The notes under the pieces were generated by a model. That model was not told the origin of the DNA, did not search any database, and worked only from the letters and a program-made list of their open reading frames with translations. Positions 1 to 64,000 of a stretch of DNA of 64,000 nucleotides are shown one piece after another (positions within the stretch are counted from its first letter, which is position 1; every line of letters starts with the position of its first letter). A program made the position numbers and the translations under genes. Location of the stretch: NCBI GenBank assembly GCA_964016885.1, contig OZ024741.1, positions 292,392,001 through 292,456,000 on the forward strand. Reading direction: 5' to 3'. This DNA comes from Eledone cirrhosa. Its lineage: Eukaryota.

Positions 1-1234
1 TAGAAACAATTATTATTATTATTATAATATATATATATATGTGGACATACATTTTATTTATACATATTTGCACACACAAATATACAGTCATGTGAATTTG
101 TATAGCATGGAAATATGTTTATTTGGCAAATTCCTTCAACTGTTGAGGTATGGCTTGACAAGGATGAAGCTATCATCTGTTGTGCTGTAGAATTATTCTA
201 TCACACAGCTAGATTTCATCTTTGACCAACAACAAAAGATCATAATGAATATCTTTACACTTTCAATTTATCAGTCAGAATGAATTTTTTCTTACCCTTA
301 ATCATTTTCTTACCTTATTTCTAATGAAACACACTGCCTACTTTTTAAAATAATTGAAAATTTGAAGGGATTTTGTAATATAACTTTTTCATTATTATGC
401 TGTTTGGAGCATTAACTAACAAAGTTTCTTAGATGAAATTATGATGAAATGTTTTTAGATGCAAATACTTTAGAATAAAGAGCCTAATATGGTAGAATCA
501 GAGCTGATTTCAAGCAGTTTTGGTATCAAGAGTTAATATAGTATTTCTGTCTGGTAATATAGATTGATGTCAGTTTATTTGTGTTGTTGACTATCTAAGA
601 GAATCATTAAAACTTTCTTCTTATGGGGTAGAGGTAATTCTGTATTGTTTTATATAAAGCCTAGGGAAATAGTTCAAATCCAGTTAATGTTTAGTATTTT
701 GTTTTGAAATTATGAAAATGATTTTTTTTTCTCTCATCTACTATTTTCAATGTAAAGCATAGAGTGAAGGTTCAATTATAGTTTAAGTTCAGTATTGTTT
801 CTTTCTTTTTCCCATCATATTTAGTTGCCTATTTCAATATCTTTATATCTCATTAGTATAGCCCATGTACAATTAGTAACTTTAAGCTTAAATAGTTTAA
901 ACTTATGTACAAACCTTAGGTGTTCAGGGAAAATGAAACAGCCATTTCATTCACTCCTGAAATTTGGTTTAGTAAAGATTACACAAGCATCTCTTTGTTG
1001 TAGAATCCTTCTCCCACGTAGATAGGTTTCATCTGTGAATAACAGTCAGGAGAAGGACAATAACATGTTGTATGAATAATATAAAAATAATATTGTATTA
1101 ATGTTAGGAAAAAAGATAGATCTCATTCTGAATTAGGAATTAAAAATATAAAGGTGTTGATGATCATATCTCCCTATAAACAGTTTTGTAGTGTTGGTCA
1201 GTCTTTAGTTCCCAACCTTTCTTTGCCCATTTAT

Positions 1235-1665
1235 TCCTGAGAGGGTCATGGGAGCAGAGTTCTTCCGGTGGGTCCTTTCAGAAGCAACTGTTTCCAACTG
1301 ATCTGATTGAATCCCCAAGCGAGACCAGCTGAGCTCATGGATGTTATCCAACCATCTTGCTCAGGGTCTACCTCTGGGTCTCCTGTCAGTTGGTTTTGCC
1401 TCTAAAATCTGTCCAGCTATTCTTTCCTGAGACATTCTAACCACATGCTTATAGCATTGGAGATGTGATCTCTCAAGTTGGAGAAGTAGCAGTTCAAGCT
1501 GGAGTGAATTTCTTATCTCTGAGCTACTCACTCTATCAAGTTATGTTACTCCAAAGACCCTTTGTAGGAACCCCATTTTGGCTGCTTGTATTTGTGATCG
1601 TATTCATTCAGTCATTACCCAAGATTCATGACCATAGGTAAGGGTTAGCAAGAATACCAAATTAA
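1235..1665 (-). mobile_element. RTE-clade LINE 3' fragment (degenerate)
   Basis: Reverse-complement homolog of 5105-5460, which encodes RTE C-terminal motifs; many stops. Confidence 0.65.
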
Positions 1666-2350
1666 AGTTCCTAACCCTTGAAGAATAAATAGCAAAACTT
1701 ACCTCAGCAGAGTTCAGAGAACCAAACCAAATATTAAGACAAGTCTGTAAACTCTGAGAACATCACCACTACTACTTGAATAATGTATGTGAATTGAAAT
1801 AAAAGTCTTAACATGTCTTCAGTATTATTTTTTGTATTTTGCTATATAGTTCTCTCTGATATTCTTCTCGATATGGTTACCAATGTAATGGGGTGTTGGG
1901 GATATGTCTGTCACCTGTTTTATAATATATCTGCCATTATTATATTGTCAAATGTTCTGTGGAACTTCTATATTAGTTGCATGAAATTTTTTATTCTGTT
2001 CTTACCTTACACATGGTACAAATAAAAACTGACACAAATGACAGCAGCATGGAATGGGGTGGGATAGAGTGGTGCTGAGTGGAGGGGGAGGAGAAATAGC
2101 TGCTTGTTCTGTGTTTTGTTGTAGTTGTAGTTGCTGTCTGTTAATTGTATATGGATCTGCAATTCTTTTCATGTACATATGTATGCATATAGAAATACAT
2201 GCATACATATACACTTTTGCATGTGTATGTATGTGTGTCCAAGTTTATCTAGTCTAAAAAAAAGGGATGTAAAATGGTGATAAATATCATCATCATCATC
2301 GCTGCTGTTTAACGTTCATTTTTCCACACTAGTATGAGTTTGTGTATGTG

Positions 2351-2384
<34 letters not shown>

Positions 2385-2592
2385 GAGAAAGCTGAAACCA
2401 CAGTAGGTTTACAGAAATTCCAGATATGGAAGCAAAACCTGGCATAAAAAGGTCAGTCAGACTAGCTAAGTTGCAAGTTCTAGTAAATAAAATAGAAAAC
2501 AGCACCTTGATTCCTTCAGGAAAATGGCCTTGCTCACTATGCAGGAAAGAATCGATAGAAATTCCATCGTAAGTACAAAATATAAGCTATGA
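2385..2592 (+). mobile_element. RTE-type reverse transcriptase relic
   Basis: Broken translation KFQIWKQNL...LIPSGKWPCSLCRK..RNSI resembles the Cys-rich insertion seen in the RT of some RTE elements. Confidence 0.5.
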
Positions 2593-3407
2593 AGGGAGAG
2601 AGAGAGGGATCAGTATATGTAAGAAGCTCAATAGAATTAAACATAAATACAAATACATACACACCTAGATACATTTATACATGTTTATATAAATACTTAC
2701 ATACATGTGACAATTTAAGAAATAATTATTTTATCACTTTTATAATCACCAATATTATCATTTTATATCTTCTACTCGATGTAAATGCCTCAGAATTTTT
2801 CTTATTTTCTCTTGACTGCACCAAAGTTAAAACTTGAAATGGAAAATCTAAATGGAGAGGAAAGTGTGGTTTCGAGCAAATATATTGAATGGGAGATGAG
2901 TGTTGAGCATGGACCAATTGAATGAGACTACTCTGTGTTTACATTGTAGATTAGGAAGCACTAGTTTCAGTGGTCAAGGTGACCATGGCTTTTCTGGGCT
3001 TTTTGTATATAACATTTTATGGAAAATTTTCTGAGAAAATTCTTTTGATATGATATTTGTTCTGGTTTTATACTTTGTGTTCTCAATCCACCAAATTTGG
3101 TTTTTCATTCTTCTGAGATTGATAGACTATCAATGAAGTAGTGGGGTTGCTATAACTGACTGTTTTTACCCTCAAATGTCTGGTCATGTGCCTATGTTAG
3201 AAATCATCCTTATTATTGTGTGATGAATTAGATTTTAGTCCTTCAGACAAAATACCTTGCGGCATGTATTGTTGGACATTTATGTTCTGAGTTTAAATGC
3301 TGCCAAATGCAACTTGGCCTCTCAACCTTCACAACCTATCAAAATAAAGTACCAGTTAAGTACTGGGGATGATTTAATCTGTCACATGCAATTGTGATTC
3401 TCAATAA

Positions 3408-3597
3408 GGGTGGTGAATTGGCAGTATCGGTAGAGGGTTGGATGCCATGCTTTCTAGCATAGTTACGTTCCATTACGGTCTGAGTTCAAATCCCATCGAG
3501 GTTAACTTTGCCTTTCATCCTTAATGGGTCAATAAAATAAAGTACCAGTAATGTACTGGTTAATTGCTGGCCTTATGCCAAAAGTAGAAACAATTAT
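3408..3597 (+). mobile_element. SINE family A (tRNA-like head; body ctgagttcaaatccc..aactttgcctttcatcc..aataaagtaccag..gtagaaacaatt)
   Basis: Same ~190 bp unit recurs at about 7140-7215(-), 13712-13900(+), 17697-17880(-), 18155-18297(+), 19790-19980(+), 20020-20218(+), 25888-26055(-), 36760-36960(+) and 63950-64000(-); contains B-box-like GAGTTCAAATCC. Confidence 0.8.
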
Positions 3598-4045
3598 GAT
3601 TCTCAATGTTGTCATCATCTACAGTATAAATAACATCATTTTCATTGCCATCATCATTATCATCATAATCATCATTGCTGTCATCATTATTGTCATCATC
3701 TCCACTCTCACTATAACCATCAACATCATTAACATCATAATTCATAAATGTCACCGCCACCTTTATCCCTATACCCTCATCATCATTATCTTAACTACTA
3801 CCTCTACCACCACCACCACCATTACTACCATCTCCATCATAACTATTACCACTACTACAACCACCACCATCACTATCACCCTCATCATCACCATAAATAC
3901 TACCTCTATTACAACCACCAACACCACCTTCGTCATCATCATAACTACTACCTCTACCACACATGTCATCACCATAACTCCTACCACCACAACAACCACC
4001 AACAACACTATCACTACCACCATCACCATCCCATACCACTACCTC
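3598..4045. repeat. (CAT/CAC/ACT)n low-complexity tract
   Basis: Degenerate trinucleotide repeats; explains the overlapping poly-I/T/H ORFs. Confidence 0.9.
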
Positions 4046-4199
4046 CATGCTTTCAGCAATGGAAATATGGTTAATTTCCAAAATATTTTTTACACTGATT
4101 TGTATATAGATATGTTGAGTGTGTTGTGGTGAATAACAGTAAATTACTTATTTGTCTGTCATTGTATTACTTCTACATAGAAATTATAGATATGGTTAC

Positions 4200-4200
4200 A

Positions 4201-4275
<75 letters not shown>

Positions 4276-4340
4276 GTGTGTGTATGTGTATATGTATATA
4301 TATGTGTGTGTTTGTATATATGTATATATGTGTGTGCATG

Positions 4341-4387
<47 letters not shown>

Positions 4388-4430
4388 ATGTATATATACA
4401 TACATACACATGTATATATATATATATCTA
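4200..4430. repeat. (TA)n/(TG)n compound microsatellite
   Basis: Directly visible; representative of many such tracts in the window. Confidence 0.95.
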
Positions 4431-5104
4431 CATGTTACATACTCACACACATTGATCCATATAACATATATTATTTACTTCTGAGCTGTATAATTTTCTT
4501 AGTTTCTGTTATTTTCTCTGTACAGATACCACAACATACAATAAAACTAACTGCCACTTATTATCATCTTAGTTTCCTCTATATTGTAATAACCTAAATT
4601 ATTCCATCACATTTAAAACTAGGCATATGAGCCAACAAATGGAGTCTCTAAGTGATCACTTCCTTTGCTAGAAAAAAGTGAACTCTCTCTCGAATCATTC
4701 CCTCACATTCTAAAAATCAGTAAGCGCATACTTGATTATATAATCCAGTGTCCGCGTAGGGTAATGTGTGAGCGACTTCATGGTCATTCAGTTTGCAAGG
4801 AATAGAAACCAATTTGCGTTTAAATCACACTCTACTTTGTTGAAAAAAAAAGGATGCATTTGATATGTTATAACAAGTGGGCTTCTACATAGTCTATTGA
4901 TCTGTAAGAAATAGCAGTTAATTCCGACCACTCTAATTGTAAAAATTGTAAGGAACGAAGCTGATTTCCAGATCAGGCTAAAGAAGGCAGGAGGCTGAAT
5001 TAATAGCAAGAATTGTAGGAGCTAGTGCAATAAAACACCAGCATTCAGTAATCAGAATGGGGGGGGGGGGGGTAGGTGTAAAAGTTTAACTTGCTATCTT
5101 CAAT

Positions 5105-5460
5105 TCAGTATTTTTGCCAAGCCTTACCTATGATCATAAATCTTGGGTAATGCCTGAATGATTGCAAATACAAGCAGCCAAAATGGGGTTTCTACAAGGG
5201 GTCTTTAGAGTAAAGTTACTCAATAGAGTGTAGCTCGGAGTTTACAGCTCCGATACTGTGGACATATGGTTAAAATGTCTCGGATTTTACGTACAAAACC
5301 AACTGGCAGGAGACCCCGGGGTAGACCCTGAGCAAGATGGTTGGATAACATCCATGAGCTTGGCTGGTCTCACTTGAGGATCCAGCTGGATCAGTTGGAA
5401 ACAGTTGCTACTGGAAGGAGTATTTGAGGACTCTTCCCCCACAACCCTCTTAGGAAGGCC
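5105..5460 (+). mobile_element. RTE-clade LINE 3' fragment (degenerate)
   Basis: Translates in pieces to QIQAAKMGFL...QLRYCGHMVKM...KPTGRRPRGRP..RWLDN; another copy at ~23605-23830(-). Confidence 0.7.
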
Positions 5461-5994
5461 AAAGAAACTGTTTCCTTTGATCTATCCATTGCTGATACTC
5501 TCTGTTGGTTGCAGCTTCTGGTAGGATCATTGTTGCTTTTATGGTGACAGGTGGATGGATTTGAAATCAGAATCCACAGATCTAGAACAGATTATGTTAG
5601 AATAAGGTAATAGATAAAACAAATAATTGTTTTAAAGAATTTATTCATATAAAAAAAAAACAAAAAAAACGTAAATTATTTTTTATTAAATTCAATAAAT
5701 AGATGAAAATTTTCTAACAGAACATACTTTGGGAAACACTGTTTTAAAGTATAAAATAAGGTGAAATGTTGGTGGAACTATACAATTCTGCTATTCAGTC
5801 TCTTCATATGGCTCTCTCTCTCTTTCTTTCTTTAACTTGCAGATTGTAAAGTTAAGAAACTTCTCTTACTACACTGAATTCAGTTGAATAGCAGTTAATT
5901 TGGAAGGACCTGCTCTCACCTAACATGTCTAAAGTCAATTTGATCTCAATTAAATCATTTAAAACTTCTAATTATCTATGATTTTTTTAAAAAC

Positions 5995-6039
5995 CTCTAC
6001 TACTACAACCACCACCACTGTTACTACTACTACTACTAC

Positions 6040-6106
<67 letters not shown>

Positions 6107-6150
6107 GTGATCATGACAGTGATGATGATGATGATGATGATGATAATAAT
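5995..6150. repeat. (ACT)n-(AAT)n-(GAT)n compound microsatellite
   Basis: Directly visible. Confidence 0.95.
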
Positions 6151-7072
6151 AATATTGGGGACGATTTTTTACATCTATTTACATATGCTTTCTTTTACAC
6201 TTCTTAAAGTATTACATATTTGTTTTTATCTGAACAATGGTGACAACAACAATCAGAATAATAATAATAATAATGATGATGATGATGATGATTTCTTCTT
6301 GGTTTCTTAAAATCCTTTTAAGAGATTTTGTTCAACATGATCTGAACAATAACAACAATAAAGATAGTAATTCTAACATAACAACAACATTAATAATGAT
6401 GATATGTTGAGAAAATATATTGAAAGGTTTTCTCTTGTCTCAACTTTTGTGTCTGAGAACAATGAGTTCGTTAAGTTACACTTTGAAGTTTTATGAATCT
6501 AAGTACAAGCGTCAAGCCACACGAAATGGTCTTAGTTGTTGTGATGGCTGTGGTTATTGTGGTTGTTGTGGTCTGCAATGGAAAGAGTGTTAATTGTTGT
6601 GGTAGTTATGGTCTGTAATGGAAATGGATGCCATACACGAAAATATTTTGAAGATTTCCAGAATTCAAAATTCAAAATGAGACATTGAAAAAAAAAAAAA
6701 TGTAAATCTAGATTTATTTATTTATTTCACTTTTTGTTTTTATTTTGGAAGGGATTCTGGCTCTGTTATTTAGTCCATATTATCACGTCTACATGTGTCT
6801 TGTATTTTAGAGAGATGTAGATGGAGGATATGTATGTGTGAGGGGGGGGGGGGGGAAATGACAGTGAGAGAGAGAGCAAGGGAGCTAGATATATTATGTA
6901 TGTATCATGTTTGTGTATGTATGTGTATATGTATGTATATATATTCATGTATATATATTCATGTATATATATATATATTTGCATGTATATATTCATGTAT
7001 ATATATATATTGAACATAGCTTTGATTCTTGTGAATTCTCTATATATATATATATGTATGTATTTATTCATG

Positions 7073-7105
<33 letters not shown>

Positions 7106-7321
7106 GTATGTATATATTCATGTATATATATATATATCCGTGGAGATGAAAGGCAAGGTTGACCTCGGTGGGATTTGAGCTCAGAACGTGGAGAGCCATA
7201 ACTCTATGCTGTAAAGCAATTATAATAATACTGAATTGTAACACAAACGGCTTCAACTATACAAACTCTTGAAAGTCAGCAGTTGACATAATCTTGTAAT
7301 CTTGTATCAGTAATGACGGTA

Positions 7322-7355
<34 letters not shown>

Positions 7356-7487
7356 AAGTGAGTAGCATGTGTGTGTTTGTTTGTATGTATGAGTGTTGGT
7401 GTGTGCACGCGTATGTATGTGTGTGTGTGCGCGTGTGTGTATGTCGTACGTATAAGTGTCAATAAGTGAGTTTTTTGGGGGGGTGGG

Positions 7488-10400
7488 GGGCATCCAGCCC
7501 CATTTTAGAAATAATGGGGCTGGATGCCCGATCGCGCAGTTAAACCACTGGGAGTGAAGAACCCCTAGCCCTTTTCAGGGCATTTTTCTTCTAGAAGGCA
7601 TCTTAGGAAACTGGGTTAACTCCGACATAAAACCTGCAGCTCAGTAGTTACCGATGATGTTGATCTTTTCTTCTTTTCGGGTTATAGCTACTGTCGCTCA
7701 GAGAGTGGGATTGGCTCAGTGCACAGTTTTCCTCACTTTAAAAATATTCGTCACGCACAGGCATTGCACGATTGCATTAATTAATAATTATTAACAGTGT
7801 ATTATTATTATTATTATTCTTACTATTATTATTACATTTTTTTTCTTTTTTCCCAATTCAATGATGTTCCAGAAGAATATAAAAGAGATAATTGGCAATT
7901 TAGGTTCTGGAACAAAAAAGATAATTGGCAATAAGGGCAGGGGCACCAGGTTATCACAGCCTGGGCCCGCTCGTCATCGTGCCACTGTAATAGAGCCAAA
8001 CAAGGCATTTAGTCTTGGCTGCTGGAACGTACGGACGCTGCTTGACAGGGATTTCTTGGAGTGTCCTGAACGAAGGACCGCTCTTGTTGCAAAGGAGCTT
8101 CGACGTTACGATCTTCACATTGTGGCTTTATCTGAGACGAGGTTAGCTGGAGATGGTCATCTTACAGAATTGTGTGGAGAATATACATTCTTCTGGAAAG
8201 GAAGAGATGAAGGAACCAGAAGAGAAGCTGGGGTAGCATTTGCTGTTAAGACTGTTCTTGTGAATAAATTAGAAGAATTCCCAGTAGGGATTAGTGAGCG
8301 TCTTATGTCCATGAGAATTCCGCTGGACAAAGGAAGATATGCGACCCTGGTGAGTGTGTATGCTCCAACTATGAATTCTGTCGATGAAGAAAAGTGTCCT
8401 TTTACCATGCCTTGAAAGGTGTTTTAAGAAATATCCCTCAGGCAGACAAAGTCATCGTGCTTGGTGACTTTAATGCTAGCGTGGGTAGGGATTTTGACAC
8501 ATGGAATGTAATCGGAAGGCATGGGGTGGGAAAGTGTAACAACAATGGTATGCTCCTGCTGCAGATGTGTGAGGAGCTGGATCTGTGTGATACCAACACC
8601 ATGTTCCAACAAAAGAACAAATTCAAGACCACATGGATGCATCCTGCATCCATGGAATGACATCTTTTGGACTACGTCCTAGTCAGGATGCGAGACAGAC
8701 AGGATGTGCAGTGTGTTCGTGCTCTTCGTGGAGCTGAGTTCTGGACGGAACACCGCCTGGTACGCGCAAAAGTGAAACTCATCACTAAATGTAAAATTCA
8801 GGCTCCTGGTGTTGCCCTGCCCAAAAGATTGAATGCTGCTCGTCTTAAGGATAAAAATGTGAAGAGTACATTGGAAGAAGAGATGCAGGTTGCAGATCTT
8901 GGTGAGGATTGGCCAACCATTAAAAAGTCGGTTTATGATGTAGGCAGGCGTGTTCTTGGATTGGTGCAGAGAAAACATCAGGACTGGTTTAATGAGAATG
9001 ATGTACATATAGAAGACTTGTTGGCTGATAAGATGCGTGCTCTGTCACGCTACTTGACGGCAAAACCACTGGAGAGGAATACGTTGCATGAGGAACTCAA
9101 GGATGTAAAATCACGTGTTAGGCGGAGTCTTTCTCAGATGAAGGATCAGTGGTGGAGTGAGAAGGCTGGTGAGATACAAACTGCGTCAGATTCCAATAAC
9201 ACAAAGCTGTTGTACAGTCTCTTGCGTTAGGTTTATGAACCATCTTCTTCTCTAGTGACACAGCTTCGCAGCAAGGATGGCAAATAACTTCTTCGTGACT
9301 CACAAGGAATTCTACGAAGGTGGCGAGAGCACTTTGATGATCTTTTGAATCAGCCGTCTGTCGTCAATGAAGATTTCCTCAATCTCATTCCAGAAAGTCC
9401 TGTGAAAGTAGCTCTCGCAGAACCCCCGACGCTTGTGGAGGTTGCAGTGGCTATCTCGAAGCTGAACAGTGGAAGGTCTCCAGGTATGGATGGCATACAT
9501 GCTGAGCTCCTACAATAGGGTGGTGAGAGACTCCTGCAACATCTTCACTCTTTGTTTGGCAGGATATGGGCTAATGAATCAGTACCTGAGGACTGGAGAG
9601 ATGCAGTAATGGTGGTCTTGTACAAGGGAAAGGGTAACAGGAATGATTGTGGGAACTACAGAGGTATATCATTGCTTTCTGTCGTAGGGAAAGTTTTATG
9701 TAGGGTGCTTCTGGACCGTCTGCTGACACACATTGCAGATTGTGTTCTTCCTGAAAGTCAATCTGGTTTTCGTGCTGGACGCGGCACTACTGATATGATC
9801 TTCTCAGCTAGACAGCTCCAGCAGAAGTGCATGGAACAAGGCTTGGATCTGTATCAGGTTTTTGTCGATCTGACAAAAGCTTTCGATACTGTTAACAGAA
9901 ATGCATTATGGAAGGTTCTCCAGAAACTTGGTTGCCCTGATAAGTTCCTTGCTTTAGTTAGGTCTTTCCATGACGACATGAAGGCTTGGGTTAATGTCGG
10001 AGGTAACATGTCGGAGCCTATCTCAGTAAAAAATGGAGTGAAACAGGGGGATATTCCAGCACCAACCCTGTTTGCCATATACTTTGCAATGGTTTTCTGT
10101 ATTGCATTCAGGAATTGCGAGCATGGTGTTTACATCCGATATCGAACCTCAGGCAGCATATTTAACATCAGGCGCTTCGCTGCAAAGACAAAAGTATTTA
10201 CATCAATCATAAGAGACCTCTTGTATGCAGATGATTGCAATCTTGTAGCGCACACAGAGAGCGATATGCAGCACATTTTGAATGCATTTTCTGACGCTTG
10301 CACTGCCCTAGGATTGACTGTCAGTCTCAAGAAAACCGTCGCCATGTACCAACCTGCCCCTGGTAAGCAGTACAGTGAACCAAATATCTATGTGTATGGT

Positions 10401-11663
10401 AAACAACTTGGAGTGGTTGATCAGTTTGTCTACCTGGGAAGCACTGTCAATCGTTACAGCAACCTTGATAGTGAAATCTCACTTAGGATTAGGAAAGCAA
10501 GTGATGCTTTCGGAAAGCTAGAAAGGCGACTCTGGGGTCGGCGAGACATATGCAAGAAGACAAAGGTAAAGGTGTACAAGGCATGTGTGCTCTCTTGTCT
10601 TCTTTATGCCTGCGAGACCTGGGTCACATATCGACACCACCTTATGCAATTGGAGCGTTTCCATCAGATGTGTCTCAGACGGATCCATGGCGTTCACTGG
10701 AGGGACCACACCAGTGATGTCGAGATTTTGGAAAGCTCTATGTGTGACAGTATAGAAGCTTTTGTGACTAAGCAACGACTCCGTTGGAGTGGTCACCTTG
10801 CCAGGATGAAGGATTCTAGAATACCAAAACAACTCTTTTATGTAGAGTTGGTTAAAGGAAAACGACTGCCACATAAACCAAAAAAGAGGTATAAGGATTC
10901 CTTGAAAGCCTCTTTGAAAGACACTAACATCTCTGCTGATACATGGGAAAATATTGCTGCTGATCGTAATAAATGGAGAAAGACTGTATATGAGGGAAAA
11001 GTTGCCTTTGAGGCATCTTGAATCGCATACGAGAAAGTAAAGCGGGATGTGAGGAAGGGCATTGCTGTTGCACTTCCAGACGGCGAGGGTCCTCCTATGG
11101 TGCTGACATGCAGCGTCTGTGCGAGACTCTGCCTAAACTGGACTCGAAAGTCATCTTCCCAGTCATAAAGTAAGACCAGTGGTTGACTACCAGGCTGCTG
11201 TTGGAGATGCTACTCATCATGCTTGCCAAGCATGTGGTAGAGAATGTAAATCAGGAAGAGGGCTCAAGCGACATGCAAAAGTACACAAACTCCAACCACA
11301 GCCGGCTATTCGCAGTGAATGTTTTGGTTGCCGACTCTGTGCAAGACATTTTAGATCATTGGCTGGGCTAAAAAGCCACTTTCGATCGCAGCGTTGTTAG
11401 TTGCTATCGTGTGTGTGTGTGTGTATAGATATGTTTATGTGGGTGCGTGTGTGTGTGTATATATATATATATGTATATTATTATTGTTGTTGTTGTCGTT
11501 ATTATTATTGTTGTTATTATTATTATTATTGTTATTAATATATATGTATGTGTATGTATATGTGTGTGTATATGTATATATATATATGTATGTATATATG
11601 TGTATATATATATTTTTTTTTCTCGTGCAATGGCCGTACTCGATAACGAGGGGGCACCCATCA
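7488..11663 (+). mobile_element. Near-full-length RTE-clade LINE
   Basis: Non-repetitive 5' UTR-like segment from ~7490; APE + RT + zinc-finger coding region; RTE-like 3' tail gcaatggccgtactcgataacgagggggcacccatc at ~11627-11663. Confidence 0.85.
7861..11400 (+). pseudogene. RTE ORF: apurinic endonuclease, reverse transcriptase and C-terminal zinc fingers, disrupted
   Basis: APE motifs CWNVRTL, ALSETR, SVYAPT, LGDFNA, DYVLV. RT motifs NYRGISLLS, QSGFR, FVDLTKAFD, GVKQG, LLYADD, YLGS, LRWSGH. Frameshift near 8400; in-frame stops near 9230, 9285, 9516 and 11021; frameshift near 11135. Confidence 0.93.
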
Positions 11664-11978
11664 TATATATATATGTATATATTCATGTATATATATATAT
11701 GTATATATTCATGTATATATATATATATGTATATGTATATATTCATGTATATATATATATGTATATATTCATGTATATATATGTATATATTCATGTATAT
11801 GTATATATAGGAGGTGAGTTTTATTGTAGTACAATAAAGCAATGCAGATAAGCAATGCGGATAAGAAGCACTCTACAGTTTGTAGGACTGGAGTATACAT
11901 AATATATAAGAACAAAGATATGTTGATTTAAAACTGCACTATCCACAAGTGTTTTTTAACCTTCATATCATGTCTTCC

Positions 11979-12049
11979 TATTTTATCTGATGAAAACACA
12001 AATATTATTGCATGATGATATTTGTTTTTGAAATGCGCATAATAAAATA
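11979..12049 (+). ncRNA. Minimal type I hammerhead ribozyme in a short PLE-derived element (element ~11925-12085)
   Basis: Stem I tattttat (11979-86)/ataaaata (12042-49); core CTGATGA 11987-93; long stem II; GAAA 12030-33; palindromic stem III aTGCGCAt; predicted cleavage AUA^ after 12041. Confidence 0.8.
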
Positions 12050-12212
12050 CATGGAACTCTTTTAACCATCTTTTGTTCTTATATATTATATATATATATA
12101 TTCATGTATATATATATGTATGCATGTATTCATGTATATATATATATTTATGCATATGTGTATGTATGTATATATTCATGTATATATATATATATGTATG
12201 TATGCATACATG

Positions 12213-12308
<96 letters not shown>

Positions 12309-12849
12309 AATATAGAGAGTTGATGTAAAATGACACTCACACATGCACACAACCTCGCAAACATATATATATACTTACACACACATACAAGGAGAAGAGC
12401 AAAGAGAGATATGTGTGTGGAAATAAACAGGATGCCAGAGATGATAAGTAGCTGTCTTTGTTCATGTAAGACATTTTATCATAACATAATGGTAACTGAC
12501 ATTGTCAAATGAAAATAGCTGTGGCAGTGTGGATGAAGTTTTAGACTGCCATTCTATAGGGTATTAGTTCAGATCTACTAGGAAGGGAAGCACAGATCGC
12601 TGGCATTTCTGTGTAGCAGAATATTTTATTTTATAATCAATCAGTTCTGTTATCTCTCGGTAGGAATATATACCACCTGATCAATGTGAGCGTATTGACC
12701 TGTGATAGGCCTTCATTTTGTGCTAGGGTGGGCTCAAAGGAAGGTGAGTGATTGTTAAAATTTGTAGAGCATCAAACAAAATGGCTACTAAACGTGTAAT
12801 TTGAGGGAATTTGGCTTCTGTTTCTGGCAGGTTGAACAACCATGTAGTT

Positions 12850-13013
12850 CAGTGGTTCCAAACTCTTTCACTACAAAGGACCTCATGTATATAAATGAAT
12901 TTTCCCATGGATACCAGGTTTTTGGAGGGTCTGTCAAGTCAACATACAGACTCCAAACACTACTTTTGTGGAAGATCTGTTGAGGTCTATGGATAACAGA
13001 TTTGGAACTCTTG
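12850..13013. mobile_element. hAT-type MITE
   Basis: Imperfect TIRs cagtggttccaaa / tttggaactcttg; 8-bp TSD atgtagtt / atatagtt. Confidence 0.6.
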
Positions 13014-13069
13014 ATATAGTTGTATTCATGTCAGGTAGCGATTGAAATGGGGCATTGTAACATCATTAC

Positions 13070-13275
13070 CACCACGACCATTTAACATCAATTTTCCACA
13101 CAAGCATGGGTTAGATGAGTTGCCGTGTTGAGAGACAAGTCAGATCAGATGACCAGGTTTTGCTCATACAAAACTGTTTCTGGCTTTGTTTCTACAGCTG
13201 GATGCCCTACCTAATGTCAACTACATTTACAGTATAGACTGGGTGCCAACCACTTTACAGTGTGGGCTGGGCAAG
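13070..13275 (-). mobile_element. SINE family B (RTE-like tail ending ...gcatggaaaatggacgttaaatgatgatgat)
   Basis: Motif tttctacagctggatgccct..ctaac.ccaaccactttacag recurs many times, e.g. 14850-15140, 22540-22975, 36385-36552, 37000-37310, 38430-39090, 43955-44290 and 53935-54050. Confidence 0.75.
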
Positions 13276-14494
13276 CTATCTTAGACATCTTGGTTGACAA
13301 TATACTGCAGGCTTTCAAAGGCCAATTCCATGAAAATACCCTTTGTCATACTTACTATCAGATCTATAATAAACCTGTGATTGTTCTATTTGAATTATAA
13401 TAGAGCACTAATTCATGAATGAATATGATGATGCTTGAACTAGTAATTATGGTTTCGGGATCAAAATTGTAAGATTGAGGGTCTGATGGCAGATAGGGTG
13501 ATCAAGTTCACTGACCTGAAAATGAGTACTAGCCACAGATGGACTGTGATGGACTAGTGTCCAGTCCAGGTGTGTGTTTGTTTGTATGTGTGGGATGCTT
13601 TTGCTCTCAGTTGCTTAATGCCGTATAAAAGTAGCATAAGCTTTCGCCTGATAAACCTTTAGGCCAAGAAATACTTTAAACACAAATGAATGCAATATAT
13701 TAAGAAAAGTGCCGTGGATTGGCAGTATCGGTAGAGGGTTGGACGCCATGCTTTGACGCATAGAATTACGGCCCTTGACATTCTGAGTTCAAAATTCCCC
13801 CGAGGTTAACTTTGCCTTTCATCCTTACGGGGTCGATAAAATAAAGTACCAGTAATCCACTGGATAATTGCTGGCCTTATGCCAAAAGTAGAAACGATAT
13901 ATTAAGAAAACAACGATTATGATGATGATGACAATGATCACTGAAATGATAGTTGATATATATAAAGAAAAAATATTGTCCCTTAAATCAATAATTTAAT
14001 TGCTGTAATATTTTATTTTTATAATTTCCTTCTATTGTTTATAGATGTACAATTAATTTGTCTTAAATGCAGGAAAAAAAAACGAAAAAAACAAATTTTT
14101 CCACCATTCATTAGACATTTACATAAATGTCAGAAACTTTAAGTTCTGCTATAAATTTCAACTTTTTTGTGAAATATAGTCTAAATAGATTTTTTTTAGG
14201 AATATAGTCCGAGATTTATTTTTGATGAATAATCTTGGGGAAAAGTCTTCTGTAAACTTCAGTTTAAATCAATTCTTTTCCTTTTTTAAAACAGTAAAGA
14301 GAAAGCTTGAGGGCAAATTTGGTTGCTTTTTCTGGCTAAATTGAACATCAGTGTCTTCACATTGCTTCATTTTTGTTATTATTATTGTTTAGTTCCGATT
14401 GAGCAGATTTCTAATGAAAAATATATACTTTATTTTTTTACTCTTTTACTGCTTTCAGTCATTAGACTGTAGCAATGCTAGGTTGCTGCTTTAA

Positions 14495-14715
14495 CCCTTT
14501 AGCGTTTACATTACTCTACATATACTATCGTAGTTTTGTGTTAAAGGCTTTATCTTACATAATTATCTCACATTATGTTGAATCTATGAGATTTTGATGT
14601 TATTTATTTTGAGAACAATACCTTAATATCAGTATGAGTAGCCATTTATGGCCAGTTTTAACAGAAAGAGGCGAGAGAATTCTGGTCGGATATGGCCGGT
14701 TTAAATGCTAAAGGG
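14495..14715. mobile_element. piggyBac-like MITE nested in an older SINE-like repeat
   Basis: TIRs ccctttagcgttta / taaatgctaaaggg, flanked by TTAA on both sides (14491-94 and 14716-19). Confidence 0.75.
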
Positions 14716-16105
14716 TTAAAGATATATTGAACCTAATGTTACTTCTTTCAAGTCTTGTACTCGTTCTATTGATATCTTTTCATAGTGTTACACTGTTATG
14801 GTACATATGCAAACAGTGAAAATAAATATAGGCATGAACATATATATATCATCATCATTGTCATTGTCATTTTAACATCCACTTTACATTCAAGCAAGGG
14901 TTGGATGGCACCATATAGACCAAGTCAGTACTGAATTGGAAACCCTGATCTCCCAGGCAGGCCAGGGACCTGTGTTTTTGCATATGTATGGTCTCATACT
15001 CAAATGAGTGCTCAGGAGAGGTTGTTATGCCTTTGAGACAACTGAGGGTCCTCCCAACTCTTTGTTTGGTAATATTTTTATGGTGGGGTGCCCTTCCTAT
15101 CACCAATCCTTTTACAGCATGTACCGGGTGCATTTATCATGTAAATTACCAACAAAGGGTAAGGAGGACTCTTCAGATGTGTAAAAGACATGACATTTTC
15201 TCTAGTGCTGGTACTACAACAAAATACACTCAGTGGTGTGGTGGTGTGGGGGGTTATGTTGGCCTCCTGGTTTGTAGTAATCGATAGAATGTGGGAACAT
15301 AAGTGAGATGCATGCCTCCGATTCATCAGAGAGATCAGTGACTCTGCTTGAGCACTGACTGGTCTGTGATGACACATCCAAATATTGCAGGGAAACTAGA
15401 CATTTACCAATGATGTTGGTATTGTGTATGTATGCACTGCTTAAAAACTGCTGTTTATATGTTCTGTAGCTTACCAGTTTAAGAAGTGCAGGGTAAGTAA
15501 AAGAATATGTACCAGCCTTAAAAAAGGTTATTACAACTCTTGTAGGCATTGCACCAACATGACTGCAGTCTAGTGACTGAAACCATTAAAATAATACAAG
15601 AACAGCTACCATACCATACCATAATTACTACACCTATCAATTTCAGTTATGTCTTAATATTAAAGATAAACGAAAGTTTCTAATTTTCCAACCTCTTCCA
15701 ACCATTATTTTCTACCAAACATTATCCACCAATCCTTGCCAATGTCTATCAACCACTAACTACAACCAGCCACCAGAAAAAACATTTTTTTTTAGAAACT
15801 AAAGAAAAAATATCTTTATATCAAATGTTTACCAAAAAAATGTTAAATATTTTTCAAAATAATGTTTTCTTCTCTTTCATGATAAATGGTTGTTGTTGGT
15901 GTTGGTATGTGGTGGTCTTATTTCGGTGTTGATGTTGGAATTCTGACTTATAAACATGTTTTTCTCTCTTGTACCCTATCTCTCCTGTTTATCTGCCCAT
16001 CTCTCACTCTATCTGCTTGTCTATCTCTCTCCCATCTCTCTCTCTCTCCCTATTCCTCTCTGTCACTGTATCTGTGTGTCTATCTGTCCCCTAGTTCTCC
16101 GTCAT

Positions 16106-16167
<62 letters not shown>

Positions 16168-16321
16168 CCTCTTTACCTAAGATAAATATTTTCTTTCTTA
16201 CAAGAGAATCTTTTCACTGAAGTTTTAAGCTCCATTTTCTCAATGACAAGTAGAAAGATTATATATTTTTGTTCTTTTCACTTTTTAATTTTATAGATTT
16301 CTTTTTTCTTCTTAACCTCCA

Positions 16322-16437
16322 TATCTATCTACCTACATACTCACCTATCCACCCCACTATCTATTTACCTACATACTCACCTATCCACCCCACTATCTAT
16401 CTACCTACATACTCACCTATCCACCCCACTATCTATC
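16322..16437. repeat. 36-bp tandem repeat x3
   Basis: Unit tatctatctacctacatactcacctatccaccccac; the array resumes after the LINE at ~17375-17440. Confidence 0.9.
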
Positions 16438-17374
16438 ACCTCGAGTGCCTTCAGGTGCTCACAGCCCTCTACCAAGCAGAAACGGCAATCAGCCGAGACT
16501 CTACTTCGAGATTCTATAGGGGATTAGTGGAGGATAAGTGCAACGACGTTCTCGGGGAAACTCTAGACATTGAGGAGGATGAACTGACCAGTCTGTTCAG
16601 GAGGACTTTCCGTCCAGCGCCTATGGATAACTTCCAGAGGTCTCTGGCCTGGCAGTGCTACCGAAGAGCTCTACCAGTTCGAGACAAAATCTACAGGCAC
16701 GGACGCCCTGGCAGGGATCCTGCCAAAAGGACCCGTCCAAGATGCAAGCAGGTCATCGAAACCGTTCTGCACGCAATTGTTCAATGCCCAGGGGTGACCG
16801 ACCTGTGGAATTATGTTGAACAGCGACTGTCACGTGTGGGACACCTCCAGTTGTCAGTCGAGTCCATCGTGAGGATGACCCCGCTGCCTTCATTTAAGAA
16901 CGAAGGAGAGGCAGTTTTCCTCTGTCTGCTGGCTATGGTGAAAGAGGTAATATGGTGGACGAGGTTAAAAGGACTGAGGGCAAACACCTTTCTCTCCGGA
17001 CAACAACTTATCCCCTTCTTTAAGTATCACTTCAGAAAGAATGTGAGAGTGGAGAGAGAGGTGCTACACCCCAGGAAATTTGCTGAAAGGTGGGTGAATG
17101 TGGCGAAAATGGCCCGAAAATGGCCCTCTGTATATAAATAGAGGGAAGACAGGAACACCTACAAAACGTGTTCCTGATGTTGAGGGTTGTTCTATCCATG
17201 GGGTGTAAAACAACCCTGCAGTAACGCCCCTCCCCTATTGGTGATTTCAATTGTTATTTTATTATATATAGTTTATTGTTATTTATTAATGTTAAAGTTA
17301 TTTTTATGTAAAACCCCCGCCATCTCGTCTTGTAATGTCCCATTTTTTTACATCCCTGTGGCAAATAAAGAAAT
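16437..17374 (+). mobile_element. 5'-truncated L1/Tx1-like LINE (C-terminal zinc-knuckle region plus 3' UTR)
   Basis: ORF to 17141 with LAWQCYRRALPVRDK...PRC..ETVLHAIVQCP...LW (zf-RVT-like); ends aaataaagaaat. Confidence 0.75.
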
Positions 17375-18299
17375 ATATCTACCTACCTACATACTCACCT
17401 ATCCACCCCACTATATTTCTACATACTCACCTATACATCCCCCCTCATATCTTTCTCCCTATATGATCGCCTATCCATCCACCCTAAGTGCTTGCCTAAC
17501 CATCCACCCTCACATCTATCTATCTACCTACATAATTTCTTCTTCCAGACCATTCATTGAAGTAAGACTCTGTTTATAGAAGCCTTGTGTCAATCTCCCT
17601 TTATCCAAATTAACAACATTAACAACATTAACAACAACATTAACAAAAACTCCCATTAAAACAGCAACTATCACTACATCAACGGAAATATTAAGAATAA
17701 TTGTTTCTACTTTAGGCACAAGGCCAGCAATTACCCAGTGCATTACTGGTACTTTATTTTATCGACCCCGTAAGGATGAAAGGCAAAGTCAACCTTGGCG
17801 GGATTTTAACTCAGATCGTAAAGGGACGTAACTATGCTGGAAAGCATGGCGTCCGACCCTCTACCGATACTGCCAAGCCAAGAATAATAACTATCAATAA
17901 CATCAATAACAGTTATCACAGCAACAATTAATACAATATCGCAATAACAACATATATCTAAATATCATTACTATTACTACAACAAAACCAAAACAACCAC
18001 AACAAATATCACTTCAACCACCACTATAGTTATCATTACATAAACAACCACAACAACTATCTCAATATCTTTAGAACAGATATTAAATGGCCTAGCCTCC
18101 CTCACATACAGTCACATATACAAATCCATGCACACTGAGTGAACTTCAAATATATAGTTATTATGGCCCTTTATGGTCTGAGTTCAAATCCCGTCGAGGT
18201 TAACTTTGCCATTCATCCTTACGTTGTCGATAAAATAAAGTACCAGTAATGCACTGGGTAATTGCTGGCCCTGTGCCAAAAGTAGAAACAATTATATTA

Positions 18300-18585
18300 A
18301 TAAGTGCATGGCCGAGTGGTAAGTATATTTGGACTTATGATCATGATGTTGTGAATTCAATTCCTGGACTGTTATGTGTGGTGTTCTTGGGCAAAATACT
18401 TTATTTCATGTTGCTCTAGTATACTCAGCTTAAAATGAGTATTAGCAATGGCTGGGGATTTAAACGTGTGGTGGACTGATGACCTGTCCAGGGGAGAGAC
18501 TTGTACTCTGTTGTTTAACACCACAGAAACTGGGATAAGCATCAGCCTCATAAGCCTCTGGCTTGAGACAGATTTTAGCTTTTAG
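18300..18585 (+). mobile_element. tRNA-derived SINE family D (ggactg..acctgtccaggg motif)
   Basis: Head tggccgagtggtaag...gaattcaattcc; related copies at ~13440-13670, 31740-31990, 34070-34312(-) and 39405-39675. Confidence 0.65.
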
Positions 18586-19268
18586 AACTATTATTACAAC
18601 AAAAAAACAATCACTGCAAACCACAACCACCATCACAACAACAGCAACGGAAACTTTTGTGTGATAATATAAAAAACAATTTTTAGAAAAGTGTGAAGCT
18701 TCTATGCTTGTTTGTGTATGTATGTCTGCATTTGTCTGAGTGTTTGAGTCTGTGTGAAGAGAGAGAGAGAGGAGGGACATTAATTCAACCAGAAATAAAA
18801 TCAGACTGAAATACTTATGGGACTGAAACTAATGGACATTTCTTCACTGTTATGCTCTAATTATTTCATCTCTTTTTCTCTCTATCTCCCCCACCCTCTT
18901 CCTATCTATCTATCTGTCTGTCTAGTCAACTATCTATCTATCTATCCCCTCTTCTACTTCCTCCTAAGCATGATTCTAATAAGACTGTGTTTTTGCATCT
19001 GTGTTTGTCTTGTTATTTCTTGAACTGTGTGTATGCATATATATAAAGTTACATACACACACAAATATCATCATTGACTGAACACACGCATGCTTTTTCC
19101 TGCCTCCACCCCACCATTTTTTTCCCCTTTCTGTGTCTTCTCATTTTCTATCTTTCACCATACATCATCTTTTTAATGTCCACTTTCCCTGCTAGCAGGT
19201 ATTGGTCAGGTCTACATTGACCAAGTCAGTATTGAAGTGAGGCTCCATTCTTTTATTTCTCATTTAAT

Positions 19269-19302
19269 CTTCTGATGAAGGTCTAGCGTCCAAAACGTTA
19301 AG
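19269..19302 (+). ncRNA. Decayed minimal hammerhead (PLE pLTR relic)
   Basis: ctt-CTGATGA-agg..cc-AAAA-cgtt-aag. Stem I ctt/aag and palindromic aacgtt are present, but GAAA is mutated to AAAA. Confidence 0.4.
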
Positions 19303-19381
19303 CCTCCTTTCATATTATATCAAGCCTTAAACTAATATCTTCATTGTAATGTGTTGTTTTCCATTTGCTTTTCACACGCGT

Positions 19382-19419
<38 letters not shown>

Positions 19420-19479
19420 ACACACACACCCACACAATCATTTTTAATGTTTTCCATTTAAAATCTTATAGAGCTAGTT

Positions 19480-19650
19480 TCACACCATGGGCTTGATGTA
19501 CTATAAATCAGATGTCATATGATTGACAGTACTCTCCATAATATGTACTGTTCTCAGTAGGACTGTGCAGATGCTGGTGAGTTTAATTTGGGGAACTTCA
19601 TGACTCCTTTCTTCATTAGGCCTAGAACACCGATGTTCACTGTACTTTGT
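19480..19650 (-). mobile_element. Restriction-like-endonuclease LINE 3' relic (R4/HERO-like)
   Basis: Minus strand VNIGVLGLMKKG...VLLRTVHI resembles the PVIIGALG...LLGTAHILR end of these elements. Confidence 0.35.
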
Positions 19651-20210
19651 TGATTTCTTTCTGACTTCACCTAGGTGCTTTTTTCATTCTTCCAGGGTTA
19701 ATAAAATGTAGCATCAGTCAAGTACTGGAGTCAATTCTATCAAGCCGCCTCAGCCAAAATTAGAAACCATTATGATTATTACTATTACTAGGGCCGTGGA
19801 TTACTAGAATTGTTAGCATGTTATACAACATGCACTATGTTCTGAGATCAAATCCCATCAAGGTTAGCTTTGCCTTTCATCCTTATAGGGTTGAGAAAAT
19901 AAAGTACCAGCAATGTATTGGCTCTGATTTAATCAGCTTCCCCCCCAAATTCTTGGCCTTGTGCCTTAATCAGAAACCCTTTTGCCCTTGTGGCCAATAA
20001 ATGAGACCATTATTATTACTGGCAGAATTGTTAGAATTCTGGATAAAATGCTTTTGCTGGAATTATTCCAGCTCTAACATCGAGTTCAAATCCCACAGTG
20101 CTTAATTTTGCTTTTCATTCTTTTGGGTTTGATAAATACCAGTCAAATACTAGGGTTAGTTTCATTGACTTTCCTCTCCACTCAAATTACTGGCAATGGA
20201 CCGAAATTAG

Positions 20211-20285
<75 letters not shown>

Positions 20286-21369
20286 TTCCTTTCATCAATC
20301 TAATTAGCCAGTATTGACTTTGTCGTTATAATTTGATTCATCGACAGAAATACTCAACAATCGACACTGATTTACTCCTATAGAATCAACAATTTAACAT
20401 TGGTTTAAGTGGTGGTGGTAGTAGTGATGACAGCAGTAATGGTGGTGGTAGTAGTGGCAGTAGTTTTGTTGATGTTAGTGTTGGTAGTGGTGGTGGTAGA
20501 GTTGTTGATGTGGTGGTGGTACTATCGATGAAAGTTATGTAACATAAATAAAAAATATATATATTCTGCGGGTATTTTCCAAAGAACAATGATGCCACCA
20601 AGAGTTCCAATCCAAACTTATGTCACCTACAGGCAGTAGAGTAATATTCTAGAACATTAGAGAATGTATATGTATAGGAGCTTTATATATATATATATAT
20701 GTTGTATATATATGTCATAAATATATGTGTGATATATATATATTATATATGTATATGTATGTCACTTGTATCAATAGCAAAGTGAAGGCCCCTTGCAGCC
20801 TTCATAATTGATTTAATCTGAGAACCTTTGTATATTCCGACACCAATTATATATGAAACAGCAGGAACTCTCTGTTCTGTTTATTAACACTGAATGTTAC
20901 AATTTGTCTCTTTGCTAGTTTTGGAGTTTCTTAAATAGAATGCTCTCCTTGTGTACATGTGTGTGCAATTATGAATGTTTTGTATGCTATGTATATGCAT
21001 GCTTGTACACATGCATACACATACTTTCTTTCTTTCTTTTTCCTCTTTTGTATATATCTAAAAAAATATTCTCACCAATAGAGAATAAGCCAGTTTCCAA
21101 CTCAGAAGCAAAGTTATTCTAGTGTAATTTAAAGAGCAGCATCTAATTAGTCATATGTGTATGTATCTGCACCTGTATATATGAAGGATGTGTGGATCTA
21201 TATACATTGCCATATGTGTATATATACATACATTTGTGTGTCAACATATGTGCATATTCTACTTACTACAGTCAAAACTACTGGAATGTTTTATATATTT
21301 TTACAAAATCTTTTTTGTTTTGTTCACCCCAAGCAAAGCAATGAAGCCATTTAAATGTAAGGGTTACTG

Positions 21370-22515
21370 AGAAAGAAGGACAAGGTAGAGAGAACATAAT
21401 TCAAGGGGAGAGTTGTCAATTGATTTTGCTTTTGAATTTTTGCAGATTGTAGTGGTCAGGAAAGCAAGAAGCTGAAAGAGAATTCCATAGGTGAGGTGTG
21501 TGGAAGAAGAGATGTCAGAATAGAATTTGTGATTGCATTTAGGAAATTCAACCGTAAATGGATCTGACCTAGCCAACAATTTGGTGCTCTTTTTAAACTC
21601 TTCAATGCGAGGCAGGAGAAAAGCTCATTAGAAAAATTCCCATGGAAATATTTATAGAAAAAGCAAAGAAATATTTTGATGGTGTGATAGTGATTGAAGC
21701 TGACATGATAAGTCAAGACCAATAATGTTGACGATTCTTTTTTGGATTTTATCTAGTCTATCAAGGTGCACAGCAGAAACACCAGGCCAGAGGTGGCAAA
21801 AATACTCTATACAAGGATGAATGGTAGATTTATAAAGATAAAATATTTTCAGGCATGAAAAATTTTTTGGCACGATAAAGTGAATCAACTTCCTGGGTAA
21901 CAGACTTAGCGATCGATGGGATATAATCATTCCAGCTCAAATCATTGGAAAATGTCAGACTAAGAAGGCGTAAAGCATTGCTCTCTTGAGAATATGATCA
22001 GCCATACTAATGGGAGGTAAAAGTTGTTATCTATGGCAATTAAAAGATATCAGTTTAGTCGTAGATGCATTAAAAGTAACAAGCCATTTATTGCCCTCCC
22101 CTCCCCTCGCTCAACAAAAGATCAAAGTTCATGTTCAAGATCAGCTACCAATTCAACTTTATCAAAACCTATATGACTTACCATTAAGAGAAGAATAGTG
22201 ATCTTTGTCATCAGCATAGATATTAAGCTAAGAAAATATGTCATCATGAAGATCATTGATGAAAATTAAGCATGTTATAGGACCCAAGATAGAGCCTTGA
22301 GAGACCCTTGCATTATTGTGGAAAGACCTAGAAGACAGGTCATTCAAGACAACCTTCAGTTTCTATTTTGATAAGAAAAACTGAATCAGTTTGAAAATCC
22401 ACCAAAAGACAACATAACCACTCACCTTATGAAGGAGAGTAACATGCCAAACCCTGCCAAAAGTCTTAGAAATATCTAAGGCAACAGCCCTAACTTGAAC
22501 TGATTTATCTGAATT
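21370..22515 (-). mobile_element. CR1/Jockey-group LINE RT fragment, degenerate
   Basis: Minus strand: AVALDISKTFGRVWH, VSQGSILGP..LIFINDL, IYADD, YKSTIHPCIEYFCHLW..LDKIQKR. Confidence 0.8.
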
Positions 22516-24400
22516 GAAGTATGGTGCTTTTTATTGTCACCACACCAAAAAGCACCCAGTGCACCCAGTAACGTGGTCATGCTGATAACATGACAAAATG
22601 TACCTAGTCCACCCTGTAACATGACAAAAAGCGTCCAGTACACCCTGTAAGATGATTGTGTTGGTGAGAGGACAAAAAGCGTCTAGTTCACCCTGTTCTG
22701 GTGACACAAAAAATACCCAGTCCACCATGTAAGGTGGTTATGCTGATGACATGACAAAAAACACCCAGTTCACCCTGTTTTGGTGCTATTGCAAAAAGCA
22801 CCCAGTCTACACTGTAATATCATTAGCACTAGGAAGGATATCCAGCTGTAGAAACCAAATTAAAATACAGATCCATATGAGCAGATATAGTCACTTGACC
22901 TGAATTGTCTCATAGTATGACAACCCATCTAACCCATGCATGTGTTGAAAATGGGCATTAAATGATGATGAGGATGATATGACAGACTCTCTCATCCATT
23001 ACTGTTAAGATATAAGGATTTGATTGTGAGAATTGAAAGCCATATTGTTTATCTGAAATAAGACCAGGTCTGCTACAGCCTGATACATAATACATTTACA
23101 CATGTGCTGTTTATCCAAGGTACATGTTGAGAGTTTGTCATGTACAGATATTTTCTGTTTTGTTTGTTCTGTTTATGTGTTGAAGGATTCTGTGGAAATG
23201 ATTTACTTTTTCCAGAATAACTGAGGTTATATATTGTTCCTATTAAATGATTTATGCAGTTGTCTTTATAGATGTATTTGTTCATTAACAGGAAATGATG
23301 AGCCATACAGGTTATAACCCTGACGCTAAATAGTAGATTGAACCAGTGAATATTACTTTATGTTGCAGTCTGCGTGCTATTGTGAATTATGATAGCGTTT
23401 TTTAAATGGTTATGAGTGAATTATTACTTGTCTTCAGTTCTAGAAATGTTACTTCACCAGAGAAGAGAAGAGAATGCTTGTACATTTAATTAATATCTAA
23501 TTAGTAACATTTGATGAACTATTAATTACAGTATGTATAGACACTGGTTGTTTGGTTTTATTTAGGGTTCTTGTAAACCCTTCTTTTATATATTTGCCCA
23601 CTTATTTATGAGAGGATCATGGGGGCAGAGTCCTCAAACACTCCTTCCAGTGGGTCCTGTCAGAAGCAACCAACTCCAAATTCCCCCAGCTGGATCTCCA
23701 AGAGAGACAAGCCAAACTCGTGGATTATATCCAACGATCTTGCTTGGGATCTAACCCTAAGTCATCTGCTGGTTGTTTTTGCCTGCTGATCTGTCCAGCG
23801 ATTCTCTCCTGAGACATTCTAACTACACTTGACTGCTACATGATGGTTGTTGGTAAGTTTGTGATTTGAACTTTGAAGAATCAGAACAGACAGTAATTAG
23901 TTACTGCTTTCTATTTTCTGGATCTAAATCTTGGTGAGGACAACTTTGATATTCCTCTTCCAGGGTCGATATAATAAAGTTTCAATTATGTACTAGTGTT
24001 GATTTAATCAACATTCGAGCCTTTGTGCCTAAATTAGATATTAATACAATAAGTTTGTACCAAAAATTCCTTTCTAAGAGATAATCATTGAGAAGTCTTT
24101 ATTATGCAACAATTTAACAGCCACCAATTTTCAAATGGTAAATAATTGTCTCTCTCTCTCTCCATCTCTCTCTCTCCCCATAAATACATGCGTGTGTGTG
24201 TGCATGTATATATATAGATAAACTATATAAACATATACATCCATTTACATGTTATATATATATATATATATAGGAGTAAATATATATCATCATCATTTAA
24301 TGGACATTAAATGATCACATATAGGGATATGCATATAAATAGGAAAAAGGTGTGTATCTGAATATATATATATATATATATATGTATACATACACACACT

Positions 24401-24440
<40 letters not shown>

Positions 24441-24473
<33 letters not shown>

Positions 24474-24900
24474 CCGTTTTACATCTGTTCTTCCATGCTA
24501 GCATGGGTTAGACGGGTTGTCCTGTTGTGGGCAGTGCCCGGTCGGCTAACCATGTCTTGCTCATACGGGAACTGGATTTGGCTTGATTTCTACAGTTGGA
24601 TGCCCTTCCTAACACCAACCTCATTTACAGTGAGTGCTGGGTGCTTTTTTTACATGACACCTACATGTCCACTTCACAGTGTGGGCTGGGTGCTTTTTTG
24701 CCGTGGCACCTCCACGACCACTTTACAGTAGAATGATAGGGACCACAGTCCCATCATCTGATTTCTACAGCTGAGTAAGCTGGAGCAATATGAAATAAAG
24801 TGTCTTGTACAAGGAAACAACACATCACCCGGTCTGAGAATTGAACTCGCAACCTTTTGATTGCAAGCCCAATTCTCTAACCACTAAGGCATGCACCTTC
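24441..24900 (-). mobile_element. Full-length tRNA-headed SINE with RTE-like tail (family C)
   Basis: Reverse-complement copy of 30790-31232; A- and B-box head, (GAT)n tail. Confidence 0.8.
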
Positions 24901-24933
24901 ATATATATATATATATATATAAGGAGTACCATG

Positions 24934-25004
24934 TATTTTATTATGCGCATTTCAAAAACAAATATCATCATGCAATAATATTTGTGTTTTCATCAGATAA
25001 AACA
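24934..25004 (-). ncRNA. Minimal type I hammerhead ribozyme, copy 2 (element ~24922-25048)
   Basis: Reverse complement of 11979-12049; core, stem II and TGCGCA stem III unchanged; flanked by (TA)n. Confidence 0.8.
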
Positions 25005-25044
25005 GGAGGACATGATATGAAGGCTAAAAAACACTTGTGGATAG

Positions 25045-25084
<40 letters not shown>

Positions 25085-26391
25085 TATGCAATAATGATTT
25101 ACATGTGTGTTTATACATGCGTATATATGTATGTGTTTGTATATAATATGTATATATACGCACACACAAATACACAATCAAATATTTAGATAGATACCCG
25201 TACATTGACTATCAAAACATGTTTACATTCATACTTATATGCATTATGCATGGCAATCATGTAAAATCTCGTGATTATTACTCTCCAATAATAAATTGTG
25301 TGGCATGCAATTAACAAGCATTACATTAGATTTAAAGTGAAAACAATTTCCTTTTGGTTTTTCAACATTTCCAGTTGATGACATGTTAACAACCTTCCTT
25401 CAAATATGCTGCCATTTGATAGAAATATGACATACTCTCCGGTCTTGATTAATCAACCCTGCTTATTAATTTTTCTGATTTTTTCCACACACTCCCTTCT
25501 GCTTCTACTTTAGCCCCGACAATTATTAAATTTTACTAATCTATCTCCGGTGAAATTTTATTTTAAGTGGCAGCATTCCTGTGACAATTAATTTTCTTTA
25601 TACATTAAAAAACATTAAACACGATTAAAAAAGAAGTACATTACTAGAAATCCTAAATGTTATAAAATAAATAGTATGGGTTGGAGTTTCAATATGTAAA
25701 TTAAACGACTAATTCTGGTTTTTAAAAAATCGAGACAACCAACAAAAATTAGCGCTGCCCCACTTCCCCACTTATTCCAAATACCCCTTATTATTTGGGA
25801 CCTGAGTGTAAATAGTTAAGAAATTAACGTCATTCAAGCAGAGTTTTCAGACAATTTACTCTCTCGTTAGCTGTTCATTGAGTTAGATAATTGTTTCTAC
25901 TTTAGGCACAAGGCCAGCAATTACCCAGTGCATTACTGGTACTTTATTTTATCGATGCCGTAAGGATGAAAGGCAAAGTCAACCTCGACTGGATTTGAAC
26001 TCAGATCGTAAAGGGACCTAACTATGCTGGAAAGCATGGCGTCCGATCCTCTACTGCCTAGTTTGATAATGAATGAAATTTGATGGATTTGGTTTATATT
26101 TTTGAGATTCGTCACCAGAGGTGATAACATGATTGTGCCTGTTGTTGTTATTCTTCTTATTGTTGTTGTTGTTAAGCAATCAGTTTTTTTTAAAAATATA
26201 TTTTCCCCTTACTTTGTATATACTACTGTCTTCGTTAATCATTGTTCATGTACACATGTATATATGTATGTGTCCGTATGTGAGCATATATATCATTATC
26301 ATTTAATATCTGATTTCACAGCTAGCAAATGTTGGATGTGTATGTATATATATATATATATATATATACATACACATCCAACATATATATA

Positions 26392-26433
<42 letters not shown>

Positions 26434-26461
26434 TATATATATGTGTGTGTATATACACATA

Positions 26462-26504
<43 letters not shown>

Positions 26505-26568
26505 GCATACATATATCTGTGTGTATATATGTATATATATATATATATATATACACATTTGTGTGTCA

Positions 26569-27466
26569 TCATCATCATCATCATCAACGTTTAACGTCCG
26601 TGTTCCACGCTTGCATGGGTTTGGACGGGGGTTTTCCCACTTGAGGCAAGAGTGGTTGTCTTGCTCGCATAGGACTGTCTGGCAGGTTTTCTACAGCTGG
26701 ATGCCCTTCCTAACACCAACCACATTTACAGTGTGGGTCTGGGAGGTTTTTACCGTGTTGCCTACACGGCCACATTACAGCGTGTGCTGTGTGTTTTTTT
26801 GTCGTGACACCTACACGATCTCATTTGTTTCGGCCTGGATGGTGTGGCACCAACATAACTTTACATAGAAGGGGGCGGTGTGGATGGGGTGGGGGTGTAT
26901 TTTTTTAGAGATGCCTACTGACTGTAGTAGGTTTTACTATGTATTTAGGTAAGGCGGGTCTTCTCTATTACTGAGTACCGCCAAAGGTCTCGGTCCAGTG
27001 ACATTGTCTTGGAGAGGTGTAAGTGTGTGAGGTCGGAGTTTATCAGCTCGTCCCAGGTTTTTCTAGGTCTGCCTATTCCGTGGCTACCGTCTATCTTTAT
27101 TGCCCTGCACCTTGTTATACAGCTATCGTCTTTCATGCGCATCACGTGTCCATACCAACGTAGCCTTCTCTCGAGTAAACAACATCTGATCCCTCTTATT
27201 TCTAATTTTTTCCTTAGTTCGTTTATGCTTTGCCGTTCACGTATATTACTATTACACATCCAGCGGGGCATGCAACCTTCGTTCCTCTCTAGTCTGCATA
27301 TATCCTCTGCACACAATGCCCACGTCTCACTGCCATGCAACATTGTTGTGTGTGTATATGTATATATATATAAATATATACACACATTTGTTTGTGTGTA
27401 TATATATATATAAATATATACACACATTTATGTGTGTATATATATATATAAATATATACACACAGT

Positions 27467-27497
<31 letters not shown>

Positions 27498-28680
27498 GAA
27501 TATATACACACATTTATGTGTGTGTCATCATTTCATTTCATTTTATGTCCACTTTTTCCTTGCTTTTAAGGGTGGGACGGGAACTGATTCTGGCTTAATT
27601 TCTACAGCTGGATGCCCTTCCTAACACCAACCTCATTTACAGTGAGTGCTGGGTGCTTTTTCCGTGGCACCTGCACGACCACTTTGCAGTGGAATAATAG
27701 GGACCCTAGTCCTATTATCTCATTTCTACAGCTGAGTAAACTGGAGCAATGTGAAATAAAGTGTCTTGCTCAAGGAAACAACACATCACCTGGTCTGAGA
27801 ATTGAACTCACAACCTTTCGATTGCAAGGCCAATGCTCTAACCACTAAGCCATGTGCCCCCATAAATGTGTGTATATATATATATATATAAATACACATA
27901 TTTATGTGTATATATATATATATAAATATACCTGGGCATTGTGTGCAGAGGATATACGCAGACGAGAGAGGAACGAAGCTTGCATGCTCCGCTGGATGTG
28001 TAACAGTAATATACGTGAACGGCAAAGCATAAACGAACTAAGGAAAAAATTAGAGATAAGAGGGATCAGATGTTGTTTACTCGAGAGAAGGCTGCGTTGG
28101 TATGGACACGTGATGCGCATGAAAGTCGATAGCTGTATTACAAAGTGCAGGGCAATAAAGATAGACGGTAGCCACGGAATAGGCAGACCTAGAAAAACAT
28201 GGGATGAGCTGATAAACTCCGACCTCACACACTTACACCTCTCCAAGACAATGTCACTGGACCGTGACCTTTGGCGGTACTCAGTAACAGAGAAGACCCG
28301 CCTTGCCAGTAGGCATCTCTAACAAAATACACCCCGTCCCGCCACCACCCCCACCCCATCCACACCACCCCGTTCTATGTAAAGTTATGTTGGTGCCGCG
28401 CCATCCAGGCCGAAACAAATGAGATCGTATAGGTGTCACGACAAAAAAACACACAGTCCACGCTGTAATGTGGCCGTGAAGGCAACACGGTAAAAACCTC
28501 CCAGACCCACACTGTAAATGTGGTTGGTGTTAGGAAGGGCATCCAACTGTAGAAAACCTGCCAGACAGTCCTATGCGAGCAAGACAATCACTCTTGCCTC
28601 AAGTGGGACTACCCCCGTCCAAACCCATGCAAGCGTGGAACACGGACGTTAAACGTTGATGATGATGATGATGATGATGA
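26569..28680. repeat. Long inverted repeat (arms ~26569-27325 and ~27931-28680) of a SINE + RTE 3' fragment chimera
   Basis: Arms read as highly similar reverse complements; ORFs 26945-27427(-) and 27852-28322(+) encode nearly the same RTE C-terminal peptide. Confidence 0.9.
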
Positions 28681-28751
28681 TGATATACACATTTATGTGT
28701 GTATATATTTATATACATATATATATACATTTATGTGTGTGTGTATATATA

Positions 28752-29187
28752 TCATCATCGCCGTTTTACGTCTGTTCTTCCATGCTAGCATGGCTTAGAC
28801 GGGTTGTCCTGTCGTGGGCAGTGTCCAGTCAGCTGACCTTGTTTGCTCATATGGGAACTGATTCTGGCTTGATTTCTACAGCTGGATGCCCTTCCTAACA
28901 CCAAACTCATTTACAGTGAGTGCTGGGTGCTTTTTTTCCGTGGCGCCTACACATCCAATTTAAAGTGTGAGCTGGGTGCCTTTTTGCCGGGGCACCTCCA
29001 CAACCACTTTGTAGTGAAATGATATGGATCCCAGTCCTATCATCTTATTTCTACAGCTGAGTAAACTGGAGCAATGTGAAATAAAGTGTCTTGCTCAAGG
29101 AAACAACACTTCACCCGGTCCAAGAATTGAACTCACAACCTTTCGATTGCAAGGCCAATGCTCTAACCACTAAGCCATGCGCCTTCA
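28752..29187 (-). mobile_element. SINE family C copy
   Basis: Highly similar to 24441-24900 and to the partial copy at 27530-27857. Confidence 0.8.
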
Positions 29188-29301
29188 TATATAAATATAT
29201 ACACACATTTATGTGTGTACATATTTATATACATATATATATACATTTGTGTGTATATATATATAAATATATACACACATTTTTGTGTATATTTGTATAT
29301 A

Positions 29302-30197
29302 CGAGGTGAGTCAGAAAAGTTCCAGGACTGAAGTCACAAAAGATTTATTTCAAACCCAAACTTCACACTAAGAGTTTTCTCCTTCAAAGTAATCCCCCTG
29401 GAGTCTAATGCAATTTTCCATCCTTTTCTGCCACACTTGCATGCACTCCTGGAAGGATTCTTCCAGAATCCTCCGCAGTTCCGTCGTCACGCAATTTTTG
29501 ATGTCGTCCATGTCTTCAAAACGGGTCCCCTCCGGGTCATACTCGAAGATCCATATCTCATCACCGGTGATGACTGTCCCTAGCAAGTATGGTTCGGTTT
29601 CAAGACGCTCAAGGACGTCCTGGCACACCTGCATGCGTCGACCCTTCTGGTCATCGTTCAGCAGTTTTGGCACCATCTTCGCGCTGACTTTCCGCATGTC
29701 CAAATCTTCAGTGAGAATCTTCCAGACGCTGTCCCGATTCATGCCCAGCTCATCTGCCATCAGTCGAACAGTCAGCCGACGATCGCTATGCACCATCTGC
29801 CTGACGCGCTCAACGTTGACCTCAGTCCTGGTTGTTGAGGGCCTTCCGCTCCTGGGGTCATCTTCCACGTATTCGCGTCGTTCTTTAAACATCTTGCACC
29901 ACTCAAAAACACGTGAGCGTGACATCGTCTCATCTCCATACACTTTCTGCAGCAATCCCAGTGCTTCCTACGGAGTTTTCAAGTTTGTTCGTTGCTCTGT
30001 GCTCATTGCTTGAGGACCTGAAACAGAGGACATGTATATCAAATTATGAAGAAAAAAGTTTGATCACTGCAGAGAGCTAAGGTTACAGTTACATACTCCA
30101 GGGGGATTACTTTGAAGGAGAAAACTCTTAGTGTGAAGTTTGGGTTTGAAATAAATCTTTTGTGGCATAAGTCCTGGAACTTTTATGACACACCTCG
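29302..30197 (-). mobile_element. Internally deleted mariner transposon with ~103-bp inverted termini
   Basis: TA TSDs at 29300-01 and 30198-99; TIRs cgaggtg.gtca.aaaagttccaggact. Transposase remnant has EDDPRSGRP, AKMVPKLL, ITGDEIW and a CI..QGDYFE end; the ATG at 30006 is followed by TAG at codon 13. Confidence 0.92.
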
Positions 30198-30789
30198 TAT
30201 ATACACACATCTATGTGTATATATATATATACACACATTTATGTGTATCATCATCATCATCATCACCGTTTTACGTCCGTTCTTCCATGCTAGCATGGGT
30301 TAGACGGGCGTAGATGTGTATATATATATATACACATAGTGTGTATATATATATATACACACACACATTTATGTTTATATATAAATATAAACATACACAT
30401 GTGTATATATGTGTATATGTATAAGAAAAATAAAAGTATTTGCTTTATGTAGACCACTTCACGTTTATGTAAATGTAGATATGTTTAACGAAAAGGGAAG
30501 ATACAACTTACCAGTTAGTTTTGCTCATCATAGTTGGAGTTGTGTAACATGATGATATGAGATGTGACATTGGATATGGTACATAGGTTCCAAGGAGTAT
30601 TCCATGGAGTAATACAATATAAACAAGATACCAGGGAAAACTAGGCAACATTTGTTGAAGTTTGAAGAAACATTAATTATACAATAGAATCAGTTATGTA
30701 ATTGTCTATGAAAGCTAAATTAATTGAGAAATGGAAATAAAGTGGATGAGGATGTGCTTATATAGTAAATTATAATATTATTATATGAA

Positions 30790-31232
30790 GGCACATGGCT
30801 TAGTGGTTAGAGCTTTGGGCTTGCAATCGAAAGGTTGTGAGTTCAATACTCGGAACGGGTGATGTGTTGTTTCTTTGAGCAAGACAGTTTATTTCACATT
30901 GCTCCAGTTTACTCAGCTGTAGAATGAGATGATAGGACTGGGGTCCTCATCATTCCACTGCAAAGTGGTCATGGAGGTGCCCCGGCAAAAAAGCACCCAG
31001 CCCACACTGTAAAGTGGACATGTAGGCGCCATGGGAAAAACCACCCAGCACTCACTGTAAATGAGGTTGGTGTTAGGAAGGGCATTCAGCTGTAGAAATC
31101 AAGCCAGAATCAGTTCCCATATGAGCAAGACATGGTCAGCCGACCGGACACAGCCTACTACAGGACAGCCCGTCTAACCCATGCTAGTGTGGAAGAACGG
31201 ACATAAAACGGTGATGATGATGATGATGATGA
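30790..31232 (+). mobile_element. SINE family C copy
   Basis: Head ggcacatggcttagtggttagagc (A box) and gtgagttcaatact (B box); central ttgagcaagaca..tttcacattgctccag; tail ...acggtgatgatgat. Confidence 0.85.
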
Positions 31233-34200
31233 TAAACATACACAGATACATCATCGATGTATCTATTATCAAATATACATACATGCATAGAATAAATCAG
31301 TGTAAAAGTTTAAGTGGTGGTAAACAAACCTGAAAGTAGCCGATAGATTGTGTTATTGGGTCATTAGAAGAAATAGGAATGGCGACAAGTAGTGAAATAA
31401 ATTGTGATAGGGCAGACACGTCCCGTTGTGAGGTGTAATTCACTAGGGCTGTGGGTCAGTTATATATATATATATATAAGCAAATAGAAAGATGTAATCC
31501 TAATTCTAACTATTTTATTGCTTTAGAATTGATTTAGGTGTGTTATACCTCATTACACAGTTAGTTAAAGGTAGATTTTTACAAATACCTTGTGCACGTA
31601 AAAAATAAAGGAAAAAAACATAAAAAGAAAAGGATTATAACATACCATCTTTAGAAGCAGTAAATAAAAACAGAATAAATATTACAAAATATATTAAAGT
31701 CAATCCCTATATAGCAAGCACTGGGGACACTTATAAGATTACATCATATTGTCATGGGTTCGGTTCCTGGAGGTTGTGTGTTGTGTTTTTGAGTAAAACA
31801 TTTCATTTCATGTTGCTCCAGTATATTCACCTAAAAAATAAGTACCAGCAATAGCTTGAGTTATAATGCTGATATATGGACTGGTGCCCTGTCCAGTGGG
31901 GAATCTTATACTCTGTCACTTCACGCCATGGAAACTAGGCTAAGCACTGGCCTGATGAACATTTGGGCTCAAGACAAACCTTAGATTTGTTAGTTATACT
32001 ATATTATCTATTAACTATAAATTCTTTACATATACCTTTCTCTTGTATCCAAACCATGTTAGTGTACATGATCCATATAACATTACCTATCCTCTAATGC
32101 TACAGCCCACTTCCTTATATATTTTACATAATTTGCAATGGAAGTATATGGCAATATATATTTGCAATTATAACTAAAAATATTCCTCCTCATTCCAGCT
32201 AGCTATTTCATTTACTCACACAACTCCTTACCACATTCTCAAATGTCACCTAAATGATTATTTATCATTATACACACCTAGATAAGGATAACACTTGAAT
32301 ATAATTAGTTTAATTCTTATAATACTTTGTACATGTTTTATTTTCTATTTTCTCTTTCCCTGGGGACTTAATTGCTAAAAATATCCTGCATAATTAAAAT
32401 AAATCAATTACAACTAAAGAGATTTACCTTTCTCAATCATTTAATTAAGACAACAGAATTTAATTAGTATATTTCTACAGTACCCTCCAAAACATTGATC
32501 CTGTTTTTTTCTGAGTAATTTAGGCACTGTCTTTTCTTCATGACTATGTCTCTTTCTTTTGTGGTTTCAAGCACTGGTGGGAGGGAGAGAGGAAATTGTC
32601 CTCAGATTAGGGACCTGGCCTGAATGCTTACAACAAAATTCTCTACATTAAAAACATTCAGGAACCAGGTAGTGTTGTTATCTCATGTTATTGATAAAAC
32701 CTAACACCTGAGTAGGCTATGGAAGGATTTGAACCCAGAATGTAAAGAATTAATTCTCTAGTTCTCTGCTCTAGATTGTTCCTTTATTTACTGACTATCC
32801 TACCCCTACAAAAATGAAAGACAAGGCTGGCTTTTCAGAAAACAAAACGCAAGAATAGATACTGAGAGTACTTCATTCAATGCTCATTGATTGTCAGTTC
32901 ACTTCCATAAACTTGTACATTATTGCCCTGGGGTAATGATAAAGTTGACCCCATCGAGATTTCAACTCAAAAGACAAGGAGCAGGTATCAATAAAACAAG
33001 ATATTGAATCCAATGATGTAAAGCTTCTGCTAAATTTCTGGTTTATATTTTACTGGATTTTAAAATAATTATCGCAAAAGAAAAAAATATATATATATTT
33101 TTACCAATCTGTTCTCCTTCCAGTATATATCTATACCATCTCCCCTAATTACAACCATCAAAATTATCAAGACCCCAATCAAGAAAAAAGTTATCTTGTA
33201 TTCTCATCCAGAAAAATTTAATAGAAAATTAGGATCCATTACTTTATAATTTACTGCTATTGTCAACTAATTTTCACATTATTTTACATGCTATTGTATC
33301 TATAGTTAAAATTGTTAGAATTATTTTAGAAAAACCAGTACATTGGTTCTTGGAAATAAAGCAATGAAAATAGAAGCAAAGTAAGATAATACAATGCTTA
33401 ACAATTTTACCTTATGTTTCAATATTAAAAGGTCTTTTTATTCATCCTCATCTTATGCCCATTTTTCTATGTTCACATGGGTTGGAAGGGTTCATTTCAG
33501 CACAGCATCTTTCCACTTGCTGCATTCCTTTGTCATCTTCTCTGTGAGTCTCAGTAATTTATGATCAACTTTCTCCACCTCTGCCCAGGTCTTTCTTGGT
33601 CCACTTCTACTGCAGCTTTCTTTCCACTGGAAATTTATTTTATTAAGAGAAAATGTAGCATGGTGACAAGCTGGTATCTTTTGCAGTATTTGTTCTGTCT
33701 CTTTTTTTAAAATTCAAATACCAGCAAAGTCAACTTTGCCTTTCATTCTTCCAAGGTCAAATGTGTACCAGTCAAGTACTGGAAACTATTCTTAAATTCT
33801 TTCTCGCACTTTGAATTAGTTATGTTGCACTGTGCAATCTTCTTCAAATCATACCCTACAATTTTATACTGCAGCATGATACATTAGTTACTGTATATAT
33901 ACACTTAAAAAGCTTTAAATCATACATCCGCTGAATCAGGTTTGGTCTAAGGCTAAACATCACAACTAGACTGCCTCATAACAACAGCTAAATATTATTC
34001 CCATTTCAACCTAATTCCTTACAAAAAGAAGTACATATTGCATAATCTATGAAAAAATCTAAAGTCTGTCTGAAGCCTGGAGGCTCATCGGTCTGGTGAT
34101 TGAGAGTACAAGACTCTCTAATCAACAGGACACCAGTCTACTACAGGGTTAAACCCCCAGCTATTGCTGGTACTCATATTTTGTTGAGCATACTGGAGCA

Positions 34201-37200
34201 ACATGAAATGAAGTGTTTTTTTTTCAAGAATACAACATACAACCTAGTCCAGGATTCAAACTCACAACATTATGATCATAGGTCCAACACCCTTACCACT
34301 AGGCCACGTGGCTCCACTATTGCCCCGATAAAATAAAACAAGATGGTCATGTCTTGAATGCCTTTGCTTTTATGTCTGCTAGGTCATGTTATGATCCGAG
34401 ACTTCACAGCAACAAGCACAGCCTCAACAACAACACAACCAATTCTCAACCTATTAGATATCATTATCCACCATAGAAAACATTTGGAAAATAAGATGTG
34501 ATGGTCATGGTGGGATGTCTTTTTGTCATAGGTTTGGCTTCATCCTTACACTATACTTCACCATATCTCACACGTCACAGTGCATAACACATCACAGCAT
34601 GCTGCACTACACCACAATACATAACACACTACACTACACTGCACTTTACCACACAATACCACACCTTTACATAAAACCACACTTTACCATACCACACTGA
34701 ACTACACCTCATCACAAACCACACCACAATACACCAACACAGTACATCACACCTTCACACTGCACCATCAACACACCACCACCAACACACCACACCACAC
34801 TATCACTATCACCACACCATTACCATGTTATACTATCATTACAATACTCCACCATCATATCACACCACTACTCCACACCACCACCACACATCAAGAGGCC
34901 TAGCATTATTTGGTAGATTAAAGCTGTCTTCTTTAGTGTTTAATGATAGAAACTGTGAAAACCCTCTGACTTTTATCTTCATCTCCGCATACATAATAGA
35001 TTGGTGGTTGTGGGCTCCTTGCTCAATTTACCCAGCTTATGGTACAGAGACTGTGGATGAGGAGGGTGGTGGTGTGGTGGATATAGTGAAAAGGAGGAGG
35101 AGGAGATAGAGGAGAAAAAGATGAAATGGTGAAAGAGACAACAAAGATAAAGAGAGAAATGAAGAAGGGGATGAAGAAGGTGACAAAAAGAGGCAAATGA
35201 AATAGCTCCATGAAAAAGTAGTAAAGTGGTGAAGAACAAGAGAAAGAACATAGTGAATAAGATCCTGTCTTTCCTTTTATTCTCTCATTCAGTCATTGTA
35301 TTTTTTCCTTCTCTCTTTCTTTCATTGATCTTGAAAGAAGAGAAAGAGAAGTTATACAGAAACAACAGGAACATGACAAGAGGTGGTGGAGCTGGGGGAG
35401 TATAGTAGTTATACTGATGGTGGTGGTAGGGCTGGAGGAACATAGTAGTATATTGATGGTGGTGGTGGGGGAACAAGGCAGTTATATTGATGGTGGTGGT
35501 GGGTAAACAGTTATATTGGTGGTGGTGGTAGGGTAAACATAGTTATATTGATGGTGATGGCAGTGGTGGGTAAACAGTTATATTGGTGGTCATGGCGGTG
35601 GTGGGGTAAACATAGCAGTTATATTTGTGGTGGTGATGGTTTTGACAATATTGATTTCAGTGAAAGGTCACTATATTGAACATTTCATCAGATATATCAG
35701 TGTTGTGTAGAGGGTGTGAAGGATTGCTGCTGTCTTAACTGAGGGAGAGCAACCAATAAAATCATGTTAATATCTGCAATAAAGAAACAATGAACACGGA
35801 ATGTTAGTGTGAGTATAAATTATATATATATATAACCATCTGTATACTGGTAGTAGAGGTCAGCTTTGCCTTTCATCCACTTAGGTCAATAAAAATGTAC
35901 CAGTCAAGTATTGGGACCGCTTCTTCCTCTATATCTCTCTCACTTCCATTCTCTCAATTTCTATCTTTCTCTGGATTAAATCTGGATTAAATCTGCATTC
36001 AAACATGAGGAAGAGATACGCTCCTCCAGGTTATGAAAAATGCCCTAGAAATGACAGATGTCAATACAGTGCCCCTCATAATCCCTCAGGAGTTAGGGGA
36101 ACATACCATACCATAGTGGTAATGCAAACATAATATTGTAAGTGGTTAATAAAAATAATGATATATAGCTTCTTAACACTTAAGTTACCAACCTGGCCAA
36201 AACTGGCTCTGGTTTTATGAAATAAAACCATCCATTTTAAAGGTTTCCAATTTAAATAAAAATCTTCTGACATAATTTTATATAAGAATCTTACTTTAAC
36301 TTACTATCTTAGTAATGAAAGAATTGATAATTTTAGTAAATCCCTTGAAATTCTTCATTAACTAATTATCACAACAAAACACACCCAGCAGACACTAAAT
36401 GTGGTTGGTGTTAGGCAGGGCATCCAGCCATAGAAACCTCGCCAGAAACAGTTCTACATGTGTAAGACAAAGTCACTTGACCCAACTTGCCTCAAATGGG
36501 ATGAACTGTCTAACGTATGTTAGTGTGGAAAATGGATGTTAAATGATGATGATATTTCATTAGAAATGCAGACATGAATGGGTTATGGCTGATCAAATGA
36601 GCAGTTATTCAGGAGTTATTCTGTCTGCTACTGGATTCAGTCTATAACTGTCTGAGCAACAGGTAGCATACTTTAGACGTAAAAGGATCAGCCTTAATAA
36701 ACTAGCAATATCTAATATGTTGTTTTTCATTATTAAGATGGTATTTAAGGTTGGTAGTATCAATAAAGTGTCAGACACCATGCTTTGTAACATAGTTATG
36801 GCTCTTTACGTTCTGAGTTCAAATCCTGCTGAGGTTAGCTTTTTCTTTTTATCCTCACAGAGTTGATAAAATAAAGTACCAGTAATGCACTGGGCTCAAT
36901 TTAATCTATCTTCCCCTCCCCCAAAATTGTTGGCCTTGTGCTTAAATCAGAAATCGTTATTAAGATGGTATTTAAAGCACAACAAAAGGTTCATCATCAT
37001 AATCCTCAATTAACATCTGCTTTCCCTGCTAGCAAAGTTTGGATGTATCTACATAGACAGTCAGTACTGAAGTAATGCTACTGACCTCACTTTCAGAATG
37101 ATGGGTTAGCATCATGCTTTTGTATGGTCATATGTTTTAACAACTTCAGAGAAGTTAGCATGTTTTTGACACAAACTGAATGGTGCTCCCAATCCCTTGT

Positions 37201-37329
37201 TTGGCAAGTTTTCTATAGCTGGATGCTCTTCTTAACACCACTTTACAGTGTGTACTGGGTGCTTTTATTGTGTAGATTACCATCACTAGGGAGGTTGTCA
37301 TGACCTTGATAAAACTAAAATTGTTGGAA

Positions 37330-38150
37330 GATTTTAATTTTTATAGGAACTCTTTAAAGTGGGTGTTTTTGATCCATAGAACTGGAGGCAGTGAGGAGTA
37401 GATTGGTATCACCAGTATTGAATTGGTCGAGCTTCTTCATACACAATACTTTGCTTGACTCATTTTCTACATCTCTTCAGTTAGTTTGCTTCATTTTGCT
37501 GCTTGGTTTGCAGTCTTTGGGGAAGTGAGCTTCTTTGAATTTATGTATTTCAACTTCAGCTTTCATGTCTAATGCTTCATTATCTACAATGTATAGTGTA
37601 TATTCAACAAATTCTTCAAGTGATTCCTTGTCAAGAAATTTGTTTTCAACATTTAGCCAATGGTACTTAAGATTAAGACATTCAAATTGTTCAAAGTTAT
37701 ATTTGGACTTAATTATATTGATAAGATATTTGGCTGAAGCAATCTATTGTTGTTTTCGTGTTTAAGTTGTGAAAATCTTCAGCATAATGAAATTATATCA
37801 CATGAAAGCTAGGTGGCATGAATTGGATTTTTTCCTCATTGAAACTTCCCTTCTATGGATATTGGATGATTTGGATGATATATATATTCACAAATAGGTA
37901 CAGCATCTCACTCCAGTGATTCATCAAATAACGCTGTGTAAAGGTATGTGCTACCATCTATATAAACTTACCTTCATGATATATAAAATTTGTTAGTTTG
38001 ATGTGATATTGCGTTTTCATGTCTTCTTGTTGCTGAAAACCAAGTAGAGTAAGAACCAGCATTTCTAAATCCTTAAAACTATGAGTGTTACAAAATCTTC
38101 ACAGCTCAATCTTCAGAATAGGAATTATAGTACTAATATTATATTGTTTA
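37330..38150 (-). mobile_element. Possible degenerate DNA transposase relic (hAT-like)
   Basis: Coding-like minus-strand stretch (LKYHWLNVENKFLDKESLEEF...) ending near SILVIP, reminiscent of the hAT dimerization region; many disruptions. Confidence 0.3.
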
Positions 38151-39101
38151 CATTTTTTGCAGTAGGCTGCAAAGAATTATGAGAGTATAATGCTGAATTT
38201 AAATTTCAAATATGTTCTTTGTTGTTGTTTAAGTTGTATCTCTTTATGATTCATAACTTAGCAGTTCGTCATATAGAGATCGACTGAGTATTAGACTGAA
38301 ATAAGTCCAAACATGATCAAATAAATCCAATGAGTCAGGAGCTTAAGTATGGCTGTAGTCCAATCATTGAAACAAATAATGAATTAGCATGTGTATGTGT
38401 GTATATATATATATTTAAAACGGTTGTGATGGTGACACAGTAAAAAGCACCCAGTCCACACTGTAAAGTAGTCATGTAGGTATAACGACAACAAGCACCC
38501 AATACTCACTGTAAATGAGGTTGTTGTTAGGAAGGGCATCCAGCTGTAGAAACCAATCCCAAATCAGTTCTGTATGAGCAAGACATGGTCACCTGACCTA
38601 ACATTGCCCACAACAGGACAAATTATCTAACCCATGCCAGCATGGAGCAATGGACATAAAATGATCATATATATATATATAAACAGACCCAGTACAAAGC
38701 AGTTGGTGATAAGAAGGGCATCTAGCCATAGATAGCTTGCCAAATAAAAACCTGGGAGGTTCCCCTCAATCATGTAAAGGACATGACAACATCCCAAGTC
38801 TTAGTAATCTACATGATAAATACAGAGTACATGCTGTAAGGTGGTTGGTGATAGGAAGAGCATCCAGCAGTAGAAAGCTTGCTAAACAAAGGTTTGGGAA
38901 GACCCTCAATTGTGTCAAAGATATGACAACCCCTCCTGTGCACTTGGTAGAATTTGAGACTGTACATAAGTGAAACACAGATCCCTGGCCTGACTGGGAG
39001 ATCAGCAGACCCGCTTCAGTACTGACTTGATCTATGTAGACCCATCCAAGCCTTGCTAGCAGGGGAATTAGAGGTTAAAATGATGATGATATGTATGTGT
39101 G

Positions 39102-39134
<33 letters not shown>

Positions 39135-39174
39135 GATATAGCTGTGACAAAGCCTGCCACTGACATTCACAATC

Positions 39175-39350
39175 TCAAAGCCTCCCTCACACACTTAGTC
39201 ACATAAACATCCTCCCTCATACATTCAGTCACAGACAAAGCTTGCCTCACACATTCAGTCACACACAAAGCTTCCCTCACACACACACAGTCACAGGTAA
39301 ATCCTACCTCACACATTCAAAGTCACACACAAAGCCTCCCTTACACACAC
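39175..39350. repeat. ~30-bp tandem repeat x6
   Basis: Unit approximately agcctccctcacacattcagtcacacacaa. Confidence 0.8.
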
Positions 39351-41557
39351 ATGCAAATACATGCACACTAAGTGAACTTCAAATAAATAGCCATTGCATT
39401 AATAGGTGTATGGCTTAATGGTAAGTGTGTTGAACTTATGATCATAATGTTGTAGATTTAATTCCTAGGCTAAGTTGACCAAAACACTTAACTTCACATA
39501 GCTCCAGTACACTCAATTGAAAATGAGTACCAGCAATAAATGGAGGTTTAACTCTGCAACAGATGGGCATCTTGACCAGAAGGGAGTCTTGTATTCTTAG
39601 TCGCTTAACACCACAATAACTGGGATAAACACCGGCCTGATGAGAATACGGGCTCGCAAAAGACTTTAGACTTTTAGCGTTAATCACCTCTTTTAAAGCT
39701 GAATATTAGCGAAAACACAAGCATGCTAGTGTAGTTAAGGAGTTTGTTCCTACAGGGTCACAAGTTTGACTATATGGAAATGTTCCTTCTACTATACACA
39801 AAACAATTAACAGCATTTGTTCTGGTTTTCTTCCATCTGAGTTAAAACCTTGCCATGGTCAACCTCAGTTTAATAAAATAAAGTACCTGTCCAGAACAGT
39901 GGATTGGAAAATTGTAAGTGGTTCAGTTACGATGCTTTGTGGTATTTATCCTGACTGTGCTTTGAGCACTTGAGTGATAGATTTAAAACCCTCACTAGTT
40001 TAAAACCACCATTTTTTCCTTGAATAACTTTAGTGGAGTTCATTTTCTTGCAAGTGTTCAGGCCAGATTTCTGACCTGAAGTTAACTTCCACTCTTCCTG
40101 CCACCAGTCTAAGAGAATCTGAAAAAGAAAAGGGTCCGATTAAGCAGTAAAAAGAAAAAAAGAAAAGAAAGAAATTAACATATGCAATATCACCCTACCT
40201 GTTTTTACATCAGTGATTTATCTTCAGAAATGTAGTTTAATGTTCTGTTCAGTTGTACAAATTAATAAACGACCATCTTACATTTTGAAGCTGGTTCTAA
40301 TACGTTTCTTGCACAATTCTCTATTTTTTTATGGTGATAGCCAGGTCAAAGCAAATTTCGTAAAATGTTGAAGAACCACTTTTAGTAATCTTACATACAT
40401 ATATATATACATGCATACATAACAAATTTATACATACATACGTATACACACTTGTACATACATACACAAACTGCAATCTAGTACAGTTAAAGAAATCCAG
40501 TGGTTTCTGAAATATTTCTTGCATTGAATTAACTGACAATACTGTCATCTGCCAACATTTACTGTCTGTAAAGGTCAAAACTATACGAAATTTACCAAAA
40601 TTCCTAGTAGCATTCAAATCACTGAAAGTAGAATGTAGCAGAATTCTAATCAGATTTTATCCAATATATTTCTAAGAGGCTGCTGCTTAGAAACAATTCT
40701 TGGAGTTCTTAGTGCTGCTATACTTTAAAAATATACCCTATTTTTATATGAAGTTTGAATAGCCAGAAACCTTAACAAATCCTGCACTTTATTTTTCATG
40801 TTTAAATTACATATTTGTTTATTTGGTTTGTGTCTATTGAAACTTGGTCTTTTATTATGATCTATTGAAAGTTGTTTAATGCATTATGATTTTTCTGTCA
40901 AATGTTAGGGAACATCATCATCATTGCTTAATGTCCACTTCTCGTGCTGGCATGGGTCAGGTGGTTTACTCATTTTACTCATATGTACTGTTATCATCAT
41001 CATCATTTAACCTCCACTTTCTCTGCTAGCAAGGGCCTTGTTTATATATGCATATATTTATATGTATTCATATATATTTGAATATGCATATATTATGTAA
41101 ATATATATTTATATATTCACATGTATATGTATATTTATATATATATGTATATATTTATATAAATATAAATATAAATACATATAAATATATACATATGTAT
41201 ATGTGTGTGTGTATATATATATATATATGTATATATACTGTGTGTGTATGTGTGCATATGTATATATTTTTATGTATATATTTTTTAATTTTATTGGGAA
41301 ATATGTATATTAGGTCTCTAAGCATGCAAATATACATATTTCTCTGTAACTTGAAACATGAGATATACCTTTAATCCATCATCAAACCATTTTATGTTCT
41401 CATCAGAACGTATGTGAAAGATGATATAAATTCATTCATACACACATGCGGGTGTGTTTGTATGTGTGTCTATATAGTATTGACAAAAGTGAGAATGAAT
41501 ATACAATACCATAGTGGTGATTATTCTTTTTTTAAAGGCAGATCTGTTTCTATAGAG

Positions 41558-41905
41558 CAAGGTTTCCCAACCTGAGCAATATCGTCCATTGGACGATTTC
41601 AGCTATTGTGTATATGATGAGCAACTGATCAGAAAATGGTGGATGATTGGAAATTTTGGTGGACAATATAGGATTCTGAGTATTAAAGTATTTCAAAATA
41701 TGCTAACTGAAAAAAAAAATATTCAAAGAAGATATGCAAAGAACCTGTATAAAAAGACAGGAGGCTAAATTGGAATAACAAACCAGTAACAAACTTTTAC
41801 GAAACATTTTATGTAAGTTTTTGAATATTTACTATACAGGTGGGTGTTGGAAAATCTTTTCCATGTGAAAGTGGGCAATGACACAAAAAAGGTTGGGAAC
41901 TGCTG
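41558..41905. mobile_element. hAT (Charlie-like) MITE
   Basis: TIRs caaggtttcccaacct / aggttgggaactgctg; 8-bp TSD ctatagag / ctctagag. Confidence 0.75.
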
Positions 41906-43139
41906 CTCTAGAGTTTCCTTGACATGCTACTTGTAGCTGAGTTTGCTGAAGACTGAATACAGTCTTCAACTGAAAAAATTTACACAATAGAATGAGACAG
42001 TAGAAAATTCTCAGAAATAATAGAAAAGCTACATCAAGCATTTTAAAACTATTTTCCCTGGTAAAGTAGTAGATTATCTCGCAGGGCCCATGACAGGCTT
42101 CATAATTGTCATAGGGTTCTGTCTTAGATAATGTTTTATGACTATATACCCTTTCTTTTGCCAACATCATTATCATCATCTGGTTTAATGTATTCTTTAC
42201 TTGTCATAAGCATTGAACATTTTGATAGCCTCTTTCAAAGCATCTCACCAGTGTGTTTGTTCCAGGGATATTTTTTGGTCCAGGTTTCAGGCTTTCAGAT
42301 AATTCCTGATTACCTCTTCCTAGGTCTTACATGGGTGCCCCTTTACCAATCTATCAAGGGCCACAATCTTTGTATATCAATGTATCCACCCACCACTACA
42401 GTTCTCATGTACAAACCAATGCTTTTGTCCAACCCTATTCTATGCTATACCTATTCTAAATTGAATATGTGCAGTAGAAAGAAATATCAAAACAAAACTG
42501 ATATGAACACAAATGTCCTGTCTTTAACTATCAATTGGATATTATTGGAATTTTAACATTTATGTTAGCAGCACCATAATTTCCATATTTGCATGGGTTG
42601 GAAAACTTCCCTCCAGTAGAGAATTTTACCATTTATCTTTTTCATCATTACTTTTTGTGAGATTCAATGTCCTGATATCCACTTCCACTACTTCTCATTT
42701 AATCCATGACACAGCTGGCTTAATACCAGCACCTGGCTCTTTGGTGTCTTTAGTGGAGTCTACTCTTTTCGAAGCATTCATGTTAGGTCCCCATTTCAAA
42801 GGTGCTTTTTCACTCTCTTCACATCAGCGTCAGTGTCTAGAGAAAGGTTTACAGGCATTGTTTTTTTTATTCCACTAAACAGAAAAAAATGAACAACAAA
42901 ATGTGCCCCCTGGCCAATATTGTTCCAGCAAATTCAAGGTCTAATACATTTAAGCCATAACCATCCCATTTCTTATACTCGTTTCTATCATTAGACTTAG
43001 ACCATGCTTAGAAAACACCTTGAAGGTTTAGTAGAGGAAATTGAGCCGCAGTTCTTATTTTTATGTCTGGTTTTTATTTCATCGATTTCTCTTTGTCAGA
43101 CTGTTAAGTTACAGAGCATCAACAGTTAGCAATGTAAAT

Positions 43140-43185
<46 letters not shown>

Positions 43186-43871
43186 TCTCTCTCACACACA
43201 CACACACACACATGTATATGGGTTTCTGTTCAGTTTCTATTTACCAAATTTCACTCAAAAGGCATTAGTCACCCCATGTCTATTATAGAAGAAGACACTT
43301 GTCCTAGGAACTTCACAATTTTACTGAACCCAAAACTGTGGTGCCTTTCCATTTATGAAGACAATAAATTGTATAGGATTTGAGTGAGATTTGGCTACTA
43401 TTTCAAGCAGGTGAAATGATCACATAACGATGTTTTGTAGTTGGGTTGGGTTTATGTAAGTTTCTTTGAAGAAAGTTTCTATTGCTGGAAGGCAACCAAG
43501 ATTTCTATTTCAATTGTGTTTATTGTATGGAGTCCATTTCCTTGTCAGTCATGAGACATTTGCATATAAATTTACTTCTGGCTAAACGTATTAGCATAAG
43601 AAAGTGGGAGAGATGAAGAGGTAGAAAATAAAAACAAAAATATAACGGGGGGGGGGGGGGCAGGAGGGAAAAATAGAGAAAGGAGAGGGAATGTGAGGGA
43701 GGAAAAATAATAACAATAGCACAAACATAAAATAAAACAAGGGGGATGGGGGTTTGCTGTGATCTTGCCAATAGTAATTCACTTAACTACGTGATTGAAT
43801 AAACTTAATATGATAATATGCAGGTGTGTGTGTGTTTGCAATTTGTGGTCTCCCTGGTCTCAGCAGCACAG

Positions 43872-43915
<44 letters not shown>

Positions 43916-44288
43916 CAGAGAAAGTGGTTGTTGGCTGATGATGATATACATGTATCATCATCTTTATCACCACTTAACATCTATTTTTCATGCTTGCATG
44001 GTTTAGACAAATCAAGTCAGGTGACCATTTCTTGCTCATACAAATTTATTTTGGGCATAGATAGGGTGGTTTTTGTTGTGGCACCAAAATGACCATCTGA
44101 CAGGATGTAGTGGGTGCTTTTTCATTGTGGTACCAACATAAACATCTATAGAGCCGACTGGGTGTTCTTTGTCGTGTCCCCAAACCAACCATGCCACAGG
44201 GCAGACCAGGTACCTTCCTTTGTGACACCAGCATAACCACTTAACAAAGTGGACTGAGTGCTTTTGTTGTGTCCCTGGCATGACTGAC

Positions 44289-44610
44289 TTATAGGGTAGC
44301 CTGGATGCTTTTTGTTGTCATGAGAAAGCTTTCTGCAAGGTCTGCTTTTATCACTTCACCGCAAGTTTTCTTGGGTTGTCTTCCATAATTTGCTTGAAAT
44401 TCAAATGCCTTGCACCTTTTGATACAGCTGTTATCCTCCATATGCATCACATGTCCATACCGCTGCAATCTCCTCACTTGTACTCTGCATCTGATCCATC
44501 TGATGCTCAGTTTCCCTCTCAGTTCATTGATGCTTTGCTGTTCATGTATACTATTAGTACACATCCAGCAGGGCATTCAATGTTCGTGGGTCTGCTGACC
44601 TATTCAACTA
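44289..44610 (-). mobile_element. RTE LINE 3' fragment
   Basis: WMC..SINELRGKL.IR.IRC.V..RRL..YGHVMHM; homologous to the 27-28 kb fragments. Confidence 0.75.
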
Positions 44611-44672
44611 TTAATTATAGTTGATTGGCTTTGAGGCTGCCTTCAAAAAGCATGTATATATATATATACATA

Positions 44673-45615
44673 CTAGCAGTGGTACCTGGTGTTGCACGGG
44701 ATAAGGTATTTTGGAACGCGGGCCGCCAACAGACCTAATCGTGGAAAAACTGCATGCCTGGACAATATGTAAAGAAAATAAACCGAATACTCTGATGGCT
44801 GGATAATCTTTAAGATTTTCCTCTATGAAGCAGTAAAAATGCAGATTTTCACCTAATGCGGGCCCTAGGGGATCAAGAAAATGAATTTTTTGTACGTGCA
44901 TAATATGCCTTGAAATTTCAGGAAAATCGGCTAGATGTAACGCCTCAAAAAAGCCCTAAAATGCTGAAAAAAATGAAGTTTTTCACCTAATGCGGGCTCT
45001 AGGCCATAAAAAAGTTGGATTTTCTTTGCTCACGGTATGAGGAAAAGACTGACTAATACATAATTACAATTTCAAGGAAATCGATCTGACGTAACGCCTC
45101 AAAAAACCCCTAAAACCCTGAAAAACGCAGTTTTTCACCTAATGCAGGCCCTAGGGGATCAAAAAGCTGAATTTTATGTGCATAAGACTCCCTGAAACAT
45201 AAGTAATACACATGTAAAGTTTGAAAAATATCGGTTGCGTACTTCTCGAGTTTTAGGGATTCAAACTCACAGACACACACACATACACACACGCACACAG
45301 ACAGACATTCTCAGGGAAGTGACGTAATGCAGACAGCCAAACATACAGACAGATATTATAAGGGCGCGACGTTGTATGTATGCATCTATCTAAAAAGAGA
45401 AAGACTAAGAATTATATAGAGAGATCGCTAAATTGCCTAATGCGGTCCCTAGGGCATTGAAAATTTCACATTTTATTTTGCTCAGAACAATGCCTGAAAC
45501 ATAAGTATTACATGTGTAAAGTTTGAAAACAGTCGGTTTGGTGCTTCTCGAGTTTTAGGGATTCAAACTCACACACACACACACAGACAGACATCCTCAC
45601 TTTTATATATATAGA
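44673..45615 (-). mobile_element. Non-autonomous Helitron
   Basis: Minus strand starts A|TCTATATATATAAAAGTGAGG and ends with a GC-rich imperfect hairpin (cccgtgcaacaccagg) then CTAG|T; no TSD; four internal repeats of cctaatgc.ggccctaggg. Confidence 0.85.
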
Positions 45616-45660
45616 TATATAAATTACAGATTAATCAAAACTATGTTCAAAACATTATAT

Positions 45661-45707
45661 TGCTGACAATCGTTTCTTCCAAACTTTTCTTTGGAATCAG
45701 CGGAGCA
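45661..45707 (-). ncRNA. Decayed hammerhead in a probable PLE 3' relic (~45620-46098)
   Basis: Minus strand: tgct-CCGCTGA-TTCCAAA-gaaaag-TTTGGAA-GAAAC-gatt-GTC-agca. All three stems are present; two core substitutions. Confidence 0.5.
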
Positions 45708-46092
45708 CTAGCAAAGTTTAGACATATAATTAACCTCTTATTCCACAGAACAATCGTAAAGATACATAGATGTTGGTGTTGTCATTAACAGTGTCATATT
45801 TAAAGAGTGAAGATAATGTGGTCAGTATCAGTGGATGCGACAAAGATTATAAAATAATAATACAACAATTATAGAGGAATTAAAGAAGAAAGTTACTCGC
45901 AAAACGAGGACATTAGCGGTACATATGCAAGCGTATATAAAGAGTGCAGATGTGTTAGGCATGTACAGAATAACCAAGTAAGAAACAAGCAATGGTACTA
46001 AGCATATATATCACAGTATGGCAGAGGTATGACATAATACAATACAGGTATAATAACATATTAAGCAGACAGAGATGTTTGGGTATGAAAAG

Positions 46093-46133
<41 letters not shown>

Positions 46134-46267
46134 AAAGTTTTATTTAAGATTGTTGGGTTAAAACGAGTAAATATTTTATAACTGATATAAAAGCACTCAA
46201 CAGTTTCTGGAGTAGGTTTACGATATTAAACAAATGGAAACTATATTTATATTTATAAAACCATATT

Positions 46268-46333
46268 TATTTCGTTATATATATTTCTGGGATATCATAT
46301 TAAAAATATGTTATGCCTTCCTCAGACAAAATA
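46268..46333 (-). ncRNA. Minimal hammerhead ribozyme in the PLE 3' pLTR
   Basis: Reverse complement of 50092-50157. Confidence 0.7.
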
Positions 46334-47546
46334 CAATACATAAGCTGTTTTATAAATAATTAGTGACATACCTTGTGATAATGCAACTTCCTTTTAAAAA
46401 GTTGATTTGGTAGTGAAACTGTTATGATAGTTATATAGAAAGAAAACGAAGATGAGAAGAAGAAGATGAAGAGATGTATGCAAATAAAAAAAAGAAGATG
46501 AAGAGATGTATGCAAAGAAAAACAGCGGAGCGAGATAGAGAGACAAGGAGAGAGACATATCCATAATGTGTGAAGAAAAAAACATAGTAGGCTGCTTTTT
46601 GACAGATGATCATCGTATATGTGAAAAGTTAAGGGAAGGGATACAGTTAAATTAGTGTATAGGAGAAAAAGAAAGAGAGATGATATATTTAAAATATATT
46701 AAAAATATATTATGTCTCATCCATTTGAATTATCAATTTTTATGAATTAGGTATTATAATGTAAATATCAGTATTCATGAATGAGACACATATCCATAAT
46801 GTGTGAAAAAAATGACCACATGCTCAGTTAAAATTTCTTATGTCTATAAGCAAAATCTGAGATAAAACTTCAAACATAAGTATATATGCATTCTTGTGAA
46901 AAAAGAAAATAGAAGGTTATCTCAAATTCAAGTTGATAAATATAGACGCACATGTGAACCTACGTGATACGCTGCACTGATTCTTATACTTCATGAAAAA
47001 CTTCAATGCGTTAGAAAAAATTCCACCCTACATACATTTACATACATATATACATATATATATATAGACACAAAACATATAAGATATACATTAACATCTA
47101 AAATAACATTCTAGCCTCACTTGCATGATCATCGATCAAGCATAGAGTAGACAACAGATATCAATATTAAAATTCAAAACGCCAAGAATATCTTCATCAC
47201 TCTACAGAGTATCTAGGGACGCAAGAGAACATAGTATGCCACGCATATCGGTCATAGAATCAGAGTCAAAAGCAAACAAAACCAAAATTGCCTATCAATC
47301 CTTATTTAGCAGAAATCATTCAAAACTTATTCTACAAATGCTCTTATATTTATTATAGAAGTTTATCCAGCTTAAAAATGTATTCAAAAGATTGGGGACA
47401 ACGCCAATTATAGGGTAGTTTATTTAATCTCATTAATTATATATTCATGCGGAAAGGTTTTAAAAAAAAAATTGAAGGAATCGAAAGATTTATCGCCAAG
47501 TATCACAAATAGTCAAATACCTTAAGTAAATATACTACATTTTATA

Positions 47547-49184
47547 CTACATTTTAAATTTATATTTATATTTATATTTAAATGTTGAGTTCAATCTATG
47601 TCTGCAACAGCTGAATAAATTGGTTCGTAAATTAAGGGAATTTTTAGATTTTAATATAAAGAATATCTCCTCCGCGCAGAGGTCACAAGTCTCAGAAGAG
47701 GAATTAAAAGGAATCCCTTTTGAGACTATATTCCAAACCATCGAATATCCAACTTTATCATGCTTAAGTTGCCAGAGTAACCCTGACAGCGATGTTGATG
47801 ATTTTTTATTTGGATCCGTGAAAGAATTTTTGTGATTATTATAGCGAAGTTTAAATTCTGTCGAGGTGGAACCAACATAATTAAAAGAATTTAAATCAGT
47901 TCTAACATTACAGTTGTATATTATATTTTTAACTAAGCAATTGTTATTTAGCGGACATTTAGATCTATCTCTACAGTTACAGTTTTTTAGTTGAATATTG
48001 TTTAGGCTATTTTCGGTATTTTGGCTAGGTTTTAGATTCCTATTATTTATTCTATTAATATTTTGTGCTAAATTTTTGGTGGACGAGTACGTTAATTTTA
48101 TAGTATGTCTATTAAAAATTGAGTGATACTTATGTGTTCTAGGGAAGCGTTTGTCAAGAGCATTAAAAAATAGTTTAGCGATGTGGGTTTTAATGTTTAG
48201 TGAGAAAGGGGGGGCAAACCATATTATATTTCTAGTTCTATTTCTTTTCTGGTTTTTGAAATTATTGTAGTGCTTTCTATTATAGTTGTTAAAGTTGTTA
48301 CTGTAATTAAAATTGTTGTTATTTTGGTTAGTTTGTCTATTATCGATGTACATAATTTTATCACTATATCATGCTCTAGCTAAAGCTTCATTATAATACT
48401 GGGCTTTTTCGTCAAAAATATTTTTATTGGAAGAGATTCTAGAGATACGTTTTTGAACAGAGTTCACTATAGTATTGTTGACAGATCTGGGGTGATTGGA
48501 GCTAAAATTGACATAATTCAAGTTTTCATTTAACTTGTGAAATGGATAGTGAAGACATGTGTTGAGATTAAATGTTACGTCTAGGAAATTGACTATTCTA
48601 TGGTTATTCTCAATTTCTATTTTTAGATTAAGGTAATTAAAAAATTGTATAATTTGTTTTCTTTTCTTATTTAGTTCAGAGTTATTATTTTCAATAAGTA
48701 AAAGCATGTCATCTCTATATAAACCTCCGGTAACACCGGGTATTTTCCTATGCAGCGAATTAATTATAAATAGGCCCACAAGGTCCGTTACCTGAGCTGA
48801 GTCTGATGATCCCATAGTAATGTCAAAATTATTATCTCTATCTGCCCTAGTCCATAGTTGGTTATTAAATTCTATCAAAGTTTTCCTTGCCGATAATATA
48901 ATGTGCATTTCATTGCTAGTTAGGTCTGTATGCTTGAATGCGTAATTTAGTGTCTTATTAAGTAGATTAGGGGTAATGGATGAATAGTAGTTAGCAATAT
49001 CTAGTTGAATAAATTTATTATTATTGTTATATTTAATTTCATTAAACCACTCAATGACCTCCCCAGTTCCCTTCCACAAGGTCAAGCCAGGCAAACAATT
49101 CAAGTCCTTAATTTGCTGTATCACTCTGTCTAGAATGTTCTTGCTAAGTTTACCCAGGTCAGATTTTGATGGTGCAATCAACCT
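47547..49184 (-). pseudogene. PLE reverse transcriptase + GIY-YIG endonuclease, 5'-truncated, one in-frame TGA
   Basis: RT motifs QLDIANYYSSI, ITMGS, GLYRDD, VNFLDVTF, SNHP. Linker IIWFAPPFS, CNCRDRSKCPL. EN NIIY...YVGST..FKLRYNNH, CDLC..E, CRH. The two ORFs share one frame, separated by TGA at 48369-71. Confidence 0.92.
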
Positions 49185-50091
49185 GTGGCATACTATGTTC
49201 TCTTGCGTCCCTAGATACTCTGTAGAGTGATGAAGATATTCTTGGCGTTTTGAATTTTAATATTGATATCTGTTGTCTACTCTATGCTTGATCGATGATC
49301 ATGCAAGTGAGGCTAGAATGTTATTTTAGATGTTAATGTATATCTTATATGTTTTGTGTCTATATATATGTATATATGTATGTAAATGTATGTAGGGTGG
49401 AATTTTTTCTAACGCATTGAAGTTTTTCATGAAGTATAAGAATCAGTGCAGCGTATCACGTAGGTTCACATGTGCGTCTATATTTATCAACTTGAATTTG
49501 AGATAACCTTCTCTTTTCTTTTTTCACGAGAATGCATATATACTTATGTTTGAAGTTTTGTCTCAGATTTTGCTTATAGACCTAAGAATTTTTAACTGAG
49601 CATGTGGTCATTTTTTTCACACATTATGGATATGTGTCTCATTCATGAATACTGATATTTACATTATAATACCTAATTCATAAAAATTGATAATTCAAAT
49701 GGATGAGACATAATATATTTTTAATATATTTTAAATATATCATCTCTCTTTCTTTTTCTCCTATACACTAATTTAACTGTATCCCTTCCCTTAACCTCTC
49801 ACATATACGATGATCATCTGTCAAAAAGCAGCCTACTATGTTTTTTTCTTCACACATTATGGATATGTGTCTCTCTCCTTGTCTCTCTATCTCGCTCCGT
49901 TGTTTTTCTTTGCATACATCTCTTCATCTTCTTTTTTTTATTTGCATACATCTCTTCATCTTCTTCTTCTCATCTTCGTTTTCTTTCTATATAACTATCA
50001 TAACAGTTTCACTACCAAATCAACTTTTTAAAAGGAAGTTGCATTATCACAAGGTATGTCACTAATTATTTATAAAACAGCTTATGTATTG

Positions 50092-50157
50092 TATTTTGTC
50101 TGAGGAAGGCATAACATATTTTTAATATGATATCCCAGAAATATATATAACGAAATA
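50092..50157 (+). ncRNA. Minimal hammerhead ribozyme in the inverted pLTR
   Basis: Stem I tattttgt/acgaaata; core CTGAGGA 50100-06; stem II ggcataacatatt-ttt-aatatgatatccc; GAAA 50138-41; palindromic stem III atatatat; AUA^ after 50149. Confidence 0.7.
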
Positions 50158-50335
50158 AATATGGTTTTATAAATATAAATATAGTTTCCATTTGTTTAAT
50201 ATCGTATATATATATATATATATATATTAGGTGGGTCGCCAATATATATCAGTGGGGGGGGGGGGTAGCCACAATTACAAAAGGTACTCAATACATTAAT
50301 AGACTATAAGCATATTTTATTTCTATAAAAATGAC

Positions 50336-50380
50336 TTCGACAGGACTAGAACTGTTTCATTTGTTAGAAATCCTCAGGAA
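50336..50380 (-). ncRNA. Minimal hammerhead in a small fold-back relic (~50314-50417)
   Basis: Minus strand: ttc-CTGAGGA-tttctaacaaat-GAAACAG-ttctagtc-CTGTC^gaa; stem II weak; stem III near-palindromic. Confidence 0.55.
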
Positions 50381-50507
50381 TGAAACAGTTCTGCAGAAAT
50401 CATTTCAATAATAAAATCTCTCTCTCTCTGTATATATTTATATATATATTTCGTTTTTTAATTTATTTTGAAAGATTTGTTATCTGAAAACGTGTGTTGA
50501 AACAGAT

Positions 50508-50915
50508 ATTGTTACACCTTGGGAGGGTCATGCTGCTAATAAACACACACACAAACACCTGTTGCTTTTCACTTCAATTTATTATAAATTTCTAGTTGGT
50601 TGTTTATATATTGTCAAAGCTTTTTTGTCACACATTTTGACCTTCTTGGTGACTAGTTTTTTATCTTCTGTTTCTCCTTTCTTCTATCCTGTACCATCTT
50701 GTTTTGTGTAGATGGTGTAGGACAGAACAAAAGAGACACTTAAAATAAAACTGTAGTCACTGCAGAGGTCACAAAATGTGTGACAAAAGAGCTTTGACAA
50801 TATAATAACCATCTAGTTATCGAACCAACCAACGGGAAATTTATAATAAATTGAAGTAAAAAGCAACTGGTACGTGTATTTTTATTGGCAGCATGACCCT
50901 CCCAAAGTATAACAA

Positions 50916-50916
<1 letters not shown>
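50508..50916. mobile_element. Degenerate fold-back, probably a PLE pLTR pair, with a decayed hammerhead
   Basis: Arms ~50508-50699 and ~50711-50916 are diverged reverse complements; gtca-CTGCAGA-ggtcaca..tgtgac-AAAA-gagctt-tgac at 50756-50798; the last ~45 bp is duplicated at ~50957-51000. Confidence 0.6.
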
Positions 50917-50948
<32 letters not shown>

Positions 50949-51917
50949 GGTGCGGGTATTTTTATTGGCAGCATGACCCTCCCAAAGTATAACAATGTGT
51001 GTATATATATATATATATAATGTATATATATAGGGAGTAGTGTATTAAATGTTATTAAAAGCAACAAGCAACATTAAAAAAAAAAAAAACACTATCACAA
51101 TTTTTTTGTTCAATATAATATATCTCTGAATTGTATCACATTTCTGTGTTAAATATCCCCTTCCCATTTCTAATATTATATTGCATTGTCAAATATCCAA
51201 TTTCCTTGTCTAAAACACCAACCCATATATATTTCATTCCATTGTCAAACATCTCATTCACTTTGCTAATATTACATTACCTTCTCTGGCATCTTATATC
51301 TTCATTTAACACTTTACATCCTGAAATGATTTAGCTGAAAATGTCAGAAAATGAGTATGTTAATCCAAACGTTTCTAGTAACTTCACTAGTAGAAAGGGA
51401 AAATTAATTATATCAACCATATTATATTAATTACCGTTTTTCATCAACAGTAAGTTTTTATTGCTTTTCTGTGATTCTTTGCCTTTCGTAAGTTCTTACT
51501 GTAAATAAATTTACAAAAAAAGGAAATGAAAAGAATAAAAAGGAAACAAGACGTCTCGATGGTACAAAGAGGAATATGTTGGTCATACCACGGTATTTAA
51601 TTATCTTCTCTGCAATTTGGTCAGTGGAGCACAGGTTTGTGGTTGAAATTTGACTGCTACTATTTCATTAATCTAGGTAGGATGAATATCAAAGTTGACC
51701 TTAGAGGGATTTGAACCTAGTGTGTAAAGAGCCAGAACAAACATTACTAAGAATTTATCTGACACTCCGACACAATCCAATAATACTATCATATATCCAT
51801 GTGAAATATATTATTTTTGTCTAATATCACATTTCAGTCAATAAATGCTTACTTTAATTTTCAGCTCATTTCTAATAATTATCAACTATTTTATTTTCTG
51901 TTTCCTTTCTTTTCCAG

Positions 51918-52050
51918 GTAAGTCAGTCACTATTTTCTGTATTCTACAACATCAAAAGAAAAAAAATGGAAGCAAAATCATTTTCTGGAATATTCTAGTA
52001 ATTTTCTTTCTCCATTTCACTCTACTGAATTAAAATGGACATCATGGCAG
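51918..52050 (+). other. Candidate 133-nt exon beginning with a recursive splice site (CAG|GTAAGT)
   Basis: Branch-like ctaat ~51872; long pyrimidine tract; CAG 51915-17 directly followed by GTAAGT; downstream donor CAG|GTAAGG at 52051. Confidence 0.5.
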
Positions 52051-52287
52051 GTAAGGATGTCATGCAATACCTATAGTTTTCTGATATATTTTGAATATAT
52101 TCTCATATATGCAATTAGTGGCAGTTCTTATTGATCGAATGATCTACCAGTCACAACGTTTTATTGATTTTTTTTCAGGTTATTTGCACATGTAATATAT
52201 CAATATAATTTCACCTATAATATATATAATATATATATAATATAACACATTGAGTAGACTTATATACACTTTTTATGCAGCCTCAGA

Positions 52288-52319
<32 letters not shown>

Positions 52320-52684
52320 CATATATAAATTTATCTTACACACATATATATATATATAATATACTAGCATAATATCCATAAAACATACAGAGTCGATAGT
52401 AAAAATAAATTTAATATTTCCTTGATTACAACAGTGTATGTAAAAATGCTTAAATCTTTGATTTAGTTTAACTTTCATATTCTTGTCAGGCTGACCATTT
52501 CTATATTTCATTTAAATCAATTACAATATTTTTTTCCCCTATACTATTATATTATTGTCAAATATATATCCACTAAATTATGACACTGTTCTACTTATGT
52601 ATCTATTTATCTACATTTGGACTGCTTTTGGGATTCATGCTTTGTTATTCTTGTCCAAAGATATATGATATAATGGTAAATATA

Positions 52685-52878
52685 TGAGTTGGGCTGAAAA
52701 GTTCATAGGCTAACTATGAAAGAATGATGCTAGGGCTGTGAAATCTTGCATACATTAATATCACCTCTTCTTGTTAACTGCAATGTTTCTTTCCAGGGAC
52801 TATGCTGAAAAGTAAACCTCATTTGGTCATTCCATGAGAGTATCTTGGTCAGCCTATGAATTTTTCAGCTAACCCTAG
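52685..52878. mobile_element. mariner-derived MITE
   Basis: TIRs gctgaaaagttcataggct / agcctatgaatttttcagc; TA flanks. Confidence 0.7.
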
Positions 52879-53711
52879 TACATAAATAGTTATAGATAGG
52901 CAGATTGATTGGGAGGATGGTAGATAGATAAATATATAAGAGACAAATCGATAGATAAATGGATTGATTGATAGATAGATATTTTTATTGTCTGAAAATA
53001 TAGATACTTATGTGAATAGCTATAGACTGCTGTTTTTCTTGCACTGATCATCTAGAGGTCTTGTCAACGTGCAAAACTAGCACAAAGAGGTTGTCATGTA
53101 ATCATGGGTTTTATTATAATAATATACTGTCCAACCTATGTCAGTATGGAAAACTTGATGTAAAATGTGTGTTTGTGTCTATAAAATCTGAAATTTTTAA
53201 TGGAATTTATAACTACAATTACATAATCAATGTAAATTTGAGTAAACTTGTCTCCCTGTCAGCATTTGGCAGAGATTGTCCTAACAAGTTTTGTCTCTGC
53301 TTAGAAATTCATCAGAAAACAAGTACTTGCATATTTCCCCACCTAGTGACTGATAGCATATAGATATTTATGTCAACCACATACCAGTTTTCTATAAAAA
53401 TGAGAAATTGCTAAGTGGGAAATCAGTTTAAAATTAATGCATGAAATTCAATACATTTTGAGGTTTGACAGGCATAATTTCTGCTGTCTTTTATGTTCAA
53501 TATATATTGCAGGTGTAACACTATTATTCCTACATGTCATGAGTTCAGATCCAGAATGAATTACATATAGTTTCATGAATGATAACATTATTCTATATTT
53601 TATTACATTTCATACTAAACTGCTTGAAATCACTACTGATTTAAAAAATGTTTTAAAGTGTGTATATTTATCTAAACACCTTCCATCATAATCCTATGTA
53701 AAAAGCCTTTG

Positions 53712-54705
53712 AATGCTTTTGATGCTACATCACCTGAAACAGCTCCTGGTTCTATGATACAATGCTATTTATTTTAAAGTGCTTATTATCATCATCACAA
53801 TTTATCTATACAGGGTGTCCCCTCCAAAATGTATACACACTTTGCACACAGGCAATATTTATTAGAATGTTGTTGAAGTGTGTATACATGTTTTTAGTTT
53901 TTACGACATCCTGTATATATCATCCTGTGTATATTATCATCATCATTTAACGTCAGTTTTTCCATGCTAGTATGAGTTAGATGAGTTGTCCCGTTGTGAG
54001 ACAAACCAGGTCAGATTACAATGTCTTGCTCATGCAGATCTAATTTTGGCATTATGATGAACCGTCCATCATAATTCTATGTAAGAATCTTTATACTCTG
54101 AACACCAACTTCATAATGAGAAAGTTATTTCACTAAATCCTTCCAAATTCTTGATTATTTTCAAAGGATTTTAATCTCATTTGACTCTGTCTTGTCTTTC
54201 ATTAGAAATATGGTAACAATATGACGCAATGATGTGTAGTTTTATGTTACATACATGTTTGCCTTTGGTGACTGAGTTAATTTTTAGAGCAATGTTTTTC
54301 TTTATGTGAGAGTATTAAATAGTAATAGTGAACAAGTATAGCATATATTTTTGTTTGTACATGTAGCTATAGTGGCAAGCTCCCTGGAATGAGATTCAAT
54401 CCACTCTTCAAAATCCAAACAATGAATGGTGGATTGCAAATTTAGATGCATGCCCATTTCTGATATTTTATGATGAAATAATCCTTGTAATGGCCCGAGG
54501 AACTGATCCATGACATCCAATAAACTAGAATCATCCAATATCTAGTTTAGCCTGCCAACAGAAGCAGTTATTGAGGTATGGTTGAAAATATCCTTGAACC
54601 AAAAGTGAGAGTCATGTGAGAACAAATGTACCCATTCATCCATAAGGATGCCACTATAACTTTTCAAAATTATTTGAAAATTAAATATGGTACCAAAAGG
54701 GTTAA
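53712..54705. mobile_element. Old piggyBac-like non-autonomous element with nested insertions
   Basis: Right end ggtaccaaaagggttaa; decayed left end gcttttgatgc; related fragments near 220-536 and 36172-36390. Confidence 0.4.
53811..53913. mobile_element. Tc1-like MITE
   Basis: TA-cagggtgtc ... gacatcctg-TA, with internal palindromy (tgtatacacactt / aagtgtgtataca). Confidence 0.7.
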
Positions 54706-55229
54706 AGCTGTTCAAATTAGGAATACCTTAATGTGTTAATGGTCTCTGCTTTTCCCTATACAAGACCCCTGTCCCACATCATTTGATTAAATTGTGCTAT
54801 ATTTTCCTCTTAATTTATTTTTCCTTTGGTTTCCTAAATCAAATCTCATTTTCTTATTTTGATATGTATGTCTGTTTTTGGAGCAGGTGATATCTATGTA
54901 AGTGTGGGATGTGTGTCAAGAAGGATCTGTAACTAAAAGATGGTATGTGAATGAGTGTGTATGGTAATAATAAAATGTGTGTATGTGTGTATAGTGGGGG
55001 GAGGGGGCGTGCTGGGCAGGAAGAAACTGGGACACAGAGGAGGTATGTAGGTGGGTGACTTCATGGTTGGTGGTGAAACTAAAGTAAAAATTCTCCTTAA
55101 CATTGATGATGATAAATTAAATTCTTTATCAGAAGACTTTTTTTTTATTATTTATAATAAATTTTTCCTCCACTCTAAGAATCTGAAGAATCATTTCAAA
55201 AGGAAGTTTTAAGTGGTTAATGTTATAGG

Positions 55230-55890
55230 TAATGATCCATCTTGTAGGAATAATGGAGTGGTGAGAGATGTGGGTGGTGGCAGTGGTGTTTGTGATGGTG
55301 GTAGTGTTTGTGATGGTAGTATTGATGATTGTCGTAGTGGTGTTTGTGGTGATGTCTATAGTGGTGGTGGTGGTGGTGATGGTAGTGATGATGATTATAG
55401 TAGTGCTTATGATGATGTCGGTAGTGATGGTGGTGGTGATGGTAGTGATGAAGATTGTGGTAGTGGTTGTAGTGGTGCTTGTAGTGATGACTGTAGTGAT
55501 GGTGGTGGTGTTATGATAGTAATAATGATTGTAGTCATGGTTGTAGTGGTGCTTGTGGTAATGTCTGTAATGATGGTGTTGGTTGTGATGTTATTAATGA
55601 TGATTGTAGTAGTGGTTGTAGTAATGGTACTGGTGGTATTTGTGATGGGAGTAATGATGATTGTGGTAGTAGTGGTTGTGGTTATCTCTGTAGTGATGGT
55701 GGTGGTGTGGTGGTAGTAATGATGATTGTGATAGTGGTTGTAATGATGATTGCTGTAGTGATGGTGGTGTTTGTGATGGTAGAGGTAGTGTGGTGATAAT
55801 GACTGTGGTAGTGGTGTTGGTAGTATCATGATGATAATAGTGGTAGTGTTGGTGACAGTGGTTCTGCTATTAGTGATAGTGGTGGTTGTA
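55230..55890. repeat. (GTG/GAT/GTA)n low-complexity tract
   Basis: Directly visible. Confidence 0.9.
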
Positions 55891-56404
55891 GTGGAAGGAT
55901 TGTTCTAAATCTATTTAAATTTGACAGAACTAATAGAATAGGATAGATATAAAAAAGAAAAAGAAAACAGAATCAAATGATAGAATAATGATCATAAGAA
56001 CGTAAGTATGAGCGATAAATTGATTACCAAGTTAAGATATAAAAAGGAGATAAGAAATACTGCTTAAGACAATAGAATCAGAGCAGGGGTTGTGGTGGAA
56101 CGTTGATAAATCTTCAGCGCCTTCCTTCTTTCATCCACTCCCAACACCACCTATGCAAAAAAGAAAATTACAAAAGATGAAATCAATTTCCGTTCTCTTT
56201 ACTTTGCGGAAGTACACCAGTCGGAAATGTAATTAGCAGGTGTCAAAATAAAGATAAAGAAAGTAAAGAGAGAAACAAAATTTTAAGAAGTTGATGAAGA
56301 AGAAAATAAACTTTCTTTTAAAAATAAAAAAAATCTTATTCCCTGAGATACTAACTCTTTAATTAAGCTCCCAGTTTCCCTTCATTTCAGCACTAGCACA
56401 ACAA

Positions 56405-56471
56405 AACATGACCTCTATCAAAACAACCAGGAACCACCAAGAGGAACTCCATCAATACTAACACCATCACC

Positions 56472-56508
<37 letters not shown>

Positions 56509-56580
56509 CAGTTAACATGACCTCCATTAAAGCAACCAGGTACCACCAACAGGAACTCCATCAATACTAACACCATCACC

Positions 56581-56617
<37 letters not shown>

Positions 56618-56745
56618 CAGTTAACATGACCTCCATCAAAGCAACCAGGTACCACCAACAGGAACTCCATCAATACTAACACCATCACCACCACCACCAC
56701 CACCAACAACAACAACAATAACACAGTTAACATGACCTCCATCAA
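56405..56745. repeat. 109-bp tandem repeat x3
   Basis: aacatgacctc recurs at 56405, 56514, 56623 and 56729. Confidence 0.9.
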
Positions 56746-58827
56746 TACTATTACCACCAGCACCAACATAACCTCCATCAAGACCAGCATTAACATCACC
56801 TCCATCAATATGATATCCATTGCAACACTAATTCTATCATCATTACTGCCATCAACAACCTTAACATCAACACCAATGCTACGAATATGACTTCCAGTTC
56901 AGTACTAATATCAACAATAATATGAACACTACCAACACCATCAATATCCTTACCACTACCACTACAACAACAGCAACAACAAACTATACGACCACCAAAT
57001 GCTACTACAACAATTGAAACACTGCAATACACCACTATCAACAACAACTATAAAAACAATATGAATAAATAAATGAATATGCTAATACTGCAAATTTTCA
57101 CAACTGTCCTCTAGATACTATAAACACTTGAATTTACTATTCCATATTTATATATTTTTTGCTACATCATTAAGTTAAAGGTGTTAAGAGTGAAGCCATT
57201 TTGAGTGGTTCATTCACTTATCAAAGTGTTTCTCTTGTCTAGATATCCCTGGGTTAGAGAAAAGGTCAGTATTTCTGGGAGAGAGACAAGTAGTACAAGG
57301 AATTGCAAAGAACATCAGCAATGCTAGCTTCAAAAGACCCCCCAACCTCCACCTCACCCAGCTCCATTTGTAGGTTTGATGGATATTGACTCCTTCATCC
57401 ACACTTTTAGACAATATTGTTTTTGTCTTGTCAGGGTGTCTATCTACCCGGAGGTATAACTAGGGAAAATAGTACCCATGATAAGCAGCAAAATTGCACA
57501 CCTGCCCAAACATGATACTTATCCTTTAGATAACCATAAAATCAGCTTCAAAATACCAATTGTATTCGTTCATTTTTTAATTGGAAATAATACAGAAAAA
57601 TTAAACTGCATCTTCCTTGCTTTTACTTATGTTAACTTGTCTATAATTGGTAAAAGTGATTCCCCTCCCCTTCAAGTGCTGTCCATGGCACATGCCATGC
57701 TTGCCATACACTAGTTATGACTGTATATCTACTCTCCACACACACCAAGGTGAGACCCTAAAGTGGTTGACCATTTAGTCAATGATAGGTCAATTAAGCA
57801 TGTATGTACACAAACACATATATTTAGTAGTATCTAAGACTAGATTCCTTAATGTTCTGTTGGTTTCTATTTGAAGATGGGTTTGATTTGAGGGAGGTTT
57901 GGCTGCTCTTTTCAGTTGGTTGAGTGACCACATTAGCTCAGACAGTTGAGCCTCAGTTCAATTCTGATAGAGCTGACCTATGGTCACATGCATTCTCGTC
58001 AAATAATCGTGTTCTTGTTTTATATGTATATTTATGTACTGTATATACTTGAATATAAGCAAATCTGAATATGTCTGAGAAATAGGTGAAAATCTAGATG
58101 CCATTTATAAACTGAGGCAGCTAAGCAACACATTGTTTGATGGTGTATATAAGCCACCCTCCCATTTTACCATAGATTTTTGGGTCACCTATTCATAGGA
58201 TTATATTTGTGTAAATACAGTATATAGAATTAAATAATCTATTTTGTTCAACCTTTTAAAGACAACAGGGAGTCATTCAAGGCTGCTATTTCTAGCATGT
58301 TACATAACACAGAGGCTCCTTTGCTAAAGTTGTGACACTACCTGTTGTTGGTAGTGGTAGAGTTTTTTGAAGATGCTGATGATGACGATGGTGATTATGA
58401 TGAGGAGTTATATTAAATGTTTGATCATAATGATGTGAATAATGATTGTGATAGTGGTCTTGGTGAAAATGATGATGATAAAAATTATTGGGAATTTATG
58501 ATTAGAAGAGAATGATAATGATGATGGTGAGAGCAATGATGCCAAAAATGGTGTTGCTGCCGATGGTGATAATGAAGAATGCAAGAAAAAATATAATCAA
58601 AAGCAAGAATAAATATCACAATAAAATAACAACAAAAATCAATAGAAAATGAACAAAAAAGAAGAGCAAGAATAAGAGCTATATTATAATACCTGTAATT
58701 CTTTGGTTCGGTGTTAATATTTGGTGAGAATAATGATAATTAGTTTGCTGGAAGAATTGTAGCCAAGTGGTTTAGAATTGGATCTCAGACAAATGTAATT
58801 ATTGTTATTAATACAAATCTAGGGAAT

Positions 58828-60060
58828 GGTGGTGGTGGTGGTGGTGTGGTTGTGGTAGAGGTGGGTAATAGGATAATTGTGGTGGTGGTGATGTGGTTGT
58901 GGTAGAGGTGGGTAATAGGGTGAACTGATGGTTGGGGTGGTATTAGGGGTGATGGTGGTGGTGGTGATGTGGTTTTGGTAGAGGTGGGTAATAGGGTGAA
59001 CTGATGGTTGGGGTGGTATTAGGGGTGATGGTGGTGGTGGTGATGTGGTTGTGGTAGAGGTGGGTAATAGGGTGAACTGATGGTTGGGGTGGTATTAGGG
59101 GTGATGGTGGTGGTGGTGGTGATGTGGTTGTGGTAGAGGTGGGTAATAGGATAATTGTGGTGGTGGTGATGTGGTTGTGGTAGAGGTGGGTAATAGGATA
59201 ATTGTGGTGGTGGTGATGTGGTTGTGGTAGAGGTGGGTAATAGGGTGAACTGATGGTTGGGGTGGTATTAGGGGTGATGGTGGTGGTGGTGATGTGGTTT
59301 TGGTAGAGGTGGGTAATAGGGTGAACTGATGGTTGGGGTGATAATAGTGGTGGTGGTAGTAGGGTAATTATGGTAGAGGTAGTTAATAGGGTGAACTGAT
59401 GGTTGGGGTGGTATTAGTGGTGATGGTGGTGGTGGTGATGTGGTTGTGGTAGAGGTGGGTAATAGGGTGGACTGATGGTTGGGGTGGTATTAGTGGTGAT
59501 GGTGGTGGTGGTGGTGATGTGGTTGTGGTAGAGGTGGGTAATAGGGTGGACTGATGGTTGGGGTGGTATTAGTGGTGATGGTGGTGGTGGTGGTGATGTG
59601 GTTGTGGTAGAGGTGGGTAATAGGGTGGACTGATGGTTGGGGTGGTATCAGTGGTGATGGTGGTGGTGGTGGTGATGTGGTTGTGGTAGAGGTGAGTAAT
59701 AGGGTGGACTGATGGTTGGGGTGGTATTAAGGGTGATGGTGGTGGTGGTGATGTGGTTGTGGTAGAGGTGGGTAATAGGGTGGACTGATGGTTGGGGTGG
59801 TATCAGTGGTGATGGTGGTGGTGGTGGTGATGTGGTTGTGGTAGAGGTGAGTAATAGTGTGGACTGATGGTTGGGGTGGTATTAGGGGTGATGGTGGTGA
59901 TGGGGGTAGTTGTGGGGTAGTTGTCGTAGAGGTAGTTAATAGGGTGGGCTGATGGTTGGGGTAATAATAGTGGTGGTGGTAGTAGGGTAATTATGGTAGA
60001 GGTAGTTAATAGGTTGGACTGATGGTTGGAGTGGTATCAGTGGTGGCAGTAGTGGTGGGG
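58828..60060. repeat. G-rich minisatellite (~70-bp unit with ~40-bp variants)
   Basis: Unit ggtggtggtgatgtggttgtggtagaggtgggtaatagggtgaactgatggttggggtggtattaggggtgat. Confidence 0.9.
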
Positions 60061-60169
60061 TGTGCAGTTGTGGTAGAGGGCTAACAGGGGGGGGGGGTGA
60101 CGGGTGGAGTGATATAAATGGTGGTTTGGTGGTGGTGGGGTGGTTGGGGTGAAATTAGTGTTGGTGGTG

Positions 60170-60685
60170 GTGGAGCAGTTATGGTAGAGGCGGGTAGTTG
60201 GGTGGAGTCATGATGGTGGTGGTGGGGCAGTTGTGGTAGAAGAGGCTAGTTGGGTGGAGTCATGATGGGGCAGTTGTGGTAGAGGAGGGTAGTTGGGTGG
60301 AGTCATGATGGTGGTGGTGGGGAAGTTGTGGTAGAGTCGGGTAGTTGTGTGGAGTGGAGTGGTGGTGGTGGGGCAGTTGTGGTAGAGGAGGGTAGTTGGG
60401 TGGAGTCATGATGGTGGTGGTGGGGAAGTTGTGGTAGAGTCGGGTAGTTGTGTGGAGTGGAGTGGTGGTGGTGGGGCAGTTGTGGTAGAGGAGGGTAGTT
60501 GGGTGGAGTCATGATGGTGGTGGTGGAGCAGTTATGGTAGAGTCGGGTAGTTGTGTGGAGTGGAGTGGTGGTGGTGGGGCAGTTGTGGTAGAGGAGGGTA
60601 GTTGGGTGGAGTCATGATGGTGGTGGTGGGGCAGTTGTGGTAGAGGAGGGTAGTTGTGTGGAGTGGAGTGGTGGTGGTGGTGGTT
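60170..60685. repeat. G-rich minisatellite with a 103-bp dimeric higher-order unit
   Basis: The ggtagagtcggg variant recurs at ~60328, 60431 and 60534, alternating with a ggtagaggaggg variant. Confidence 0.85.
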
Positions 60686-61787
60686 TTCGAAATGTTGTGG
60701 TGGGTGGAAATGAGAGTGATGGTAGTGCCAATGGTGGTGCTGCTCATTGTTGGAGGAGGTGTGTGTGTATAAGGAGAGTGGTAGATGTGGTAGTGATTGG
60801 TGTGGGAAGAAATGTGAAAGAATGGTGGTAATGGTGGTGGGAGTCATTGCGGTGCTGGATCAGGTGAAACAGAAAAATAGGAAAGTTATCTTCATTGCAA
60901 TTACAGAAACACTTTGTGTGTGTGTGTGTTTCAGTGTTTAAAGGACAATGACCATTCTGCAATTTATATGTTAATGTGTGTATATATGTACACATACTTA
61001 AATATGAGAGTGTGTATAAATATGTGAGCACTTATATATATATATATATGCCTGTGAGTGTATTTACATGTATGTGTGTGTATGTATATAGGTGTGTGTG
61101 TATGATGTATGAATATAGCTCACACATATATCACATTTATTCCATTTTCTATCATCAGTATATCAATATATATTATTAATGAAGTCAAGAAAATGGTGTT
61201 ATGAAACATTTGTTAACAGAAAGTATATGCATGCCTGCATATATATATATATATATATATACACATACACATATAAACATACACACACATAAATATATAT
61301 ATATATATATATACACATACATATAAGTATATATATATATATGTACACCAACACATAATTATATATAGCAACTAGTATATCGGCTAACGTATATGAACAT
61401 AGCCTAATATACCTAATATAGATGGAGAGAAAAACAGCTACCAAGAAAAACTAAAATAAAAACGGCCTGTTGTATTTCATATTGGTGTGCATAAGTGCAT
61501 GTAGGTGTGTATTGAAATATGTGCTTTTTTGGTGTGAATGTATGTGTTACCTCAATGCCTATACTTCAATTAACACCCATGTAGACATTTTTTAATCAAT
61601 TGCTATCACAACTTTTAATTACCACAATAATAGAAAGATTAAATAAATATAGAAAAAATGAATGCCATTTATGTGTGTGAGTGTATGTATGAAAATGAAT
61701 ATATATAAATATATATATATAGTAATAATAAAGGCGAAGACTTATGGATACCTATTATCATCACCTAACATATATATATATATATAT

Positions 61788-62280
61788 GCAAAAGTTCTAT
61801 TTAAAATTGTTGGGATACAACAAGTAAATATTTTTATAACTGATATAAAGCACTCAACAAGTATTTGGAGTAGATATACGATATTAATAAATTGAAACTA
61901 TATTTATAAAATCATATTTATTTCATTATACATATTTCAGGGATACCAAATTAAATTATGGTATACCTTCATCAGACAAAATACAATATATAACAGTTTT
62001 ACAAATAAGCTTTGACGTACCCTTTTAAAATGCAACCATTATTTTTGGAAGCCATCCTTAACACTAAGACTTATTAAAATAATATAAACAATTCACTATC
62101 CAGATGGCTTCCAAAAATAATGGTTGCATTTTAAAAGGGAACGTCAAAGCTTATTTGTAAAACTGTTATATATTGTATTTTGTCTGATGAAGGCATACCA
62201 TAATTTAATTTGGTATCCCTGAAATATGTATAATGAAATAAATATGGTTTTATAAATATAGTTTCAATTTATTAATATCG
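61788..62280 (-). mobile_element. Non-coding fold-back PLE related to the 46-50 kb element
   Basis: 178-bp arms 61879-62056 and 62103-62280; 46-nt spacer; 91-nt extension starting gcaaaagtt; (TA)n flanks; alignable to 46131-46400. Confidence 0.85.
62176..62240 (+). ncRNA. Minimal hammerhead ribozyme (mirror copy 61919-61983 on minus strand)
   Basis: Stem I tattttgt/atgaaata; CTGATGA 62184-90; stem II aggcatacca/tggtatccct; GAAA 62221-24; AUA^ after 62232. Confidence 0.75.
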
Positions 62281-62734
62281 TATATATATATATATGTATA
62301 TATATATATGTCCCACCCTTGCAAGCAGGGAGAAGCGGACGTAAAATGATGATGATGATGATGATATATATATATATTAATATTTCACCATCATTGTTTA
62401 ACGTCCATTTTCCACGTGTCTGTGTATATATATATATGTGCGGCAACACTCATCTTTTTCCATTTCTCCGAGGGTTATAAACCCCACTATCAGGCTAGAA
62501 ATTTCTTTAGTCTAAAATACGGTGAAAGCTTATAATTTCTAATTTCTAATATATATATATATATATTTGTGTGTTTATATATATATGTATGTATATAGTT
62601 AGATGTATGTATATTTATATATATATACATAGATGTATGTATATTTATATCTATCTATCTATCTATATATATATATATGTAGATTTAAAACTGCACTATC
62701 CACAAGTGTTTTTAACCTTCATATCATGTCCTCC

Positions 62735-62805
62735 TATTTTATCTGATGAAAACACAAATGTTATTGCATGATGATATTTGTTTTTGAAATGCGCATAATA
62801 AAATA
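62735..62805 (+). ncRNA. Minimal type I hammerhead ribozyme, copy 3 (element ~62682-62845)
   Basis: Same as 11979-12049 except one A>G change in stem II, which leaves a G.U pair. Confidence 0.8.
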
Positions 62806-62855
62806 CATGGAACTCATTTAACCATCTTTTGATCTTATATATTATATATATATAT

Positions 62856-62906
<51 letters not shown>

Positions 62907-63385
62907 TTACATATAACCACCTAAAGACAGGCAACATTTTAATCCCTCTTACATTCTGGAGATATCAGTGTATGTGTGTATTTATATATATGTGTCTGTC
63001 TGTGGACTTGGCATGGTTGAATGGATAAGAAGTTTACTTTACAATTATAAGGTTCTAGATTTGACCCTACTGTGTACCGTTTTTGTCATGACAGTGAAAT
63101 TGTGTGGACAAACCTATGCAGATATCTGTAGGATGGATTGCAGCTGTAATTCAAGGGTCATACCTTGTCACATATTGATCATGATGTGTTGGCCTGGGAA
63201 TTATATAAAGGGAAAATTTGTGTATGGAATACTCAACCATGCATGCAATAATGCAAGTGGAATGTTCAGTCAATCATAAAAGTGAATGTTTATCATTGAA
63301 ACCAACAGAAGATGCATTGCCATGTGTATGTGTGCATGTGTGTATGCATGTGTGTGTATACATGCATCTTTGTGTGTATGCAGGC

Positions 63386-63418
<33 letters not shown>

Positions 63419-64000
63419 CATGCATGCATGTATGTGTGTATATATATATATATAAATATATGTACACACACACACGTGTGTGTATGTGTGTACATATATT
63501 ATTGACAGATAACTTTGGTAAATTTCAAATTTTATTTCCTTATTTTATTTATAATTACCTTTTCTCATTATCGCAATTAATATTTCATTATCATTAATAC
63601 AATTAGCATTTATATTTTCATTATGAGTTGAATATTATTCTTTTTTTTATTGTTTTATATTCGTATATTATATTTCCAAATATACATCCAACCAGTATTG
63701 ATATGGCTGTTACTCATTCCAGAAGCATGATATATTTTGGCTTTGTTGAAGAGTAACGATGCCAATTTTATGCAATCATCAGAGAGCATGGTTTGCAGCA
63801 TAGTTACAGCCCTTTATTGAAATCCTGCCAAGCTTAGATTTGTTTTTTATTTGACCATGACTTCTTGTTTTTAATAATAATAAGGAAAATGATTGTATAC
63901 AGTGCTCAGTTGCACTACAACTCATCAAAGGTGCATGCATAGTACATAGAATAATTGTTTCTAATTTTGGCACAATGCCAGCAATTACCTCAATGTATTA

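What the first reader, a model, noticed from the sequence alone, without database searches (positions are those of the whole stretch)
11925..12085. Short mobile family that is little more than an intact hammerhead ribozyme (three copies in 64 kb)
Seen: near-identical 125-160 bp units at ~11925(+), ~24922(-) and ~62682(+), each in or next to TA-rich tracts. Each has a complete CUGAUGA/GAAA core, a 6-8 bp stem I, a long stem II and a palindromic AUGCGCAU stem III. Copies 1 and 3 share both ends (gatttaaaactgc...cttatatatt). Known: PLE and retrozyme minimal hammerheads have palindromic stem III and act as dimers. Inference: a high-copy non-autonomous PLE-derived or retrozyme-like family that could place self-cleavage sites in host pre-mRNA.
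Basis: partly seen in the sequence, partly recalled or inferred. Interest (0 to 1): 0.72.

Follow-up and report, generated by a model that had tools for sequence, protein, structure and literature searches.

The report
Capped stubs of a Penelope retrotransposon
These three hammerhead-ribozyme units are the short ends of an ordinary protein-coding jumping gene with over 15,000 copies in this animal genome, not a separate mini-element; about a third of the copies begin at one fixed base with an extra G, likely because the copying enzyme ran to the capped start of an RNA that the ribozyme had not cut.

Summary
The three copies and the type I hammerhead are real. They are not a non-autonomous family or retrozyme. 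They are end pieces of a young, autonomous 3.9-kb Hydra-clade Penelope-like element: 800-aa RT/GIY-YIG ORF, (TA)n targeting, at least 15,017 copies, partial tandems and inverted arms. Short and long copies share haplotypes; no short tandem arrays were seen. Dispersed truncated PLE hammerheads are published (PMC4209133, PMC8557442). The added observation: 30 of 101 copies sampled without regard to their 5' end start about 124 nt upstream of the cut. A non-native G precedes that site in 2,198 copies against 2,266 A/T, about three times expectation. A sister family shows the same, more weakly. The cut site shows no comparable pile-up. Likely reading: reverse transcription starts internally and runs across the uncut ribozyme to the RNA cap. 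No RNA data; cleavage untested.

The parts
11808..11916 (-). Inverted arm of insertion 1: element positions about +135 to +31 relative to the cut (the PLE 'tail'), beginning in (TA)n
11868..11894 (-). Bulged tail hairpin (RCTCC..G.NN.GAGYGC), about 7 nt past the first 3' end site; predicted RT start signal
   Evidence: role inferred
11917..11917 (+). G in place of the native C just before the fixed 5' start; here it also fits the inverted arm by microhomology; likely cap-derived
11918..12084 (+). Copy 1, direct arm: element positions -124 to about +43, ending in (TA)n
11979..12049 (+). Type I hammerhead: stem I 11979-11986/12042-12049, CUGAUGA 11987-11993, stem II 11994-12029, GAAA 12030-12033, palindrome 12033-12040, predicted cut after 12041
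24921..25048 (-). Copy 2: positions -108 to +21, between (TA)n tracts; predicted cut after 24942
62675..62840 (+). Copy 3: positions about -124 to +43, between (TA)n tracts; predicted cut after 62797
61770..62056 (-). Sister Hydra family, inverted arm with tail and hammerhead (core at 61975)
62055..62288 (+). Sister Hydra family, direct arm with hammerhead (core at 62184, predicted cut after 62232)
46098..50212 (.). Sister Hydra family, long fold-back insertion: hammerheads at 46325(-) and 50100(+), 5'-truncated RT-endonuclease ORF at 49256-47547(-) with one in-frame stop

Best explanation
The units are end pieces of an autonomous, (TA)n-targeting Hydra-clade Penelope-like retrotransposon, and the short form seen in copies 1 and 3 is likely made when its reverse transcriptase starts inside the first repeat of the element's capped RNA and copies across the uncut hammerhead to the cap. 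Shown: a 3.9-kb unit with an intact 800-aa ORF 213 nt after the hammerhead cut; two fixed 3' ends (about +43/46 and +135); inverted two-arm insertions; a sharp 5' start at -124 with excess non-native G; no comparable start at the cut site. Inferred: -124 is the transcription start; the endonuclease nicks both strands in (TA)n; each nick primes at one of the two internal sites, each marked by a bulged hairpin 7 nt downstream; the two cDNAs are joined head to head by microhomology. Priming in the downstream repeat gives long, randomly truncated arms; priming in the first repeat gives 167- or 260-nt stubs. The hammerhead is under selection in the active lineages and would cut mainly as a dimer or with protein help; scattered single copies are likely dead on arrival.
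For: Parent element: about 60 of the 150 best-scoring ORF matches (11,995 candidates) have an 821-codon open frame (hand count); 23 intact 800-aa ORFs in 20 loci chosen for that, 96.8-100% identical; tandem period 3,896-3,936 nt; predicted fold pLDDT 78, four best PDB matches are telomerase RTs; RLRW, DKT, YRDD, CxCx5C, LIY..YFG, CxxC and CxH present, CCHH absent, as defined for Hydra (PMC8557442 section 11). 94 of 98 3' ends run into (TA)3+. 3' ends: 55 short, 43 tailed, 3 continuing, of 101. 5' ends: 30 of 101 at -117..-128, expected 1.9. G before -124: 2,198 vs 2,266 A/T genome-wide; G/(A+T) expected about 0.25-0.33; in 13 of 30 G loci the G is not part of the partner arm. Sister family: 256 G vs 417 A/T at a start 137 nt before its cut; both starts are the A of a CA dinucleotide. 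An extra G marks cap copying in L1 (PMC11702581, passage). Arms agree: of 31 cap-class arms 17 have a cap-class partner; of 45 long arms none does (both arms of one insertion are counted). Cut-site segment 125 junction matches vs controls 147 and 131. Internal initiation at two sites and use of unprocessed RNA were shown in vitro for an anole PLE (PMC11167929).
Against: Copies that reach the ORF start rarely end at -124: 1 of 16 passing -116, against 31 of 76 in the general sample (p=0.008); 23 of 45 end between +38 and +186 and 15 run further upstream. This is unexplained and means full-length copies come mostly from read-through (or circular) RNA, or the -124 RNA is not the ORF mRNA. In 11 of 30 G loci the G can be read from the partner arm, and 6 were unresolved. 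A small excess of starts at the cut is possible: 16 of 30 loci at -3..+1, p=0.03, confounded by ATA microhomology. Denominators of the three junction patterns were not measured separately. Core versus flank conservation is only suggestive (0 of 17 vs 11 of 57 sites with shared variants, p=0.06). Stem II starts with three A-U pairs and a C-U mismatch, not the usual G10.1-C11.1 pair, so activity may be weak. No RNA evidence. Clade rests on motifs and by-eye comparison, not a tree.
Confidence: 0.68

Rival explanations
1. Same parent element, but -124 is not a cap site: it is a strong reverse-transcriptase stop or microhomology hot spot (palindromic CATATG/ATAT), and the G comes from terminal transferase activity or the partner arm.
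For: The site is a short palindrome that favours symmetric joins (many CAAC-ATAT-GTTG junctions); 11 of 30 G's fit the partner arm; ORF-linked copies do not stop there.
Against: A sequence-encoded stop should also act on ORF-linked copies, yet 15 of 16 pass it; the sister family has a G excess at a non-palindromic CA site, including G directly after pure (TA)n.
Confidence: 0.14
2. The stubs come from short capped RNAs transcribed from existing solo ends (an internal promoter in the repeat), so they partly re-amplify themselves as an incipient non-autonomous family.
For: Explains why ORF-linked copies lack the -124 end; Drosophila Penelope has an internal promoter (PMC2377424, passages); tailed stubs keep hairpin 1.
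Against: No frequent haplotype private to short copies among 13 variable sites; stubs end before hairpin 2, yet many new arms end at the +135 site that precedes it; no co-mobilised flanking DNA was noticed, though not searched for systematically.
Confidence: 0.13
3. Retrozyme: hammerhead-to-hammerhead monomers are cut, circularised and reinserted as short tandem repeats.
For: Type I hammerhead with palindromic stem III; retrozymes are proposed PLE derivatives (bioRxiv 10.64898/2026.07.22.740005, part 1).
Against: No short tandem arrays; unit ends do not lie at the cut; the only repeating unit is 3.9 kb and codes for protein. A 3.9-kb circle as template for tandem copies is not excluded.
Confidence: 0.03

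Closest known systems
Hydra clade of C-terminal-endonuclease Penelope-like elements, incl. Hydra-1_Obim of Octopus bimaculoides (Craig et al. 2021, PMC8557442; section 11, passages, supplement part 2 and search hits)
   Same: RW and DKT motifs, CxCx5C linker, CxxC/CxH, no CCHH, (TA)n insertion, canonical hammerhead with short palindromic stem III, inverted truncated arm with one-sided tail.
   Different: Unit is 3.9 kb (listed Hydra families are mostly under 3 kb) with an 800-aa ORF holding a low-complexity insert; hammerhead sequence differs from every Hydra motif in the part of File S2 read; four short motif searches of the supplement found nothing; tail is about 90 nt rather than 30-40; at least 15,000 copies with many intact ORFs.
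Poseidon PLE of Anolis carolinensis (Frangieh et al. 2024, PMC11167929; parts 1-2 of 4 read)
   Same: Two internal RT start sites giving the tail, AT-rich targets, both strands primed, unprocessed RNA as main template.
   Different: There the ORF starts inside the hammerhead and RT starts inside the ORF; here both starts lie in the 5' UTR. The parts read do not describe a fixed capped 5' end of short copies.
Minimal PLE hammerheads (Cervera and de la Pena 2014, PMC4209133; parts 1-2 of 4 read)
   Same: Thousands of dispersed single motifs ascribed to truncated PLEs, opposite-strand pairs 100-700 bp apart, palindromic helix III, predicted dimer use.
   Different: This motif has longer stems I and II and A-U instead of G-C at the base of stem II.
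Metazoan non-LTR retrozymes (Cervera and de la Pena 2020, PMC7229834; passages)
   Same: Type I hammerhead, AT-rich, link to PLEs.
   Different: Retrozymes are non-coding 150-450-bp tandem repeats expressed as circles; none of that is seen here.

Membership tests
Type I hammerhead ribozyme | CUGANGA, GAAA, UH core with three stems | tested here: met
   core intact in 79 of 87 copies spanning it, only N7 has a shared variant
Type I hammerhead ribozyme | Covariation in stems | tested here: met
   99% of cells paired, 4 of 14 pairs change on both sides across 15 distinct rows of two families; related sequences inflate this, inner stem II not counted
Type I hammerhead ribozyme | Self-cleavage | not testable with these tools
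   no assay, no RNA reads
Endonuclease-positive PLE | Single ORF, telomerase-like RT | tested here: met
   800-aa ORF; YRDD; top four fold matches are TERTs; Pfam gave no hit for this protein
Endonuclease-positive PLE | C-terminal GIY-YIG endonuclease | tested here: met
   LIY..YFG, conserved R, E, N in alignment; Pfam GIY-YIG only in 1 of 16 homologues at E=0.0012; not separately fold-searched
Endonuclease-positive PLE | Partial tandems forming pLTRs, inverted 5'-truncated arm, one-sided tail | tested here: met
Hydra clade | RWK-like and DKT motifs | tested here: met
   RLRW(T/I) at 35, DKT at 123; homologues have RWK
Hydra clade | CxCx5C linker, CxxC and CxH, no CCHH | tested here: met
   positions 659, 759, 787; no CCHH pattern
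Hydra clade | (TA)n insertion and canonical hammerhead | tested here: met
   94 of 98
Hydra clade | Placement in an RT tree with reference PLEs | not tested
   reference sequences were visible only in the paper's supplement; compared by eye
Non-LTR retrozyme | Tandem 150-450-bp units each with a hammerhead | tested here: not met
   spacing never under 700 nt in fetched loci
Non-LTR retrozyme | No coding capacity in the family | tested here: not met
Non-LTR retrozyme | Circular RNA | not testable with these tools
   no RNA run available

The most novel reading that the evidence does not exclude
Thousands of genomic stubs record the PLE reaction step by step: both nicked strands prime on the same RNA repeat at two hairpin-marked internal sites, both cDNAs cross an uncut hammerhead and copy the 7-methyl-G cap, and the transcription start of an active PLE can be read to the base from DNA alone. 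The hammerhead would then serve translation or silencing control, or processing of read-through multimers, rather than define the template's 5' end as the R2 ribozyme does.
Probability: 0.55. Interest if true: 0.62.

Novelty: new member of a known kind. Interest (0 to 1): 0.4.

Why it matters
The feature itself is a known kind of debris. Its value is as a test system: a young family with dozens of intact ORFs and over 15,000 insertions gives base-level predictions for transcription start, RT start sites and the role of the hammerhead, which Craig et al. 2021 call unclear. With the core intact in 79 of 87 sampled copies and a sister family of similar size (15,421 exact matches), the genome also carries tens of thousands of potential self-cleavage motifs whose effect on host transcripts is untested.

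Tried and rejected
Rfam: only microsatellite-driven miRNA hits among the 150 rows shown for the window and no hammerhead at E<=10 for the unit. MFE folding does not recover the hammerhead, z -0.3 to -1.4. Pfam and PDB sequence searches did not identify the ORF. Hypothesis that the ribozyme cut defines the 5' end of copies: rejected as a major route (3 of 101; 125 vs 147 and 131). No RNA holder listed; contigs of three runs of unknown kind were laid: they show the same variants and many joints at 11917-11920, but may be the same sample and are not counted as support. All-versus-all extension for the sister family was confounded by inverted arms and (TA)n, so its 5' profile was judged only. Partner calls at -989/-991 (4 cap-class, 3 long, all next to TA tracts) are taken as false matches to an internal (TA)n. 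The copy 2 energy line was out of register and is not used. No host exon was recognised in the window's long ORFs, which are repeats and other transposons. Literature searches found no paper on a cap-G signature in PLE copies or on this family; subscription papers, Repbase and most of the Craig supplement (parts other than part 2 and search hits) were not seen.

Full report
Observation. The three copies are present and 95-97% identical, each with a complete type I hammerhead and predicted cuts after 12041, 24942(-) and 62797; a generic motif scan finds 5 hammerheads in the window against 0.02 in shuffles. Rfam has no matching hammerhead model and MFE folding does not recover the fold, so the call rests on the motif, on conservation and on covariation. 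Positions below are relative to the cut (+1 is the first base after it).

Copy number and parent. A 38-mer over the core's 3' half has 8,184 exact matches in the 3.0-Gb genome and a downstream anchor 15,017, with none in reversed controls. Many matches come as minus-then-plus pairs. Followed upstream, copies extend by variable lengths into a 1-kb untranslated region and then an ORF. A protein search gave 11,995 candidates; about 60 of the 150 scored have an 821-codon open frame (hand count). Tandem loci have a period of 3,896-3,936 nt with the ATG 213 nt after the cut. Twenty loci picked for open frames hold 23 intact 800-aa ORFs, 96.8-100% identical, so the family is young. Pfam and PDB sequence searches miss the protein, but the predicted fold matches telomerase RTs best, and 21 unnamed homologues share its motifs. 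It has RLRW, DKT, YRDD, CxCx5C, LIY..YFG, CxxC and CxH and lacks CCHH, the features that define the Hydra clade (PMC8557442, section 11). That paper lists an octopus family, Hydra-1_Obim, whose protein resembles this one by eye but whose hammerhead differs. No tree was built. That the host is an octopus-type animal is taken from recall and from earlier scan notes, not tested.

Unbiased sample. I took all copies matching the downstream anchor in the first 45 Mb of contig C1 (101 after removing duplicates). 3' ends: 55 short (about +43/46), 43 tailed (about +135), 3 continuing into the ORF; 94 of 98 run into (TA)n. This is the two-site tail signature explained by internal RT initiation in an anole PLE (PMC11167929). 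Following a lead from earlier scan notes, I found a bulged hairpin RCTCC..G.NN.GAGYGC about 7 nt beyond each end site, in both this family and its sister, with an A-U to G-C change in the outer pair; the motif occurs in the window only in three element tails. Its role is inferred.

5' ends. Extents were: 3 at or after the cut, 11 at -1..-62, 11 at -63..-116, 30 at -117..-128, 12 at -129..-500, 11 at -501..-1000 and 23 beyond, 7 of them cut by the locus edge. The peak is about 15 times background. The native base before -124 is C; genome-wide 2,198 copies have G and 2,266 have A or T, whereas partner-arm composition predicts a G/(A+T) ratio near 0.25-0.33. In 30 G loci, 13 G's are outside the partner arm, 11 could come from it, 6 were unresolved. 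A subfamily of the sister family shows 256 G against 417 A/T at a CA site 137 nt before its cut. An extra G is read as cap copying in L1 insertions (PMC11702581, passage). Arms pair like with like: 17 of 31 cap-class arms have a cap-class partner and none of 45 long arms does (not independent, as both arms of an insertion are counted), as expected if both cDNAs are primed on the same repeat.

The cut site. Matched patterns for junctions in 11-nt segments gave 125 at the cut, 147 just downstream and 131 upstream; denominators were not measured one by one. Within the cut segment 16 of 30 loci start at -3..+1 (p=0.03), so a few percent of copies may come from cleaved RNA, but 98 of 101 sampled cDNAs cross the site. 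This agrees with the in vitro finding that unprocessed RNA is the main PLE template (PMC11167929); a religated circle would look the same.

Is the ribozyme maintained? The core is intact in 79 of 87 spanning copies and the palindrome in 75; shared variants hit 0 of 17 core and stem III sites, 11 of 57 flank sites and 7 of 36 stem II sites (p=0.06), and the only shared change in CUGANGA is at the free position. Across the two families 99% of cells pair and 4 of 14 pairs change on both sides. Stem III is unfavourable as a hairpin but stable as a self-duplex, consistent with the dimer model and low activity reported for such motifs (PMC4209133). The weak A-U base of stem II argues for low activity too.

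Against a separate family. Short and long copies share haplotypes (10 short and 13 long in the commonest) and no short tandem arrays occur, so the retrozyme definition (PMC7229834) fails on two tested features. Cervera and de la Pena already ascribed dispersed and opposite-strand hammerhead pairs to truncated PLEs.

What does not fit. Of 45 ORF-linked copies, 23 start at +38..+186, 6 at -1..-108, 1 at -127 and 15 further upstream. If the capped RNA were the usual template for full-length copies, more should end at -124 (p=0.008). Either full-length copies come mostly from read-through or circular RNA, or the capped RNA is often short (rival 2). These loci were selected by similarity to one ORF, which may bias them.

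Verdict. A real hammerhead in the ends of a new, active Hydra-clade PLE family: confidence about 0.95 for the identity, about 0.68 for the whole mechanism including the cap. Nine literature searches found no report of the cap signature in PLEs, within the library's limits. I noted the cap idea before seeing that the scan had reached it on other DNA of this genome; those notes are not independent evidence.

Noticed in passing
window 61770-62288 and 46098-50212: Sister Hydra family with its own hammerhead (stem III AUAUGUAU or AUAUAUAU), 15,421 exact matches of a 37-mer genome-wide; ORF about 45-55% identical to the first family; covarying stem II.
   Followed up: partly
L245, L249, L250, L265 (junction just 5' of the fixed start): Short direct repeats of the first 8-12 element bases stacked at the 5' junction, as if the RT re-primed on the template end, reminiscent of telomerase-like repeat addition.
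   Followed up: no
L045-L094, +38 to +186 relative to the cut: 23 of 45 ORF-linked copies stop within the 5' UTR, around the two RT start sites, a much higher rate than along the ORF; may reflect collision with a second complex.
   Followed up: partly
ORF residues about 580-657 (L075): Low-complexity N/S/T/P-rich insert between thumb and linker, absent from all 15 aligned homologues and disordered in the model.
   Followed up: no
window 7795-11021 (+): Fragmented endonuclease-RT ORFs of a LINE-type element (family label RTE recalled, not tested).
   Followed up: no
window 26566-28677: Nested inverted repeats (378 and 332 nt, 96%) containing a LINE RT C-terminal fragment on both arms.
   Followed up: no
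window 29368-29967 (-): Mariner-like transposase fragment (label recalled from the translation).
   Followed up: no
window 16254-17141 (+): ORF fragment resembling the zinc-finger end of an L1/Tx1-type RT (recalled).
   Followed up: no
window 58788-60777: Two G-rich minisatellites with periods of about 79 and 103 nt.
   Followed up: no

What the first reader, a model, noticed from the sequence alone, without database searches (positions are those of the whole stretch)
61788..62280. Two independent PLE insertions share the same fold-back geometry: a fixed ~90-nt end offset and a structurally conserved ribozyme
Seen: this 0.5 kb non-coding fold-back and the 4.1 kb PLE are diverged relatives. Both start (TA)n-gcaaaagtt, have a 90-91 nt unpaired extension, and end the inverted arm at the same aatatcg|(TA)n point, although arm length differs (178 vs ~1020 bp). 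Their hammerheads keep the fold despite changes: G-C vs G.U in stem I, a different stem II apex, and CUGAGGA vs CUGAUGA. Inference: there are two defined priming or termination points, giving a direct clue to the poorly understood PLE integration mechanism. The offset is longer than the few tens of nt usually described.
Basis: partly seen in the sequence, partly recalled or inferred. Interest (0 to 1): 0.75.

Follow-up and report, generated by a model that had tools for sequence, protein, structure and literature searches.

The report
Paired stem-loops space Penelope's two ends
Both mirror-image insertions are real copies of a known type of jumping gene whose two ends each lie a few letters before one of two copies of a small stem-loop motif about 90 letters apart, so the motif likely tells the copying enzyme where to start on each strand of the cut DNA, which would explain the one-sided 'tail' these elements leave.

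Summary
The geometry is real (tails 91 and 90 nt, arms 178 and 1020 bp, unrelated flanks). Both loci are Hydra-clade Penelope-like elements (PLEs). A one-sided tail and two reverse-transcription start sites are published (PMC8557442, PMC11167929), so that part is known. What the family data add: ended arms stop at site A or site B (40 of 40, 35 of 35 in two families); two-ended copies pair one A with one B (31 of 32 unbiased; 52 of 54 overall); either arm can reach further, which excludes snap-back copying. Each site lies about 4-8 nt before one copy of a duplicated bulged stem-loop motif (RCTC...GAGY-RCT). The ~90-nt offset is their spacing (88-94 nt), kept in three families down to 35-49% protein identity; distant marine Hydra elements carry the pair about 62 nt apart. 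Likely mechanism: programmed twin priming by two reverse transcriptases, one per stem-loop. Binding, dimer and one-RNA use are untested; folding scores are weak. No such paired signal was found in six paper searches. This scan reported the same reading before on other DNA of this genome and others.

The parts
61788..62280 (.). Small A+B fold-back insertion of a Hydra-clade PLE (family F1) in (TA)n
61788..62055 (-). B-ended arm (268 nt), element sense on the minus strand; 3' end (site B) at 61788
   Evidence: (L001), 2-nt overlap with the other arm
62054..62280 (+). A-ended arm (227 nt); 3' end (site A) at 62280; reaches about 48 nt further 5' in the element than the B arm
61788..61878 (-). A-to-B segment ('tail'), 91 nt, part of the element's 5' UTR
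61849..61871 (-). Stem-loop motif 1, starts 7 nt after site A
62171..62244 (+). Type I hammerhead in the A arm, predicted cut after 62232 (48 nt before site A)
   Evidence: core and pairing read from sequence; cleavage not tested
61915..61988 (-). Type I hammerhead in the B arm
46131..50204 (.). Large A+B insertion, other F1 subfamily
46131..46220 (-). A-to-B segment ('tail'), 90 nt; site B at 46131
46192..46213 (-). Stem-loop motif 1 of the large element (inner pair G-C where the small one has A-U)
46264..46338 (-). Hammerhead in the B arm (A.A at base of stem II)
47547..49185 (-). 5'-truncated RT + GIY-YIG ORF with one in-frame stop at 48369-48371; YRDD, CxCX5C, CxxC and CxH motifs
49185..50204 (+). 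Inverted A-ended arm (1020 nt); site A at 50204
   Evidence: 98.6% to the B arm
50087..50161 (+). Hammerhead in the A arm, predicted cut after 50149
11810..12089 (.). Third A+B fold-back in the window, family F2 (about 56% protein identity to F1); stem-loop 1 at 11867-11894 on the minus strand
62690..62846 (+). Single A-ended arm of family F2 with hammerhead core at 62743

Best explanation
These are insertions of Hydra-clade Penelope-like retrotransposons whose two ends each lie about 4-8 nt before one of two copies of a bulged stem-loop motif in the 5' UTR, and they likely form by programmed twin priming: two reverse transcriptases, each predicted to sit on one stem-loop, would prime from the two strands of a cut (TA)n target. 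Shown: UTR order is hammerhead, site A, motif 1, site B, motif 2, ATG; ends fall at A or B; two-ended copies pair A with B; the arms have independent lengths and meet head to head. Inferred: the motif is an RNA stem-loop bound by the protein; the GIY-YIG domain cuts both target strands; both cDNAs run 5'-ward over the same RNA sequence (the B cDNA displacing the A cDNA if one RNA is used) and their 3' ends are joined with 0-3 nt of overlap or gap; the tail is simply the A-to-B spacing. Because inserted 3' ends lose motif 2, ORF-containing copies would need a template with the motifs downstream of a whole unit: a tandem transcript or a hammerhead-cut circle.
For: Ends: F1 arm-internal query, 43 arms: 23 at A (2 of them scored 'other' but read as A), 17 at B, 1 continues into the ORF, 2 cut by the locus end; F2, 35 arms: 23 at A (17 scored 'other' by 1-nt overrun into TA), 12 at B. 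Pairing: 60 loci chosen by ORF only: 31 A+B, 1 B+B, 0 A+A, 27 single-ended, 1 unresolved, p=1.5e-8 against 50%; ORF arm B-ended 17, A-ended 14; 40 further loci 21 A+B, 1 B+B. Arm reach in 31 of 34 short fold-backs with a clean junction: A further 13, B further 11, within 10 nt 7; in 5 the B arm holds little or nothing beyond the A-B segment. Motif: spacing 88-94 nt in 89 cassettes of three families with unalignable spacers; two-motif pattern 661 genome hits against 1 control; motif 2 of F2 and both ends of F3 were predicted before they were looked up (notes). Junction limits 4-8 nt before the motif at most sites. Base pair 1 is A-U in 19 of 19 motif-1 types and G-C in 8 of 8 motif-2 types; inner pairs of motif 1 swap A-U/G-C/G.U; loop 2-11 nt. 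Marine metagenome relatives at 32-38% identity: two motifs in 18 of 38 UTRs, one in 11, none in 9; ORF control 0 of 38 with two; 8 of 14 3' copies that end inside the contig stop 0-4 nt before a listed motif, 3 more before a motif-like start. Literature: PAc starts at two internal sites, extends both strands, needs RNA 3' of the starts, is predicted to dimerise (PMC11167929).
Against: No binding or priming assay. Folding is weak: z -0.7 to -1.5 for five cassettes, both stem-loops in the minimum-energy fold of only 2 of 5; inner pairs of motif 2 pair in only 4 of 8 types; much of the motif is invariant, so covariation rests on few events. In PAc no difference in start site between strands was seen. 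27 of 60 ORF-chosen loci show one end only, and the 23 closest F3 arms were all A-type, most without a partner within 1.5 kb. Two elements (L140, L147) join arms of different subfamilies, so two RNAs were used there. No solid pile-up of 5' truncations at site A (F1 6 of 67 vs 4.2 expected, F2 2 of 38 vs 2.4, F3 4 of 16 vs 1.0) or at the hammerhead cut. 3 of 14 metagenome ends do not fit.
Confidence: 0.7

Rival explanations
1. The motifs act as DNA: the GIY-YIG endonuclease recognises them in a double-stranded or cruciform intermediate and cuts a few bases upstream, so A and B are resolution cuts, not start sites.
For: Craig et al. ascribe the tail to endonuclease resolution (PMC8557442); the D. 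virilis endonuclease needed the tail to cut plasmids (as cited in PMC11167929); an inverted repeat with invariant letters can be a DNA site; RNA folding support is weak.
Against: Loop length varies 2-11 nt and G.U pairs occur, which suits a single strand; PAc starts reverse transcription at the tail's two ends in vitro; internal copies of both motifs survive uncut in full-length insertions.
Confidence: 0.13
2. Twin priming happens, but on two sister RNAs held by an asymmetric complex, one used at A and one at B, rather than on one RNA.
For: Chimeric elements L140 and L147; no solid collision signal at site A; arms from the same source locus would also match each other (own arm best in 33 of 43).
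Against: Near-strict A+B pairing follows directly from two motifs on one RNA and needs an extra rule with two RNAs; 5 of 31 elements have nearly non-overlapping arms as in one-RNA twin priming.
Confidence: 0.25
3. The second arm is a snap-back (self-primed) copy of the first and terminates at site A.
For: Self-priming was proposed for Adineta PLE palindromes (PMC3846280); arms of one element are usually each other's best match.
Against: In 13 of 31 short elements, this one included, each arm holds sequence that the other lacks; in 5 the arms barely overlap.
Confidence: 0.04
4. A and B are only AU-rich patches where a (TA)n primer anneals; the motifs are incidental.
For: TA or AT letters follow each junction in the template.
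Against: The match is as short as 2 nt at F1 large-subfamily site A and F3 site B; the UTR has many better AU patches that are not used; the motif-end distance is kept across unalignable families.
Confidence: 0.04

Closest known systems
Hydra clade of C-terminal-endonuclease PLEs, including Hydra-1_Obim (Craig et al. 2021, PMC8557442; passages, section 11 and supplement passages seen)
   Same: RT then GIY-YIG, RW[KR], DKT, CxCX5C, CxxC/CxH, (TA)n target, hammerhead, inverted 5'-truncated copy with a one-sided tail
   Different: The paper gives 30-40 bp tails and, in what I saw, no paired motif and no A+B pairing rule; units here are 3.3-4.3 kb against under 3 kb; the families studied here are not Hydra-1_Obim by their N-termini as printed, not aligned formally
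Poseidon element PAc of Anolis carolinensis (Frangieh et al. 2024, PMC11167929; parts 1-2 of 4 of the text, passages, supplement 1 as text)
   Same: Two internal start sites downstream of the hammerhead bound the tail; both strands extended; needed RNA lies 3' of the starts; AT-rich target
   Different: PAc starts lie in the ORF in one AC-rich stem-loop, 30-40 nt apart, with no strand preference reported; here they lie in the 5' UTR, ~90 nt apart, each before its own copy of one motif, and are paired A+B
Inverted-pLTR Penelope insertions of Adineta vaga (Arkhipova et al. 2013, PMC3846280; passages)
   Same: Head-to-head inverted pLTR, tail on one end
   Different: 31-bp tail, self-priming proposed; the arm-length data here argue against self-priming
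LINE-1 twin priming (recalled, no call)
   Same: Both target strands prime on the RNA and give an inversion
   Different: In L1 the second site is found by chance microhomology and sequence is not duplicated; here both sites are fixed and the arms usually overlap
Metazoan PLE hammerheads (Cervera and De la Pena 2014, PMC4209133; passages)
   Same: Type I motif, short stem III with palindromic loop (TATATA, TATGTA, TGCGCA); circle template proposed there
   Different: Nothing new about the ribozyme here; it does not mark the ends

Membership tests
Penelope-like elements, endonuclease-bearing | Single ORF with telomerase-related RT | tested here: met
   737-aa ORF; model pLDDT 90.5; best solved match TERT 3du5, E 2.3e-09, TM 0.35; Pfam gave no family
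Penelope-like elements, endonuclease-bearing | C-terminal GIY-YIG endonuclease | tested here: inconclusive
   IAY...YVG and conserved Y617, Y630, G632, R641, H645; no profile or fold hit to a GIY-YIG domain was obtained
Penelope-like elements, endonuclease-bearing | Partial-tandem pLTRs, inverted 5'-truncated copy, one-sided tail | tested here: met
Penelope-like elements, endonuclease-bearing | Hammerhead motif in the pLTR | tested here: met
   core and stems in three families; cleavage not testable
Hydra clade | RW[KR] motif and DKG changed to DKT | tested here: met
   RWR at 37, DKT at 118 (definition)
Hydra clade | CxCX5C linker; CxxC and CxH around the endonuclease E and N | tested here: met
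   CNCRDRSKC 596, CDLC 694, CKH 721
Hydra clade | Insertion into (TA)n | tested here: met
Hydra clade | Generally under 3 kb | tested here: not met
   ATG-to-site-A units 3.3-4.3 kb in 49 loci; the paper words this as a tendency, not a rule
Hydra clade | Placement in the RT phylogeny | not tested
   no reference set of other clades was at hand
Retrozyme or non-autonomous ribozyme element (for the 0.5 kb copy) | Own sequence, distinct from an ORF-bearing element | tested here: not met
   both arms are 3' ends of an ORF-bearing subfamily, 97-99% to L147/L156, with scattered inner ends

The most novel reading that the evidence does not exclude
Hydra PLEs use a duplicated RNA stem-loop as a ruler: a protein dimer binds both copies on one RNA (tandem or ribozyme-made circle) and starts two cDNAs from the two strands of one break, a hard-wired form of twin priming that explains the inverted pLTR, the tail and its length, and may be how all PLE tails arise.
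Probability: 0.35. Interest if true: 0.8.

Novelty: new variant of a known kind. Interest (0 to 1): 0.62.

Why it matters
How PLEs make inverted ends with a one-sided tail is an open question named as such in PMC8557442 and only partly answered in vitro in PMC11167929. A short paired motif whose spacing equals the tail gives a direct experiment (move or break one motif, read the start site) and a compact cis signal for a two-ended integration reaction. The young, abundant family with many intact ~740-aa ORFs is a ready test system.

Tried and rejected
Rfam scan: only low-complexity microRNA matches in the rows shown. Pfam: no family for the ORF. Arm-internal DNA search for the large subfamily returned nothing; the tail-containing query used instead selects B ends, so those loci were not used for the unbiased count. 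MAFFT alignment of the motifs misplaced the 5' halves and was not used for pair counts; an anchored table was used. Pile-up of 5' truncations at site A looked strong at first but was not significant in F1 or F2 when redone, nor was a pile-up at the hammerhead cut. Phase of the target cut (after T or after A) could not be told from junction letters. Sequencing runs: no RNA holder listed; two contig-only runs of unknown kind were laid and give no evidence on RNA ends. Target-site duplications were not measured because the targets are (TA)n. Larger flanks for F2 and F3 were not obtained, so their single-ended copies are known to 1.5 kb only. Rejected: one DNA duplication, snap-back, retrozyme, chance.

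Full report
Observation. The window holds a 493-bp fold-back at 61788-62280 and a 4074-bp one at 46131-50204, both in (TA)n, with unpaired extensions of 91 and 90 nt and paired arms of 178 and 1020 bp. They are 83% identical where they overlap, have unrelated flanks and each has much closer relatives on other contigs.

Identity. The large copy carries a 5'-truncated RT plus endonuclease ORF on the minus strand with one stop. Intact relatives are abundant in the 3.0-Gb genome (17,069 first-look candidates, 150 scored). An intact 737-aa member has RWR, DKT, YRDD, CxCX5C, CxxC and CxH, the features given for the Hydra clade (PMC8557442 section 11); its model matches telomerase RT best. The closest named protein is from Argonauta hians, 38%; a cephalopod host is my inference. 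The small copy is two truncated 3' ends of an ORF-bearing subfamily.

Ends are fixed. Full-length copies show the UTR order hammerhead, 48 nt, site A, site B, ATG. With queries that do not choose between the ends, 40 of 40 ended F1 arms and 35 of 35 F2 arms stop at A or B; 19 of these were binned 'other' by alignment overrun or a local change and read as A on inspection; 3 F1 arms continued or were cut by the locus end.

Ends are paired. Among 60 loci chosen only by ORF similarity, 32 showed both ends: 31 A+B, 1 B+B, no A+A (p=1.5e-8 against 50%); 13 showed only A, 14 only B, 1 neither. The ORF-bearing arm ended at B in 17 and at A in 14. Forty further loci gave 21 A+B and 1 B+B; one of the 21 (L133) is two neighbouring A+B elements merged. 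Of the two B+B cases, L206 has mirror-identical flanks and L143 has flanks of the same interrupted-TA type, which suggests later rearrangement. In F3, 15 of 20 B-ended copies showed an A-ended partner within 1.5 kb and none a B partner.

Neither arm is a copy of the other. Of 34 short fold-backs found, 31 had a clean junction: the A arm reached at least 10 nt further in 13, the B arm in 11, 7 were level; in 5 the B arm holds little or nothing beyond the A-B segment. The finding's own element is of the first kind. This excludes the self-priming model proposed for Adineta (PMC3846280 passages) for these copies and excludes 'termination' at A. The partner arm was the best match in 33 of 43 elements; 6 were near ties, 1 a merge, 1 had a deletion, and 2 (L140, L147) join different subfamilies. 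For short elements the comparison window ran over the apex, which favours self-matches.

What sets the offset. Just 3' of each site lies a copy of one motif, RCTC-C..loop..G-UN-GAGY-RCT. Motif 2 lies beyond site B, so it is never present at an inserted 3' end. A second family seen in this window (F2, about 56% protein identity) has the same two ends; I predicted its motif 2 and found it. A two-motif pattern gave 661 genome hits against 1 for the reversed control and revealed F3 (35-49% identity). I noted the predicted F3 ends first; 22 of 23 arms then ended at the predicted A, one 12 nt short, and 20 of 23 tail-bearing copies at the predicted B, 3 continuing into motif 2. Motif spacing is 88-94 nt in 89 cassettes and predicted cut to motif 1 is 50-62 nt in the 62 with a hammerhead detected. 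Junction letters bound the start to about 4-8 nt before the motif at most sites, with a few nt of spread. The first pair is A-U in all 19 motif-1 types and G-C in all 8 motif-2 types; motif 1's inner pairs swap among A-U, G-C and G.U, while motif 2's inner pairs hold in only 4 of 8. Folding energies are not significant, so the stem-loop is inferred from pairing pattern, not stability.

Generality. In marine metagenome relatives at 32-38% identity, 45 of 77 loci matched from the N-terminus and 38 had at least 150 nt upstream: 18 carry two motifs, 11 one, 9 none; spacing 55-83 nt, median 62; ORF-internal control 0 with two, reverse-complement control 1. Of 14 loci whose 3' repeat ends inside the contig, 8 stop 0-4 nt before a listed motif, 3 before a motif-like start, 3 elsewhere; these distances are lower bounds because alignments run into TA. 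So ~90 nt is a long form of a clade-wide spacing. The same kind of motif is visible in a consensus printed just before Hydra-1_Obim in the supplement of PMC8557442.

Mechanism. Shown: fixed ends, A+B pairing, independent arm lengths, motif placement. From literature: PAc starts at two internal sites bounding the tail, extends both strands, needs RNA 3' of the starts, does not need hammerhead cleavage in vitro and is predicted to dimerise (PMC11167929). Inferred: two RTs, one per stem-loop, prime from the two strands of a cut (TA)n tract and their cDNAs are joined head to head. One RNA or two is open: a collision signal at site A was seen only in F3 (4 of 16, p=0.015) and not in F1 or F2, and two chimeras used two RNAs. 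Since 3' ends lack motif 2, ORF-bearing copies would need tandem or circular templates; tandems exist (three units 4011 bp apart), and circles were proposed before (PMC4209133 passages) but have no support here. Many copies are single-ended, and one F3 subgroup is all A-type; masters that keep only motif 1 would explain this, untested.

Novelty. Tail, two start sites, hammerhead and inverted pLTR are published. A duplicated start-site motif and the A+B rule were not found in six full-text searches or in the four papers as far as I read them; subscription papers and figures are outside these searches. I reached this reading before looking at the scan's notes; the notes report the same on other DNA of this genome and twin priming in other genomes. 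They are not independent evidence; two gave leads (Hydra-1_Obim; occurrence in other animals) that I checked. Verdict: real, a new variant of a known kind, with a directly testable answer to an open mechanistic question; interest 0.62.

Noticed in passing
window 11810-12089, 62690-62846, ~24900-25080: Three more hammerhead-bearing PLE ends of family F2; the first is an A+B fold-back, the third ends about 25 nt short of site A
   Followed up: partly
L342-L364, L380, L382: An F3 subgroup is all A-ended, often single, and many copies share a 5' end next to (TA)n; B-ended copies with the same 5' end exist and could be masters that keep only motif 1
   Followed up: partly
L320-L322 (G000:C7:78.45-78.46 Mb): Three full units with 738-aa open frames in direct tandem, 4011 bp apart
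   Followed up: no
L140:2081-5037 and L147:1118-6357: Insertions that join arms of two subfamilies; in L140 the switch lies just 3' of motif 1
   Followed up: partly
L206 and L143: B+B elements with mirror-like interrupted-TA flanks on both sides
   Followed up: partly
L009:1451-1560 (minus): In F1 a 10-nt stretch after motif 1 is the reverse complement of one after motif 2 and could close a long stem around site B; seen in one fold, not kept in F2 or F3
   Followed up: partly
window 50340-50395 (minus): Hammerhead-like core inside a short inverted repeat of another dispersed repeat next to the large element
   Followed up: no
window 7795-11021: Broken endonuclease + RT ORFs of a non-LTR retrotransposon (RTE-like by recall)
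   Followed up: no
window 26566-28677: Nested long inverted repeats (96%) with RT C-terminal fragments on both strands
   Followed up: no
window 29368-29967: Tc1/mariner-like transposase fragment (label recalled)
   Followed up: no
window 58788-60777: GT-rich tandem arrays with periods of 76-79 and 103 nt
   Followed up: no
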